Shown here one piece after another: positions 1 to 64,000 of a DNA stretch of 64,000 nucleotides. The stretch spans positions 106,394,001-106,458,000 of the forward strand of contig CM059431.1 in NCBI GenBank assembly GCA_030390025.1. The letters are read 5' to 3'. Origin of the DNA: Squalus acanthias. Its lineage: Eukaryota. Below the pieces are notes generated by a model that was not told the origin of the DNA, did no database searches, and saw nothing but the letters and a program-made list of their open reading frames with translations. Every line of letters starts with the position of its first letter. Positions within the stretch are counted from its first letter, which is position 1. Made by a program: the position numbers and the translations under genes.

Positions 1-633
1 GTTAACAGTGGAGGATTTTCACACCAACGTGTTCATTATTGTGATTAAAACCTAAATTCTTTCTGGATATTGCATGGTATCTGATTGGTAGCAGGGCTAC
101 CGCCATCGCAAGCAGAGGTCCCTAATCATAACAGCGCTACTGTGCTGGAAACGCCTTGGTGCTATCTTTAGTCTGTAGCTGGATTTGAATCTGGTGTGGG
201 CTTAGTGTTTGCAACCCAAACTGTTTCATTAAAAAAAAAGAGGCAATTAGTTTGAGATTTCACATCTTTTTACCTATAATTCATTTTTCTATTTTAAATA
301 TTTCTACTTATTACTTTCGCCGCTGTTGGGACTACTGAGCGTAAGGCTGTTATTTTTACAGGATAATACAAGCCTTTTGAATGTTGGCGTTGAGGGGAAA
401 GAGTACTTAGATGCTTGTAGTGAAGCAGGAATTTGTGTAGAAGTAGGAATAAAGCACTTTAACTTATTTATGCTGCTGTGCTCTTTTATTATTCAGTGCA
501 GTACTTAAGGCTCCCAGGTCCTGGTTGGCCTTTTACCAAAATACCCCTATATGTTTTTGTGTAGCTCTAAGTTATCTTCCTGTTTGCTGCCAATAAAGGA
601 GCACAGCTTAAATAAGTATGGGCTTGTTAACTT

Positions 634-1135
634 TTACCACCTAGAAGGACAAAGGCAGCAGGCGCATGGGAACACCACCACCTCCAAGTTCCCCTCCAAG
701 TCACACACCATCCTGACTTTTTTTCATTCATTCACAGGATGTGGATGTCGCTGGCAAGGCCGGCATTTATTGCCCATCCCTAATTGCTCTTGAGAAAGTG
801 ATGGTGAGCCGCCTTCTTGAACCGCTGCAGTCCGTGTGGTGAGGGTGTGCTTCCACAGTGCTGTTAAGGAGGGAGTTCCAGGATTTTGACCCAGCGGCGA
901 TGAAGGAACGGCGATATACTTCCAACGTCGATATATTTCCAACTACCGTTGCTTTATCGTCGCTGGGTCAAAATCCTGAAACTCCCTCCCTAACAGCACT
1001 GTGGGAGCACCTTCACCACACGGACTGCAGCGGTTCAAGAAGGCGGCTCACCACCACCTTCTCAAGAGCAACTAGGGATAGGCAATAAATGCCGGCCTTG
1101 CCAGCGACGCCCACATCCCAGGAATGAATATATAT
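634..1135 (+). mobile_element. 3' end of a CR1-group LINE (clade uncertain), split by an inverted copy of its own 3' end (about 721-924, minus strand)
   Basis: Same sequence family as 46625-47235 and 6910-7127. 727-910 is the reverse complement of about 946-1128. Confidence 0.75.
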
Positions 1136-1957
1136 AAAAAAGCACAGCCTATTTCATTGTTGCATGTAATCCACAATTATAATTTGTACTGAAAAACACC
1201 ATTGTTCCAGACCAGGCAGGACTGATGCACAGATGAAGTTGGTGCATCGGAGAGAGGACAGAGTGACAGGGATTGTGAGGGGAGGGGAAGGCGGTGGGGG
1301 TTCTCACTGCTTGTGTGCAGACTAAATTTTAAGCAGGGGTTTCCTGTGCACATAGGAACCCCCGAGAAGTCTAGGAGTGGCGAATACATTTCAGGTTCCT
1401 CCTTAAAAAAACCCCCAAAGAAGACAGGGGAGAGTAGTAGGAGCTGCGACCTTTCTGGGCCGACTATGGGAGTGAGTTCTGCTCTGCTCTGTTTGCTGTT
1501 GCTAGAAACCATGGGGGTGAGTTTCACCTTCGCCACCCAGGAGGTAGCCTGATGGAGCGAACCAATGGAATGGAATGGAATAGGTCCTACAATAGGTGGA
1601 TGATCCACTCCGCCTGTTGAAAATGACCTCCCATCCCGTCCCGTATTACTGGCTTCAGAAGCTCCAAAACCTGTAGTGCAAAGCTGCAATATTGGACCTC
1701 TGTAGCAAGCAGCAAAAACATCTTCAATTCTGTACAATGTGAATGGGGGCAGAGGCAACCACCTGGCATTATTTCTTTGTAAATCCTGTTACTGTGCCCA
1801 CCTACAGTACATAAGATTGCATGCGATGCGATGTTCTGGATTCCCAGTAACTTCAGTCGATTCCTTATTGCTCGTTGCATCTGTATTTCTGCCAAAATCT
1901 TCCAAAAAACCTAGTGACCCAGGATTAGGTCCGGTCCAAACCAGTTTGGGCACTTAG

Positions 1958-2692
1958 GAAAGAAAGACTTGCATTTATATAGCACCTTTCATGACCACCG
2001 GACGTCCCAAAGCGCTTTACAGCCAATGGAGTACTTTGTTGAAGTGTAGTCACTGTTGGAATGTAGGAAACACGGCAGACGATTTGCGCACAGCAAGCTC
2101 CCACAAGCAGCAATGTGATATTGACCAGATAATCTGTTTTAGTGATGTTCACAGAATCCCCACAGTGCAGATAGAGGCCATTTCGGCCCATCGAGCCTGC
2201 ACCGACACATATCCCACCCTATCCCCACGTATTTAATCCCCCTAACACTAAGGGTCAATTTATCATAGCCAAATCAACCTAACCCGCACATCTTTGGACT
2301 GTGGGAGGAAACCGGAGCACCCGGAGGAAACCCACGCAGACACAGGGAGAATGTGCAAACTCCACACAGACAGTCACCCGAGGCCGGATTCGAACCCGGG
2401 TCCCTGGCGCTGTGAGGCAACAGTGCTAACCACTATGCCACCATGTTGCCTATGTTGATTGAGGGATAAATATTGGCCAGCACACCGGGGAGAACTCCTC
2501 TGCTCTTCTTCGAAATAGTGGCCATGGGATCTTTTACATCCACCTGAGAGGGCAGACGGGGCCTCGGTTTAACGTCTCATCTGAAAGACGGCACCTCCGA
2601 CAGTGCGGCAGTCCCTCAGCACTGCACTGGGGAGCGTCAGCCTATGTTTTTGTGCTCCAAGTCTCTGGAGTGGGACTTGAACCCACAACCTT
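1958..2692 (-). mobile_element. Deu-domain tRNA-derived SINE (SacSINE1/AmnSINE1-like), interrupted by a V-SINE
   Basis: Reverse complement shows the B-box GGTTCAAGTCC, the Deu core (GTGCCGTCTTTCAGATGAGACGTTAAACCGAGG...AAAAGATCCCATGGC) and the tail AAATGCAAGTCTTTCTTT. Confidence 0.9.
2149..2450 (-). mobile_element. V-SINE (HE1-like)
   Basis: tRNA-like head (TGGCATAGTGG / GGTTCGAATCC), V-domain TGTGTGGAGTTTGCACATTCTCCC...CCTCCGGGTGCTCCGGTTTCCTCCCACA and a CR1-like tail. Possible short TSD atgtt. Confidence 0.9.
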
Positions 2693-2860
2693 ACAACAAC
2701 AACAACAAGTTAACATAGAGCATTGAACGTCATAAGACATCGCGCAGAAACGTTATCAGATGAAATCTGACACTGAGCCATGGAGGGAGATATTGGGGCA
2801 GGTGACCAAAAGCTTGGTCAAAGAGGTAGGTTTTATGGGGCGAGGCGGAGAGGTGGAGAG
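2693..2860 (-). mobile_element. L2 LINE 3' fragment
   Basis: (caa)n tail and caggtgaccaaaagcttggtcaaaga, shared with 3881-4481. Confidence 0.75.
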
Positions 2861-3499
2861 GCCATTATATGATGTAACCTACTTTGACGGTAGTCGCTCT
2901 AGTGGTAGAGAGTGGCCAATTAAACCTACATTGTTACAGTAAGTGTGACAAACAGGACAATTCACCACAGAGGCGCTGTCCCTTTAAATGCACCATGAGC
3001 TGTTGCTCTGTCACACTCTTTCAGATTTGCTGCAGCTCCCTTTGGCACTAACAATTTGACAGTAATCCTGGAGTGGAGCTGAGCACAGCCGCACCAGAAT
3101 GGACCACACCAGTAAATCGCAGCACCGCGATCGCCAACTACATTATCTCGCTGATTGAGTGCTGCTGCCGTGGTCTCACTTACGACAATAATAACACCAT
3201 CTGCCATCCTCCTAGGACCAGGGACTGGAGTCATAGCAAGGGTAGAAGTCTTTAGCAGCCAACGAGGCTCTCTTTCGTTCTCCGAATCAAAGAGGTTAAC
3301 TGCAGTCAGATAAGCAGCGAGCCAAGGGGCTAAATAGAAGCAGGCCCTCGTAGGCAGCTTATCCTGACAGATTCCGTTCCCATTTATAGTAATACAATTA
3401 GAAACCAAAGTGCTGTGGAGTGACCCAAAAGAAGTTCACTTTACGGCCAAAACCCGAAGCAAATAACATTATATCGAAGTGGAAGAGTGTTGGGGCTCC

Positions 3500-3700
3500 C
3501 CAGGTCGCTCAGTGGATGAATGCACTGCCTGTTGTGGTACTGAACTGTGCAAATTAGGAAGCTACTTGGTTCAATCACTGGCCTCTCACCTAGGTGACCT
3601 CAGCTAGGATAATGGTAAGGGCACTACAACAAGCATGAAGCAGGGCGCAGAAAATAAGTTAATCAGGGCTCCTATTCCCGACTGCTATCCCAGTGATCTG
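3500..3700 (+). mobile_element. Old, degenerate tRNA-SINE-like repeat (unnamed family)
   Basis: gctcagtgg and ggttcaatc box-like motifs. cagggctcctattcccgactgctatcc resembles 16650-16680 and the reverse complement of 18080-18105. Confidence 0.4.
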
Positions 3701-3880
3701 CGCTTAACATAAGAACATAAGAAATAGGAATAGGAATGCCCCTCGGTTGAACCAGTAGATCTACAAACTGCCATATTCCCGACTCAGAATCACATTCTCA
3801 ATGTATACAAACTGGATTGGTGAATCCTGATGTTCCCCTTGCTTTCTCTAACTGAGGCACATCATGGAGGCGAGAGTATC

Positions 3881-4481
3881 AACAACAACAACAACAACAA
3901 CTTGTATTTGTATAGCGCCTTTAACATAGTAAACCGTCCCAAGGCGCTTCACAGGGGTGTAAATAGGCAATATTTGACACCAAGCCACATAAGGAGATAT
4001 TAGGGCAGGTGACCAAAAGCTTGGTCAAAGACGTAGATTTTAAGGAGCGTCTTTAAGGAGAAAAGAGAGGTAGCGAGGCGGAGAGGTTTAGGCAGGGAAT
4101 TCCAGAGCTTAGGGCCCAGGCAACAGAAGGCACGGCCACCAATGGTTGAGCGATTATAATCAGGGATCCTCAAAAGGGCAGAATTAGAGGAGTGCAGATA
4201 TCTCGGGGGGTTGTGCAGCTGAAGGAGATTACAGAGATAGGGAGGGGCGAGGCCATGGAGGGATTTGAAAAGGATGAGAATTTTGAAATCGAGGCGCTGC
4301 TTAACCAGGAGCCAGTGTAGGTCAGCGAGCACAGGGGCGATGGGTGAACGGGACTTGGTGCGAGTTAGGACACGGGCAGCAGAGTTTTGGATGACCTCAA
4401 GTTTACGTAGGGTGGAATGTGGGAGGCCAGCCAGGAGTGCGTTGGAATCGTCAAGTCTAGAGGTAACAAAGGCATGGATGA
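3881..4481 (-). mobile_element. L2 LINE 3' fragment (ORF2 C-terminus)
   Basis: ORF 4000-4506 IHAFVTSRLDDSNALLAGLP...LHWLLVKQRLDFKIL...GPKLWNSLP is a typical L2 ORF2 end; (caa)n tail. Confidence 0.92.
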
Positions 4482-6325
4482 TCCTACCATTCATAGCAAT
4501 TGGCAAATTACAACGAAATGGCCCATACTTTTAATTGAAGGCTTGCACTGCCCCGTTGCCATGGCAATAGCTCTACCTCCAACGGTGCAAGGAAAAGAGA
4601 AACGGAAACACCATGAAAAAGAGAAAAGAACGGAGAAAGAGAAAGAGAGAAAAAGAACGGCTAACAGAGAAACTTTAAAAAGAAGAGAGGATGCAATGTT
4701 GCCACTTGACTGTCCTCTGACCCGTCTAACGGGCACGGTTTGCCACTCTTAACCATGTTTTTGGCTTCGGCATCAGATATACGACTTGCAATGGAATATC
4801 TCGCAGTTAACGTTGGCAGCTCTGGGAAACTTGCCCCCAGCATTAGCCCGGCATTCAGTGAAGAAGGGGAGATAATTGGGCCCGAAAAATAACAAATGTT
4901 AGGACTTTAGAGATTGGATGAAGTTGAGAACAATTTTTTTTTTTGGATTTGTTTTGTTTAGAGAAGGTTCCAGCTTAAAAAAAAACGGCGCTGAATGTCA
5001 TTACGAAGAAAAAAATAGATAAGTTGCTGCTCTGTTCATGTTTCCTTACTGCATCACTGCTCCCAAATTTTTCTTGGTCTGACTCGTTGCTCAAACCACT
5101 TTGTTCGGGTAGAATGACTGTTACTCAGGCTGTTAACGCCACTCCTGGGAGGAAAAAAAAATATCTACTCAGGGGTACAGAGAGCAGCTAACCAGTGAAA
5201 AAGAAGGAGAGTGAGGGAGTGCAAAAAAACAGCAAAGCAATGCCATGAGGATGAAACTAATCGCTCGTATAATGGACACATTTCTCCAGTGTGTAAAGCT
5301 GGAAGAATTGAATCCATGATTATTACCCTGAAGGTGCCATGGGACTTCTGGCCATGTCCATCAGAGTGGAAAACCGCTGTACGTCAGCAAGAAGAAGTCT
5401 GATCAGCACCGTGCAGAAATCCCATTCAGTTCCCCCGGGCCTGTGCAACTGCAGCCCGAGCGCAGCAGTCAGCCCTCAAGTACCTGAATTTTTCTTTGCG
5501 TCTTAAAAACAGTGTTAATCTCTTCTCATAAAGAATTGACTCGTTTTTTAACCTCAGAGGTACTGTATTATTTAATTCTACTGAATTTTTTATCAGGCCA
5601 ATAAAAATGGAACATGAGCTACACCACTGATCGATGCATTAGATATTATCCTGGCTACTGAGCAGGTTAAAACTCCCATCCTAATGACTTAGGCAGCAAC
5701 ATCTTCGGGTCTCTTGACTGGAGCTCAGGCTCGAGTGCAGAACATCATTAGGAAAGGGTTTGGAAGCCGAGTTATGACTTGCTTCTCTGACATTTATTTA
5801 ATAAGCAACATTGATGACATGCCATGCCTTTAAGCATGGTGTTCGTGTCAGCTTATGTAAATTTTCTTTTTTCTTTAATTCAGTGACCTTGTTTCATTGT
5901 AAAAGCCACTGCTGAATTGGCCTTCTGAAGGTGCTTTCCTCTCAAGCCAACTGTCCAGGCGTATGGTTCGGTTGGTGAGGGTTGCACAGTTTAGTTATGA
6001 AAAAACATCACCCTTTGCGGTCTCAGTACCTGTCATGATGATGGAAGGTCAGTGGTGTTAGACTACAGCGTGCTCACAGCAACTACTGCTCTCCCACACA
6101 ACCCCGTGAAGCACAGCCCTGGCTAGTCCATTGCCAGTCTTACAGCGCTGTTCCACCTCCTCACCCAGCTTCACTTTCCTTCTATTATTTCCGCGGGATT
6201 TTCCGATCAGTGATCAGCGGCAGTTTTCTCCCCACTGGCAATGCCAGAACAAAATGTCCTTGGTGACAGCACTTGAGTGAATTAAAAATATATAAATATC
6301 CAGCTAGTAATTTGGTGGGGTTGCT

Positions 6326-6790
6326 GCCAGCTGTGGCTCAGTGGGCAGCACTCTCGCCTCTGAGTCAGGAGGTTGTGGGTTCAAGTCCCACTCCAGAGAG
6401 CTGAGTACAAAATCTAGGCTGACACTCCAGTGCAATGCTGAGGGAGCGCTCTACTGTTGAAGGTGACGTGTTTTGGTTGAGATGCTGAACTGAGACTCCG
6501 TCTGCCATCTCAGATGGATATAAAAGATGCTATGCTGCTATTTTGAAGAAGAGCAGGGGCGTTTTTCCCCTCTGTCCTGGCCAATATTTATCCCTCAACC
6601 AACATCATTAAACAAAAATAGATTATTACATTCTTCTTTCTGGGACCTTGCTGTGCACAAATTGGCTGCCGTGTTTCCTACATTATAACAGTGACTACAC
6701 TTCAAAAGTACTTCATTGGCTGGAAAGCGCTTTGGGAGATCCTGAGGTCATGAAAGCTGCTATAGAAATGGAAGTGTTATTTTCTTTACT
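6326..6790 (+). mobile_element. Deu-domain SINE, full length
   Basis: A-box TGGCTCAGTGG, B-box GGTTCAAGTCC, Deu core and tail. Confidence 0.9.
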
Positions 6791-6909
6791 ACTTCATGAG
6801 GTATCGTTTGGCTCCAGCACACCATGTGATTTAACTTTCCTCAAATTTAATAATTTAGAACATACATTTGCACCCATAGACTCCGTGTTACCAGCATCCA
6901 ATTACACTG

Positions 6910-7127
6910 ATTTTTAAAAATCTGTCCTTGGGATGTGGGAGACACAGGCAAGGCTAACGTTCATTGTCCATCTCTAGTTGCCCTGAGAAGGTGATGGTGG
7001 GCCTACTCCTTAAACTGCTACAACCTCTGCAGTGATTGTGCCCCCACCATGTTATTAGTTAGGGTCTACCAGGATTCTGGCTCAGTGACAATGAAGGAAC
7101 GGTGATATATATCCAAGATAGGATGGT
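6910..7127 (-). mobile_element. Degenerate CR1-group LINE 3' end (same family as 634-1135); continues at about 8393-8430 after a CR1 insertion
   Basis: Similar to 721-924. The sequence ggatggt|tgtgact...ggggaactt resumes on the far side of the CR1. Confidence 0.65.
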
Positions 7128-8392
7128 CATAGAATCATAGAAATTTACAGCACAGAAGGGGGCCATTCGACCCATCGTGTCTGTGCCGGCCGAAAAAGAG
7201 CTATCCAGCCTAATTCCACTTTCCAGTTCTTGGTCCATGGCCTTGTAGGTTACGGCACTTCAAGTGCATATCCAAGTATATTTTAAATCTGATGAGCTAT
7301 TCTGCCTCTACCACCCTTTCAGGCAGTGAGTTCCAGACCCCCACCACCCTCTGGGTGAATAAAGTTCTCCTCAACTCCCCTCTAATCCTTCTACCAATTA
7401 ATTTAAATCTATGCCCCCTGGTTATTGACCTCTCTGCTAAGGGAAATAGGTCCTTCCTATCCACTCTATCTAGGCCCCTCATAATTTTATACACCTCAAT
7501 TAAGTCTCCCCTCAGCCTCCTCTGTTCCAAAGAAAACAACCCCAGCCCATCCAATCTTTCCTCATAGCTAAAATTCTCCAGTCCTGGCAACATCTTCGTA
7601 AATCTCCTCTGTACCCTCTCTAGTACAAGCGCATCGTTCCTGTAATGTGATGACCAGAACTGTATTCAGTTCTCTAGCTGTGGCCTAATTAGTGTTTTAT
7701 ACAGTTCACGCATAACCTCCCTGCTCTTATATTTTAGGCCTCGGCTAATAAAGAAAAGTATCCCATATGCCTTCTTAACCATCTTATCTACCTGTCCTGA
7801 GACCTTCAGTGATCTGTGGACATGCACTCCAAGGTCCCTCTGTTCCTCTACATTTCTCAGTATCCTACATTTATTGTGTATTCCCTTGCCTTCTTAACCC
7901 TCCTCAAACACATTACCTCACACTGCTCCATTTGCTACTTTTTTGCCCACCTGACCAGTCCATTGATATCTTCCTGCAATCTACAGCTTTCCTCCTCACG
8001 ATCAACCACACGGCCAATTTTTGTATCATCTGCAAACTTCTTAATCATGCCCCTACATTGAAGTCTAAATCATTGATGTATACCACAAAAAGCAAGGGAC
8101 CTATTACTGAGCCCTGCGGAACCCACTGGGAAACAGCTTTCCAGTCACAAATACACCCGTCAACCATTACACTTCACTTCCTGCCCCTGAGCCAATTTTG
8201 GATCCAACTTGCCGCTTTCCCTTGGATCCCATGGGCTTTTACTTTTCTGACCAGTCTGCCATGTGGGGCCTTGTCAAAAGCCTTGCTAAAATCCATGGAG
8301 GCTACATCAAACGCGCTACCCTCATCGACACTCCTCGTTACCTCCTCAAAAAATTCAATCCAGTTTGTCAGACACGACCTTCCCTTAACAAT
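7128..8392 (-). mobile_element. CR1 LINE 3' fragment (~1.26 kb, decayed RT)
   Basis: ORF 7297-7593 YEERLDGLGLFSLEQRRLRGDLIEVYKIM...RVVGVWNSLP; upstream RT remnants (MDFSKAFDK-like, FADD); catagaat microsatellite tail. Confidence 0.95.
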
Positions 8393-9247
8393 GTGTGACT
8401 CAAAGGGGAACTTCCATGCGTTGGTGCAAATTGTTCTGAAGTTTTAACCTCGTACAGGTGATCAGGCTCTGCTCAGTCCTGTTTTGTAAGACACCTGGTG
8501 TATTTGCTTTTGTGTCAAGCTGTTGCACAGAGGAGGATTCAGCTGTATTGCTCAGACTGTTATCTAACCTTTGCCCCTGGATAAATAGCACTGAGCTCGG
8601 ATTGCCATTTGCAATGGAAGTGTTCAGCCATATTGAACCACTCATCCCTCAATTTGTCGCATTACAAATGGAGGGGGAGAATTGTAAGTAACAACCTCCT
8701 AAACATAGATTCATAACCGACAGGATTTATGAAGTGGAGCTTCTAAATTGGCAAAGTAGTTGGAAGAAAAACAGTTGAAGGTTTGGCCTTCTCTCTAGAG
8801 GTGGTGTCGACGCAAACACAGAAATTATTACATGAGAAAAGCAACATTTATTGAGCCACAGATATATCACAATTGTACGGCCCACTGCAGAGGTTAGTTT
8901 TTACTTTGTTAAAATGATGTATACTGTAATAATCGCTTGAATGTGCTACTTCACAAAAAACATATGTGTTTACAAACATAGGAACCTTTAGACAAAGGTT
9001 AAGAAAAGTTGTCTTGTGACATTTTTCATGTGTGAAGTGCAGTAGGTCTTTGAGTTTAGGAATAAGATAAACTAAGAGAAATGGATGGCCAGGTTGAATC
9101 ACCAGATAGACAGCAGCAGAACTTTCCAGTCGCGCCGATTTTTCGGCAAACCGCATCAATGCCCACTGTATGTTGTGTATTCCTACACTGAGCTGGCAAT
9201 AACCGCAGGTTCTATTGGGCAATCTCTAATTATCATCACCACCACCT

Positions 9248-10035
9248 GCTTTAGCTCAGTTGGTCGCCCTCTTGCCTCTGAGTCAGAAGATCGTGGGTTC
9301 ATAGTACCACTCTAGGACCTGAGCATGTAATCTAGGCTGACATTCCAGTGCACCATTGAGGGAGTGCTGCACTGTCAGAGGTGCCGTCTTTCGGATGAGA
9401 CTTTAAACCGAGGCCCCGTCTGCTGCTCTCTCAGGTGGACGTAAAAGATCCCACGGCACTATTTCGAAGAAGTGCAAGGGAGTTATCCCCGGTGTCCTGA
9501 CCAATATTTATCCCTCAATCAACATTACGAAAACAGATTATCTGGATCACATTGCTGTTTGTGGGAGCTTGCTGTGCGCAAATGGGCTGCCGCGGTTCCC
9601 ACTTTACAACAGTGACTACACGTCAAAAGTACTTCATTGGCTGTAAAGCGCTTTGGGACGTACTGAGGTCCTGAAAGGCGCTATAGAAATGCAAATATTG
9701 CTTTTTGCTCTGTCGTAGGTGCCATTTGTCAGATGAGACATTAAACCGAGCCCCCATCTGCCCTCTCAGTTGGATGTAAAAGATCCCATGGTATGACTCA
9801 AAGAAAAGCAGGAGAGTTCGCCCCTGTGTCCCGGCCAATATTTATCCCTCAACTGACATCACTAAAACAGACTATCTGGTCAGTATCACATTGCTGTTTG
9901 TGAGACCTTGCTGTGCGTGAATTAGCTCCCGCATTTCTTACATTACAACAGTGACTGCACTTCATTGGCTGTGAAGTGCTTGGGGATGTCCTGAGGTTGT
10001 GGAAAGCGCTGTATAAATGCAAGTTCTTTTTTTCT
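9248..10035 (+). mobile_element. Deu-domain SINE followed by a tandem 5'-truncated second copy (from about 9711)
   Basis: The Deu core and tail occur twice in succession. Confidence 0.88.
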
Positions 10036-11029
10036 ATCTCTGTGAGAATACAGGCAGTATTGCTTACTCTCCCCGCCATCTGGAAATTGTACTGAGAAAA
10101 GATGATAAATTAAGGTGACCAGTTATTTTTTTAAATCACTTTAATCCTGAAGAGTGTGTTGCGCATTCACATTACATCCTCTTCCAGCACTGGAAGTTTT
10201 GACTGTATATTATGAAACTGCAGTCAGAAATGAATGACCCCTCCATATGCAGACTGTTAATGAATGGTCTCGCCATACACAGAATCTTAAGCTCAAAAGG
10301 GCATTGCTGTCCCTGAAATCTTATATGCCGAGCTCTAATATCCTGCCTGCTGCTGAGCAATGAGATGACAGTTTTCATGCCATGATTAACTTGCTAGCGG
10401 GTGACATCACTCTGATGACAATTACTGAGCCCTTTCCCACTGCAAAACAATATCGATAGCCCTTTAACTTCTTGCCTTCTAATACGCTGCTAGCTATGCT
10501 AAATTTACAATAACTTGCCTCACTAGTGGAAGCAGGTCGTACCAATAATGCGATCAAACTTTTGCACACAAATTACTGGCAGTACGGAGCGCTGATTTAT
10601 TTCCATTGTCTATGTAATGAAACCACATTCATTTCCTCATGAGTGTCTTTTAATTATCCTACTTTCAACTCATTTGTTGTTAACATAACTGTATCCCATG
10701 ACTACCTGCTCTCCTAATGCATATTGATTCGTTGGTTCCGCAATATACAAGTCTGTACTGTTTTTTGTGGCAGTGTTTACTAGCCTGTGGTGTGCAGGAA
10801 TTTGAAAATGGTGATTGATGGGTCTGGTTGGATCTGCATGGTGCTGTATTGCCTCGTTAATTGGCGGAATGGTGGGCTCGCTTCTCTCTCTTGGTTCTCC
10901 ACAAAGGAAGTTCAAAATCTTGAGCTGGGCTATCAGAAGAGTTGCTGAAGGGAAAATCAAGCACATCCACTGAAAAGAGGAGGGAATATTGGGACAGACT
11001 GTGAACTTGGGTTGTACATCTCCTAGCAG

Positions 11030-11421
11030 CAGGATTGGCAACCCTCCAGGATTGTCGTGAAGTCTTCAGCAACTGAAGATTAATCTCCAGGCCACTGCTG
11101 TGAGCAAAGCCAGGAGGAAAATCATTCGGGCATTAAAAAGAATTGGCTGTTTTTTTTTTTAATTTCATTTTCTGTCAACACTTTCATTTATTCGTTAAAA
11201 AATATTGGAGATGGGAAAAATGGCTGTTTGATCAAGTCAAGAATCATCCAATCGGGTAACAGAGTCTATTCGCTTTCTAATCGGCCTGGGAAGGCGGGGG
11301 ATCGTGAGGATGGACGTGTTGGGCGACCAATGGTGGGGGCGTGGGGGCGGGGCGGTTGGAGGCAGGAGGTCATGTGATGAAACCTCCAGGACTATGTCAT
11401 TTACCAGAGTTGGCAACCCTA
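11030..11421. mobile_element. hAT-like MITE
   Basis: Imperfect TIRs caggattggcaac / gttggcaacccta; exact 8-bp TSD cctagcag (11022-11029, 11422-11429); homologous to 36105-38077. Confidence 0.85.
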
Positions 11422-11846
11422 CCTAGCAGCCAGATCAAGAGAGGTGTTGGGGTGATCCATGAAACACTGGGAAGCAGCTTAACCGCTGTGTTGCCCCGTG
11501 AACTGTGAACTCCCAGTCTCGCTTGAGGCTAGCGAGGGCAGTAACAATCATAGAGAGGGTCACTTCAAATCACTTGCACACACCTCTTCGAGGCTGGACT
11601 CAACTGACAGTACAAGCAGATGTCCTATGCACACTTAGTCAAGCAATGATGTGTGGTGTAGGATAGCCCACAGGGAGAAGGAAAATCATATGTGTTCGGA
11701 CCCCGCTCCTTCCCCATGACGAATTCTCCTTCCAAAATTCAACGGACTTTTATTTTCATCTGTTGACGTTGTATCCCAGTTTTATCCAGCCCTGAATTGA
11801 TTTTTTTTGAAAATGTTTCTTTGTGACTAAACTAAAGGAAAGCTAT

Positions 11847-11975
11847 AATCAAAACAGAAAATACTGGAAACGCTCAGCAGGTCAGGCAGCCTCTGTGGAG
11901 AGAGAAACAGAGCTAACGTTTCAGGTCGATGACCTTTCGTCAGAACTACTGCATCCGCAGTATTTTTGCTTTTGT
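11847..11975. mobile_element. Penelope family A pLTR remnant (one arm plus oppositely oriented tail)
   Basis: Matches 22119-22221 and 38767-38971. Confidence 0.8.
11911..11947 (-). ncRNA. Minimal hammerhead ribozyme motif (PLE family A)
   Basis: Reverse complement: AGUU CUGACGA A AGGUC auc GACCU GAAA CG UU AGCU. Confidence 0.65.
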
Positions 11976-13012
11976 ACCAGGAAGCTGTTACGTTCACACA
12001 GACTGCTAAGGATCTCCACTCGGGTTTTTATTGTGTAACAGCAACAGGGACTAGAACTAGCTTAACCCATCAAGATACCAATATGCTAAGAACAAAATGC
12101 CTTAAAGAAAATGCTCTTTTCCTCTGAGCTGCACATCCTTTGAATTTGATAAAACATTGACACAACATCTCAGCTCCAGTACGGCACAGATATCAATCAA
12201 GTCGTGTTTCTGCATTCCTAATGCTGTTATTAAAATATTTCATCTGCTGATTACAGTCCTTACGAGCTGTGTTTTCACTCTCGAGTCAAGCTCAGGTTGA
12301 GGGAAAATCATAAACAGACAAACCCTTGGCAGTCTTGGAGACCGAGCAGGTGGTTTAGGAGTGACAGTGATAGGCAGATTGGTACCTGAGGAAAGGAGGG
12401 GCACAAGTCAATCCTACCAGCAGCTGTTGCTGCACCACAGGTAAAGCCCAGAGAGCAGTTTGCCAGCAATGTCCTTCGTGTTAGGGAATAATGCTTGTTT
12501 TGTGGGATGGGAGAGAAAGGCGGAAAAACCATGCAGAAGAGCAGGCTGAATTTCCTGCATGATTCTATGATTCTAGTACAGTTTTCATGCCAGATTGATG
12601 CAAAATCTCCATTGTAACTGGACTAAAAATTGCAGCTTTGTTCTCTGTCCCTCCAATGAAGCTTCGTTTTGCTTATGCTCGTCTCATTCACACTCTGCAG
12701 GAGTAATTCATCCCTCCGATTTATAGCTAGGATAATAATAACACACATCTATAAAACCCTTGTCTGTTCGCTAACCAGAACGACCTTTGACCCGCCATGC
12801 CTCAGTTCCTCCAATCGTTGATTATCCGATGGAAAATAAGGATGCTGGACTGTTTGCACTAAAGTAATTTGCCGTTAAATTGCAACAGGTTATTAAAATA
12901 AACCAGCAAATAGGAAACAAAGCATTGCCTTCTGATTACAAATGGAGAATAGGTTGCGGCACATTCCCCAGGTAAGACCACCTGAGTTCTCCACCGCCTT
13001 CGTTATAATGAG

Positions 13013-13435
13013 TGTCAGCTGTGGTTCAGTGGGTAGCACCCTCACCTCTAAGTCAAGAAGGTTGTGGGTTCAAGTCCCACCCCAGAGACTTTGCAGCACA
13101 ACTAATTGAGGCTGACACTCCAGTGCAGTATTGAGGGAGTGTCGGAGGTGCCGTCTTTTGGATGAGACGTTAAACCGAGGCCCTGTCTGCCCTCTCAGGT
13201 GGATGTAAAAGATCCCATGGCACTATTTCAAAGAAGAGCAGGGGAGAAATCCCTGGTGTCCTGGCCAATCAATATCACATTGCTGTTTGTGGGAGCTTGC
13301 TGTGCACAAATTGACTGCTGCGTTTCCTACATTACAACAGTGACTACACTTCAAAAGCACTTCATTGTCTGTAAAGCGCTTTTGGACGTCTGGGGGTTGT
13401 GAAAGGCGCTATATAAATGCAAGTCTTTCTTTTTT
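13013..13435 (+). mobile_element. Deu-domain SINE
   Basis: A/B boxes, Deu core and tail. Confidence 0.9.
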
Positions 13436-13811
13436 AATGGCAAGTCCAGTAGGTATGGAATCCCATTTCCATTTTCACACTCTTTCCTTCAGTGTTGATG
13501 ATTTTAAGCATCCACTGTGCCCAGGCACGCTAAAAATCAATGTACTTTTAACTTAAAACAGTGTTGATGTTTATTTCCTGTAATTTCAAAAGTGCATGGG
13601 TATTATTTGCTTAAAATGTGTGAAATTGAACCATCAATAGTTTGCAATTCATAGGCTTTGTATTTCTGGAATATCAAAGACTTCAGTCTCCAGAGGTATG
13701 TGTGAAACTATAACTTTTGTTTGAATTTCAAACCAATTCCTTCCTTTTAGAAATAAGATTGAAACAAAAGTTCTTGGAATAGTTTAGTGGATAAAAGCAC
13801 TGGTGCAGTAT

Positions 13812-14135
13812 TAAACCAGAAGGTCCTCCAGCCTGTGCTGATTGAGCTGATAGCAACGGGGCTGGAGATGTGGTGCTCCAACTGACTTCAGTGGTTTTGG
13901 GTTATCGGGGGGAGGGAGGAGGTGGGAAGGAAAATCATCTCCTGATCGCTGTCCAGTGACCCCCTGCTGGTCACAGTCAGGGCAGCAGTTGGGCCGTGTC
14001 GATTGAATCAGCGTGTCGGGTGGGGCCGAGCGAAATGATTCCTGCTCCAGATCAACATCCGCTGATTCCTGCCAGAAAGGCTGTGACATGAATCTGTCAT
14101 TCATGACTTATGAAATAATACTGAGTGGCCTGCGG
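13812..14135 (+). mobile_element. Old SINE-like repeat (family of 3500, 16530 and 17895) with an internal duplication
   Basis: ctcctgatcgctgtccagtgaccccctgctgg and a second ttcctgctccagatc...tgattcctgccag block. Confidence 0.45.
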
Positions 14136-14412
14136 GTGGCGCTGTCCAGGGAGAGTATAAATACTCGGGCACGGGCCCAGCTTGCGCAGGACATTCTTAA
14201 CAGGAACTAGTGAAGGACACAACTAGACCTCCATGTTGTAAAACAGTTGATTAAAGCTTTGTTTAATGCTTAGACCAAGTGCCTAGTAGTTTTCTTACAT
14301 CAGGCTGCATGTGTGAGAACACAGGGTGAGGAGAGGATTACAACATGGCTGCGACACCCAGCGTGAGTGAACAGCTTGCCCAGACTCAACTCTTTAAAGC
14401 ACACACAATGTC

Positions 14413-14586
14413 AGGGGGCAATTTTAACCTAACCGGACTGTCGGGAAATTGACGGGATCAGTTTTTACACCCCACCTGATTTTACCCTCCACCGCAGTCA
14501 ACGCCGAGTAATATTAGGCGGGGTTTAAAACCAGCGCTCCAACCAGTTCTGTAGATTTCCCACCTAGCGGGGTTAGGTTAAAGTTA
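14413..14586. mobile_element. Imperfect palindromic MITE-like element
   Basis: aattttaacctaacc ... ggttaggttaaagtt, plus internal accccacctgattttac / gtaatattaggcgggt symmetry. Confidence 0.6.
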
Positions 14587-14990
14587 AGGAGGCCATTCGG
14601 CCCATTGTGACTGTGTTGGCTCTTTGAAAGAGCTATCCAATTAGTCCCACTCTCCTGCTCTTTCCCCATAGCCCTGACTATTTCCCCTTTTCAGTATATA
14701 TCCAATTCCCTTTTGAAAGTTACTATTGAATCTGCTTCCATCACCCTTTCAGGCAGCACATTCCAGATCACAACAACTCGCTGTGTAAAAACATTTCTCC
14801 TCATCTCGCCTCTGGTTCTTTTGCCAATGACCTTAAATCTGTGTCGTCCGGTTGGCGACCCTCCCGACACTGGAATTAGTTTCTGCCTAGCTACTCTATC
14901 AAAAAACCCTTCAGAATTTTGAACGCCTCTATTAAATCTCCCCCTTCCCCTTCTCTGCTCTAAGGACAACAATCCCAGCATCTCTCGCCT
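14587..14990 (-). mobile_element. CR1 LINE 3' fragment
   Basis: ORF 14691-15011 ...FTQRVVVIWNVLPERVMEADSIVTFKRELDIY. Confidence 0.9.
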
Positions 14991-15391
14991 CTTCACATGA
15001 AGAGCAGCCACCTGATTGGGGCAGTGAAAGGGCTGTACCGTCCGTCAAACGTGTCCAAACCGCAGTCAGTGCCTTCAGGAGAGGAGGGGAGAAAGTGGGA
15101 GAAAACGGGACCAAAAAAGAATTGAGAGAACAACACAACTGAGGAAGCCCATGATATTTCAACAAAGTGGTGTGAAATATAATCTCTATTCAGCGAAGGT
15201 TCTGGAGTGTTAGAAGTTCATTATGCAAGTCCGTTGATTTCCGAAAGAGATTAATGATGGAGTTGAGTAACTCTATACCAGCTTCACAGTGTCAAAGTTC
15301 TAGTATATGTGACACACAATCAAGGAGCTTTAGGGGAGCTGGAAAATATTGAGTAAATCTGGTATTTAGCCATGGGGAAGCACAGTCAGTT

Positions 15392-16030
15392 AGAACATAG
15401 AAAACGTAGAAAAATAGAAGCAGGAGTCGGCCATTCGGCCCTTCGAGCCTGCTCCGCCATTCAGTATGATCATGGCTGATCCTCTATCTCAATACCATAT
15501 TCCCGCTCTCTCCCCATACCCCTTGATGCCTTTTGTGTCTAGAAATCTATCTATCTCCTTCTTAAATATATTCAGTGACTTGGCCTCCACAGCCTTCTGT
15601 GGTAAAGAATTCCAAAGGTTCACCACCCTCTGAGTGAAGGAATTTCTCCTCATCTCAATCCTAAATGTCCTACGCCATATCCTGAGACTGTGACCCCTCG
15701 TTCTAGACCCCCCCAGCCAGGGGAAACATCCTCCCTGCATCCAGTCTGTCTAGCCCTGTCAGAATTTTATACTTTTCCACGAGATCCCCTCTCATTCTTC
15801 TAAACTCTAGTGAATACAGGCCTAGTCGACCCAATCTCTCCTCATACGACAGTCCTGTCATCCCAGGAATCAGTCTGGTGAACCTTCGCTGCACTCCCTC
15901 TATGGCAAGTATATCCTCTCTTAGATAAGGAGACCAAAACTGCACACAGTGCTCCAGGTGTGGTCTCACCAAGGCCCTGTATAACTGTAGTAAGACATCC
16001 TTGCTCCTGTACTCAAATCCTCTTGCAATG
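15392..16030 (-). mobile_element. CR1 LINE 3' fragment
   Basis: [22 protein letters not shown]...RRMRGDL and RVVNLWNSLPQ; 3' UTR hairpin ggccattcggcc. Confidence 0.95.
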
Positions 16031-16529
16031 AAGTTGGAGTGTTGATGCGCGACACCACAGCCTGGTATGACGTGCAACCCCTTATCACTGGGATCTGGAT
16101 CTCAGCTGCATCCTGGTAGACTGTGCAAAGGTACCAAGCACAAGCCAAGCTTTTAGCCACAGGGAGGAGAAATTCAAAGGCAGACGCCTCCCCAGCCACC
16201 CTTACACAGCTTCTAATAGCGCTTTTCCGAATGGCATTGGTGGGGGGGGCAATGTGGGGGCAATTGGTGACCCAACTTTTCAGGATGAATGGTGCTTTGT
16301 TTGGGACAGAGACCATCAAGGAAAAAGAAGAAAGAAAATAGATGAAAGAGGGAGTGCACAGAGATAGGTTAATGGTGGTGACTCACCACTTTAATGCTAC
16401 ACTTTACATTCTCCTTTTCTCACCATTTTCAAGGGCAATGTGCTTCTTTTAAAATGTCTTAAAAAAATAAGGAGACTCCTGTCCTCCCTCTGAATGGTAA
16501 AAGAGGACAAATGCTTTTCTCACGGCGCA

Positions 16530-16795
16530 GATCACCGAGGTTCAAGGTTCTATTTTTACTCTATGATGAGTTGGTTCATCTCAGCTGAAGTGGGCAGACA
16601 GACTCTAGACCGAAGCTCAGTGCTCCAGAGTTAGGTGGAAAATAATCTGCCTGGGTTCCTGCTCCTGATCGCTATCCAACAACCTCCGCAGGTTCAGCTG
16701 TGATTCCTCCAAGAGTCAAGCACTCAGTTTTCAACATGCACACACGAATAATGGCCATCTGAGTGAGGCACTGATGCCCACGGAACCACATTCTA
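16530..16795 (+). mobile_element. Old SINE-like repeat (unnamed family)
   Basis: gggttcctgctcctgatcgctatcc motif shared with the 3500, 13812 and 17895 copies. Confidence 0.45.
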
Positions 16796-16824
16796 TCAAG
16801 GAGTCAACAGCTTCAGAAGGGGAG

Positions 16825-17023
16825 GAGGGAGGAAATTGGTGAGAAGCGAAAAAAACACAAAAAATCGAACGGCAGTGATTTCCTCGATCTCCGGCTGTAA
16901 CTTCGGAGGAAGATCAGCGGAAACTCGGGCGAAACGCATCAACAGCTGTTGCCGCCATTTCTCTAGTGTTTCCAGCAAAGTTACAGCGGGCGATTGGGGA
17001 ATGCTCGCAAGACTTTCTACCCC
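16825..17023. mobile_element. Imperfect palindromic MITE-like element
   Basis: ctgtaactt...ggaaac / gtttcc...aagttacag symmetry; related to 44851-45500. Confidence 0.5.
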
Positions 17024-17242
17024 AAAATGGAAACCGAAGTCTTGTTAACAGTTGCTCTGCACCTCCTCCCTGTGGATTTGACCTTTTCTGCAGCAACCAG
17101 TTCAGCTGCTGGATGGTACAACGACACCATCAACTAATGGTCAATTGGAGATTTTGATAAAAGAAAAATGAGGCTACAAATCTACAGAACAGAATATAGG
17201 GACATGAAAGTGCCCTGCTTCAGGCAGCTACGACCAAATATA

Positions 17243-17891
17243 GGGCCGTATATTCCGTAGGGACATCGGAAATGCCGGTTTCAGGCATGCCAAGCGCATG
17301 CGCTAAAAACCAGCATTTCAGATCGGACGCCTGCTCTGGAGAAGGGCCTCTGTGGGCGGATAGTTCCGCTTTCTGGAGACCCTCCGCCGGCAGAAAATCC
17401 TTATAAATCTTACGCCTGGTAAAAGCAGGCATAAGGCCTGCTTTTACCAGCATAAGATTTGAAAAAAAGTTAAAGAAAAAGGTTTAAAAAAAGGTAAGAT
17501 TATTTTTAGCCCCGTAAAAACCTTTAATTATAATTTTTTTTTAATTTGTTTAAAATATTTAATTTATTGTAATTTCAACTAATATTAAAAATGTGATTTA
17601 AAAAAAAAATGTATTTAATGTTTTACAGTGTTTTTTCATTGATCTCCATTCATATATTTGACAGGTCTATCTGTCAAGTGTATGAAGGGAGATTCCCTTC
17701 TTTGATTGGCTCCCTATGGCCCACGTGATCCCAGGGATGCTTGCGAACTGCCTGCGCCTCTGGGATACGTGGGCCCTGCGCATTTCGAGTTTGGAGAGGC
17801 CCAGGAGCGGAAGTGTCCGGACCTCGGGAGCCCTCAGTTAAGTTCGTAGATTTTTTCCAGACCAGAGGCCTCCGCACGGAAAATACGGCCC
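17243..17891. mobile_element. Non-autonomous DNA transposon with GGG-starting TIRs (PIF/Harbinger-like)
   Basis: TIR gggccgtatattccgt / acggaaaatacggccc; ata on both flanks; internal hairpin ctggtaaaagcaggc...gcctgcttttaccag. Confidence 0.75.
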
Positions 17892-17894
17892 ATA

Positions 17895-18190
17895 GCATCA
17901 ACCCTTTGGTACTGGTAGACTGCAAGGCAATTGAAGTAGAAATGGTAAACTGATCGAGACAATCCAGGGCCTTGCTCAAGTGCCCATTCTTGATGCCCAG
18001 ACAGGTGTTGTTTACGGACTGTGGGGCATCACATCTGAGCTTGATCCTGTCCTTATCCAACATCCAAACAAGCATATTTTAGTGATCAGGAGCAGGAACC
18101 CTGATTTATATTTTTCCCTTCCTATTTCAGTAATTGCGAGGCCAGTTAAATTTCCTCCTACTGCTTGTTAGTCAGCAACAGAGAGCAATT
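17895..18190 (-). mobile_element. Old SINE-like repeat (unnamed family)
   Basis: Reverse complement contains aaatcagggttcctgctcctgatcac. Confidence 0.45.
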
Positions 18191-18256
18191 ACTAGGGTTT
18201 TTTCCTGGATTCTGTGACTCAATATTGTATCACATCTTGCTTTGAATTCAGTGAGC

Positions 18257-18670
18257 CGGTTATTTTCTTTGGAAACTTTGGAGGCTGAGGGGAGATTTAA
18301 AATTATATAAAATTATGAGGAGCCTAGATAGAGTGGATAGGAAGGACCTATTTCCCTTAGCAGAGAGGTCGATAACCAGGGGGCATAGATTTAAAGTAAT
18401 TGGTAGAAGGATTAGAGGGGAGTTGAGGAGAAATGTTTTCACCCAGAGGGTGGTGGGGGTCTGGAACTCACTGCCTGAAAGGGTAGTAGAGGCAGAAACC
18501 CTCATCACATTTAAAAAGTACTTGGATATGCACTTGAAGTGCTGTAACCTACAGGGCTACGGACCAAGAGCTGGAAAGTGGGTTTAGGCTGGATAGCTCT
18601 TTTTCGGCCGGCACAGACACGATGGGCTGAATGGCCTCCTTCTGTGCCGTAAATTTCTATGATTTCTATG
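18257..18670 (+). mobile_element. CR1 LINE 3' fragment
   Basis: ORF 18315-18587; tail ttctatgatttctatga; same subfamily as 7128. Confidence 0.93.
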
Positions 18671-19293
18671 AGCCATTGAGAGACCATTAACTCATTGGTA
18701 TCAATTCTTCTGCACAGTAAAATTGAGCTTCAGGTGCATTTTGACCATTCATTGGCAACAGCCATGGATGCTTGTGGGAGAGAGTTTCCTTGCAGATTCT
18801 CTCCCCCTCCATTCCTGAACACATTGGCCCAGATTCTTTGATTGTAATGTCAATGGTAGCCCATTTGAAATGATCTAGATAATCTAGGCCGTCGTCCCTT
18901 TACCGGGGGTACGATTCCATGGGCAACTGTGAGGCCTCTAGTACCTCCGCAAATAGCCATTGTGGGTGAGCCTTGGCTTTGAGAGTCAGCTTGATTTCAC
19001 GTTGCTTTTAAAATTGCTGAAGGGCTCAGCCTGAAGCGTTAATCTCGCTGAGTGACTTGTTGGGGCTGTCCAGCAATTCCTGGAGCTGTTTGAGGAGTTT
19101 TCTGTACTAGTAATGAGATTTAAATGTGTCTGGAATTGCCCTGGAATTTCGGGCAGCAGTGGTGCTATCACTATTCAAGGAACTCTCCACAATCATCCGT
19201 GTGGGTGAGGAGGACAACATCTACTTTGATACTTGTTTTTACTGTGCAGATTAAATAAGTTAATGAGAGGAATATAGAATATATTTGAAACGT

Positions 19294-19676
19294 AAGGGGT
19301 GATCTAATTGAGGTATTTAATGATTAAAATATTTGATAGGGTAGATAGAGAAAAACTATTTCTTCTGGTTGGGGGAGTCCAGAACAAGGGGGCAGAACCT
19401 TAAAATTAGAGCGAGGCCATTCAGGGGTGATGTCAGCAAGCAATACTTCACATAAAGGGTAGTGGAAAATCTGGAACTCTCTCATCCAAAAAGGCTGTTG
19501 AGGCTGGAGGTCAATTGAAAATTTCAAAACTGAGATTGATAGATTTTTGTTAGGAAAGGGTATTAAGGGTAACGAAACCTAGGCGGGTAAATGGAGTTAG
19601 GATACAGATCATCCACGATCTAATTGAATAGAACAGGCTCGAGGGGCTGAACGGCCTACCCCTGCTCCTGTGTTCT
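19294..19676 (+). mobile_element. CR1 LINE 3' fragment
   Basis: ggggtgatctaattgagg ... aggctcgaggggctgaacggcctac 3' end. Confidence 0.88.
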
Positions 19677-20319
19677 GCGTATTAAACAGAGGTTGCTTCG
19701 AGCCCGAAGATTCCCTCTAAACACACAGAACGCACTTTGCATTTTATTTTCAAGTAACGTATATTGTACTTGTCAAAAAACAGACAATAAAACACAACTG
19801 CGCTCAACCAAACCTTCTAGATTCACAATAGATATAAACTAAAGCTTTGTAGCACAAAATCACTATTCAACCAAAATGCAACTTTAATGCTCAGCAGTAA
19901 TTTAACATTTCCGAACATGTTTGTGACTGCATACAGACATAAAGAGACATTAAAAAATAGCTGGTGTTTGAGACAAGCCTTACATCGTTATTTAGGCCTT
20001 GAGTTTAACAGCAGATGACTAGCTAAATGCTAGCAGGCTGTTTCTATTTTATCGGCTCATTACCAGCTGCTGGCAATATTGTGCTGTTGCGCCTGGAATT
20101 CCCTTGTGTCCCCAGCGTCGTAGTATTATGGTCTAGGTAGGGGAGGAGGGTGGGAGGAGTCATTCATTATGGTGGACTATTCTACAATGTTCTGTAATTG
20201 CACATAAAAAAAACTTATTTGACACGATCCTGCTGATGGAGAGAGAACAGAAAACTGCTTGTTGCACTTAACAGCGATGAAGACGTGCTACCTATGCTGG
20301 AACAACACTTGGAGTACTT

Positions 20320-20750
20320 AGGAACATAGGGACAGGAGTAGGCCATTCAGCCTCTCGAGCCTGTTCCGCCATTCAACTAGATCATGGCTGATCTGTATCT
20401 TAACTCCATCTACTCGCCAAAGTTTCGTAACCCTTAATACCCTTGCCGAACTAAAATCTAGCAATCTCAGTTTTTAAATTTTCAATTGACCCCCAGCCTC
20501 AACCAATTTTTGGGGGAGAGAGTTCCAGATTTTCCACTACCCTTTGTGTGAAGAAGTGCTTCCTGACATCACCCCTGAGCAGCCCGGCTCTAATTTTTAA
20601 GGTTATGCCTCTTTGTTCTGGACTCTCCCAACAGAGGAAATGGTTTCTCTCCATCTACCCTAACAACTCCTTCAATCACCTTAAACACTTCAATTAGATC
20701 ACCCCTTAATCATCTATATTCAAGGGAATACAAGTCTAGTCTCTGCAACA
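20320..20750 (-). mobile_element. CR1 LINE 3' fragment
   Basis: Reverse complement of the 19294-19676 subfamily. Confidence 0.88.
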
Positions 20751-20914
20751 TTGATTCTTGCGCAGGTACAAAATTCCATTTAGTGAGGGATAAAAACGGG
20801 TATATCTTGATCTTCAGGGAAGAATCTTTTTTTTCCCTCTCGTTATAGTGGCTGTCGGCCATTTTGTTGCCTTAGTGGTGAAACGCCAACCAACCATGAT
20901 GTACCTGTAATTAT

Positions 20915-21132
20915 GTGAGAAGTCGCACAACACCAGGTTATAGTCCAACAGGTTTATTTGAAATCACAAGCTTTCGGAGCGCTGCTCCTTCGTCAGGTGA
21001 AGTCACTTCACCTGACGAAGGAGCAGCGCTCCGAAAGCTTGTGATTTCAAATAAAACTGTTGGACTATAACCTGGTGTTGTGCGACTTCTCACATTTGTC
21101 CACCCCAGTCCAACACCGGCATCTCCGCATCA
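20915..21132. mobile_element. Penelope family B fold-back pLTR insertion (palindrome plus 37-nt tail)
   Basis: 91-bp arms 20913-21003 and 21005-21095 with one mismatch; 13-bp TSD tacctgtaattat (20902-20914, 21133-21145); homologous to the termini of the PLE at 53765-55263. Confidence 0.9.
21008..21044 (+). ncRNA. Minimal hammerhead ribozyme motif (PLE family B); mirror copy on the minus strand at 20964-21000
   Basis: UCAC CUGACGA A GGAGC agc GCUCC GAAA GC UU GUGA. Confidence 0.72.
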
Positions 21133-22118
21133 TACCTGTAATTATACTGCTTTCAGAATCTCAAACAGTTAATGAGCTGCGTAACTGGGCTCAATGTTGA
21201 AGATGTTGTTGATCCAGATGTGGAGTGCAGGACTGCGGAAAACTCAAACGCTTACGAATATCAAGACGCAATGCTGAGATATCCAGTTTATTGCCCTGTA
21301 ATGCAGCTCTTAGTAGATAGCATCAGAGACACTGTATGCAAACTTTTAAATGAATGAATAAATTTCCATAAATGGCAAATAATCTCCTTGTCTGCATATG
21401 GACATGACGATCAGATATGGAGATACATTTAAGTGTCTGTTGGGGAGATTTTCTTCGAAAGTAATTGCAACTTTCTTCAGTATATTTAAATAACAGTTTT
21501 TTTCTTTAATCCCCAAAACAATATTTTAAGCGTACCAACATTAAAGAGTGTTGTTAATATATCAGAGGTGAAACTGATAATATTTTACCAGTAATCTGCT
21601 ATATGTGTGTATAGCATGGCAGTCAATTCATTAATGCGCATGCAAAGTAGGTGATATTTTAAATATTACATAAATAACTAAATTCCAGTATTAAGATTAA
21701 CGTATTCATAACTGTAATTCTGAGAGTCAGCGAGGATTTAAAACAGAACAAATGGAACAATCAGGATTTAATAAAATAAGATTTGTAAAGTACTAACAGA
21801 CCTCCCGCCATACTGCTCATGTCGAGACTGGGATAGGTTAAAGAGTGACGCACCAGAAGTAAGTGCAATGTTTACATGAAATGGTAGCTATACAGATGAC
21901 TTTTAATATATTATAAATCTGGCATGCTGACAACATGAAGGTAACTAAAGATGTCTGTTCATATTCTTTGTTATTAGCACAAATAGAAGTATAGATTTTT
22001 GCTCATTCCCAAGGTTCAATTGTCTCCCCTGTTCTCCCCATTCTGGGACACAGTGATCATGTTCTGTGTTTATCAGATGAATGATCCTTGAAGAGGGGGT
22101 CAAAGAGGAAGTAATCTG

Positions 22119-23650
22119 GAGATAACAACAGAAAACGGTGGAAAAACTCAGCAGGCCAGGCAGCATCCATGGAGAGAGAAAGAGAGTTAACGTTTCAGGT
22201 CGATGACCTTTCATCAGAACTGGGAAGAGCCGGAAATCAAATAGATTTAAGGCCAGGGTAAAGCTGGGAAAAGGGGGAGGGGATAAAGGAACAAAGGGGG
22301 AGATGAAGAGACATTAAGAGACATTAAGAGATATGCAAGGCTAGAGGTGGTGTTAATGTGACAGATTAAGGCTGAATGAAGTGTGAAATCCACTGGCAGA
22401 ATGAAGGACAGCTGCCAGCTTCTAGGAGGAAAAAAAAAGGTGGGGGGGGGACAAATAAAAGGGTGGATAAAATAAAATATAAATGTGATTGGAGCTGATC
22501 TAAAATTGTTGAACTCGATATTGAGTCCAGAGGGCTGTAGCATGCCTAAACGAAAGATGAGGTGCTGTTCCTCGAGCTTACGCTGAGCTTCCGTGGAACA
22601 GTGTAATAGGTCGAGGACGGTGAGGTCAGAGTGGGAGTGAAGCGGTAAATTAAAGTGACAGGCCACCGGGAGCTCGGGGTCCCCCTTACGGACTGAACGG
22701 AGGTGTTCCGCAAAGCGGTCACCCAATCTGCGTTTGGTCTCCCCAATGTAGAGGAGTCCACATCGTGAGCAGCGAATACAGTATACTAAATTGCAGGAAG
22801 TACAAGTAAATCGCTGTTTCACCTGGAAGGGGTGTTTGGGGCCCTGGACAGTGGGAAGAGGGGAGGTATAAGGGCATGTGTTGCATCTCCTGCGCATGCA
22901 TGGGAAGGTACCGGGCGAAGGGGAAGGGGTGCTGGGGGTGGTAGAGGAGTGGACTAGGGTGTCGCGGAGGGAGCGGTCCCTACGGAATGCTGAAAGGGGA
23001 GGTGAGGGGAAGATGTGTTTGGTGGTGGGATCACGCTGGAGGTGGCGGAAATGGCGGAGGATGATCCGTTGAATGTGGAGGCTGGTGGGGTGAAAGGTGT
23101 GGACAAGGGGAACCCTATCGTGGTTCCGGGAGGGAGGGGCAGGGGTGAGGGCAGATGTGCGGGAGATAGAACGGACACGGTCGAGGGCCGTGTCGACCAC
23201 GGTAGAGGGGAATCCTCGGTTGAGGAAAAAGGAAGACATGTCGGAAGCACTGGTATGGAAGGTGGCATCATCAGAGCAGATGCAGCGGAGACGGAGAAAC
23301 TGGGAGAATGGAATAGAGTCCTTACAGGAGGCGGGGTGGGAGGAAGTGTAGTCCAGGTAGCTGTGGGAGTCGGTGGGCTTGTAGTGAATGTTAGTCAATA
23401 ACCTATCCCCAGAGATGGAGATGGAGAAGTCGAGGAAGGGAAGGGAAGAGTCGGAGATGGACCATGTGAAGGTGAGGGAAGGGTGGAAATTGGAAGCATA
23501 GTGAATGAAATGTTCTAGTTCAGGGCGAGAGCAGGAGACGGCACCGATACAGTCATCAATGTACCGGAAAAAGAGGTGAGGGAGGGGACCCGAGTAGGAC
23601 TGGAACAAAGAGTGTTCCACATATCCCACGAAAAGGCAGGCATAGCTAGG
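22119..23650 (-). mobile_element. Penelope-like retroelement family A, 5'-truncated: RT C-terminal half, GIY-YIG endonuclease and pLTR
   Basis: Within ORF 22247-24061: PSYACLFVG, RYIDD, LPFLD, HYKPTDSHSYLDYTSSHP, C-x3-R-C-x2-C linker, LVYCIRC...LYIGETKRRLGDRFAEH, PSGLN; pLTR at about 22119-22226. Confidence 0.95.
22185..22221 (-). ncRNA. Minimal hammerhead ribozyme motif (PLE family A)
   Basis: Reverse complement: AGUU CUGAUGA A AGGUC auc GACCU GAAA CG UU AACU. Confidence 0.72.
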
Positions 23651-23654
23651 ATCT

Positions 23655-23918
23655 GAAGAATCAGGAGAAGGAAAACCAGATAAGAACCGAGCTGGATATT
23701 TTAAAAGTGAGAGAGAACTAGAAATGAAGGGAAGGGATAACGAATCTGAAAGGGAGAGAAAAAACACAGAGGAATAGAGATGGAAATGACTCAACACAAA
23801 GAGAGAGAGAAAAGAAAGCCAAATTGATCTGAAGAACCAACTGAAAGATGAACCAAAAGAAGCAGGGCTGGAGAATCTAAAGGAATAACAGAGAGAAAGA
23901 AAAAAAGAAAGGAGGAAG

Positions 23919-23949
<31 letters not shown>

Positions 23950-23960
23950 GCAAAGAGAGG
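23655..23960 (+). repeat. Purine-rich low-complexity tract ending in (GAAA)n
   Basis: Directly visible. Confidence 0.85.
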
Positions 23961-24191
23961 ATGAGTTGGAGACTTTGATGGGCCATGGTGGAGGGAGACA
24001 CATGGGATGTGTGTGCAGCTGGATGCCTCTTTATACTCCAACATTGATTACTTTCCAGCAACAGCTACTAGTGGTTTCTACTCTTGCTCTTCTTTCTCAA
24101 GATGAAATACTGCTCTGATTGGGAGCTAACAATTGACTTGTTTTTATTCTCTGCTGAGCAAAACTACATGTGTTTTTTCACATAGACCTTG

Positions 24192-24602
24192 AAAAAAAAA
24201 GAAAGACTTGCATTTCTATAGCACCCCTCATGACCACTGGATGTCTCAAAGCACTTTACAGCCAATGAAGTACAGTCACTGTTGTAATGTAGGAAACACA
24301 GCTGCCAAAATTGTGCACAGCAAGCTCCCACAAACAGCAATGTGATAATGACCAGATAATATGTTTTTGTTATGCTCTTCTTCGAAATCATGCCTTGGGA
24401 TCTTTTACGTCCACTTGAGAGAGCAGACGGGGCCTCGGTTTAAACGCTCATCCGAAAGACAGCACCTCCGACAGTACAGCACTCTCTCAGCACTGCACTG
24501 GAGTGTCAGCCTAGATTTTTGTGCTCAAGTCTCTGGAGTGGGACTTGAACCCACAACCTTCTGACTCAGAGGTGAGAGTGCTACCCACTGAGCCACAGCT
24601 GA
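24192..24602 (-). mobile_element. Deu-domain SINE with an internal deletion
   Basis: Reverse-complement A/B boxes, Deu core and tail. Confidence 0.9.
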
Positions 24603-25429
24603 AAAGGCTTTCATTGGTCAGCCCTTAATAAGTTTTTTGTTACCAAGTTAGGCTTTGCCTTAGATATTCCCTTATGTACAGCAGCGATGCTCACTCCCAT
24701 AAGCTGTCTGCGCATATCACGTTTAGGATTGTGCCCATATTACCTGGTATCTAACTGCATGATAGCATAACAGGGGTGTAACAGTAGGTCCCCTCATGAT
24801 CCAAACTCGGTATTTGGTCTCTCGCATGTGCTCTCGGTGTTGACTCTTCCACCTTTTCGAAGACAGACTGAGAGGGTGTATTTTAACTCCTTCTTATCCT
24901 TGGCAGACAAACCTATGCCGTGCCCACATAAATAGAATTGTCCTCAACACAGCGGGTCTGAATATTCATTTGGCCACATGAGATAAGATCTACCCTGGTC
25001 ATCCTAGTTCATGTGGCTTTAATAAACATTATCCAATGCCTCCAACCTGCGACCTTTCTTTTTAAACATGCGTGAATTAATGTTGTTTGAAAATGCCAGC
25101 CTTAAACATGACTCGATTCTGAAATTCTTTCCGTGAAGAACAAGCATCAAAAATCCTGAAACGTGACACCCTCCTTGTGTTCATATAACACGAGCAAAAA
25201 GTAAAACATATGACAAAACGGAAGAAACGTCTCATACTGCTTTGCCTATCATTTTAGTCACATCTACTTTTTGTTATCTTTAACAGCCCATTAAATGGAG
25301 AAAGGTTTCTGTCCTTGTCACTCATCACTGTTAAACCATGATACAACTTCCCCAGGAAACAAAGCTCAAACGGCTGATGCCTTTGATGCAACCGTCAGCA
25401 ACTTGTAATCTAAAACAAATAAAGAAAAT

Positions 25430-25693
25430 TCTATTTCGAAGAAGAGCAGGGTGAGTTCTCCCCGGTGCCCTGGCCAATATTTATCCCTAAACCAACATCA
25501 CTAAAAAACAAGATTATCTGGTCACTGTCATGTTGCTGCTTGTGGGAGCTTGCTGTGCGCAATTTGGCTGCTGCGTTTCCTACATTACAGCAGTGACTAC
25601 ATTTCAAAAGTACTTCATTGGCTGTCGAGCGTTTTGAGGCGGACTGAGGTCATTAAAGGCGCTGTATAAAAGCAAATTTCTTCGCTTTTCTTT
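25430..25693 (+). mobile_element. Deu-domain SINE, 3' half
   Basis: ctatttcgaagaagagcaggg ... aaaggcgctgtataaa. Confidence 0.85.
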
Positions 25694-26269
25694 TAAAACA
25701 ACAAATGTGGAAGGATTTACACTAAGTCACTAATATCACTGACTATCACCAGTCACAAGGGCAGCTGCTGCACTGATGAGTAAGCCTCCCACTTATAATC
25801 AGGTTGCTACATCATTCAGCTAATAAATATGCCTATATGTCAACAGTTAACTGCACTCCAAAAGTAATTTATTGCGTGAAGCATTTTTGAGACATTTCAA
25901 CATGACAAGGCAATGTATAAATATACATATTTTATTTTATATACAATTAAATATTCAAGGAGTACATCTGAAATGGATTTGCAAATCATATACCTTGTTT
26001 TAAATAATTGCATCCACTTTGATGTTACAAAAATCACCTTTGAGTGAAAGGTAAAAATTACAACGAGAAAGGAGCCAAGCACACCCATTGTACTAAATCT
26101 AACGATGGTACAAATAAACCTGTAAAACCAGATCCCTGCTTTAATGCTCTGAATCGTAGCACAATTATCATTAGGGATCAGCCCTCAATGTGAGGTCTGG
26201 TCCGAGTACTGGGCCTTTGCTGTTTCTAAATTACTCAGAATCTCTATGTAAGTACATTCATAGTTGCAG

Positions 26270-26810
26270 GCAATACTAAACTGAGCAGGGCACTTGAGTC
26301 TGCTGAGGTCGCCAAGGACCTAGGAACGGAATTGAATAAAGTCTGGAAGTAGACAGAGATGAAATTCAATACGGATAGGTGCAAGGTACTGAAAATTGGA
26401 AGAAGAACAGGCAACAGACATCACGGATGACACTGAACTAACTAATGGTGAAATGAAACAGCTCTAACAAACTCAGCACTTAACAAGTGGAGTCACTCTG
26501 GAGCAGTAATCAGCAGAGTAGATAGAATGCTGAATTATATTACTAAATCAGTAAATAACAAGCTGAGGTGTTATGTTGATACTTCAGTGCTCTCGTCAAA
26601 CCTCACACTGAGTGTTGGTTTTCAAGGCACAAGGGAAACATTGAAGGTCGCAGGGCAGTGCAAAAAAGAGCCATGCCTCTGATCCCTGCTGTGAGAAGAT
26701 TGATTGATGAGCAATGGCTGGAGCCATTTGGTCTCTTCAGCCTTGAAAGGATGTGAGACTGGGATGAGACTTCATGGACGTATTTAAGAGTAAAGGGTAT
26801 GTAAAAAATA
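26270..26810 (+). mobile_element. Highly degenerate CR1 fragment
   Basis: agatgaaattcaatacggataggtgcaaggtact and ctcttcagccttgaaagga resemble CR1 ORF2 (QMKFNxxKCKV, LFSLEKR). Confidence 0.5.
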
Positions 26811-26817
26811 ATCCTGA

Positions 26818-27295
26818 GCAACATCAGCATTTATATAGCTCCTTTAACGTAGTAAGATGACCCAAGGCTCTTCACAGGAGTGTTATCAAACAAAATTTGA
26901 CACCGAGCCACACAAGGAGATTTTAGGGCAGTTGGAGGTGCGTTTTAAGGAGCGTCTTCAAGGGGGAAAGGGAGGTAGAGAGGCAGCGAGGTTTAGGGAG
27001 GGAATTCCAGAGCTTAGGGCCTCGGCAGCTGAAGGCACGGCCGCCAATGGTGGAGCGATGAAAATCGGGGAGGCGCAAGAGGCCAGAATTAGAGGAGCGC
27101 AGAGGGTTATAGGGCTGGAGGAGATTACAGAGATAGGGAGGGGCGAGGAACACGGACGGATTTGAAAACGAGGCTGAAAATTTTAAAAATCGAGGCACTG
27201 CTCGACCGGGAGCCAATGTAGGTCAGCGAGCACAGGGGGTGATGGGTGAACGGGACTTGATGCAAGTTAGGACACGGGCAGTAGAGTTTTGGGTC
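26818..27295 (-). mobile_element. L2 LINE 3' fragment
   Basis: ORF 26923-27216 LAPPYLCNLLQPY...GGRAFSCRGPKLWNSLP. Confidence 0.9.
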
Positions 27296-27870
27296 AGCTT
27301 AAGTCAGTACTTCAAGTTTAATCTTGATGATAGCACAGGGGGCGGTAGGCTCATACTAGTGAAGGAAAATTTAGGATTGATTACTGATTACTCTTTCAGA
27401 CAAAAAAGTGATCAACACAAGGAATGGCTTGGGCAGTGGAGGTGAAAACATTGGAAATATTCAATTGGGTGCTGCGATGCGGTGTGTAGATTTTGACAGA
27501 TGAATGAGTTAAAATGGCCTCTCTCTTCCATATTATCCTTATATGATTTTGTGCCTCAATTGCAAATGTACTTTCCCATGAAAATTTTTAATGACTTGGT
27601 GTAAATAGGATCATCATTTGTAATTACTCTTTAGCTTGCGAATCGTATAATTATACTTTTTTTTTACTCACTGAAGGGACTCAGCCTGTTGATGAACTCA
27701 TACATATTCACAATGGGCAGTACACTTAATCCAGACCTAAATGATGTGCAGTGAAATGTCACAATAAAAGAGAATAAAGCAATTCAAAAGGCAGCTGTTT
27801 GCTCTGCACTTTGCGTTCACAGAACTGGGCATTTCTGCTTCAATTAAATTCAAGGTGGTCTGAAAATAAT

Positions 27871-28018
27871 AGGGATGGATTTTTTAACCCGCCATTTGGG
27901 TGTGAAACTGACGTTGCAGATCAGCTACCAGATTCAGAAACCGCCCAATTTTCATTGCCGCAGATTCTATCATGACCGCATCGATTTGACACCCAGGCGG
28001 TCAACTTAACACGTCCAA
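27871..28018. mobile_element. Imperfect palindromic MITE-like element
   Basis: ccgccatttgggtgtgaaa / tttgacacccaggcgg symmetry. Confidence 0.45.
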
Positions 28019-28038
28019 TAAATGCAACCAGAGACACA

Positions 28039-28465
28039 CATAGAATCATCGAATCTTAGAATGGTTACAGCACAGAAGGAGGCCATTGGACCCGTCGAGC
28101 CTGTGCCGGCTCTCTGCAAGAGCACTTCAGCTAGTCCCACTCCCCCACTCTTTCCCCGTAGCCCTGCAAATTTCTTTCCTTCAGATACTTATCCGATTGC
28201 CTTTTGAAAGCCACAATTGAATCTGCCTCCACCACCCTTTCAGGCAGTGCATTCCAGATCCTAACCACTCGCTGCGTAAAAAAGGTTTTTCCTCATGTCG
28301 CCTTTGGTTCTTCTGCCAATCACCTTAGACCTGTGTCCTCTGGTTCTCGACCCTTCCGTCAATGGGAACAGTTTCTCTCTATCTACTCTGTCCAGACCCA
28401 TCATGATTTTGAACACCTCTATCAAATCTCCACTCAACCTTCTCTGCGCTAAGGAGAACAACCCC
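28039..28465 (-). mobile_element. CR1 LINE 3' fragment
   Basis: GLFSLAQRRLSGDLIEVFKIM; catagaat tail. Confidence 0.92.
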
Positions 28466-29068
28466 AAAACGTGCTCAGAGCTCTGGTTACAATTATTGGA
28501 GAATCCCAGTTACATTTTAACCTTCACAAAAGAGGCAATGGGAAAGTCAGTGCTTTGTTAACACTGAGAAGGTGGAAAGCTCCCAGGCATCTGCCAGACC
28601 ACAAGGGAACCTTTAAAAGGTTGCTTTGTACCGGGTACAGTTCGACAGCAGCGAATTAGAAACTGACGCAGTGTATGACTATCTCCTTGAGGTGCTTTTT
28701 TGCACCACTTCAATCTAAATTCAACTTGGGTGACTTAGCGCCAGGATTTGTCATACATTTTCCATCAGTTTGAAGCCCAAACTGCGTAGTACCAGCGCAC
28801 AATGTGGCCTACGGATCTCTCGGAGGTAGATACTGAAAAACCGCCGGGAACCATAAAAATAAAATGGCTTCCACCACCTTAAAGAAAGAACTTGCAGTTA
28901 TTTAATTAACCTCTGAACCCTGAAGTTCATCCTGATATTTTACACAATTGCTTTGGCATTTTAATATTGTTTTCCTCTATCGACAAACAATATAAGAAAC
29001 CGAATCACAGATTTTATGATGTAAGACATCCCAGATAAGTGATGGACATGCATTGGCAGGATATTGTT

Positions 29069-29185
29069 TCAGTTCTGATGGATGGTCCTTCCTGAAACAT
29101 TAACCGATCTTTCTCTTTCAGATGCTGACAAACCTGCTGGCATTTGCAGCAATTTCACTTTTTACTTCAGATTTCCAATGTTTCA
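29069..29185 (+). mobile_element. Old degenerate Penelope family A pLTR with a decayed hammerhead
   Basis: cagttctgatgga...cctgaaacattaac...gatgctgac...cctgctg...tcagatttcca. Confidence 0.55.
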
Positions 29186-29342
29186 CATTTTCTTTTTAGT
29201 TCAGGGATTCTCATAATATGGACTGCTTGTAAAATATAGTCATTTGCATGACATAAACTCTTGAGTCTATGCACACTTAATAGGGTTTGCTATTTACACA
29301 CATCAGCATTGGTCCACCTTTAATTTCACTTGTAAAATACCT

Positions 29343-29956
29343 GGGCTCCAAATTTCCGTGGGTCACCATCTCAGGCAGTTATGCCTGGAACATGCCCAAC
29401 AAATGCCCTACAGCGCTGAGCCTGTCTTAGTTCACAGGGTCAGTGGGAGGTCATCTCTTTAACATGGAGCAGACAGGGGCAAGCACCACCAAATGCACAT
29501 TTCTGGCAACAATCTGCCCCATGCCCATGGACTCTCAACTCTTCCCCTGCCCTTGGTGGGGTGGGGGAGTGGGACGGGTAGTCAAGGTCCCCCTAACACT
29601 GGCCATGTTCTCCTCAGTCTCTTGAGTAAAGGGGCACCAGCCCTGGGTAACATTTCCATGCCTGGTCGGGACCCCAACCAGTGAGGCTGACATGTGGCCT
29701 TGTGGAATTCACTATGCCGCCACTCATGCAGTGTAAGGACTACCACAGAAACACCAGCTCCCCTTCCAGGCTCAAGTACTTATTGAGTCCCTGGCCACTG
29801 TATGGGGTGGATGGAGGTTCGGCCCCTGACAAGTCAACCAGGAATCTTCCAGGAATGACAGAGCCCTGGAGTAACCACGTCTCCATCGTTTCCCCAGGAG
29901 ATCAGCCATTCTCCCACCAGAGTTACTGCAGGAGGCCGGCAAAGAATTTCAGGCCC
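29343..29956. mobile_element. Degenerate GGG-TIR DNA transposon remnant
   Basis: gggctccaaattt / aatttcaggccc ends; GC-richer than the flanks; no clean TSD. Confidence 0.4.
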
Positions 29957-31559
29957 ATCCACTCCAGAACAGTCATAAACTAAATCCAATTCAGTAAAAG
30001 AATGACTATTATCAGGCACATCATGCATACTTGCAGTATGCCTGTTAATCTAGCAATAACTACAAGCTTGACATTTCCTTTTCAAAGTCTCCTTTAGGTT
30101 GTGATTTCTGAGGTGTTAGATTCAAAACAAATGATAACAACACAGAACATGAAAGGTGCTATCTTGCTGACTGCATCCTAGCCTTTCAGTATTCTACACA
30201 CTGGGTTGGTTTCAATTATTTTTCAACATGTTACTCTTGGAGCGTACACAGTACCACAGGGAAACCTGACAAAAACAAAATCACACGCATCACATGTCTA
30301 CAGGTTGTGAATTCATCTATGTTCAGCTGCCTCATTGCGTAGCAAAAATATTCTATAAACACGATAAAACAAGGGGCTTGATGGAACTGCAACTATCTTG
30401 TTTATACCCGTGTTACCGTCACTGCAAAGTGTCTTGCAAAACACTTTGCTGTGTTTCCAAATTCAGGAGGCCACATTGACGCACACACCATGTCACTTGT
30501 GTCTGGTAAATACAATATTATTTTTACCTTCTATATAATAATTAAAAACTGTATCACCCTGCACCAGATATAGCCTCTGGCAATGCAGGCTTGACGTCGC
30601 CATCAACATGATGTTTTCTGGGCTGTTGTTGGTTCTTCCAGGAGCAAAAACAACAGTACTAAAATTCTGCAGATGAGGAAGTAATTCCCCTTTAATTGGT
30701 TCAGGCAGAAATGGGAAAGATTATTCCAGCATTATCTCGGGTACTGTGTTGCAAGGCCGAGAACTGGCCCACAACTGCCCGGTAATTAATCTTTCTTGGC
30801 ATGCACACAGCAGCTGCAGAAGTCTACCTATTAAAACATTTTCACTTCTGGGGCAGATTCCATTGGAAGATCTTGCAAGTTTTTACAGCAGATATTCATT
30901 GCAGGAAAATAAGGGTTTTTAAAAAAAAAAAAATTATGCTTTGGCTGCTGATCTCCACTCTTTGTCCCCGGACATTGACAATCTGACCTGGGACACAAGA
31001 GCTTCCTGCACAAGTGTTTATGACAATGATCTCGGCTTTAGAAGCTGAAATTCAGAGCAATTTCTTTTTTGCTGGGATTCTTTAATTGTACCTACTTGGC
31101 AAAAAAAAAATTGATGCAATGCAGCTTGAACTAAGGTACTGCATTCAATAGTTAAATCGTAAACCATTGCCTCACTTCTGTTCACAATTAACAGTTCCTT
31201 GATGGCACATGTCTGGTCCAGGAGGCAGTGAGATATTTACGATTGGTTATTTATATCCTGAGAGTAATGCTGATGATGCCACTGCCTTATGTAAAATTAA
31301 TTGTTTTTATGTTAATATCGTACCGCATAAACTTGTAGCTTAAACTCATGAGGAAGACGGGATACTAGGGAAAATAATCCAAATATCCCACTTGCCCTTT
31401 GCACATCCCATGAAGTGAATTGCAATCAACATTGTTTTGACAAAATTAGTGTGCTGTTGCCAGGGATTGACAGATATTGCTAAAAGTCCTCTGTCTGCAT
31501 ACCTATGCACGCAGCGAGAAATATATGCCTTAAAGACATGTGATTGCTGTGCTGACATG

Positions 31560-31853
31560 TCAGAGTCTCAGAATAAGGGGGTCGGCCATTTAGGACCGAG
31601 ATGAGGAGGAATTTCTTCACTCAAAGGGTTGTGGATCTTTGGAATTCTCTACCCCTGAGGGCTGTGGCTGATCAGTCACTGAATATATTCAAGACAGAGA
31701 TCAATAGATTTTTGGACTCTAAGGGAATCATGGGATATGGGGATCGGGCGGGAAAGTGGAGTTGAGGTAGAAGATCAGCCATGATCTTATTGAATGGCGG
31801 AGCAGGCTCGAAGGGATGAATGGCCTACTCCTGCTCCTACTTCTTATGTTCTT
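31560..31853 (+). mobile_element. CR1 LINE 3' fragment
   Basis: gagatgaggaggaatttcttcactca...aatggcctactcctgctcct, ttcttatgttct tail. Confidence 0.9.
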
Positions 31854-32245
31854 ACTCCAGTGCAGTACTGAGAGAATGCTGCACGGGCTTGACGGGCCCA
31901 ATGGCCCCCTTCAGAGGTGCCGTCTTTCAGATGAGATGTTAAACTGAGGCCCTGTCTGCTCTCTCAGGTGGACGATAAAGATCCCATGGCACTATTTCGA
32001 AGAAGGTCAGGGGAGTTATCCCCAGTGTCCTGGCCAATATTTATCCCTCAATCAACAGCACTAAAACAGATTATCTGGTCATTATTAAAATGCTGTTTAT
32101 GGGAGCTTGCTGTGTGCAAATTGGCTGCCGCGTTTCCTACATTACAACAGTGACTACACTTCAAAAAAGTACTTCATTGGCTGTAAAGCGCTTTGGGATG
32201 TCTGGTGGTCGTGAAAGGCGCTATAGAAATGCAAGTCTTTCTTTC
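31854..32245 (+). mobile_element. Deu-domain SINE (head missing); extra tail copy at about 32395-32505
   Basis: Deu core and tail. Confidence 0.88.
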
Positions 32246-32661
32246 TTATGTTACCTACACTTAGATAAAACAAAACCAGTGAAGTGCCTGGTTTGTTTTC
32301 ATTATGTTGTCACGCCTTTGACAGTGGGTCACACAAGCCCCATGAAGCATGTACCACAATTTGGGCAAATTTGCCTCCTTTCAGCAGGCACCTTTATTTC
32401 CTACATTACAACAGCGACAACACTTCAAAAGCACTTCATTGGCTGTAAAGCGCTTTGGGACATCCTGAGGTTGTGAAAGGCGCTGTATAAACTCTTTTCT
32501 TTCTTTCACTTCCCGCTAAATGCTCTTTCACGGACACAACCAAACATTAAAATATAACATTTACAGTGTGCCAGGGCGCTGAGTGAGAAAAAAAAATAAT
32601 CAAACAATAATGTTATTCCCCATCTCAGTAAATTATTCAGAACACGGGCATTCAGAATTAA

Positions 32662-32986
32662 GGGCAACACGGTGGCATAGTGGTTAGCACTGGTGCCTCA
32701 CAGCGCCAGAGACCCGGGTTCGAATCTGACCTCGGGTGACTGTCTGTGTGGAGTTTGCACATTCTCCCCGTGTCTGCGTGGGTTTTCTCCGGGCGCTCCG
32801 GTTTCCTCCCACAGTCCAAAAATGTGCGGGTTAGGTTGATTTGGCTATGATAAATTGACCCTTAGTGTTAGGGGGGGATTAAATATGTGGGGTTATGGGG
32901 ATAGGATGGGATATGTTAGGGGGAATTAAATACGTGGGGTTACGTGGGGTTACGGGGGTAGGGTGGGATATGTGTACTGTGGGGAT
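32662..32986 (+). mobile_element. V-SINE (HE1-like) with an internal tandem duplication
   Basis: A/B boxes and V-domain; the ggggg(a)ttaaata..gtggggtta..ggatatgt unit is repeated. Confidence 0.9.
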
Positions 32987-33109
32987 TAAAGCAGGGACAG
33001 GGTACTGGATTTGGATGATCAGCCATGATCGTATTGAATGGCGGAGCAGGCTCGACGGGCCGAATGGCCTACTCCTGCTCCTAGATTCTATGTTTCTATG
33101 TTTCTATGT
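32987..33109 (+). mobile_element. CR1 3' UTR fragment
   Basis: gatcagccatgatc...aatggcctactcctgctcct and (ttctatgt)n. Confidence 0.85.
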
Positions 33110-34289
33110 AACACACTCGGGTGTACAATTCAGGAAAATTCAGGCACAAAACACTGCATACCTCTAATTGAAATTCTCGTTGACAACATCTTTACTTAGC
33201 TGTCATGTGTAGGAACTTTCTTCTTGCACAAACAATGTAATAAAAAGAAATCCTGTGACCTTTGTTAGCAGGAATGATTTAGACACAATTTGAAACATAT
33301 TCCGTTTGGTTTGTTTTATACTGACACTAATTAATGACCAATTTGACAGGGTATGGATTAACAGGAGCCTCTTCACACACCAACATTCTGCCCGCCTCAA
33401 TCCTTTGCATTCCTTTCCATGTCAATCATTATTGCCTCAGCGCACATGCCAGAGAGTAAGCGTAACTGAATTAAATATTTCAGAGTATCTGTGCAGATAC
33501 GTCCCACCCCCACCCAGCTAAAGAATTGCCTCGCAACGAAGTAGCTCCTCTCCCCAATGCTCCTTCCCTCCGAAGGGTTCTTTCATGCCTTGAAGATCTC
33601 CACCAACTCAATTGAAGAAAAGTAGGATTTTTATGCTTCAGTTGTATCCATTTTGCCTGTAACCATTTAAATAACTCATAAGGATCTGTTCCCTAGGAAT
33701 GTAGTACACAGGTTCACCTGTACCTTGCACAATGTATGGGTCCCACCGAGTATTTTACAAATAGCTTTCACCTGCAAACACTGATGTTTCCAGTACATTT
33801 AGGCCAAATGCTTACAGATTCCTGTTACCCCTATTATTGTGTTGCATACAGTAAGATTAACTGCACTTATCTATTTGAAACCTTTAAACAGCGTGCCCCC
33901 CAACTGAATAAAGAATGACTACTTTACAAGGATATCCCACCAACCAGGGTAAGGATGGATGTGACTGAATCTGTAAATTTAATGCGGCAGTTTACAAGAC
34001 CAGGATAGTGGCCAGGAACTGCGAGACACTAAACTAATCTAGTGACGTGGTGCCACAGCATGTCTGAGGACACGTGGTCGCGTGAAGCAGAACACAGAGT
34101 GGCGGTTACCCATATTATGAATTTACAATGTCAGCAATTGTATAAGGGATCGTAGCAGGGAGCAGGTTTGTGCCATAATGAGGGAGTAAAGAATATTGAA
34201 GGAAGAATCACACTCGAGTGTTCACCCATCTCTCTTCATGCTAGTGATGCTGGAGCACTGGGCTGCCATTGTCTCAGCCCAGGGATTGT

Positions 34290-34697
34290 AAGAAAGACTT
34301 GCATTTCTATAGCGCCTTTTATGACCTCAGGATGTCCCAAAGTGCTTTACAGCCAAGGAAGTGGAGTCACTGTTGTAATGTAAGAAATGCAGCAGCCAAT
34401 TTGCGCACACAGCAAGCTCCCACAAACAGCAATGTGATAATGACCAGATAATCTGTTTATTTTAAGCGGCGTTGGTTGAGGGATAAATATTGGCCAGGAC
34501 ACCGGGGATAACTCCCCTACTCTTCTTCGAAATGAAATGTTTTACATCCACCTGAGAGAGCAGACGTCGGTTTAACATCTCATCCCGATGACGGCACTTC
34601 CGACAGTGCAGCACTGCACTGGAGTGTTAGCCTGGATTTTCTGCTCAAGTCTCTGGAGTGGGGCTTGGCTCAGAGCCGAGAGTGCTGCCGACTGGCA
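34290..34697 (-). mobile_element. Deu-domain SINE
   Basis: Reverse-complement match to the family. Confidence 0.88.
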
Positions 34698-36412
34698 CGT
34701 AGAGGATAAGGGAGGCAATAAGGAGAAAAATGTGCGATTTTTTTCCAATGCCTTCTGGATAAAAGGACCATAAACTCCAATGGAGGGGTTCAGAAACATC
34801 ATAAACCACAAGAGCAAAGCTCAAGCAACTCCCCTTCATCAGCTGAACCCCAAACAATTCACCAGCTAATGAGAGCAAGTCGCTGTGCAAGGAGCCACAG
34901 GCTTGAACACATGTTGCACTATTCTGCAATACGACCTATTGCAGCTCAAAGGTGCTGGCCATCATGCTGCCCGGTGGGAATTTTTGTTGTCCTAAGTTCA
35001 CTCACAAACATTTAACATTGTTTACTCTCGGGGACAGTGAACCTGTTAATGGCAGATGACCCGCTTGATTTCGCGGGTGTCTTCGCTGAAGTAGCCCTGT
35101 GTGACGCAGAGAAGGATTTCCATGATGTATTACAGCCCAGGGTACCAGTTTATTTTGCACAAATGTTCAATAGCCGCTAATATTAAACGCAACGTACAAA
35201 AAAAAGTGAATAATTAATAGAGCAGAATAGAAATAGAACGAAAATCGTCAGAAGTACAAAAAAGCTAATCATAATTACTGACCTGTATCAGTTGTAAATT
35301 TAAATGCAGATAGAATTGGGACTGTTTGAGAGTTCTGGGCTTAAGATTCTGAAACAAGATGTGATAATTCTGCAGTGAAAATCATGCACCCTTCAGTCAC
35401 TTTCACTACATAAATCTCAGATCCTATCTATATGGAAACTATGGCTGCATGCTCACTCATGTAAAATCAGTAAACAAATTGGAAATTTACTTCAAAGAAA
35501 AATGGGCAATTTAAGTAAGAACACAGCTGGAGCTGTTACTGTTGGCAAAGGCACCTATAACCTAGTGTAGCTTTCTTTTTTGCACACCCACTTTTTAGAC
35601 AGGTCACTAAGACGGCGCAACATTCTATGTTTGGTCTGGAAGGGATTAAGCAATATTTAGGACTTGCCAAGGCAGCCTGCAATCAATGTAGACAGGTAAC
35701 AGGCACAATTTTGTTGTGACACTCTACGCAAAGCAATAGGATAACTTTGATAGGACCACCACAGGAGATGACGAACACATGAGCCTGAGTGAAAGCTTAT
35801 GTGAAACTAGTACAGCTTGCAATGCATCAGATCTAGAAAAGGTACCATGCTGTTTGTTTTTGTCTCTCCTGGGTTTTCATGCAAACTGCGATTAGAATTA
35901 GCATTCTCAAGCAAGGAGTTCACTCAGACTGCCACGTTTAAATTCCACGAGAAAATTGTCGCAGGCAGAGAGTCAAAGTAAAGAAAAAGTGATAATTGCC
36001 TTGACTATGACTGTCCCATTTATTGAATGCATTCGTGTCAACTAGAGGAAGATTTTCAAATGGACATCAGGCAGGCGGTGGGCTTGCCTTATGCCTATCT
36101 GATGTAGGGTTGCCATCTCTGGTTGGACATTATCCTGGAGATGTCATCACCTGACCTCCCGCCTCCAACCGCCCCTCCCCCACACTCCTGCCATTGGTTG
36201 CCCAATACGTCCATCCTCACAGTGCCCCGCCTTCCCACGGCCAATCGGAAAGCGAACAGCCTCTTCATTACCCGATTGGATGACCATTGACTGTCAGTCA
36301 AACAGCCTTCTTTCCCATGTCCAATATTTTTATAACTAATAAACAAAAATGATCAAAGAATTTTTTTTTTTAAAACACAATTTTTTCTTGTCCCTATGAT
36401 TTTAGAGTCATA

Positions 36413-37067
36413 GGGCTGGATTTTGATACTGGGGCGGGTTGGGGTCATGTCATCCACTTTTCGTGTTATCCACCCGACTGCAATTGGATGTGGGAGATTG
36501 ATGCGATTTTCACCTAATTGGGCAATTGAGTTACAGCATGTGGGAACCCATGAACCAATTAGTGTTTTCAGTCTGAAAGTCGCCTCTGATGATGTCATCA
36601 TTGCTGCTGCCTTCAAGGTCTGCAAAGACTGCCTGGCCTTTGCTGTGAGAGGAGCTGGAGGCAAAATGAGCAGCAGCAGCCCTAAGTCTGCTCCCAGATA
36701 TTTACCACCACCACCACCACCACCACAATCATCTCCGTTGTAATAGTGGACCTGCAGCTGATAGTCAGCTATCGAAATGTGCTCCCGCCAGGTTTCACAT
36801 TCGTGGTTCAGAACAGGCGTGTTTCACGTAGAAAAAGGGTTAAAATCACAAAGGCCTTTCAAAATGGCATTATAGAGGCAATTTAGTGCTTGTTAAGGGA
36901 CTTAACAGCCTATCCCGCCTCTTAGAGGCGGGACGGAGTCGGGACCAGCAGACACGATTTAATGAAAATTGCGTGGAAGTGGGCTTGTGCCCGCCCGCCA
37001 GTTTTCACAATTTTAACCCCCCACACGCCTCCAAACCCACCTCCACGGGTCAATGAAAATTCTGCCC
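36413..37067. mobile_element. Non-autonomous GGG-TIR DNA transposon (PIF/Harbinger-like)
   Basis: gggctggattttgat / atgaaaattctgccc; ata on both flanks. Confidence 0.7.
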
Positions 37068-37985
37068 ATAGAGTTATACAGCACAGAAAGAGGCCCTTCG
37101 GCCCATCGTGTCTGTGCCGGCCATCAAGCCCTATCTATTCTAATCCCATTTTCCAGCACTTGGTCCGTAGCCTTGTATGCTATGGTGTTTCAAGTGCTCA
37201 TCTAAATGCTTCTTGAATGTTGTGAGGGTTCCTGCCTCTACCACCCTTTCAGGCAGTGAGTTCCAGATTCCAACCACCGTCTGGGTGAAAAAGTTTTTCC
37301 TCAAATCCCCTCTAAACCTCCTGCCCCTTACCTTGAAACTATGCCCCCTGGTTATTGACCCCTCTACTAAGGGGAAAAGTTCCTTTCTATCTACCCTATC
37401 TATGCCCCTCATAATTTTGTACACCTCAATCAGGTCCCCCCTCAGCCTTCTCTGCTCTAAGGAAAACAACCCCAGCCTGTCCAGTCTCTCTTCATAGCTG
37501 AAGCGCTCCAGCCCAGGTAACATCCTGGTGAATCTCCTCTGCACCCTCTCCAATGCAATCACATCCTTCCTATAGTGTGGCAACCAGAACTGCACACAGT
37601 ATTCCAGCTGTGGCCTAACTAGCGTTTTGTACAGCTCCATCATAACCTCCCTGCTCTTATATTCTATGCCTCGGCTAATAAAGGCAAGTATCCCATATGC
37701 CTTTTTAACCACCTTATCTACCTGTCCTGCTGCCTTCAGGGATCTATGTACATGCACACCAAAATCCCTCTGATCCTCTGTCCTTCCTAGGGTCCTACCA
37801 TTCATTGTGTATTCCCTTGCCTTGTTAGTCCTCCCAAAATGCATCACCTCACACAATTTTCAGGGTTAAATTCCATTTGCCACTGTTCAGCCCATCTAAC
37901 CAACCCGTCTATATCGTCCTGTAGCCTGAGGCTTCCCTCCTCGCTATTTACCACTCCACCAATTTCGTGTCATCTGCGAACTTAC
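37068..37985 (-). mobile_element. CR1 LINE 3' fragment (tail continues at 36403-36412)
   Basis: 238-aa ORF 37140-37856 CEVMHFG...[17 protein letters not shown]...RRLRGDLIEVYKIM. Confidence 0.96.
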
Positions 37986-38766
37986 TTTTACTCCCGGCTT
38001 TGCTCGCAGCTGTGTCTTGGAGATTAATCTTTAATTCCTGGAGACTCCTGGGCAATCTTGGAGGGTTGGCAACCCTAGTCTAACGGCTCGTGGTTGGGCC
38101 TCATCTAAATACTTTGGACGAGCTGTGTGTACTTGAAAGCCTTACCTTTGGTTATGTCTTTTAGTTGTCCAGCCTATCTCCACATATCTATTGTAAGTTA
38201 AGTCAAACTCTTCCTAAGCACTGAATACGGTAGCCAAATACCACTCTAGAAGTTATATGTAGAACAAACCAGGCTGGAGATCCAGTTCCCATTACCTACT
38301 TTCCAATTCATTTTGCACTCCGCACAATAGATGAATAATGTGATGGGGCTTTGTATTTTATGAAAAATCCCAATGCATTGTAAACAACTGCTGTTACTAA
38401 TAAAAAGCCATGCTACTGATCTACAGAACACCACCAAGCAAGCTCAAAGGATTTAATGAAATAGCTGTGCTATAATTTAGAAGACTGACTAAAAATTGGC
38501 TAAACTCAAGCTGCTTACTTCCACTACACTATGCTAGAATTTACACTGCCCAGTGATAAGCAATATGATCTAACCTTTCTAAATGTCACTTCATTGAATC
38601 TGATGTCGTGCCTTGATATGACAGATTTCTTTGCGCATTTTAATTATTTTAATGTCATAATATTGAACATTAATCAAATAATAATGAAAATATCAAGACA
38701 TTATATAATTATAGGAGGCTACACACCACTGCCAGAAGATCTGCTTGTTGCCAAACTGGTGCTGTA

Positions 38767-38971
38767 ATGGAATAGCAAAATACTGCGGATGCTGGAAATC
38801 CGAAATAACAACAGAAAACGCTGGAAAAACTCAGCAGGCCAGGCAGCATCTGTGGAGAGAGAAACAGAGTTAACGTTTCAGGTCGAAGACGAAAGGTCTT
38901 CGACCTGAAACGCTAACTCTGTTTCTCTCTCCACGGATGCTGCCTGGCCTGCTGAGTTTTTCCAGTGTTTT
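38767..38971. mobile_element. Penelope family A fold-back pLTR insertion (tail plus palindrome)
   Basis: 79-bp arms 38812-38890 and 38896-38974; 11-bp TSD ctggtgctgta (38756-38766, 38972-38982); matches the pLTR at 22119-22221. Confidence 0.88.
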
Positions 38972-39164
38972 CTGGTGCTGTACTGGACTGTTCTGAGGTA
39001 CAGACTGAAGCTCACAGAGCGTAGAGTAAAGAGCTTTACTCAGACTGTGGCATATTCCCTGACTAGGGAGGGTGGGTGGTGTAAATCAATAGGCCTCCAT
39101 TGTGCCAGGTATATACAGGGTGCTCTGGATTTCACTGGAACTCAGAACACCACTGTTCATGTGC

Positions 39165-39425
39165 AAGGATTTTTTCATCGCTTCACCATTGGTGGTCGTG
39201 CCTTCAGCTGTCTCGGCCCTAAGCTCTGGAATTCCCTCCCTAAACCTTTCTGCCTCTCTACTTCTCTCTCCTCCTTTAAGTCACTCCTTAAAACCGACAG
39301 CTTTGACCAAGCTTTTGGTCACCTGTCCTAACATCTCCTAATGTGGCTCGGTGTCAAATTTTGTTTGATAATGCTCCTGTGAAGCGCCTTTACCTAGGCG
39401 CTACATAAATGAAAGTTGCTGTTGT
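39165..39425 (+). mobile_element. L2 LINE 3' fragment
   Basis: TIGGRAFSCLGPKLWNSLP...FDQAFGHL; gttgctgttg tail. Confidence 0.9.
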
Positions 39426-41627
39426 CTTATATACAACGTGGAAAAGTCCAGTGATGCTCTCAGTAGATGGTGTGTCTAGCCATCATTATTAGGCTAGCAA
39501 ACATTTTATTTACTTACTGATGCGTAATCTACTGACTGAGGAATCAATCATACCTGGGTCTCCAGTGCAAGAGATACTTGATAATGGTCGAAAGTAACAT
39601 CCCTCCTCCTGACAAGATGGCTGGGCTTAGGAACTGTGAATGCCAAGCCATGTTTTAGCTCCCTATGGATTAGCGTGATGGTGCTCTAACTTGCTACGCC
39701 ATTAGTTTTGATGTTGCACTTGCACCATCTTAACGTTGATATATGCTTGCACCATTTTTAAAAAAAACTGGGTTCACTCAAATATTCCAAACAATCCGGA
39801 TGTGCCTTCTGACACTTCGAAATCCCAAAATTGCTGTATTCGGACCATTGTGAGGACGAGTGACATTGAAGGACAGCGGTAGGTTAATCGGCCATTTTCT
39901 CCTCTAAAAAAATATGTGGTTCGGATATTCTTCGCATTCATTATAGTGAGGCCCTTTCTACATCTCTGGAAATATTTAATTTTCTTAAAAGGAAAGGGCC
40001 GGGCTCAAGAAGCATTCAAGTGGCAAAAGTGGCGATATGAATTATTGGAACATGAAATGTCTGCGCTGCCTCTCAAAAGTGCAGCATTCATCAGAGCAGA
40101 CATTCAATTTAAAATGGAAAATACCTCTGCAGTGTTCTTAAAGCCTAGTTTAGAAAATTCAATTGCATGTCTATCAAAAATGAACTGCAGTTGAGCCTGT
40201 TCAACTGAAATACTGTATGTGTTTCTCATTTGTGCCCAGTACTGGGACGGCAAGTTTCTCCCCCCTGCCCCTCTCCCGTGTTCTTTCCCTTTCATCCTGA
40301 CGGATTCTTCTTCTGTTCACTGTATAATAATGAGACCCCACAGTGAGCGCAGGTTATAAATAAAAACTGGGACTAAGTATAGCATTTTTGCAGTTATATA
40401 CAAACCGAACACAAACAAGGCAGCCCTGCATGCGTCCCTTATGCCCTTCACTCACACCTTTTTTTTTGCAATTTGAAACTGGGCCTTGCTCGAGCCAGCT
40501 AACTCTCCACCAACTAGATTCTATCTAGTTGAAACTGCAAAAAGATGGCGCTCCTAATAACGTAAATATGAATTAGCATTCTCGATTTGTTCCACATTCT
40601 ACTCGGTAGTCCTCTTTGGCGCATCATTTGGAAAGGTTGTAAAGCTCAGTCACGCAATTAAGAGGGACGTACTGTAGCTCTTTTCCCATCCAAACGCCCC
40701 TTTCATAAGAACAAAAGAAGCAAGAGCAGGAGCAGGCCCCCTTTCCTGTTCCTATGTTCCTATCTGTCATTCTGCTTTCAAAGTCGAGCGTTCCATCCAG
40801 TTTCTTTTTGAAGACGGATTCATCTGCACATGTGTGTGAACACACGTGTATGTACGCTCATCCGTGATGGCGCCCATCCACACCACATGCTTCTGTAATT
40901 TATCTCTGATCTGAGCGAGCAGCGCAGGAGCTGCAGACGCCATCAGTAATGCAACGCACACTCTGCCTGGCAAATGAAATGTAACAGCAAGTGCTATAAT
41001 CAATAACAATATAATATTCTTCCCTAAATAATGATACAACAGCACCAGTCTGTTGAGGAGGGATGAATAATTCAGCAGATGGTTCTCTAGTACTCCAGTT
41101 TATGCCTAAAGCCCTTCTGCTTAACCAAACACCCAGCACTGCAGGCTCTGCACATTCTGTTACGTCTCACTGTGCGATAGTGGGTGGAAAAGCTATCTGT
41201 CACACACTTTAAATCAATATTGTAAAAGCCCTAACATCAAACATGAAAAAAAAAATGAAAACCCTTACTGGAAGTATATTAAATAAAAATTAATAAGTAG
41301 AATAAATTCACAAGTTGTACCCTTGGCATGGTACGAGTGGCTTAGAATGCACGTACTGGGTCAGAATGGGACTGAAACGTCTTCAGCCGTACTTGCTGCA
41401 ACAGAGAAGTTTATACTAGCACAGAATAGTCAGGCACTTGGCAGAGAGCTGCTTGGGTCAACTTGGAATGTAAAGCAAGAGGACAAAAGACAGATGGTAG
41501 CAGGTTACATGGAGCAAAAAAAAGAGAGGTGTCAACATGTTACATGGAGAAAATAAAATGGGTCATACTGCAGTACATGGCTGTTACAGAATGAAGATGT
41601 TCTGATAGCATTATCCTGGCCTGGCCA

Positions 41628-41858
41628 TCGTCCTGGCCCAATAGTTATCCCTCAACCAACATAACAAAAAAAATCAGATTACCTGGTCATTATCACATTG
41701 CTGTTTGTGGGAGCTTGCTGCGCGCGAATTGGCTGCCGCGTTTCCCACATCACAACAGTGACTACACACCAAAAGTACTTTGTTGGCTGCAAAGCGCTTT
41801 GAGGCGTCCGGTGGTCGTGAAAGGCGCTATATAAATGTAAGTCTTTCTTTTTTTCTTT
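41628..41858 (+). mobile_element. Deu-domain SINE, 3' half
   Basis: Family match. Confidence 0.85.
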
Positions 41859-42214
41859 CATTAACTGGTGAAGACCTTGAGATTGTGTTCCAGCCTCTAA
41901 CACACTCTCTTTTTTTTATTTTTTATATGCTATATATGTTGCACTCTTCCATTTTATATTTGGTGTCAGTGAATCCTGTTATTCGGTTATATCGGTTATT
42001 CTAAAGATCTGATTTTGCCGCCTAGCAATATTTTGAGCACCAAAGATTTGCATCCTATGATGGGAGATGGTTTGTTGAAAAAATAATGCACCATGTAATT
42101 CCAGGATGGTCACTATCTCGTATACATTGCAGATTGATCAGGAATTACTACCAATGAGAACCCACTTGGTCATTTTACTCATTTGCCTCAGCTTGCATTT
42201 AATAAGTAGCAGGT

Positions 42215-42380
42215 GTCTCCAATTCTGGTCTGCATATTACACAAAGGATATAGAGGCACTGGAGTCGGTGCCAGAAATATTTACAAGAATGATACCAGAA
42301 CTGATAGGGTATACCCTATCAGGGAAGACTCAACAGGCTCGGGCTCTTTTCTCTAGAAAAGACAAGGCTGAGGGCTGACC
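42215..42380 (+). mobile_element. CR1 fragment interrupted by a Vingi-like LINE (resumes at about 43026-43054)
   Basis: QFWSAYYTKDIEALESV...FTRMIPEL; ctgatagaggtctttaaaattatg follows the insertion. Confidence 0.7.
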
Positions 42381-43025
42381 TTCTTCTTTCGTATGGCAGT
42401 AACAAAGCAAATCAAATGTCAATATCTAAGTCAGATATCCAGGCCAAAGCTTCTGCTGTAACAGCGTGGATATCTTGTAGGCTGCCTGCGAATTTCCTCT
42501 GAGGGCAGTGCTCAATGATGTGCTCCAGGGTCTGATCAGGAGCTCCACAGTCGCATGATGGGGATGCTTTAATCTTCCACCTATGGAGAAGGTGGCAGCA
42601 TCTACCATGACTGGTTCTGAGGCGGTTGATTGTTGTCCACTGTTTGCGAGGAAGGTTTGATCCTTCAGGTTGTACTGTGGGGTCCTCTAAGGAATCCATT
42701 CCGTATGTCACAGTTCTTCGAAGCATTTCGTCATCGGTCATCAAGGCTGAGGGGAGATCGTTGAAGGCGACGGTCCGAAATGGCCTTCTAGATTTGAGAC
42801 GGGTTGGTGGTAGGTTGCTCAAGTCAACCTGGATCGGCAAGTCTTTGCTGGTGTGGCAGTTGTATTCTCTGGCGACTGCATATTCGCGGAGTAGGTGTGG
42901 TGGTGCGATGTTTGCAAGCACAGGCAGCCAAGGTGTTGGTGTCGATAAAAGCGTGATAATTCTCATAGTAGAATTCAGCTGGACATCAACGGATTTGACA
43001 TGCAGACTTGATAGCCATGCCGGAG
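42381..43025 (-). mobile_element. Vingi/Ingi-like (I-group) LINE 3' fragment
   Basis: STPTPWLPVLANIAPP...WTTINRLRTSHGRC...CDCGAPDQTLEHIIEHCP C-terminal zinc knuckle; 3' end gccatacgaaagaagaa. Confidence 0.8.
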
Positions 43026-43054
43026 GTGTCCTGATAGAGGTCTTTAAAATTATG

Positions 43055-44212
43055 GCCCGCAATTGGCGGTCAGTGGCAAAGCTAAGGCACTCGCCTCTGA
43101 CCTCAAAAAAAAAAACTGCCCACAGAGATCTCGCAAGAAGTTTGCCTTTCTCAACGTACAACTGATTGAAGTGAAGTCTGCGAAGAGCTGCAGCAACATC
43201 AAAAAGCTAAGCAGCCAATCACATTGAAGAATTCTCACAGACAGCAAACCAGGAAATGAAAAACAGCTTTTATCCGCACTTTTTAAAAATGTTACAGAGA
43301 GAGAAATAAAGATCGGGACTTTCACATGGGGGGAAAAGGTAGAAGATGAAATATCATAAGAACATAAGAAATAGGAGCAGGAGTAGGCCATTTGGCACTT
43401 CGATCCTGCTCCGCCATTCAATAAGCTGATCTTCTACCTCAACTCCACTTTCCTGCACTATCCCCATATCCCTTGATTCCCTTAATATTCGAAAATCTAT
43501 CGATCTCAGTCTTGAATATACTCAACGACTGAGCCTCCACAGCCCTCTGGGGTAGAGAATTCCAAAAATTCACCACCCTCTGAGTGAAGAAATTTCTCCT
43601 CATCGCAGTCCTAAATAGCCGACCTCTTATTCTGAGTCTGTGACCCCTGGTTCTAGACTCCCCAGCCAGGGGAAACATCCTCCCTGCATCTACCCTGTCA
43701 AGCCCTGTAAGAATTTTGTATGTTTCAATGAGATCACCTCTCATTCTTCTTAACTCTAGAGAAGATAGGCCTAGTCTACTCAATCTCTCTTCATAGGACA
43801 ATGAACAAACTTTAAAAAAAAAACTTTTTTATGTTTTTTAAAAATTGTAATTTTTATTATAATGGAGAAATTTGACTTTCCACAGGTATAAAAATTAGTT
43901 TTTCAGGGCCAGAAAGTTTGTTTAGCAGTGAATACGTGGTTAAAACCCCAGTTACACCTATTCCAACCAGGCTCAATGTTTAATGGGGTGTTCAACAGCG
44001 ATATTACTGTGGAAAAGCACAAGTTTTCCTCACTTCCACTGATTACACTGATTGCCGTCTTTGGGGATGGGGCGGGAGTCCACAGTGCAGCCAGCGTCGG
44101 AGCAGGGAATGACCGGCCGCAACTTCAGGATTTCCGTGCTTATCTACACACGCGCTAAATCCTGAAGTTGCGGTCAGTTTCAGTGGGGTGATGATGGCGA
44201 AATCGGGGCCGA
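43055..44212. mobile_element. Probable DNA-transposon remnant hosting a CR1 insertion
   Basis: ggcccgcaatt / aaatcggggcc ends; repeated gcggtcagt; internal inverted repeat gaccggccgcaacttcaggattt / aaatcctgaagttgcggtc. Confidence 0.45.
43355..43801 (-). mobile_element. CR1 LINE 3' fragment
   Basis: ORF 43439-43801 MSYEERLSRLGL...RVVNFWNSLPQ; cataagaa tail. Confidence 0.95.
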
Positions 44213-44566
44213 TGAAGGGGTTTGATAGGCTGCACCTAGAGAAGATGTTTCCACTGTGTGGGGAAGAGCAAAACTAGGGGTCATAAATATAAGATAGTCA
44301 CTAACAAGGAATTCAGGAGAAATCTCTTTACCCAGAGAGTGGTGAGAATGTGGAACTCGCTGCCACAGGGAGTGGTTATGGGGAATAGTATAGATGCATT
44401 TAAGGGACAGCGAGATAAGCACATGAGGGAGAGAGGAATAGAAGGATATGCTGATGGGGTTAGATGAAGTAGGGTGGGAGGAGGCTTGTGTGGAGCATAA
44501 ACACTGGTATAGACCAGTTGGACAGAATGGCCTGTTTCTGTGCTGTAAATTCTATGTAATTCTATG
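44213..44566 (+). mobile_element. CR1 LINE 3' fragment
   Basis: TRGHKYKI...FTQRVVRMWNSLPQ; attctatgt tail. Confidence 0.9.
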
Positions 44567-44850
44567 AAGGTGAAATCAATCGACAATCATTTTCAAAGCT
44601 GTGATATGATAGTAAAAGAAGGGCTGGCAATACATCAAGGTGCATGAGAAAGTTTAATTTCACTTATACCGGACTTGCACCTACTGGAAACAGGCTGTTG
44701 ACACCTGAAATCAAATAATTACCATTTTCTGTCTGTTGGTTATCTAGTTGATTATTGGGTTCTTGATTTATTCGGATACATTCAGTAAGTCTGTGTTGGT
44801 GTGCAGCCTCGAGAGGCACAAATGTGGGTCACAGATAGGACTAAAACACT

Positions 44851-45500
44851 GTGGGGTCGAATTTCCACTGGGGTCTCCTGATCTCCCACTGTAATTTCAG
44901 CAGATGATCAGCGGAAAACCTGCAGAAACAGTGTAGGTGGCCATTTAAAACCAAATGAAAGTTTTGCATTTGTATAGCGCCACACCCCTAAGTGGTTTAC
45001 AGCCAATGAAGTGCTTTTGAAATATAGTCGCTGCAGTAATATAGGAAACATGGCAGCCAATCTGCACACAGCAAGCTCCCACAAACAGCGATGTGACAAT
45101 GACCAGATAATTTGTTTTAGTGATGTTGGTTAGGGGATAAATATTGTCCAGGACAGCAGGGTGAACTCTCCTGCTCTTCTTCGAAATAGTGCCATTGGAT
45201 TTTTTACGTTCACCTAACAGGGCAGACGGGGACTCGGTTTAAGGTCTCATCTGAAAGACGGCACCTCTGACACGCCAATGCAGTACTGAGGGAATGCTGC
45301 ACTGTCAGCCTAGATTTCATGCTCAAGTCTCATGGAGTGGGACTTGAGCCCACCACCTTCTAACTCGGAGGCGAGAGTGCTACCCACTGAGCCACAGCGG
45401 ACATATTCAGGACTTTTCTCCGGGGTTTCCATCGATCTGCCGCCAATATTATGGCAGGAGAATGGGAGAACCCCCATGGAATTTCCAGCGGTATAGCCCC
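44851..45500. mobile_element. Palindromic MITE-like element split by a Deu SINE
   Basis: Left arm 44851-44935 (gcagatgatcagcggaaaacc) mirrors right arm 45410-45490 (ggtttccatcgatctgc). Confidence 0.55.
44955..45398 (-). mobile_element. Deu-domain SINE, full length
   Basis: Reverse-complement family match. Confidence 0.9.
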
Positions 45501-45807
45501 AACTCTCTGACCTACACTTGCATTTAACTAGCCTGTGCACCAGGAGTGCAGCCTCGCTGAAATGACCCTATTATGTACGATCTGTTACCAATTTACCAGA
45601 TTAAAATGGTGATAATGTTGAAGCAAATCTGTCTCTGTTGAAATGTTGCCACCTTGAAGTACATTTATTACATGGTAGTAATGCTCCCATATGTGGATTT
45701 CAGTGGCGTAGCAATTATGATTCTCACTTCCTGGTGTGTTGGACTGGGAGCAATAAACAACAGCAGAGTGGTAATATTGCTTTCAGAATGTTCTGCAATC
45801 ATTACAC

Positions 45808-46157
45808 ATCAGCTGGGGCTCAGTGGCTAGCTCTCTCGCCTCTGAGTCAGAAGGTTGTGGGTTCAAGTACCACTCCAGAGACTGGAGCACAAAAATCTAG
45901 GCTGACACTCCAATGCCTTCTTTCGGATGAGACGTTTCGAGGCCCCATCTGCCCTGTTAGGTGGATGTAAAAGATCCAATGGTACTATTTCGAAGAAGAG
46001 CAGGGGAGTTCGTCCTGGCCAATATTTATCCCTCAATCAATATAACAAAAACCAATTATCAGGTCATTATCACATTGCTGTTTGTTGGAGCTTGCTGTGT
46101 GCAATTGGTTGCCACAGTGACTACACTGCAAAAGTACTTCATTGGCTGTAAAGCGCG
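45808..46157 (+). mobile_element. Deu-domain SINE with deletions
   Basis: Family match. Confidence 0.87.
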
Positions 46158-46409
46158 TCATTTGTACAGCTTTGCTGTGATAACCAGAGAGAACAAGATC
46201 AAACCAGTTGTACAGTGAGAGCAAGAAAGCAGAGAGTAAAAAATTCACCATCTACAACTTGCAACCTCTGTATAGTTTCTTCATTAATACGGACACACGA
46301 ATTACCAGGATGGAAGTCGTGACAGGGAAATCTGCTTGCAACGTAAATCACTCGTCTTCTGAATTCACAGCCGTGTTGCTAGACAGCTCAAAAATAGAGG
46401 GCCTTGTAT

Positions 46410-47680
46410 GATACTAAGTTAGGCAGCAGAGTAAGCTGTGTAAATGGGAGAAGGAAGTTACAAAGGGACATTGAGATTAAGTGAGTGGGCAAAACTATGG
46501 CAGATGGAGTTCAGTGTGGGTAAATGCGAGGCCATCCAGTTTGGACCTTAAAAAAAAGGACAATTTGGAATTTGGGTACAAAAAGCAATCAAAATGGCTA
46601 ATAATGACATGTTGGCCTTTATCTTTTTTTTTATTTGTTTATGGGATGTGGGCATCACTAGCAAGGCCAGCATTTATTGCCCATCCCTAACTGCCCTTGA
46701 GAAGGTGGTGGTGAACCGCCTTCTCGAACCACTGCAGTCTGTGTGGTGAAGGTACTCCCACAGTGCCGTTAGGGAGGGAGTTCCAGGATTTTGACCCAGC
46801 GACGATGAAGGAACAGCGATATACTTCTAAGTCAGGATGGTGTGTGACTTGGAGGTGGTGGTGTTCCCATGCGCCTGCTGCCCTTGTCCTTCTAGGTGGA
46901 AGAGGTCGCAGGTTTGGGAGGTGCTGCTGGAGAAGCCTTGGCGAGTTGCTGCAGTGCATCTTGCAGCCACGGTGCGCTTGTGGTGGATGGGGTGCCAATC
47001 AAGCAGGCTGCTTTGTCCTGAATGGTGTCGAGCTTCTTGAGTGTTGTTGGAGCTGCACTCATCCAGGCAAGTGGAGAGTATTCCATCACACTCCTTACTT
47101 GTGCTTTGTAGATGGTAGAAAGGCTTTGGGGAGTCAGGAGGTGAGACACTCGCCGCAGAATACTCAGCCTCTGACCTGGCTGGTCCAGTTAAATTTCTGG
47201 TCAATGGCGACCCCCAGGATGTTGATGGTGGGCGATCTCAAGTGGGCTGGAGTACAGGGGAGGAAGTTATGCTCCAGTTGTACAGAGCTTTGGTCAGACC
47301 TCATCTGGACTACTGCATTCGGTTTTGGGCACTGCAGCTCAGGAAAGATATATTCCCTCGAGTTTAAAAGTTTGAGGGGTGATCTAAGCAAGGTGTTTAA
47401 AATGATCAAGAGTTTTGATAGGGTAGCTGGAAATTGCCTCTGGGGTGGGAATCCAGAACAAGGGGGCATAGTCTTAAAATTAGAGCTAGTCCAGTTAAAT
47501 TAGGAAGCACTTTTTCACACAAAGTGTAGTCAAAATAATGTTCAACACTGCGATCGATAGATATTATTTAGGTAAGGTATCAAGGGATTTGGAGAAAAGG
47601 CAGGTAAATAGAGTTGAGGTGCTGATCAACCATGACCTAGCAGAATGGTGGAACAGGCTCGAGGGGCTGAATGGCCTATA
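46410..47680 (+). mobile_element. Degenerate CR1 fragment, interrupted at 46625-47235
   Basis: tggcagatggagttc (WQMEF), ttggtcagacctcatctggactactg (LVRPHLDYC) and a CR1 3' UTR. Confidence 0.8.
46625..47235 (-). mobile_element. CR1-group LINE 3' fragment (family of 634-1135)
   Basis: SLSTIYKAQVRSVMEYSPLAWMSAAPTTLKKLDTIQDKAACLIG; INILGVAIDQKFNWT. Confidence 0.85.
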
Positions 47681-48449
47681 TGCAATGTTTTAAAATCACT
47701 AAAATTTTAGTTATAAAGTAGACGATTTACTCTGGTACTTGTAGTGAAATCATAAATGTGAGCATAAAGAACAAGTTTGCAATTTTGTCGCAAACAGGGA
47801 AAAGGGAAATCTTCCCCCAGAAAATCTAGGCCCTGCCTGAACAATCTGCCTAAAATATGTTGGCAAAACGTACCTGGCAAATACAGCACCAGAGACAACA
47901 AGAGCAAGCCAATTGTAAAATGAGTGTAAGAAAGCTAAGCGTAAAAGATCCACCCTCCACAACTTGCAGTGTGTGTGTGGTTTCCTCATTAGCATGTTTA
48001 TTTGTTACTGTTTGTTTGGTAACACAAAAAGCAAAGATGTAAATGGCATTCAACCAAATTATCATCTTACTTGTGTGTGCGACCATTGTAACAAAAATGT
48101 TATACAGCTCCTTTGACTTAAACTAACAAAACATGATTCACCATTTTAAGATGATGCCCTTTATTTTCATTTGCATTAGATTTCTTTGTATTATCCATTT
48201 TAGAATCTGCATACTTAGATTTTTCGTGTAGCGCCATGGTAACCTTTAATTTAAAAGAAAAATACATGATTTATAAAGTTGCTTAGAAATTAATCTTGCT
48301 GCTAGCAAATGCTGGAGGTAAGCACTCGAGTAATATAGTCAGATTTCAAAGGGCAGTGTTGAAACAAACAGCTTTTTAAAAACTGGCTGGGTGAAGGAAT
48401 TCTGATAGATTGAGAAATGTACCAATGAGACTGATCCATTGGCAATTCA

Positions 48450-48700
48450 GTGGCCCCGATTTTAACTCCAGGTGGATTCCCCGCTCAGGCCTGAGCTAAT
48501 GTTGCAGTCGGGTCTCAGTGATGTCATCGGGCAGCAGCAATTAAAGAAGGACCCTGTTGGCTCTGGGCATGTGTCCTTGCTGCCTGCTCAGGAGAACAGG
48601 TTAAAATTGCAGATGAATTTCGGACAGGCAAGCGCCAGGGCGATTTTAACTGCCCTGCCCACCCGCCGGGTTTCTGCTGAGCGAGTAGGGTTGAAATAAA
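48450..48700. mobile_element. MITE-like GC-rich element
   Basis: gattttaactcc / gggttgaaat ends; internal gttaaaattgc / gcgattttaac. Confidence 0.45.
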
Positions 48701-49236
48701 CTCGCATGTGCAGGGATTTTAAAACACCTGCTAGTGGATACGGAACATTTGTTTCCATGCTGTTGGCGAACAAATTCTTTTTTTAAAAAAACTATTTATT
48801 ATCAACATTTGTCTGACACTGCAACAACGTTCTATTCACATTGAAAGTGCTCACACTAAAGCTAAGGCAGACCACAGGGTACAGACTCAGTCTTTGGGCC
48901 AGTGAACACAGAGCCAGTACCGCAGCTGAAATATGTGTTGGCAGGAGGTAGAATATAACATTATGTGGTGCGGACGGACATCGTGACGTCAGAAAATGCT
49001 CGGGTAAAAATGTATGTTTCATTGAGTTTGTGACTGCAACCATCTAACTATCAGAATGGTGGAATGCAATTACACACATTTACTGCATCTCAGTCCACCC
49101 CTGTTTAAGACGATTCCCTCACTTGCAAAATCACTAATCCTGAGCTAGATGAGATCCAAGTTGATACTTTCAAACTATCAGCTGCAATACCTCAGTGTAA
49201 AAATGGCCATCAATCCACCTGCTTCTGTAGTGTTTT

Positions 49237-49722
49237 CATAGAAACATACAGCACAGAAGGAGGCCATTCGGCCCAAGGTGCCTGTGCTGGCTCTTTGAAA
49301 GACTTATCCAATTCGAGCGACCCCCTGCTCTTTCCCCATAGCCCTGCCATGTTTTTCCTTTTCAAATATTTATCCAATTCCCTTTTGAAAGTTACTACTG
49401 AATCCACTTCCACCAGCCTTTCAGACAGTGCATTCAAGATGATAACAATTAGCTGAGTAAAAAAATAAATCTCCTCATCTCCCCCTCTGGGTCTTTGGCC
49501 AATTACCTTAAATCTGTGTCCTCTGGCTGCCGACCCTCCTGCCTGTGGAAAGTTTCTTCCTATTTACTCTATCAAAACCCATCATAATTTTGAACATCTC
49601 TATTAATTCTTCCCTTAACCTTCGCTGCTCTGAGGAGAACAATCCCAGCTTCTCTCGCGTTTCCACAGAACTGAAGTCCCTCGTCCCTGGTACAATTCTA
49701 GTAAATCTCCTCTTGTACCCTC
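49237..49722 (-). mobile_element. CR1 LINE 3' fragment
   Basis: NALSERLVEVDSVVTFKRELDKYL; catagaaa tail. Confidence 0.9.
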
Positions 49723-49980
49723 CTTTTCAGCATTCTGTGTTGAACAGACAGACTACAGCGAGAGCTTTGGCATAATTAAATGCACAGCCACCCTGAAAGC
49801 CAATCTCATCTCTTGTAACCTTTGGAGACGCAAACATACAATCCTATTCACTGTTATCTTCCAAAGTGTTTTCCTGTGGGTTGCCCAATTTGTCACTATG
49901 GTGATTGAAGCTAAAAATATGATTGATGTCTCCGATTCCCATTCCATTGGTTATTTCCAACATGCTTTCTTTACTTGCAA

Positions 49981-50112
49981 GAACATAGGAACAGGAGGAG
50001 GCCATTCAGCCTCTAGGGCCTGTTCAGCCATTCAATTAGATCCTGGCTGATCTGTATCTTAACTCCATCAACCAGCCTTGGTTCCGTAACCCTTAATACC
50101 CTTGTCTAACAA
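49981..50112 (-). mobile_element. CR1 3' UTR fragment
   Basis: Matches 20320-20455. Confidence 0.8.
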
Positions 50113-50361
50113 AAATAAAAATAAGAAAGGGAAGAGGGATCACTGTAATCCCTTTGGGTGGATTTGACTCTAAACCAAATAGTAGCTTGGCTCGAAGGAT
50201 CATATTTAGCTGAGTTAGAGCAAATTCAAGAATCTTTTGTCTTTGTCTCTTAAAGCCTGTGAAGATTTCAGTTGGAAGCCTGTATTGGCTTCATTCCTCT
50301 GTCTGGCCACCTCGGAGCACATCGCAACTTTACCAAGAGCATCTCTGCCCTCCTACCTGAG

Positions 50362-50557
50362 TGAGAAGTCGCACAACACCAGGTTATAGTCCAACAGCTT
50401 TATTTGAAATCACAAGCTTTCGGAGCGCTGCACCTGACGAAGGAGCAGCTATCCGAAAGCTTGTGATTTCAAATAAAGCTGTTGGACTATAACCTGGTGT
50501 TATGCGACTTCTCACTTTTGTCCACCCCAGTCCAACACCGGCATCTCCGCATCATGG
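50362..50557. mobile_element. Penelope family B fold-back pLTR insertion with a shortened centre
   Basis: 12-bp TSD ctcctacctgag (50350-50361, 50558-50569); arms and tail nearly identical to 20915-21132; plus-strand hammerhead motif at 50431-50465. Confidence 0.88.
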
Positions 50558-50689
50558 CTCCTACCTGAGAGAATGCTTAAAGGGGGGCAGTCATAAACGT
50601 ACAGAAAAAAGTTAAACCACAAGGAAATAGTGGGCTGAAATATCCTTAAAATAAAGCTCCATTTATTTCTGGAAGCTGATTCCATAAAT

Positions 50690-50850
50690 AATTTTAAAAT
50701 GGAGTTGGACAGGTACTGGAGGATGAGGAACTTACAGGGTTACGGACAAAAAGCGGGGGGTGTGGGACTAAGCACGACTGCTCTTTCAAAGAGCCGGCAC
50801 AGGCATGACCGGCTGAATGGCCTCCTCCTGTGCTGTAAGTTTCTATGTTT
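50690..50850 (+). mobile_element. CR1 3' end
   Basis: gagttggacaggtact...gaatggcctcctcctgtgctgtaagtttctatg. Confidence 0.8.
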
Positions 50851-51391
50851 TTTCTATTCTTTAGGATAACCAGTAAAATGCACAGAATGCAACGTCAAAT
50901 TGGCTGTGCTATAAGGAACATATTTTGAAAAATTGCAGGCGAATGTCAGTTATCTGAAGAATGATTATCTGACTCCTTCAGCTATCCAAATATACACCTC
51001 AATGCATTTCTAATGGGAGCTCAGCTTGGCACCCAGGGCTGGGAGCAGGGAGTGGGAGCAGGTGGCAATAGGAATCTCGGAAAAGACACCGTACAAATCA
51101 AAGAATTTTCAAATAGCCCATTTGAACTGTCACAATAAAAAGAGATTAGAAGAAAATCTATTGCTCTGAAAGTGAGAGCCATTAGTGCTCAGGTCTCTCT
51201 TCATTTTAAGCCCTGAAAACAATATAGTGCGCCTTTTATCTCTTATTAACTCACTTCAAAATAACATAGTGCTGAAACCCACCATTGATAAAATTATTCC
51301 TGCTTTATTAAATCTCTATCTCCTTCAACAGAACAGAACATTGGAGCCTCCACAGTGATTCCCCACGCAAGGAGCTTTTGAAACCAGTAAA

Positions 51392-52057
51392 AGCTCGTGG
51401 ACAGGTACAGAAATTCATTAAAAAGGCCAATGGAATGCTGGTCTTTATCTGAAGGAGGCTGGAATACAATGGGTTGGAAGTTATGTTAAAGTTATACAAA
51501 GCTCTGGTTAGACCCCATTTAGAGTACTGCGTTCAGTTTTGGGCTCCGCACCTCAGGAAAGATATATTGGCCTTGGAGGGGGTGTAGCACAGCTTCACCA
51601 TATTAATACCTGGGCTGAAAGGATTAAGTTATGAAGACAGGTTGCATAGAGTATTCTTGTATTCCCTTGAATATAGAAGATTGAGGGGTGATCTAATTGA
51701 GGTGTTTAAGATGATTAAAGGATTTGATAGGCTAGATAGAGAGAAACTATTTCCTCTGGTGGGGGAGTCCAGAACAAGGGGGCAGAACCTTAATATTCAG
51801 TGGTTGTGTCAGGAAGCATTTCCTCACACAAAGGGTGGTGGAAATCTGGAACTCTCCCCCCCAAAAAGCTGTTGAGGCTGGGGGTCAATTGAAAATTTCC
51901 AAACTGAGCTTGATAGATTTCTGTTAGGCAAGGGTATTAAGGGTTACAGAACCAAGGTGGGTAAATGGAATTCGAATACAGATCAGCCATGATCTAATTG
52001 AACGGCGGAACAGGTTCGAGGGGCTGAATGGACAACTCCTGTTCCATGTTTCTATGA
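51392..52057 (+). mobile_element. CR1 LINE 3' fragment
   Basis: YSLEYRRLRGDLIEVFKMIKGFDR. Confidence 0.92.
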
Positions 52058-52644
52058 TCTCACATAGACCATTCAACAAAGAGCAGGTTATTTCTCATAG
52101 AGAAGTGGGGTAAGTGAGATAGTCGGGCACCCCAGGAATTTGCTCCTGGCTGTCAGTCGGGGCAGCCTTGGTTGAAGCCCTGGAGCAGGTCTCCAGCATA
52201 TCCTCTTGGTTGAGGAAGTTAGATAGAGACCGCATGAAGGTAGAAGAGGAGAAAATCTAATTAATGATCAAAAAATAAATTCTGTGCAAGTGCCCATCGT
52301 AACCTGATACACAAATAACATTTTATGAAGTTTTAGCACACTCAGTTCAAGGTGAATATTATGTTTGACACACATTTATTGTTTGAACACACATTTCAGG
52401 CATCGATCACTTTGCATAACTGACACCTTTCTGCACTGGCAGAATGAGTTCAGACCACCTTCAAGAATAGAGGTCTATTTTGAGTCATTGTAATAAAATA
52501 TGGAACGTGAAAGTGTTATCCAGCCTTCAAAAGTCCTGCAATCTCAGTAATAAGGCTGCTTGCAAATTGTTCAGCCAGTTTTCTGAGGCTCTATTTCTAT
52601 CCAGCATAAAATGTGTTTGGGACAACTGTTGTGGTAGTTACCAG

Positions 52645-53100
52645 CTCTTAACTTTGTTAATGTGACTTGAGTCTGAAGGTAGTGAGTTCAAGATCAACAA
52701 CAGGACTTGAGCATTTAGGTTGACCTTGAATCCAGGTTGGCACTTCAGTCCAGTACTGAAGGAGTAGTGCATTGTCAGAGCTGCTGCCTTTTGGATGAGA
52801 TATTAAACTGTGGCTTCGTGTACCTTCTTGGGTGGATCTAAGAGATCCCATGGCGCTATGTCAAGACGGAGTTCTCCCAGTGTCCTTGCCAACATTTATC
52901 CCTCAATTAAAACCATTAAAACAGACTAACAATTCATTCATCTCATTGCTGTTTGAGAAACCTTGGTCTGAGCAAGTTGGCTAATACGTTTGCCTACATA
53001 ACAACAGTGACCACAATTCAAAAGTAATTCATTGGCCATGAAGCACTTTGGAACATTCTGAGTATGTGAAAGACGCTATATAAATGCAAGTTCTTTCTTT
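52645..53100 (+). mobile_element. Older, diverged Deu-domain SINE
   Basis: Recognisable Deu core (ttttggatgagatattaaac...agatcccatggc) and tail. Confidence 0.75.
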
Positions 53101-53764
53101 CCTTGGCAGAACAAAGTTAGAGATACTAGTTGCCTCGTTAGGCACAGCACTGAGTCAAAGTTGGGTCTGTGGGATGGGACCGAACAGTACTGTCACATAA
53201 TGCCTTCTAATGGTCAAACCAAGAGCAGTGAATCTGGGCAAACCATCCAGGACCTCCTGATTAGGGAGGATTACCTGAGTGCATAGAGCACAGTTGAAAG
53301 GAAAGTGGAAAACTGCAATCTGCTTGTCTATCAATACCAACCATATGGAGCCAATAACGTGATAAACAGCCGAACCTCACATACTTGAAATAAGGAATTT
53401 ATTCCATGTCGATAACAACTCCACAATTAAAATAATTCAAAAACATACTCCTGCTTAGTACTGGTAAGCTATAACTGTAACCATGGTAACACATGCCTTT
53501 CTTTCTTGCTAGTTTTCAGCCGCCCCCCCCCCTTGAAGGCACTAACTTCTTGTAGTGAAATGCTTCTGTGGAGCCGTCATTGTTCCATACCTTACTCAAA
53601 TCGCCATTCTTTGACTTTGAGCATCGGTAGGCTATTTGACGTTCTATAGCCTCCTAAGAATCATTCTCTTCAACAGTGACTTCATGCTCACTCTCCCCCC
53701 GCAAAAAAATTCTCTTTTCTCCTGCCCAGGGCTCAAATTGTATCCGCCTGCCATGTTAAATGCT

Positions 53765-55263
53765 GTGGAGATGCCGGCGTTGGACTGGGGTGGACAAAAA
53801 TGAGAAGTCGCACAACACCAGGTTATAGTCCAACAGATTTATTTAATTTTACAAGCTTTCGAAGCAGTTTGCTCCTTCGTCAGGTAAGTTAGCAATGAGA
53901 GAATCTCCCAGAATTCACAATTTAAACCCAGACAAAATCTATTCACATTATTCCCTACAACAAAGAGCACAGCCAAGACAATGAGATGTGTCCCAGGGGG
54001 TCCAACGTGTCAAACCACCTGCTGGCTGCATATCCTGTCAATTTGTGTTCTTGTGTTAAGTCTTTTTAAAAAAAAAACCCCTGGGAAGACCGGCCATGAT
54101 GTCAAGTCACGTTCTGTATCGTGACATGAACCCGATATCGCGATTGAGGCCATCCTCATGAGTGCGGAACTTGGCTATCAGTTTCTGCTCTATGATTTTG
54201 CGCTGTCGTGTATCTCGAAGGCCGCCTTGGAGAACGCTTACCCGCAGATCCGAGGCTGAATGCCCCTGGCTGCTGAAGTGTTCCCCGACTGGGAGGCAAC
54301 CCTCCTGCCTGGCGATTGTTGCGCGGTGTCCGTTCATACGTTGTCTCAGTGTCTGCATGGTCTCGCCGATGTACCATGCTCTGGAGCATCCTTTACTGCA
54401 ACGTATCAGGTAGACAACGTTGGCCGAGTCACATGACTATGTACCGTGTACCTGGTGGGTAGTGTCCTCACGTGTAATGATGGTATCTGTGTCCATGATT
54501 TGGCATGTCTTGCAGAGGTTGCCGTGGCAGGGTTGTGTGGTGTCTTGGTTGCTGTTCTCCTGAAAGATGGGTAATCTGCTGCGAACGATGGTACTTTTGA
54601 GGTTAGGCGGCTGCTTGAAGGCGAGTAGTGGAGGCGTGGGGATGGCCTTAGCAAGGTGTTCGTCGTCATCGATGACATGTTGAAGGCTGCGAAGAACATG
54701 GCGTAGTTTTTCCGCTCCGGGGAAGTACTGGACGACGTAGGGTACTCTGTTGGTTGTGTCCCGTGTTCGTCTTCTGAGGAGGTCTATGCGGTTTTTCGCT
54801 GTGGCCCGTCGGAACTGTCGATCGACGAGTCGAGCGTCATATCCCGTTCTTACGAGGGCGTCTTTCAGTGTCCGTAGGTGTCCATCGCGTTCCTCCTCGT
54901 CTGAGCAGATCCTGTGTATTCGCAGGGCTTGTCCATAGGGGATGGCTTCTTTAACGTGGTTAGGGTGGAAGCTGGAGAAGTGGAGCATCGTGAGGTTGTC
55001 CGTGGGCTTGCGGTAGAGTGAAGTGCTGAGGCGTCCGTCTTTGATGGAGATTCGTGTGTCCAAGAATGAAACCGATTCTGAGGAGTAGTCCATGGTGAGT
55101 TTGATGGTGGGATGGAACCCAGATTTTGTCTGGGTTTAAATTGTGAATTCTGGGAGATTCTCTCATTGCTAACTTACCTGACGAAGGAGCAAACTGCTTC
55201 GAAAGCTTGTAAAATTAAATAAATCTGTTGGACTATAACCTGGTGTTGTGCGACTTCTCATTT
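53765..55263 (-). mobile_element. Penelope-like retroelement family B, 5'-truncated, with an inverted pLTR
   Basis: ORFs 54437-55093 (FLD, LYRKPTD, SSFHP, C-x4-C-x2-C) and 54107-54358 are in the same frame across one TAG and give VVYLIRC...WYIGETMQTLRQRMNGH (GIY-YIG). Identical 143-bp inverted repeats 53798-53940 and 55121-55263; 12-bp TSD atgttaaatgct. Confidence 0.95.
55174..55212 (+). ncRNA. Minimal hammerhead ribozyme motif (PLE family B); mirror copy on the minus strand at 53849-53887
   Basis: UUAC CUGACGA A GGAGCA aac UGCUUC GAAA GC UU GUAA. Confidence 0.72.
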
Positions 55264-56362
55264 ATGTTAAATGCTCTAAGATGTTTTTCTTTACGAGGAG
55301 CAGTGTTGCTCAGGGCTGGTAGAAGATAAGAGACCAAATTGCCCTCTACGTCACAAATCATTTAACCTGCCAAAATTGCTTATTAATACAATTTCTGTTA
55401 TTTAACAAACCAAAAAGGCTCCCACTACTCCCCCTACCCTGGTGTAATAGAACAAAATGGATCAGATCACAGTTTGCTTGCGATCACAATTTCATCTCGT
55501 CCCAGCAATTTGATCTGATTACTTGTTCACAACACTGCACACAAAATGCTGTATTTCATTCTTCCTTTTAGTGTTCAACAAACAGAAAAAGCCCTCATTC
55601 TTAAAAAAAAATCCTCAGGAGAATAAATCAGCAGAAATTGCTGATAATGTACCAGTGTGTGCAAACTGGAGACTGCGTGAGTCAGTTTATCTGTGACAGG
55701 CAATGGAATACAAGTGTGTCTGCAGATGTTGTAAAGGGGTGGGCACTGCAGTATTTAGTCTGCAGCAGGAGAAAGGAATATTTGGCTTGCTGGTGTGTGG
55801 AATACACGCCATTCTATGTGACAAGTGACGCAAACCTGTGAGAGGATCACTTCATGAAATGATAGTAAAACAGTTCCTGAAATCACCGGTCAGTACTAGC
55901 ACAGTAAATAAATCATGAACATTTCAGTCATGAACAGATTCTAGAACTAAATTATATTGCTGAGCCCACGCTGCATTCCATTTTATTAAATCGCTGTGTA
56001 TCTGCAATAACCTAATGTACAAATGACATTTTACAAGGTCTGAGCAACCTCAGTAGAATACTCATCCATCCACTTATCTCCTTCAGTGCCAGGCTGCTAT
56101 TGTATTAGCCGAGTTAAAAATCCCTGAGTGCCACCCATATAAAAGTATTTAATTCGAATATTCTGTTCAATGCTGTTCAAAGAATCAGCAACTAATTCTG
56201 AGACTGACAGATTATAACTGTCTATTAGGTCCTTTGCAAATAGGTCTTAGTGTCATCTCGGTACACCAATCCGCTGTGAGATTCCCTCAAGAACAGAACA
56301 TGAACTGGCTGAATTGTCCACTTTTCTATATGGTTGATGAGTAAAAGCGTACCATGGCAATC

Positions 56363-57103
56363 TGTCAGCCGTAGCTCAGTGTGTAGCACTCTCACCGCCG
56401 AGTCTGAAGGTCTATGGATTCAAGTCCCACTCCAGAGACCTGAGCACAGAATCCTAGGTTGACACTCCCGGTGCAGTACTGAGGGAGTGCGGCAGTGTTG
56501 GAGGAGCCAGTGTTTCGGTTGAGATGTTAAACCTGGGACGTTAAAGATACCACGGATCTATTTGAAGAAGAAGCAGGGGAGCTCTCCTGGCCAATAGTTA
56601 TTCCTCAATCAACATCACTAAAACAGCTGATCACAGAATCCCCACAGTGCAGATAGAGGCCATTTCGGCCCATCGAGCCTGCACCGACACATATCCCACC
56701 CTATCCCCGTAACCCCACGTATTTAATCCCCCCTAACACTAAGGGTCAATTTTATCATAGCCAAATCAACCTAACCCGCACATCTTTGGACTGTGGGAGG
56801 AAACCGGAGCACCCGGAGGAAACCCACGCAGACACGGGGAGAATGTGCAAACTCCACACAGACAGTCACCCGAGGCCGGATTCGAACCCGGGTGCCTGGC
56901 GCTGCGAGGCAACAGTGCTAACCACTATGCCACCGTGTTGCCTGGTCATTATCATAATTGCTGTTTGTGGGAGCTTGCTGTGCGCAAATTGGCTACTGCA
57001 TTTCTTACATTACAACAGTGACTGCACTTCAAAATGTACTTCATTGGCTGTAAAGCACTTTGGCATGTCGCGAAGTGCGCTATATAATCCAAGTTCTTTC
57101 TTT
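56363..57103 (+). mobile_element. Deu-domain SINE interrupted by a V-SINE
   Basis: Family match on both sides of 56631-56942. Confidence 0.88.
56631..56942 (-). mobile_element. V-SINE (HE1-like)
   Basis: Nearly identical to 2149-2450. Confidence 0.92.
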
Positions 57104-57573
57104 TAACCTGTTCTGTTTGGCCTCGTCATACATTATTACAAGCGACTGATAACTGCCATTTTCTTTCTGTTTCCTCATTTATTCAGACACAAATCGCCCT
57201 TGCTAATAAGCATAATTATTTATCACATTGGGGCTTCTTCTATTGAAACGCCAAATAATAACTGCCATGGACTAAGAGACGCCTTAATAACTCTAAAGGT
57301 TTCAGCATGAACCTGAGAGCTAAGCTCTTTGCTGAATTGCCAGACCTGACATATTCAGGACAGCAGTGAGCAGCTGGGCGTGAGTTACTGAACCGAAAAA
57401 TAAAGGGAGTCTGCAGCTTGGAAATAGAACGGACATTGTTTTTTCCCTCCCTCTCAATATATCAGATATTCATTCTTTCTCTGCTTGATATTGCAACTGA
57501 TCCCCTCTGTCCTACTGAAGCGTTTTGCTCGACCCTTCACCAATTACATTTGTCTACATAACAACAGTGAATG

Positions 57574-57722
57574 TAGATGAGCACTTGAAACGCCATAGCA
57601 TACAAGGCTACGGACCAAGTGCTGGAAAATGGGATTAGAATAGATAGGGCTTGACGGCCGGCGCAGACACGATGGGCCGAAGGGCCTCGTTCTGTGCTGT
57701 ATAACTCTACGACTCTATAACT
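57574..57722 (+). mobile_element. CR1 3' end
   Basis: Reverse complement of 37068-37205. Confidence 0.88.
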
Positions 57723-58239
57723 GCAAATGCAATTCAATGGTTGTGAAGCACTTTGGGACAATGTGAGGATACAATAAGATGTTCTACGAATGAAAGTTCA
57801 TTCTTTATTGTTACCGTTGTATTAACGCTGCATTGCCTCCCTTTACAGATTTCATATCCTCTCATTAAAATAAGCTTTTGGTGAATCAAAAATGAATTAG
57901 CCTGACTCAACTTTTCATTTGCAGAAGCTTATTTGGCCTTTAGCCGCAGGAAATGAATGTTAAGCTTACCTAAAAAAAAAGTCTTCTCTTTTAAAGAACT
58001 AACTTTTAAATCTTGTTATTCTCACTGTATGGTTTGTCACTACACTCTCAATTTTATTTCCAGCAAAGAACAGCACAAAGGTTTCCCTTTGATCAAACCA
58101 TCAAAGGAAACTTTAAAAGTAGGGAAGTGATTTTCAAATTGGAGCCCATAAGGGGTGCATAACAAGTGTAGGGCCTAGAACTTGGATGCTGCCCAGAATT
58201 GGGGCACGATCCCAGTGCCGCGCACGCTGCAGACACCTT

Positions 58240-58670
58240 GTCAGCCAGTGGCTCAGTGGGTAGCACTCTTGCCTTCTGAGTCAGAAGGTTGTGGGTTCAA
58301 GTCTCACTCCAGAGACTTGAGCACAGAATCTAGGCTGACACTCCCACTGCAGTACTGAGGGAGTGCTACACTGTCAGAGGTGCCATCTTACAGATGAGAC
58401 GTTAAACCGAGGCCCAGTCCGCTCTCTCAGGTGGACGTAAAAGATCCCACGGCACTATTTCGAAGAAGAGCAGGGGAGTTCTCCTCGGTGTCCTGGCCAA
58501 TATTTATATCCCAATCAACATCACTAAAACAGATTACCTGGTCATTATCACATTGCTGTTTGTGGGAGCTTGCTGTGCACTAGTTGGCTGCCGCGTTTCC
58601 TACATTACAACAGTGACTACACTTCAAAAGTACTTCACTGGCTGTGAAGCGCTTTGGGAGATCCTGAGGT
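58240..58670 (+). mobile_element. Deu-domain SINE
   Basis: A/B boxes and Deu core; extreme 3' tail missing. Confidence 0.92.
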
Positions 58671-58901
58671 ACTTTTAAAAACTGAAGCAGTTTTGGAAAA
58701 TATATTCTTTGAGAATCTCGGTGCCCCCGACTGTCGTCTCAAAACATTTACAGTTTATCAGCATGGAGTGGAATTCGTAACCTCTGCAAAGCTCTCTCGT
58801 GGATGTGGATTAACAGCTGCAGACGGCCACAAATGGGGGCAACTCGCTGAAACCCATGTTTTAGAGCAACCAATCTCAAACTGACAGCGGAGGGCAGACG
58901 T

Positions 58902-59055
58902 GGGCCCGGAAATTCATCTCGGGCTGCGGCACTAATCGGGCAGTATCGGACTGCCCGCCCGTTATACGCAGCGGCTGATACTGGATATCAGGCGCTGGGT
59001 ATAACAGGCGGCCGATCCAATACCGCCTGTTTTGCCGAGGCAAATTTCTAGGCCC
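58902..59055. mobile_element. Short GGG-TIR palindromic MITE
   Basis: gggcccggaaatt / aatttctaggccc; CpG-rich; internal gttatac...ctgata / tatcag...gtataac symmetry. Confidence 0.6.
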
Positions 59056-60137
59056 TGGCCTCAGACTCCTTGGACCTGATTCTGTTGTTTGACTGTAACA
59101 GCGGGTTCTATAAAAACTTGTAACAGTCACTGTGCTAATTGTATCTATATAACCTTAGTCTGGACTTTTCCCAAAAAACAGAAAACTTTTCCTTTAAATG
59201 GCAGGGGATCAAAAATTCCCTTTGAATAACAATTCCCATTAGCACTGTATCCCTCAACTGATATGTTCATTCTATAAAATATTCCAGCTATTTTTTTTTC
59301 TAAATAGGAAAATAACTAAAGTTTGATAAGAAGCATTTTGTTCTGCAAGCCATGCTAGAGATAATGCACAATGGTTCCAGAAACACCTGGCACATTATGT
59401 GAAGGATGAATTATTTTGAAAGGGAAATATTCACTATTCAGGGTCAGTGTTTGTGGCTTTTAATGTCCACCTATATATGCTAGCAAAAATATTTATGCAG
59501 CACTGAATTATTTGAAATAAGCCAGCAAGCTCTGTCTAAACCCTATAAAAATCGCAAGAAAATTCAACAATCATATCTCCATCCCCAGCCTTCTCTAACA
59601 ATTCCATGCATTTTACAGATATCTTCAGTTTTGGGCTGGTGAGACTGTCCATGGAGACACTAGACTCCGACAACATTTATAATTACTTTAGGAGTTTCAA
59701 AAGTGTAATACTGCCACAATGTCTTTTCAATAAAGACTGCTCTGTTTTGAAGTTCTCCAAAATTCCGTGTTGTTGTAAAAGAGAAAATTGCAGAATCACT
59801 GAAATGTTATTTCTAAACTGTGTTTTCCTCATCCCCTAAGCATCTCTGCCACCATGCTAGTCTCGTACAACAGGAGAGGTAGAAGAGATCATTATTGCTT
59901 TGTCAATAGCTCCATGACAGACCAATAGGAACTGTGCTTCAATAACAAGGAATGGAACTCCCGTCAGTCTATTTTTTCTTTTAATGAGATGGAGTACATC
60001 ACTAATCAAGTTGACAGCCTAGAGGAACACTTCCAAACCTTACCCATTAAGGGCACTTGTGTTAGATTAAAAGCTGAGGCTGGGATTTTAACTGAGGTCC
60101 TCTGAACAAGAGTTGAGCACCGTATTGTTGGATACAC

Positions 60138-60678
60138 AAAAACAACAACTTGCATTTCTATAACGCCTTTAAACGTAGTAAAAGGTCCCAAGGCGCTTCA
60201 CAGGAGCCACATAAGGAGATTTTACGACAGGTGACCAAAAGCTTGGTCAAAGAGAAAGGTCTTAAAGGAGGAGAGAGAGGGAGAGAGACGGAGAAGTTTA
60301 GGGAGGGAATTCCAGAGCTTAGGGCCGAGGCAGCTAAAGGCACGGCCGCCAATGATAGAGCAATGAAAATCAGGGATGCGCAAGAGGCCAGACTTGGTGG
60401 AGCACAAAGATCTCGAAGGGTTGTAGGCAATGTTCCCTCTATTTTTTCTTTTCACTGCAAGGGGCCCTTTAACTAGCTGCGCAGCCCATTCAAATTTTCG
60501 CGCATGGGTGGTTTTTTTTCAATGTAAAGGCCGGTGAGCGGCCTGTGTGGGACCTCCAGACTGTTGTGTAGCCACGTGGCCATGCAGCTTAGTGGAAATG
60601 TTGGTTGTAGGGCTAGAGGAGGTTACAGAGATAGGGAGGGGTGAGGTCATGGAGGGATTTGAAAACACGGGTGAGAAC
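60138..60678 (-). mobile_element. L2 LINE 3' fragment interrupted by a MITE
   Basis: GGRAFSCLGPKLWNSLP...FDQAFGHL; L2 resumes at 60604. Confidence 0.88.
60428..60603. mobile_element. hAT-like MITE (176 bp)
   Basis: Exact 8-bp TSD gttgtagg (60420-60427, 60604-60611); imperfect TIR caatgttccctct / agtggaaatgttg. Confidence 0.8.
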
Positions 60679-61404
60679 ACATGAGGATGCATATTCCATT
60701 AAATAACATTAACATCCCTCATCTTGGACAAGGATTAAATTCATACACCATATTCATTTCTGAGCCCTGGATTAAAACATTATATTATTCCATAACAATT
60801 AAATATATTTTAATATAATAAAGATATACACACACACACACACACTAGTTATTTTTCTTCTCTACAATTTCTGCAGGACAACATCGGACTTTAAATGAGA
60901 TGGACTGATTGTAGCCGTCACTATCTTAAGTGACGTAACTAAGTTGTTAATCTTAGCTATAATCGGGGAGAAACTAAAGGACAAAGGCATTTTGTGAGTA
61001 TAAGCAAAACCCAAGTCAAGTCGATGGTCCTCTTTCTACTGTGTCCAAAGTTACCAAAGTTGTGTGGTTTATTAACATGCACAGTTATGCCCATGCACAC
61101 ACAAGACACAGTCACAGTGTCAACAGTGAGCGCTCACAGGCCACACTAAAATAAAAAATCTAATTTGTGTTTGTATTGATCTCTTCGCCACCCCGCTCCT
61201 CCCAATAAAACCAAAAGGAAATAACTAATCAGCAGTTTAGTACAATTACAGCAGCACAAAGGGGACAGGGATAGATTTAAGTCAGGTATGTGCCTGCCCA
61301 AAGTTCATTGTTTTTACAGTAGCGATTTTGATCGCAAGGATGAGCGAATAAAAACTCCTGTGAAAATTGGATCAACTAAATTGAAAAATATTAAAGCTTT
61401 TTTG

Positions 61405-61768
61405 CAAACAACAACTTGCATTTATATAGCGTCTTTAACGTAGAAAACGTCCCAAGGAGACTTCACGGGAGAGGAGGCAGACAAAATATGACACCGAGCC
61501 ACATCAGGAGACAGTAGGACAGTTCGGTTTTAAGGAGCGTCTTAAGAGGAGGAGGGAGAAGTAGAGAGGAGGAGAGGTTTAGGGAGGGAATCCCAATTCT
61601 TGGGGCCGAGACAGCTGAAGGCATTGCCACCAATGGTGGGGCGGAGGGAGTGGGGGGATGGACAAGAGGCCAGAATTGAAGGAAGGCGGAATTCTCAGAG
61701 GGTTGTAGGGCTGGAAGTGGTTACAGAGATGGGGGGGGGGGGGGTGGGGGGGAGGGCGAGGTCACGGA
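61405..61768 (-). mobile_element. L2 LINE 3' fragment
   Basis: Family match to 3881-4260; contains an expanded G-run at 61731-61756. Confidence 0.85.
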
Positions 61769-62468
61769 CCTAGTACAGAATGTTTGAGCACTTGCTGTAA
61801 AGATAACCATTTCCTTGCCACACAAATGAGAATCACCTTTATCAACACTGACTAGCCCTCAGTAGCTGTCAAGATGTGTGAACAGGACAGAACTTGGAAT
61901 GACCAGGCTAAGTTAAGTATGACAGTGGCACGAAACGGATATTGAAGCATCAGTTTTGGAAGTCAAATCATAGCTTTCTTTCCTGTTTTTCCACACAGCA
62001 CCACCCCCATCTCCACTAACAAAAGCTTGTGTTTAGGTTTATATGTGGGAGTAATGAGTTTACGCTTGGGTTGTATAAAGCTTAATTCAGGAGTAGTGAA
62101 GAGTAATTATGTTGGTCTGGTTTATAAAGATTTCCCAACAGGAGCGCTCGCTCTCTGAGTGCTTGTCCATAAACACAAGTTTTACTGTGGAATGTGTGAT
62201 TATCTACCAATTCCTTGAGCACTGACCATTGAGCATCACACTCTCTGGACGTACCATTGATCAGTGAAATGTCTCATTTCTTTTATGTTGCAGTTTGTAA
62301 TTCAGACTAACCATTTTGACCCTGGTGTATTCCTTTAACCGGGGTGCATCTGAATGCAAGTCCAATAGGATTGTACCCTGCCCAATCTTGCTAATAAATG
62401 ATCACATTCTTAAAACAGAGTGGCAGTGGTCTGATCTTTGCATCAGCTGTTAACAGATAAGAGATATA

Positions 62469-63357
62469 GGGGGGGAAAATTCAGTTGGTTTGCGCCTCCC
62501 GTTAGCGCCTTAAGAGGGCGCTAATGGGGCGCAAAGCAACTAGCGCCAGGGCGCGGCGGTTTGCGCCGCTCGCAAAATTAACTAGACATTTTGCGGTGGC
62601 GCTAAACACTACCGCCACGATCTCCTGTGCCGGCAGATCGTGACGTCAGTCGAGTGCGCAACGCCCCGGTAGCGCCCCGGAGCGGATATTGAGTGGCGTC
62701 CCCTGCCTTATCGCCTGCCGCTAGCAACGATAGGTTGAGGGGAGCGTTTTGCAGTCAGGAAGGGACTGTGGGAGCGCTATTTAAAGGCGTTCGCTTCCTG
62801 CCTTTTTTTGTTGGTGACATTTTTGAACCACGCATTCTGAGAGAGAGAGAGACTTCTGGAGAGATTCAATGCTGTGTGAAGGAGTTTTGGGTACTGAGCA
62901 GCACTTTGCAGGTTCATTTTGATTTGCCCTTCCTTGTATCGATTTAGAAGAGACAGTGGGGGTTGCACTCTGAGCTCTTTCCCTGGACCTCTCCATTGTT
63001 CTTTCCAGCAGATTTGATGTACAGGTCTCTCCAGGCCGAGATTCAAGGCTGCAATGAGCAGGATGTGGATGGAAAGCAAGATCAACCCTCCCCTTAAGAA
63101 CTGGCCGGCGCCATTGTGTCTGTGTTCCATTGCTGACTGACATCGCATGAGCTTCGCCAGCGCTCTGAGTTAGCGCCTCGCTCCTCAGCCTTTGCACCTT
63201 AAGACAGGTGTGAAGCGCCTGATTTAGCGCTCCAATCACCTCCAGGGGCGATAAAAGTCAAGTTTGCAGTCGGAGGCGATAATTAGCGCCAGGCGCTAAT
63301 CTTTGCGCCTGGCCGATAATTGCGCCCCAAATGGGGCGATACTGAATTTCTCCCCCC
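62469..63357. mobile_element. Non-autonomous GGG-TIR DNA transposon (PIF/Harbinger-like)
   Basis: gggggggaaaattcagt / actgaatttctcccccc; ata on both flanks; CpG-rich subterminal regions with repeated tagcgcc / ggcgcta. Confidence 0.8.
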
Positions 63358-63657
63358 ATACTCAGGTGTGCTGATGGATTATAATAGAAAGGACCGGACA
63401 GATTACAACTGTGTTGGCTTTTTCAGTATTACTGAGTAACCCTCGAGCATTGCAGCATGAACTTTAGCATTCAGGAATAAACTGAATGCAAATATCCTTG
63501 ACTGTTAAAGCCTGCTTAAACACTGAATTTACCTCAGACCTATTGCTTCATATGGTGACTTCGCCCTGAACCAAAGTACATGCTACAAAATTACAGACTG
63601 ACCCAACCATGGGAGGGGACATAATCATCAGAGCTTTAGACCATCTTTTTACAGGAT

Positions 63658-64000
63658 TACACATAAGAGCGAAGGTTCAGCCCATCTTAGCTTATCCATC
63701 CAGATTTGTATTTTTAATCACTTTCCCTCCCCCTACATCTTGAATAAATTAAGATTTCACCTCCACTGCTCTATCCAGAAGACCATTCCAAATATTGACC
63801 ATTCTTTGTGTGAAGAAATTCTTCCTGACATCTATCTTACATTGTCCTTTAACCACTTTTAGCCTTCACCCTCCTGTTCTAGTATCCTACTATAAATTGA
63901 AGCAGAGCTCCATACTAACCTTTGTCTACATCATTTAATATTTTGTATTCTTCTATAAATATCCACTTTCAGCTGCTTCCTTTCAAAGCCAAAGAGCCCC
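63658..64000 (-). mobile_element. Degenerate CR1 3' fragment (runs off the window)
   Basis: ccattccaaatattgaccattctttgtgtgaagaaattcttcctgacatc resembles the CR1 FFTQRVVNIWN region. Confidence 0.7.

Follow-up and report, generated by a model that had tools for sequence, protein, structure and literature searches.

Positions 20902-21145 of the window, by which we mean the whole 64-kb stretch of Squalus acanthias DNA that was analysed, hold a short palindromic insertion from which any ORF is absent. Its inverted arms, 20913-21003 and 21005-21095, pair along 91 bp around a single unpaired centre, C21004, the only mismatch being 20952/21056. It is bounded on both sides by an exact 13-mer, the target-site duplication (TSD), whose two copies (20902-20914 and 21133-21145) are the only ones in the 64 kb. 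The first 2 nt of the left arm fall within this duplication, and the inserted part of that arm is 89 nt. Together with a 37-nt tail, these features bear out the fold-back structure that an earlier note had described for this DNA. Judged from its sequence, the insert is the 128-nt 5' leader of a Penelope-like element (PLE) present twice, head to head, with the inverted copy lacking the tail. Its parts are as follows.

20902-20914, no strand: left TSD, 13 bp; its final 2 nt are at the same time the paired end of the tail-less arm
20913-21003, minus strand: the PLE 5' leader in inverted orientation and without the tail, reaching from ~+91, the inner RT start site, to the predicted +1
21004, no strand: C at the centre, unpaired, which may be native (position -1 of the initiator) or have arisen by copying of the RNA cap, the two being indistinguishable
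21003-21009, plus strand: perfect initiator motif YYANWYY (TCACTTC), with A21005 as the predicted +1
21005-21132, plus strand: copy with the tail, a 128-nt leader that begins at the predicted +1 and ends on the first base (A) of the ORF start codon
21008-21044, plus strand: minimal type I hammerhead motif, with a mirror copy at 21000-20964 on the minus strand
21096-21132, plus strand: 37-nt PLE tail between two RT start sites, the 3' strand of a stem closing an AC-rich loop
21133-21145, no strand: right TSD, whose first T coincides with that of the ATG in the parent

Authenticity, family and surroundings of the insertion

Contigs from four of the 24 listed runs were placed on 20752-21420, namely X1 and X5 (organism A), X7 (organism C) and X10 (organism E). 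The earlier note had advised looking for empty sites in related sharks, and such a site is found in organism C, where the 404-nt contig 25 of X7 covers 20752-20896 and then resumes directly at 21136, keeping a single copy of 10 of the 13 TSD letters, with 8 further flanking nt missing. The 8 nt absent from organism C (20897-20904, including the first 3 nt of the TSD) may reflect a later deletion in C or a gain in A. Contig 1 of X1 runs from the left flank through the TSD and 23 nt into the arm, a short overlap below the 31-letter bridging threshold, in a run that may be the window's own source. Among the listed contigs of the four runs, none covers the right junction or spans the whole insert, which would suit a chimeric fold-back created during assembly; such an artefact is extremely improbable because the TSD is exact and the tail lies on one side only, and the single arm mismatch, the empty site in organism C and the similar junctions in four independent runs likewise argue against it. 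The insertion is real, of Penelope type, and located at a site that is empty in a related species.

Arm and tail share 87.8% identity over 131 nt with the end of the element at 53765-55263, so that the proposed homology to the terminal repeat of this element holds, but 12 differences in 75 columns point to a sister subfamily rather than the same one. The ORF of that element is 91-92% identical to shark RT proteins carrying PF00078 and ends in a GIY-YIG-type motif (VVY...YIG) that was read directly; a Pfam scan of its two ORF fragments returned 0 families, and PF01541 is recorded for 1 of 25 relatives. Including its duplications, this 1.5-kb element (53753-55275) follows the same plan as the mini-insertion, with a TSD, a one-ended tail and a tail-less inverted arm. 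The suggestion of four mini-insertions from two families stands for three clean, TSD-bounded fold-backs (20902, 50350 and 38756) but not for the fourth (~11847-11975), for which no TSD was found and the best exact repeat is 6 nt. Across the four runs, 4,609-33,571 contigs per run were placed on the insert's family. The related copies in the window are listed below.

50350-50569, plus strand: second copy of the insert's own family, with a 12-bp TSD, an asymmetric junction (+5 / +19) and a tail that passes through the ATG
53753-55275, minus strand: sister-subfamily 5'-truncated RT/EN element with a 12-bp TSD, a 147-bp inverted tail-less arm reaching past +1, and the tail at the other end
38756-38982, minus strand: family-2 fold-back mini-insertion with an 11-bp TSD and a junction at +7 / +15 with 3-nt microhomology
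11847-11975, minus strand: family-2 remnant whose tail-less arm ends exactly at the family's predicted +1, followed by a short tail piece
22110-23650, minus strand: family-2 5'-truncated RT/EN element, the source of the family-2 promoter region

No clear TSD was found for the element at 22110-23650, where the best exact repeat is 7 nt; its protein is ~30% identical to that of the first PLE family, and a long CT-rich tract precedes it. At 29060-29180 lies an old family-2 pLTR remnant (74% identity) in which the hammerhead core has decayed, a perfect initiator precedes this core by 4 nt, and position -30 shows no TATA-like box. By its homologous pLTR, inverted 5'-truncated copy, 37-nt one-ended tail, TSD with empty site and hammerhead motif, the insert is assigned on sequence to the EN+ Penelope-like insertions, a Penelope/Poseidon clade name being based on domain order and structure.

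Each strand carries one ribozyme motif, as previously proposed, the minimal hammerhead core lying at 21012 on the plus and 20996 on the minus strand, with stem I TCAC/GTGA, CTGACGA, a 5-bp stem II, GAAA and a palindromic AGCT, and with a predicted cut after 21040. The sister family shows a compensatory change of stem I to TTAC/GTAA, and a third family keeps the core with stems of its own. Rfam returned no hammerhead among 7 hits at E<=1, all of them generic hairpins below the gathering score and none at the locus. The RNA hairpin is predicted at -175.1 kcal/mol (z -25; 0 of 200 shuffles as stable), and a transcript through the insert would contain one same-sense hammerhead within the duplex, which agrees in silico with the suggested masking of the ribozyme in read-through RNA. 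A minimal hammerhead works only weakly in vitro and depends on a second same-sense copy, according to the available text of PMC4209133. A reading of the insert as a ribozyme-bearing mobile hairpin or regulatory RNA finds no support.

Regarding the surroundings, an acceptor-like site occurs 11 nt after the right TSD and is followed by a 66-codon open frame without homologs (21146-21357), which is probably not an exon; as a candidate terminal exon, 21157-21357 gave no PDB match under E 1, and 0 of 5 candidates reached significance; of the 7 differences in the organism-C contig 5 are listed, and 4 of these are non-synonymous. By eye, no host gene was recognised among the 24 ORFs of at least 130 aa in the 64-kb window. 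A motif scan of metagenome contigs gave 0 matches, and none of 94 pattern matches from a protein scan was confirmed. Two further inverted structures are of other kinds. A 404-bp fold-back of 86% at 726-1129 (within 600-1140) belongs to a different repeat, its right arm matching 46624-46814; we take this repeat to resemble the 3' end of a LINE that is accompanied by an inverted copy and, upstream, by another piece in sense orientation, and neither a tail nor a hammerhead was seen in it. At 17405-17460 there is a short imperfect hairpin unrelated to Penelope ends.

Junctions, predicted transcription start and RT start sites

Contigs running past 21003 (41, 24, 43 and 100 in the four runs) supply the upstream sequence of the parent, in which T21003 and C21004 are native; the centre therefore reads TCACTTC, a 7/7 match to the initiator consensus YYANWYY. 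At -30 of the parent, TATATAT appears in two of the five loose-end rows at 21003/21004 (X1 and X10, two organisms), the other three being merely AT-rich or free of a TATA-like stretch, and this loose-end consensus is thin (few contigs, median loose length 14-16 nt, agreement 0.65-0.67). The insert itself is without this box. The frequency of window positions with both a TATA-like stretch at -30 and an initiator is 3.9e-5. In family 2 a perfect initiator precedes the hammerhead core by 4 nt, a TATA-like 7-mer with 2 mismatches stands at -30, and the arm at 11847-11947 ends precisely on the initiator A, the predicted +1 (n=1, in the copy without a TSD). For the sister family, at a position picked after the fact, the initiator matches in 6 of 7 letters and TTTAAAT stands at -30. 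None of the 4 mini-insertions has an arm passing +1, and in the insert's own family and family 2 alike, +1 and the 5' edge of hammerhead stem I are 0-3 nt apart. Published promoters of the group vary: that of Drosophila virilis Penelope is described as internal and TATA-less in the available part of PMC2377424, and in that of PMC3846280 TCACT of a rotifer pLTR is termed Inr-like and TATA/Inr-like motifs are placed in the pLTR. The mirror point quite probably falls on a transcription start, predicted from these motifs at A21005. C21004 at the centre could be native, the -1 base of the parent, or could stem from the RNA cap, which full-length L1 cDNAs are reported to copy as an extra G (PMC11702581, available part).

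The closeness of +1 to stem I also lends itself to another explanation, namely severe 5' truncation of cDNA begun in the 3' pLTR of a long RNA, with the hotspot marking an RT stop at the hammerhead fold; most junctions are spread through +2 to +94, and many copies continue past +1, as truncation would predict. It is nonetheless decidedly unlikely, given that the centre coincides exactly with a perfect initiator, that a TATA-like box stands at -30, that two other families show this spacing as well, that RT would presumably meet the 3' strand of stem I first, and that depth passes the predicted cleavage site without a step (3.39M at 21040 against 3.48M at 21043 in X1). Hammerhead cleavage as the source of truncation was rejected on the same absence of a step, despite 2 of the 15 detailed joints (of 230) beginning at +37.

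Across the contigs of the four runs, 230 distinct arm junctions are listed. Among the 15 of these that are detailed, 13 are asymmetric by more than 2 nt (up to 91 nt); one arm ends at +2 to +8 in 5 of the 15, and neither arm lies within +8 in the other 10. Two near-centre variants with one arm ending at +1/+2 reach summed depths of 24,595 and 5,365 in X1, where the single-copy flank stands at 15.3; contig depth does not equal copy number, and these depths belong to the near-centre variants, not to the exact junction of the 20902 copy. The detailed distant joints have depths of 87-265 in X1 and at most 898 in any run; the +1/+2 variants are ~100-fold deeper than the other listed junctions of X1. 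Near-centre variants occur in all four runs and in three organisms, including one in which this locus is empty, and diverged contigs again show the exact centre (X5 record 17, with 9 differences, bridging; X7 record 26, with 28 letters on one side). Tail-to-arm depth ratios are inconsistent between runs. The junctions form a hotspot at +1/+2 upon a scattered background.

Within the window, the 50350 copy of the same family joins +5 to +19, as against +1 to +1 at 20902, and these two copies each have variants of their own, at some sites present in both arms (n=2). The single arm mismatch falls at a site where the window copies show all four bases; depths obtained by subtraction suggest that both mismatch alleles are common in organism A, which hints at two template RNAs.

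These data bear on the proposal that the insert is a self-propagating non-autonomous mini-element, in which read-through transcripts of a few master hairpins would be copied in full. A small number of near-centre junctions are indeed very deep and common to the runs, the exact centre is found in the diverged X5 and X7 contigs, and non-autonomous PLEs exist. The proposal is still distinctly improbable: there are 230 listed joints besides the near-centre variants, the two same-family window copies differ, the -30 box is absent from the insert, a 90-bp duplex takes up the stem-loop of the RT start sites, long elements share the start of the tail-less arm, and hotspot variants occur in three organisms, one with this locus empty. 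The fixed internal structure across copies that would characterise a retro-MITE is not seen, the window copies being different from each other, although a +1/+2 hotspot is present, and a replicating mini-family is unlikely. A plot of fold-back centres, which had been put forward as a way to tell a replicating subfamily from independent events, is not decisive because run-off cDNAs at a fixed transcription start would also give a fixed centre, and the joints do show such a hotspot. Of the two origins considered in the earlier note, the self-propagating retro-MITE is not supported, in view of the differing junctions and of tail-less arms starting at the same site in the mini-insertions and the long element, while a frequent by-product of PLE integration is supported by the differences in junction between copies.

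The other ends of the arms coincide with a second landmark. The tail translates to VQHRHLRI, matching VHHRHLHI immediately before M72 of the protein P0026, and this M72 aligns with Met1 in all three other relatives; the tail ends at the ORF start codon, through which the 50350 copy continues. Loose 3' ends with heterogeneous flanks cluster at 21133 (143, 127, 46 and 257 contigs in the four runs), and a second cluster lies at 21097 (70, 40 and 21 contigs in three of the four). The tail-less arms of all three related window copies, mini-insertions and long element alike, end within a few nt of one site. In an anole element, the protein cuts and extends both strands in vitro, and the tail is the interval between two RT starts (PMC11167929, available part). 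The arm end and tail at 21086-21108 also resemble a branch point, pyrimidine tract and CAG acceptor; a 5' leader intron is present in D. virilis Penelope, according to the accessible text of PMC2377424.

Proposed origin and comparison with known systems

We propose, with a probability of roughly one half and from a predicted start site, that two cDNAs primed at both nicks from two known start sites ran off the RNA 5' end and were joined. An endonuclease-bearing Penelope-like protein, acting as a dimer, would nick both target strands 13 nt apart, giving rise to the TSD, and RT would be primed from both nicks, at an outer start site at the ORF's ATG to yield the arm with the tail and at an inner site ~37 nt upstream of it to yield the arm without. 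These start sites would lie ~90-130 nt below the pLTR transcription start, the 5' copy on promoter-initiated RNA being the one used, and both cDNAs would run off the RNA 5' end in the manner of retroviral strong-stop DNA, itself a cDNA that runs off at an RNA 5' end. End joining would then fuse them head to head, intact at 20902 and trimmed at 1-3 nt microhomologies in other copies. A21005 as the true start, the two priming events and the origin of the centre C are the inferred steps of this proposal. Priming of both strands at two RT start sites accounts for one arm lacking the tail, which copy-back alone does not explain.

The main alternative is a de novo snap-back, in which one cDNA at or near the RNA 5' end folds and is copied back, or self-primes on an antisense template, as an abortive event. 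Snap-back and antisense self-priming are put forward in the available text of PMC3846280, the deepest variant can be drawn as a 2-bp self-anneal with a 2-nt loop, and arms are near-identical within copies (1 difference in the insert and 0 in the long element over 75 columns). On the other hand, a further reason would have to be found why each copy stops at, or starts from, the inner site, which lies 37 nt inside the end; no hairpin primer can have a loop of 1 nt; a strong asymmetry, of up to 91 nt, marks many junctions; and the arm mismatch may be a family allele. This alternative is unlikely. The insertion very probably arose de novo, and twin priming rather than snap-back may be credited with both arms at moderate confidence.

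Comparison with described systems, for which the available parts of the papers are meant throughout, separates what is known from what is added. The typical EN+ PLE insertion consists of an inverted 5'-truncated copy with a 30-40 bp tail (PMC8557442), and palindromes occur at the inverted junction in PLEs (PMC3846280); an inverted copy with tail and TSD is a textbook Penelope insertion, long known. The insert shares with the EN+ PLEs of both papers the 5'-end inverted copy, one-end tail, 9-13 bp TSD and pLTR hammerhead, as well as the palindrome at the inverted junction and a TATA/Inr-like pLTR motif, but it contains no ORF at all and both its arms stop at the predicted +1. In these two sources, solo pLTRs are without a TSD, and the junction is not tied to a transcription start. 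New here, as read from the sequence, would be the coincidence of the arm ends with the predicted +1 and the ORF start codon. A search of listings in the open literature and of the papers cited here found no published link between inverted junction, transcription start and run-off cDNA.

The Poseidon element of Anolis carolinensis (PAc, PMC11167929) is similar in its two RT starts bounding a tail in an AC-rich stem-loop, in the extension of both strands, in the hammerhead located upstream and in the use of uncleaved RNA. It differs in that the hammerhead contains the start of its ORF and RT begins 111-118 nt downstream of that start, whereas the outer start of the insert is at the ATG; inverted inserts are not discussed in the available text. 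LINE-1 twin priming (PMC11702581) is likewise comparable, both target ends priming RT, microhomology serving end joining and the cap being copied, but its second priming event takes place internally, on another segment lying upstream, and the outcome is an inversion with no duplication, whereas in the insert both cDNAs would copy the same segment and yield a palindrome. Non-LTR retrozymes (bioRxiv 10.64898/2026.07.22.740005) are also short, non-coding and pLTR-derived, with a type I hammerhead and a report from one chondrichthyan; they form head-to-tail tandems with at least two same-sense ribozymes, an arrangement by which they are defined and which the insert does not have, being head-to-head with one motif per strand.

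Implications for Penelope-like elements of sharks

More broadly, and tentatively, many shark Penelope insertions might consist of two run-off cDNAs copied from the capped 5' leader by a dimer that primes on both strands, sometimes with two RNAs as templates. The available text of PMC8557442 states that the origin of inverted pLTR structures in PLEs is unresolved, and antisense-template self-priming has been proposed for rotifer elements (PMC3846280, available part). If the proposal is true, head-to-head pLTR palindromes need no antisense template and the centre base records the cap, and the same step could provide full-length copies with their upstream and inverted pLTRs. If mirror points map to the transcription start, the two-strand, two-start chemistry described in vitro in the available part of PMC11167929 suffices as an explanation. 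PLE transcription starts would then be readable from junction maps, that is, from DNA alone, and shark genomes would hold thousands of natural products for testing the mechanism.

Follow-up and report, generated by a model that had tools for sequence, protein, structure and literature searches.

Hammerhead motifs and inverted insertions in the window

Within the window (the whole stretch of 64,000 nt that was analysed), positions 20913-21133 held one insertion, made of two truncated family B pLTR copies lying head to head inside a 13-nt target duplication and having the shape of a hairpin of about 90 bp with a 38-nt tail. It comprised, from left to right, the left target-site duplication (20902-20914, a 13-nt match sharing 1-2 nt with the element end), a minus-strand pLTR arm without tail (20913-21003), a single unpaired C at the head-to-head junction (21004), a plus-strand pLTR arm with tail (21005-21133), and the right target-site duplication (21133-21145). 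Both arms began at the initiator A, designated +1, which was nt 21003 in the minus-strand arm. The 38-nt tail occupied nt 21096-21133 approximately and, in full elements, ends at the ORF start codon.

Each arm carried a minimal family B hammerhead. The plus-strand motif (21008-21044), matched by a structural descriptor, consisted of helix I (21008-21011 and 21041-21044), the core (21012-21018), an extra A (21019), helix II (21020-21024 and 21028-21032) and GAAA (21033-21036), with the predicted cut at 21040/21041 (CUU). The minus-strand motif was located at nt 20964-21000, the cut being predicted from canonical numbering to fall between 20968 and 20967. The earlier note had given its observation the span of nt 20964-21044; this span contains two hammerheads, on opposite strands of one near-perfect hairpin of about 90 bp that the note did not describe. 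The computed pairing probability of the hammerhead helices was 0.0 in a transcript of the locus, versus 0.65-1.0 for the motif alone. Thus, the hairpin is predicted to block folding of either hammerhead, which would make the copies at 20913-21133 dead passengers, and the two motifs are expected to be unable to dimerise in cis. Identity as a non-LTR retrozyme was rejected for this locus, since at least two head-to-tail units with same-strand hammerheads are needed, whereas the units here are head to head.

The descriptor, defined as CUGAnGA, an optional extra base, helix II of at least 4 bp, GAAA, U-H and helix I of at least 3 bp, matched six motifs in the window and none in each of 60 first-order Markov shuffles, confirming the recurrent architecture claimed previously. 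Besides the two described above, these were the motifs at nt 55174-55212 (plus strand) and 53849-53887 (minus strand, downstream of the end of a PLE ORF) in a third family B insertion, and two minimal hammerheads of family A at nt 22185-22221 and 11911-11947. The former of these, located 3' of a PLE ORF fragment, had an ACGU palindrome and a GUU triplet; the latter belonged to an arm that started at the first base of helix I, nt 11947, and adjoined an inverted tail piece. A looser scan of the window added a seventh, damaged motif at nt 50430-50466. Between 21008-21044 and 55174-55212, helix I changed from C-G to U-A exactly as had been claimed, and helix II did change its length, from 5 to 6 bp, with pairing kept and one G.U included. 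The family A motifs of the earlier note were likewise present; both, however, lay on the minus strand, and 11911-11947 ended with AGCU (giving a U.G pair) instead of AACU. Searches of Rfam returned no hammerhead family even at E<=1, giving weak hairpin-driven miRNA and plastid matches only, which were rejected; identification was therefore based on the descriptor and the published alignment.

Other inverted insertions were observed in the window. The second family B head-to-head insertion (50360-50557) had a different junction, a tailed right arm and a 12-nt duplication, and contained the damaged plus-strand motif mentioned above, whose helix II was affected. The third family B insertion (53758-55267) was composed of a long, tailed minus-strand arm, in which an RT/EN fragment was present (ORF 54437-55135), and a short, tail-less inverted arm. 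A family A head-to-head insertion (38772-38977, ends approximate) possessed a tailed left arm and two hammerheads truncated at the junction.

Carrier elements and variation of the motif

Judged by sequence, both carriers are very abundant endonuclease-bearing PLE families. Exact patterns, which give lower bounds, matched at least 62,845 family B and at least 36,997 family A motifs in the 3.7-Gb assembly, and reversed control patterns had no match genome-wide. A near-full family B copy (L110) contained, in order, a hammerhead, the tail, an ATG (at 220, directly after the tail), RT, EN, the 3' UTR, a second hammerhead and a tail; its long frame matched Pfam RVT_1 (E=2e-9) and had a frame shift inside the endonuclease. 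Placement of the motif in the PLE pLTR was seen in this copy and, in the window, at nt 22185 and 53849, below the ends of PLE ORFs. The 5'-truncated PLE ORF of family A (22250-23650, minus strand) encoded the end of an RT, a CX4CxxC linker and a GIY-YIG endonuclease, the match to the last having an E value of 7e-4, below the Pfam cut-off, and shared 31% identity over 326 aa with the family B protein. In both families, the domain after RT was a GIY-YIG containing two internal cysteines, and a CX2-5CxxC linker was present; these motifs were recognised by reading. This linker is a Neptune and Nematis trait (PMC8557442). The carriers fitted EN+ PLEs of the Neptune/Nematis type in the predicted domain and linker features.

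Only one of 201 arms extended into the ORF, and the pLTR was present in contigs of 4 sequencing runs from four organisms. At G000:C1:2360230-2366400, the right half of which is L110, an insertion with two long arms of ~2.9 and 3.3 kb was recognised by motif spacing; its right arm passes two hammerheads, indicating that the template ran above +1. A GAAA-type simple repeat was located at window nt 23900-23950, immediately past the family A fragment at its 5' junction. ORF fragments at window nt 37140-37859, 4000-4530, 7779-8447 and 42412-43206 resemble LINE reverse-transcriptase ends; the three of them scanned had no match in Pfam.

Core CUGANGA ... GAAA ... UH and helices I and II, by which the minimal type I is recognised, were present, and the extra base lying after position 9 and before 10.1 was A in 23 of 23 aligned types. 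The self-complementary hexamer AAGCUU or AACGUU, which the earlier note had taken for the reduced helix III, contains core A14 and N17, and 16 of the 100 listed family B motifs read AAGCUC (hand tally). Since position 17 is thus U or C, the conserved palindrome is not the hexamer; it is the 4-mer A15.1-N-N-U16.1, AGCU in family B and ACGU in family A. The search patterns demanded the palindrome letters, so the evidence for it is the exchange of the palindrome as a unit (GC/CG) between the families and not the copy counts. Selection against G at position 17 was considered and rejected, A and G totalling 109 copies with roughly equal shares, both background-like and uninformative.

Over 23 distinct types, hand-chosen from 42 plus the window copies, 98.4% of cells were paired, a value reached by none of 500 shuffles. 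Most two-sided changes represented the single contrast between family A and family B, and do not therefore count as many independent events. Within family B, two-sided change was observed at two pairs, C-G/U-A in helix I and C-G to U-A at the loop-closing pair of helix II. The helix I pair in the 100 listed family B motifs was C-G in 75, U-A in 17, U.G in 6 and C.A in none, with 2 broken by the junction (hand tally); genome-wide, the U.G form had 2,110 copies, mostly of one amplified subfamily, and C.A mismatches had 416, which were scattered. N7 was any of the four bases, loop II varied from 3 to 9 nt, other changes in helix II were mostly wobbles, and the outer pair of helix I was missing in some subfamilies. 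The letters of the catalytic core were invariant in the 23 sampled types except at position 4. The G10.1-C11.1 closing pair was present in family B, whereas family A had A-U or G.U.

One amplified family B subfamily had C for U at core position 4 (L070:2908-2945, L119, L124:449-486, L036 and L057), and in most of its copies the helix II loop-closing pair was changed on both sides as well. This C, as well as the closure of helix II without G-C in family A, may lower activity.

The identity proposed by the earlier note, minimal type I hammerheads of PLE pLTRs that are conserved in structure and retain a palindromic remnant of helix III, was supported. Its reading of the 2-nt loop III and the NUU triplet as shark variants was not, because C-G-U-U or G-C-U-U is given for turtle, Tetraodon, Nasonia, C. 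briggsae and others in PMC4209133 (Figure S3), and the supposed lineage-specific variant is the standard form. The motifs, as far as sequence can tell, are standard PLE minimal type I hammerheads belonging to an already-described class and not shark-specific variants.

Head-to-head junctions and RNA 5' ends across the genome

Of 80 head-to-head pairs, 79 had a single tailed arm and none had two; after dropping 30 pairs picked by likeness to 20913-21133, one-arm tails were found in 49 of 50. Target duplications measured 8-15 nt in 68 of the 80 pairs, the remaining pairs giving 7 nt or less, mostly from short flanks. Spacers between arms ranged from tens to thousands of bases (59,215 arms). The exact centre of 20913-21133 was shared by 289 copies, the tail being on one given side in 144, and occurred on many loop II subfamily backgrounds; the exact-centre hairpin is made anew at each insertion. 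A non-autonomous, MITE-like family of 221-nt hairpins derived from one master copy is very improbable and largely refuted. The top 40 genome matches do share both ends with ~98-99% identity, as such a family would, and 289 copies have the exact centre; the order of these 40, however, was set by their similarity to the query, and 289 copies are few compared with the 59,215 arms, whose spacers vary widely. A fixed structure and polarity were not found, as the centre occurred in many loop II subfamilies and either side could bear the tail.

Lengths of the two arms were matched, 22 of 33 pairs lying within 25 nt versus 13.7 expected by permutation (p=1.5e-4), in a sample biased to short insertions. 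In 50 pairs, the longer arm was the tailed one 12 times and the tail-less one 15 times, with 23 pairs undecided. These lengths bear on fold-back or self-priming, in which a single newly made strand folds over and uses itself as template, yielding a palindrome, and which was put forward, as self-priming on an antisense template, in the discussion of PMC3846280 (Arkhipova 2013). Fold-back would yield the long near-perfect palindromes with centres of 0-24 nt that were observed (L062, L119, L123, L124 and L125), as well as the rare variants usually shared by the arms of one pair, but it predicts that the tailed arm is the longer, whereas the tail-less arm was longer in 15 of 27 decided pairs. The even distribution of the tail between sides is also against it, although the side might become random if the centre between the arms were inverted later; moreover, both outer ends resemble primed 3' ends inside one duplication, and in one pair (L111) the arms differ at 4 subfamily-diagnostic sites. 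Fold-back is thus considered unlikely. According to the available part of PMC11167929, a PLE protein extends both target strands in vitro from two adjacent RT starts bracketing the tail; together with the pair counts, this suggests one priming per strand followed by end-joining.

The arms of L111 (G000:C1:4094100-4094460), which belong to different subfamilies, were enclosed in one 13-nt duplication; weaker mixed-subfamily pairs were L112, L092, L094 and L105. Such arms are not obtainable from one RNA, and those of L111 reflect either two RNA templates or later gene conversion. The same long head-to-head junctions recurred at different target sites (L101/L103 and L109/L112), with the tail on opposite arms in L101/L103, and represent either a microhomology hotspot or occasional remobilisation. 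Short repeats, of the kind expected if the template slipped several times close to the RNA 5' end, were present at the junction centres of L035, L098 and L117. Two family B insertions of different subfamilies were found tens of bases apart or less in L045/L046 and L004.

Upstream of the arms, TATATATG was located 30-33 nt above +1 in 40 arms, corresponding to a TATA box with an initiator-like A ~31 nt below it; this A+1 lies 3 nt before helix I. The commonest arm start was +1, used by 8 of 91 arms, or 8 of the 61 reaching +1 (p=1.4e-5), the sample favouring short insertions; in the subset taken strictly in order of position, only 2 of 23 arms used it (p=0.054). In family A, besides the arm at nt 11947, two more arms started one base inside helix I. 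Reverse transcriptases add C opposite a cap. The C at nt 21004 is either the native -1 base or an added base, for which a cap origin may be suggested. In 10 of 100 listed exact-centre rows, a hand count within a junction-centre tally that covered C centres only, the native -1 base of the subfamily was T, indicating that the central C was added there. G preceded +1 in 6 of 9 arms, and in 5 of these cases the G can be derived from sequence of the junction or of the partner arm, which leaves L093 as the sole clean case, with one G between the target duplication and +1.

No genomic footprint of cleavage was seen, arm starts at the predicted cut site showing no excess: these numbered 5 among 100 listed arms (hand tally) versus 5.9 expected, and 3 of 30 in a script check, in a listing that includes both arms of some insertions and one palindrome twice and whose ends are blurred a few bases by microhomology. 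Approximately 5% of 54,831 anchored arms ended within 8 nt of this site, an estimate obtained by applying an approximate pass rate of 0.27 to 786 matches. The few arm ends at the cut site suggest that templates were nearly always uncut or religated.

Religation is the basis of a circle model (Cervera & de la Peña 2014), in which a read-through RNA, cut at two consecutive hammerheads, releases a unit that is ligated into a circle, and internal priming on this circle gives tandem copies. Because ligation restores the motif, ends at the cut site should be lacking, as observed; an internal RT start would work without an RNA 3' end, 39 of 91 arms reached above +1 by over 26 nt, and L110 spans two hammerheads. 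However, plain read-through RNA accounts for the same data, and starts at +1 require linear RNA. The circle model, which is compatible with two-end priming, is accordingly possible but rather doubtful. The absence of any trace of cutting in the genome could also mean that the fold is maintained for protein binding or for translation, with cleavage in vivo rare or absent. The amplified subfamily with C at core position 4, the family A closing pair without G-C, and the low in vitro activity and lack of RNA ends at the site in the available published work on PLE hammerheads are in line with such a role; against it are the core letters, invariant in 23 types except at position 4, the palindrome swapped as a unit (GC/CG), and the anole motif, which does cleave with protein. 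We regard a purely structural role as improbable. Selection keeps the fold, implying that the hammerhead has a job in active elements, and we would rank conditional cutting, by which the RNA loses its cap end and leaves the template pool, as the likeliest, circle formation second and a non-cutting structural role last.

Proposed insertion route and comparison with known systems

The data establish the anatomy of family B, the pairing kept across amplified subfamilies and the copying of almost all insertions through an uncut hammerhead. The best explanation for the whole, which we consider moderately probable, combines 5'-terminal pLTR hammerheads, two-strand priming on uncut RNA and conditional cleavage. 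The family B order would be TATA box, A+1 and hammerhead at +4 to +40 (cut after +36), followed by a first putative RT start at ~+90, the tail, and a second RT start at the ATG, ~+130. The PLE protein would nick both target strands ~10-12 nt apart, and each strand would prime one cDNA, one per RT start site and usually on the same RNA, an intact template that is probably capped. Both cDNAs would extend to the RNA 5' end, reaching +1 at 20913-21133, and then be end-joined head to head. By itself, the hammerhead might be unable to close helix III and might cut only when dimerised or assisted by protein; the cut RNA might leave the template pool or be religated. A stronger version is put forward tentatively, with somewhat less than even chances: a dimeric enzyme with two fixed, non-interchangeable start sites would use one capped RNA (now and then two), and the cDNAs would run to the cap and off it, with a base derived from the cap left behind, and then be end-joined.

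If this route is true, the head-to-head form and one-sided tail, the formation of which was called undefined in PMC8557442, would be explained without antisense self-priming; the cap-proximal hammerhead would be a switch removing RNA from the template pool or recycling it into the pool, and ~100,000 copies would be a record of the PLE insertion mechanism. A literature search, with most subscription literature outside its range, found no shark case and no two-end priming model. Ribozymes of this type have been described before, and the copies at 20913-21133 are predicted to be inactive; the value lies in numbers, as tens of thousands of young insertions allow the insertion route and the role of the hammerhead to be tested by junction counts, and the junctions name an exact candidate transcript start and cut site for 5'-end mapping. 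We judge this junction-based mechanistic reading to be the part worth following.

Comparisons with published systems refer to the available parts of the sources. The metazoan PLE hammerheads of PMC4209133 have the consensus CUGANGAH-G..C-GAAAN-NUH, with G10.1-C11.1 in more than 80% (exceptions in Figure S3), an extra base after A9, palindromic 15.2-16.2 and weak, dimer-only cleavage. The motifs described here are similar in core, extra base, short helix I, palindromic 15.2/16.2 and location in the pLTR, as well as in occurring as many single copies and as opposite-strand pairs 100-700 bp apart. The lamprey motif has the same UCAC/GUGA helix I as family B, and the A-U or G.U closure of helix II in family A is also found in some fish and coelacanth motifs. 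Numbers differ, with ~100,000 motifs here versus ~4,000 in coelacanth and ~9,000 in Xenopus, the descriptors being different. Cartilaginous-fish terms were absent from the two supplement files of that paper that were searched.

Poseidon of Anolis carolinensis (Frangieh et al. 2024, PMC11167929) resembles the present elements in having a pLTR hammerhead and two RT starts bracketing the tail, both strands being cut and extended with uncut RNA as template; in vitro, its hammerhead requires protein and is dispensable for insertion. Its hammerhead overlaps the ORF start, whereas that described here lies ~90 nt upstream of the ATG, and the CX2-5CxxC linker present in both families here is lacking from Poseidon; the accessible text on Poseidon does not treat inverted insertions. 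Penelope elements of Adineta vaga (PMC3846280) likewise have a pLTR with a TATA box and a TCACT initiator, pLTR copies in inverted orientation of which one carries the tail, palindromic junctions and duplications of 8-10 bp; their palindromes were read as antisense self-priming, whereas our counts are more in line with sense RNA primed from the two ends of the target. The promoter of Drosophila Penelope is TATA-less and internal (PMC2377424), indicating that the TATA-initiator layout is not universal. Non-LTR retrozymes (bioRxiv 10.64898/2026.07.22.740005) are likewise short, non-coding PLE derivatives with type I hammerheads and include one chondrichthyan genome, but they are head-to-tail tandems with same-strand hammerheads, whereas the insertion at 20913-21133 is head to head and of a kind formed anew each time.
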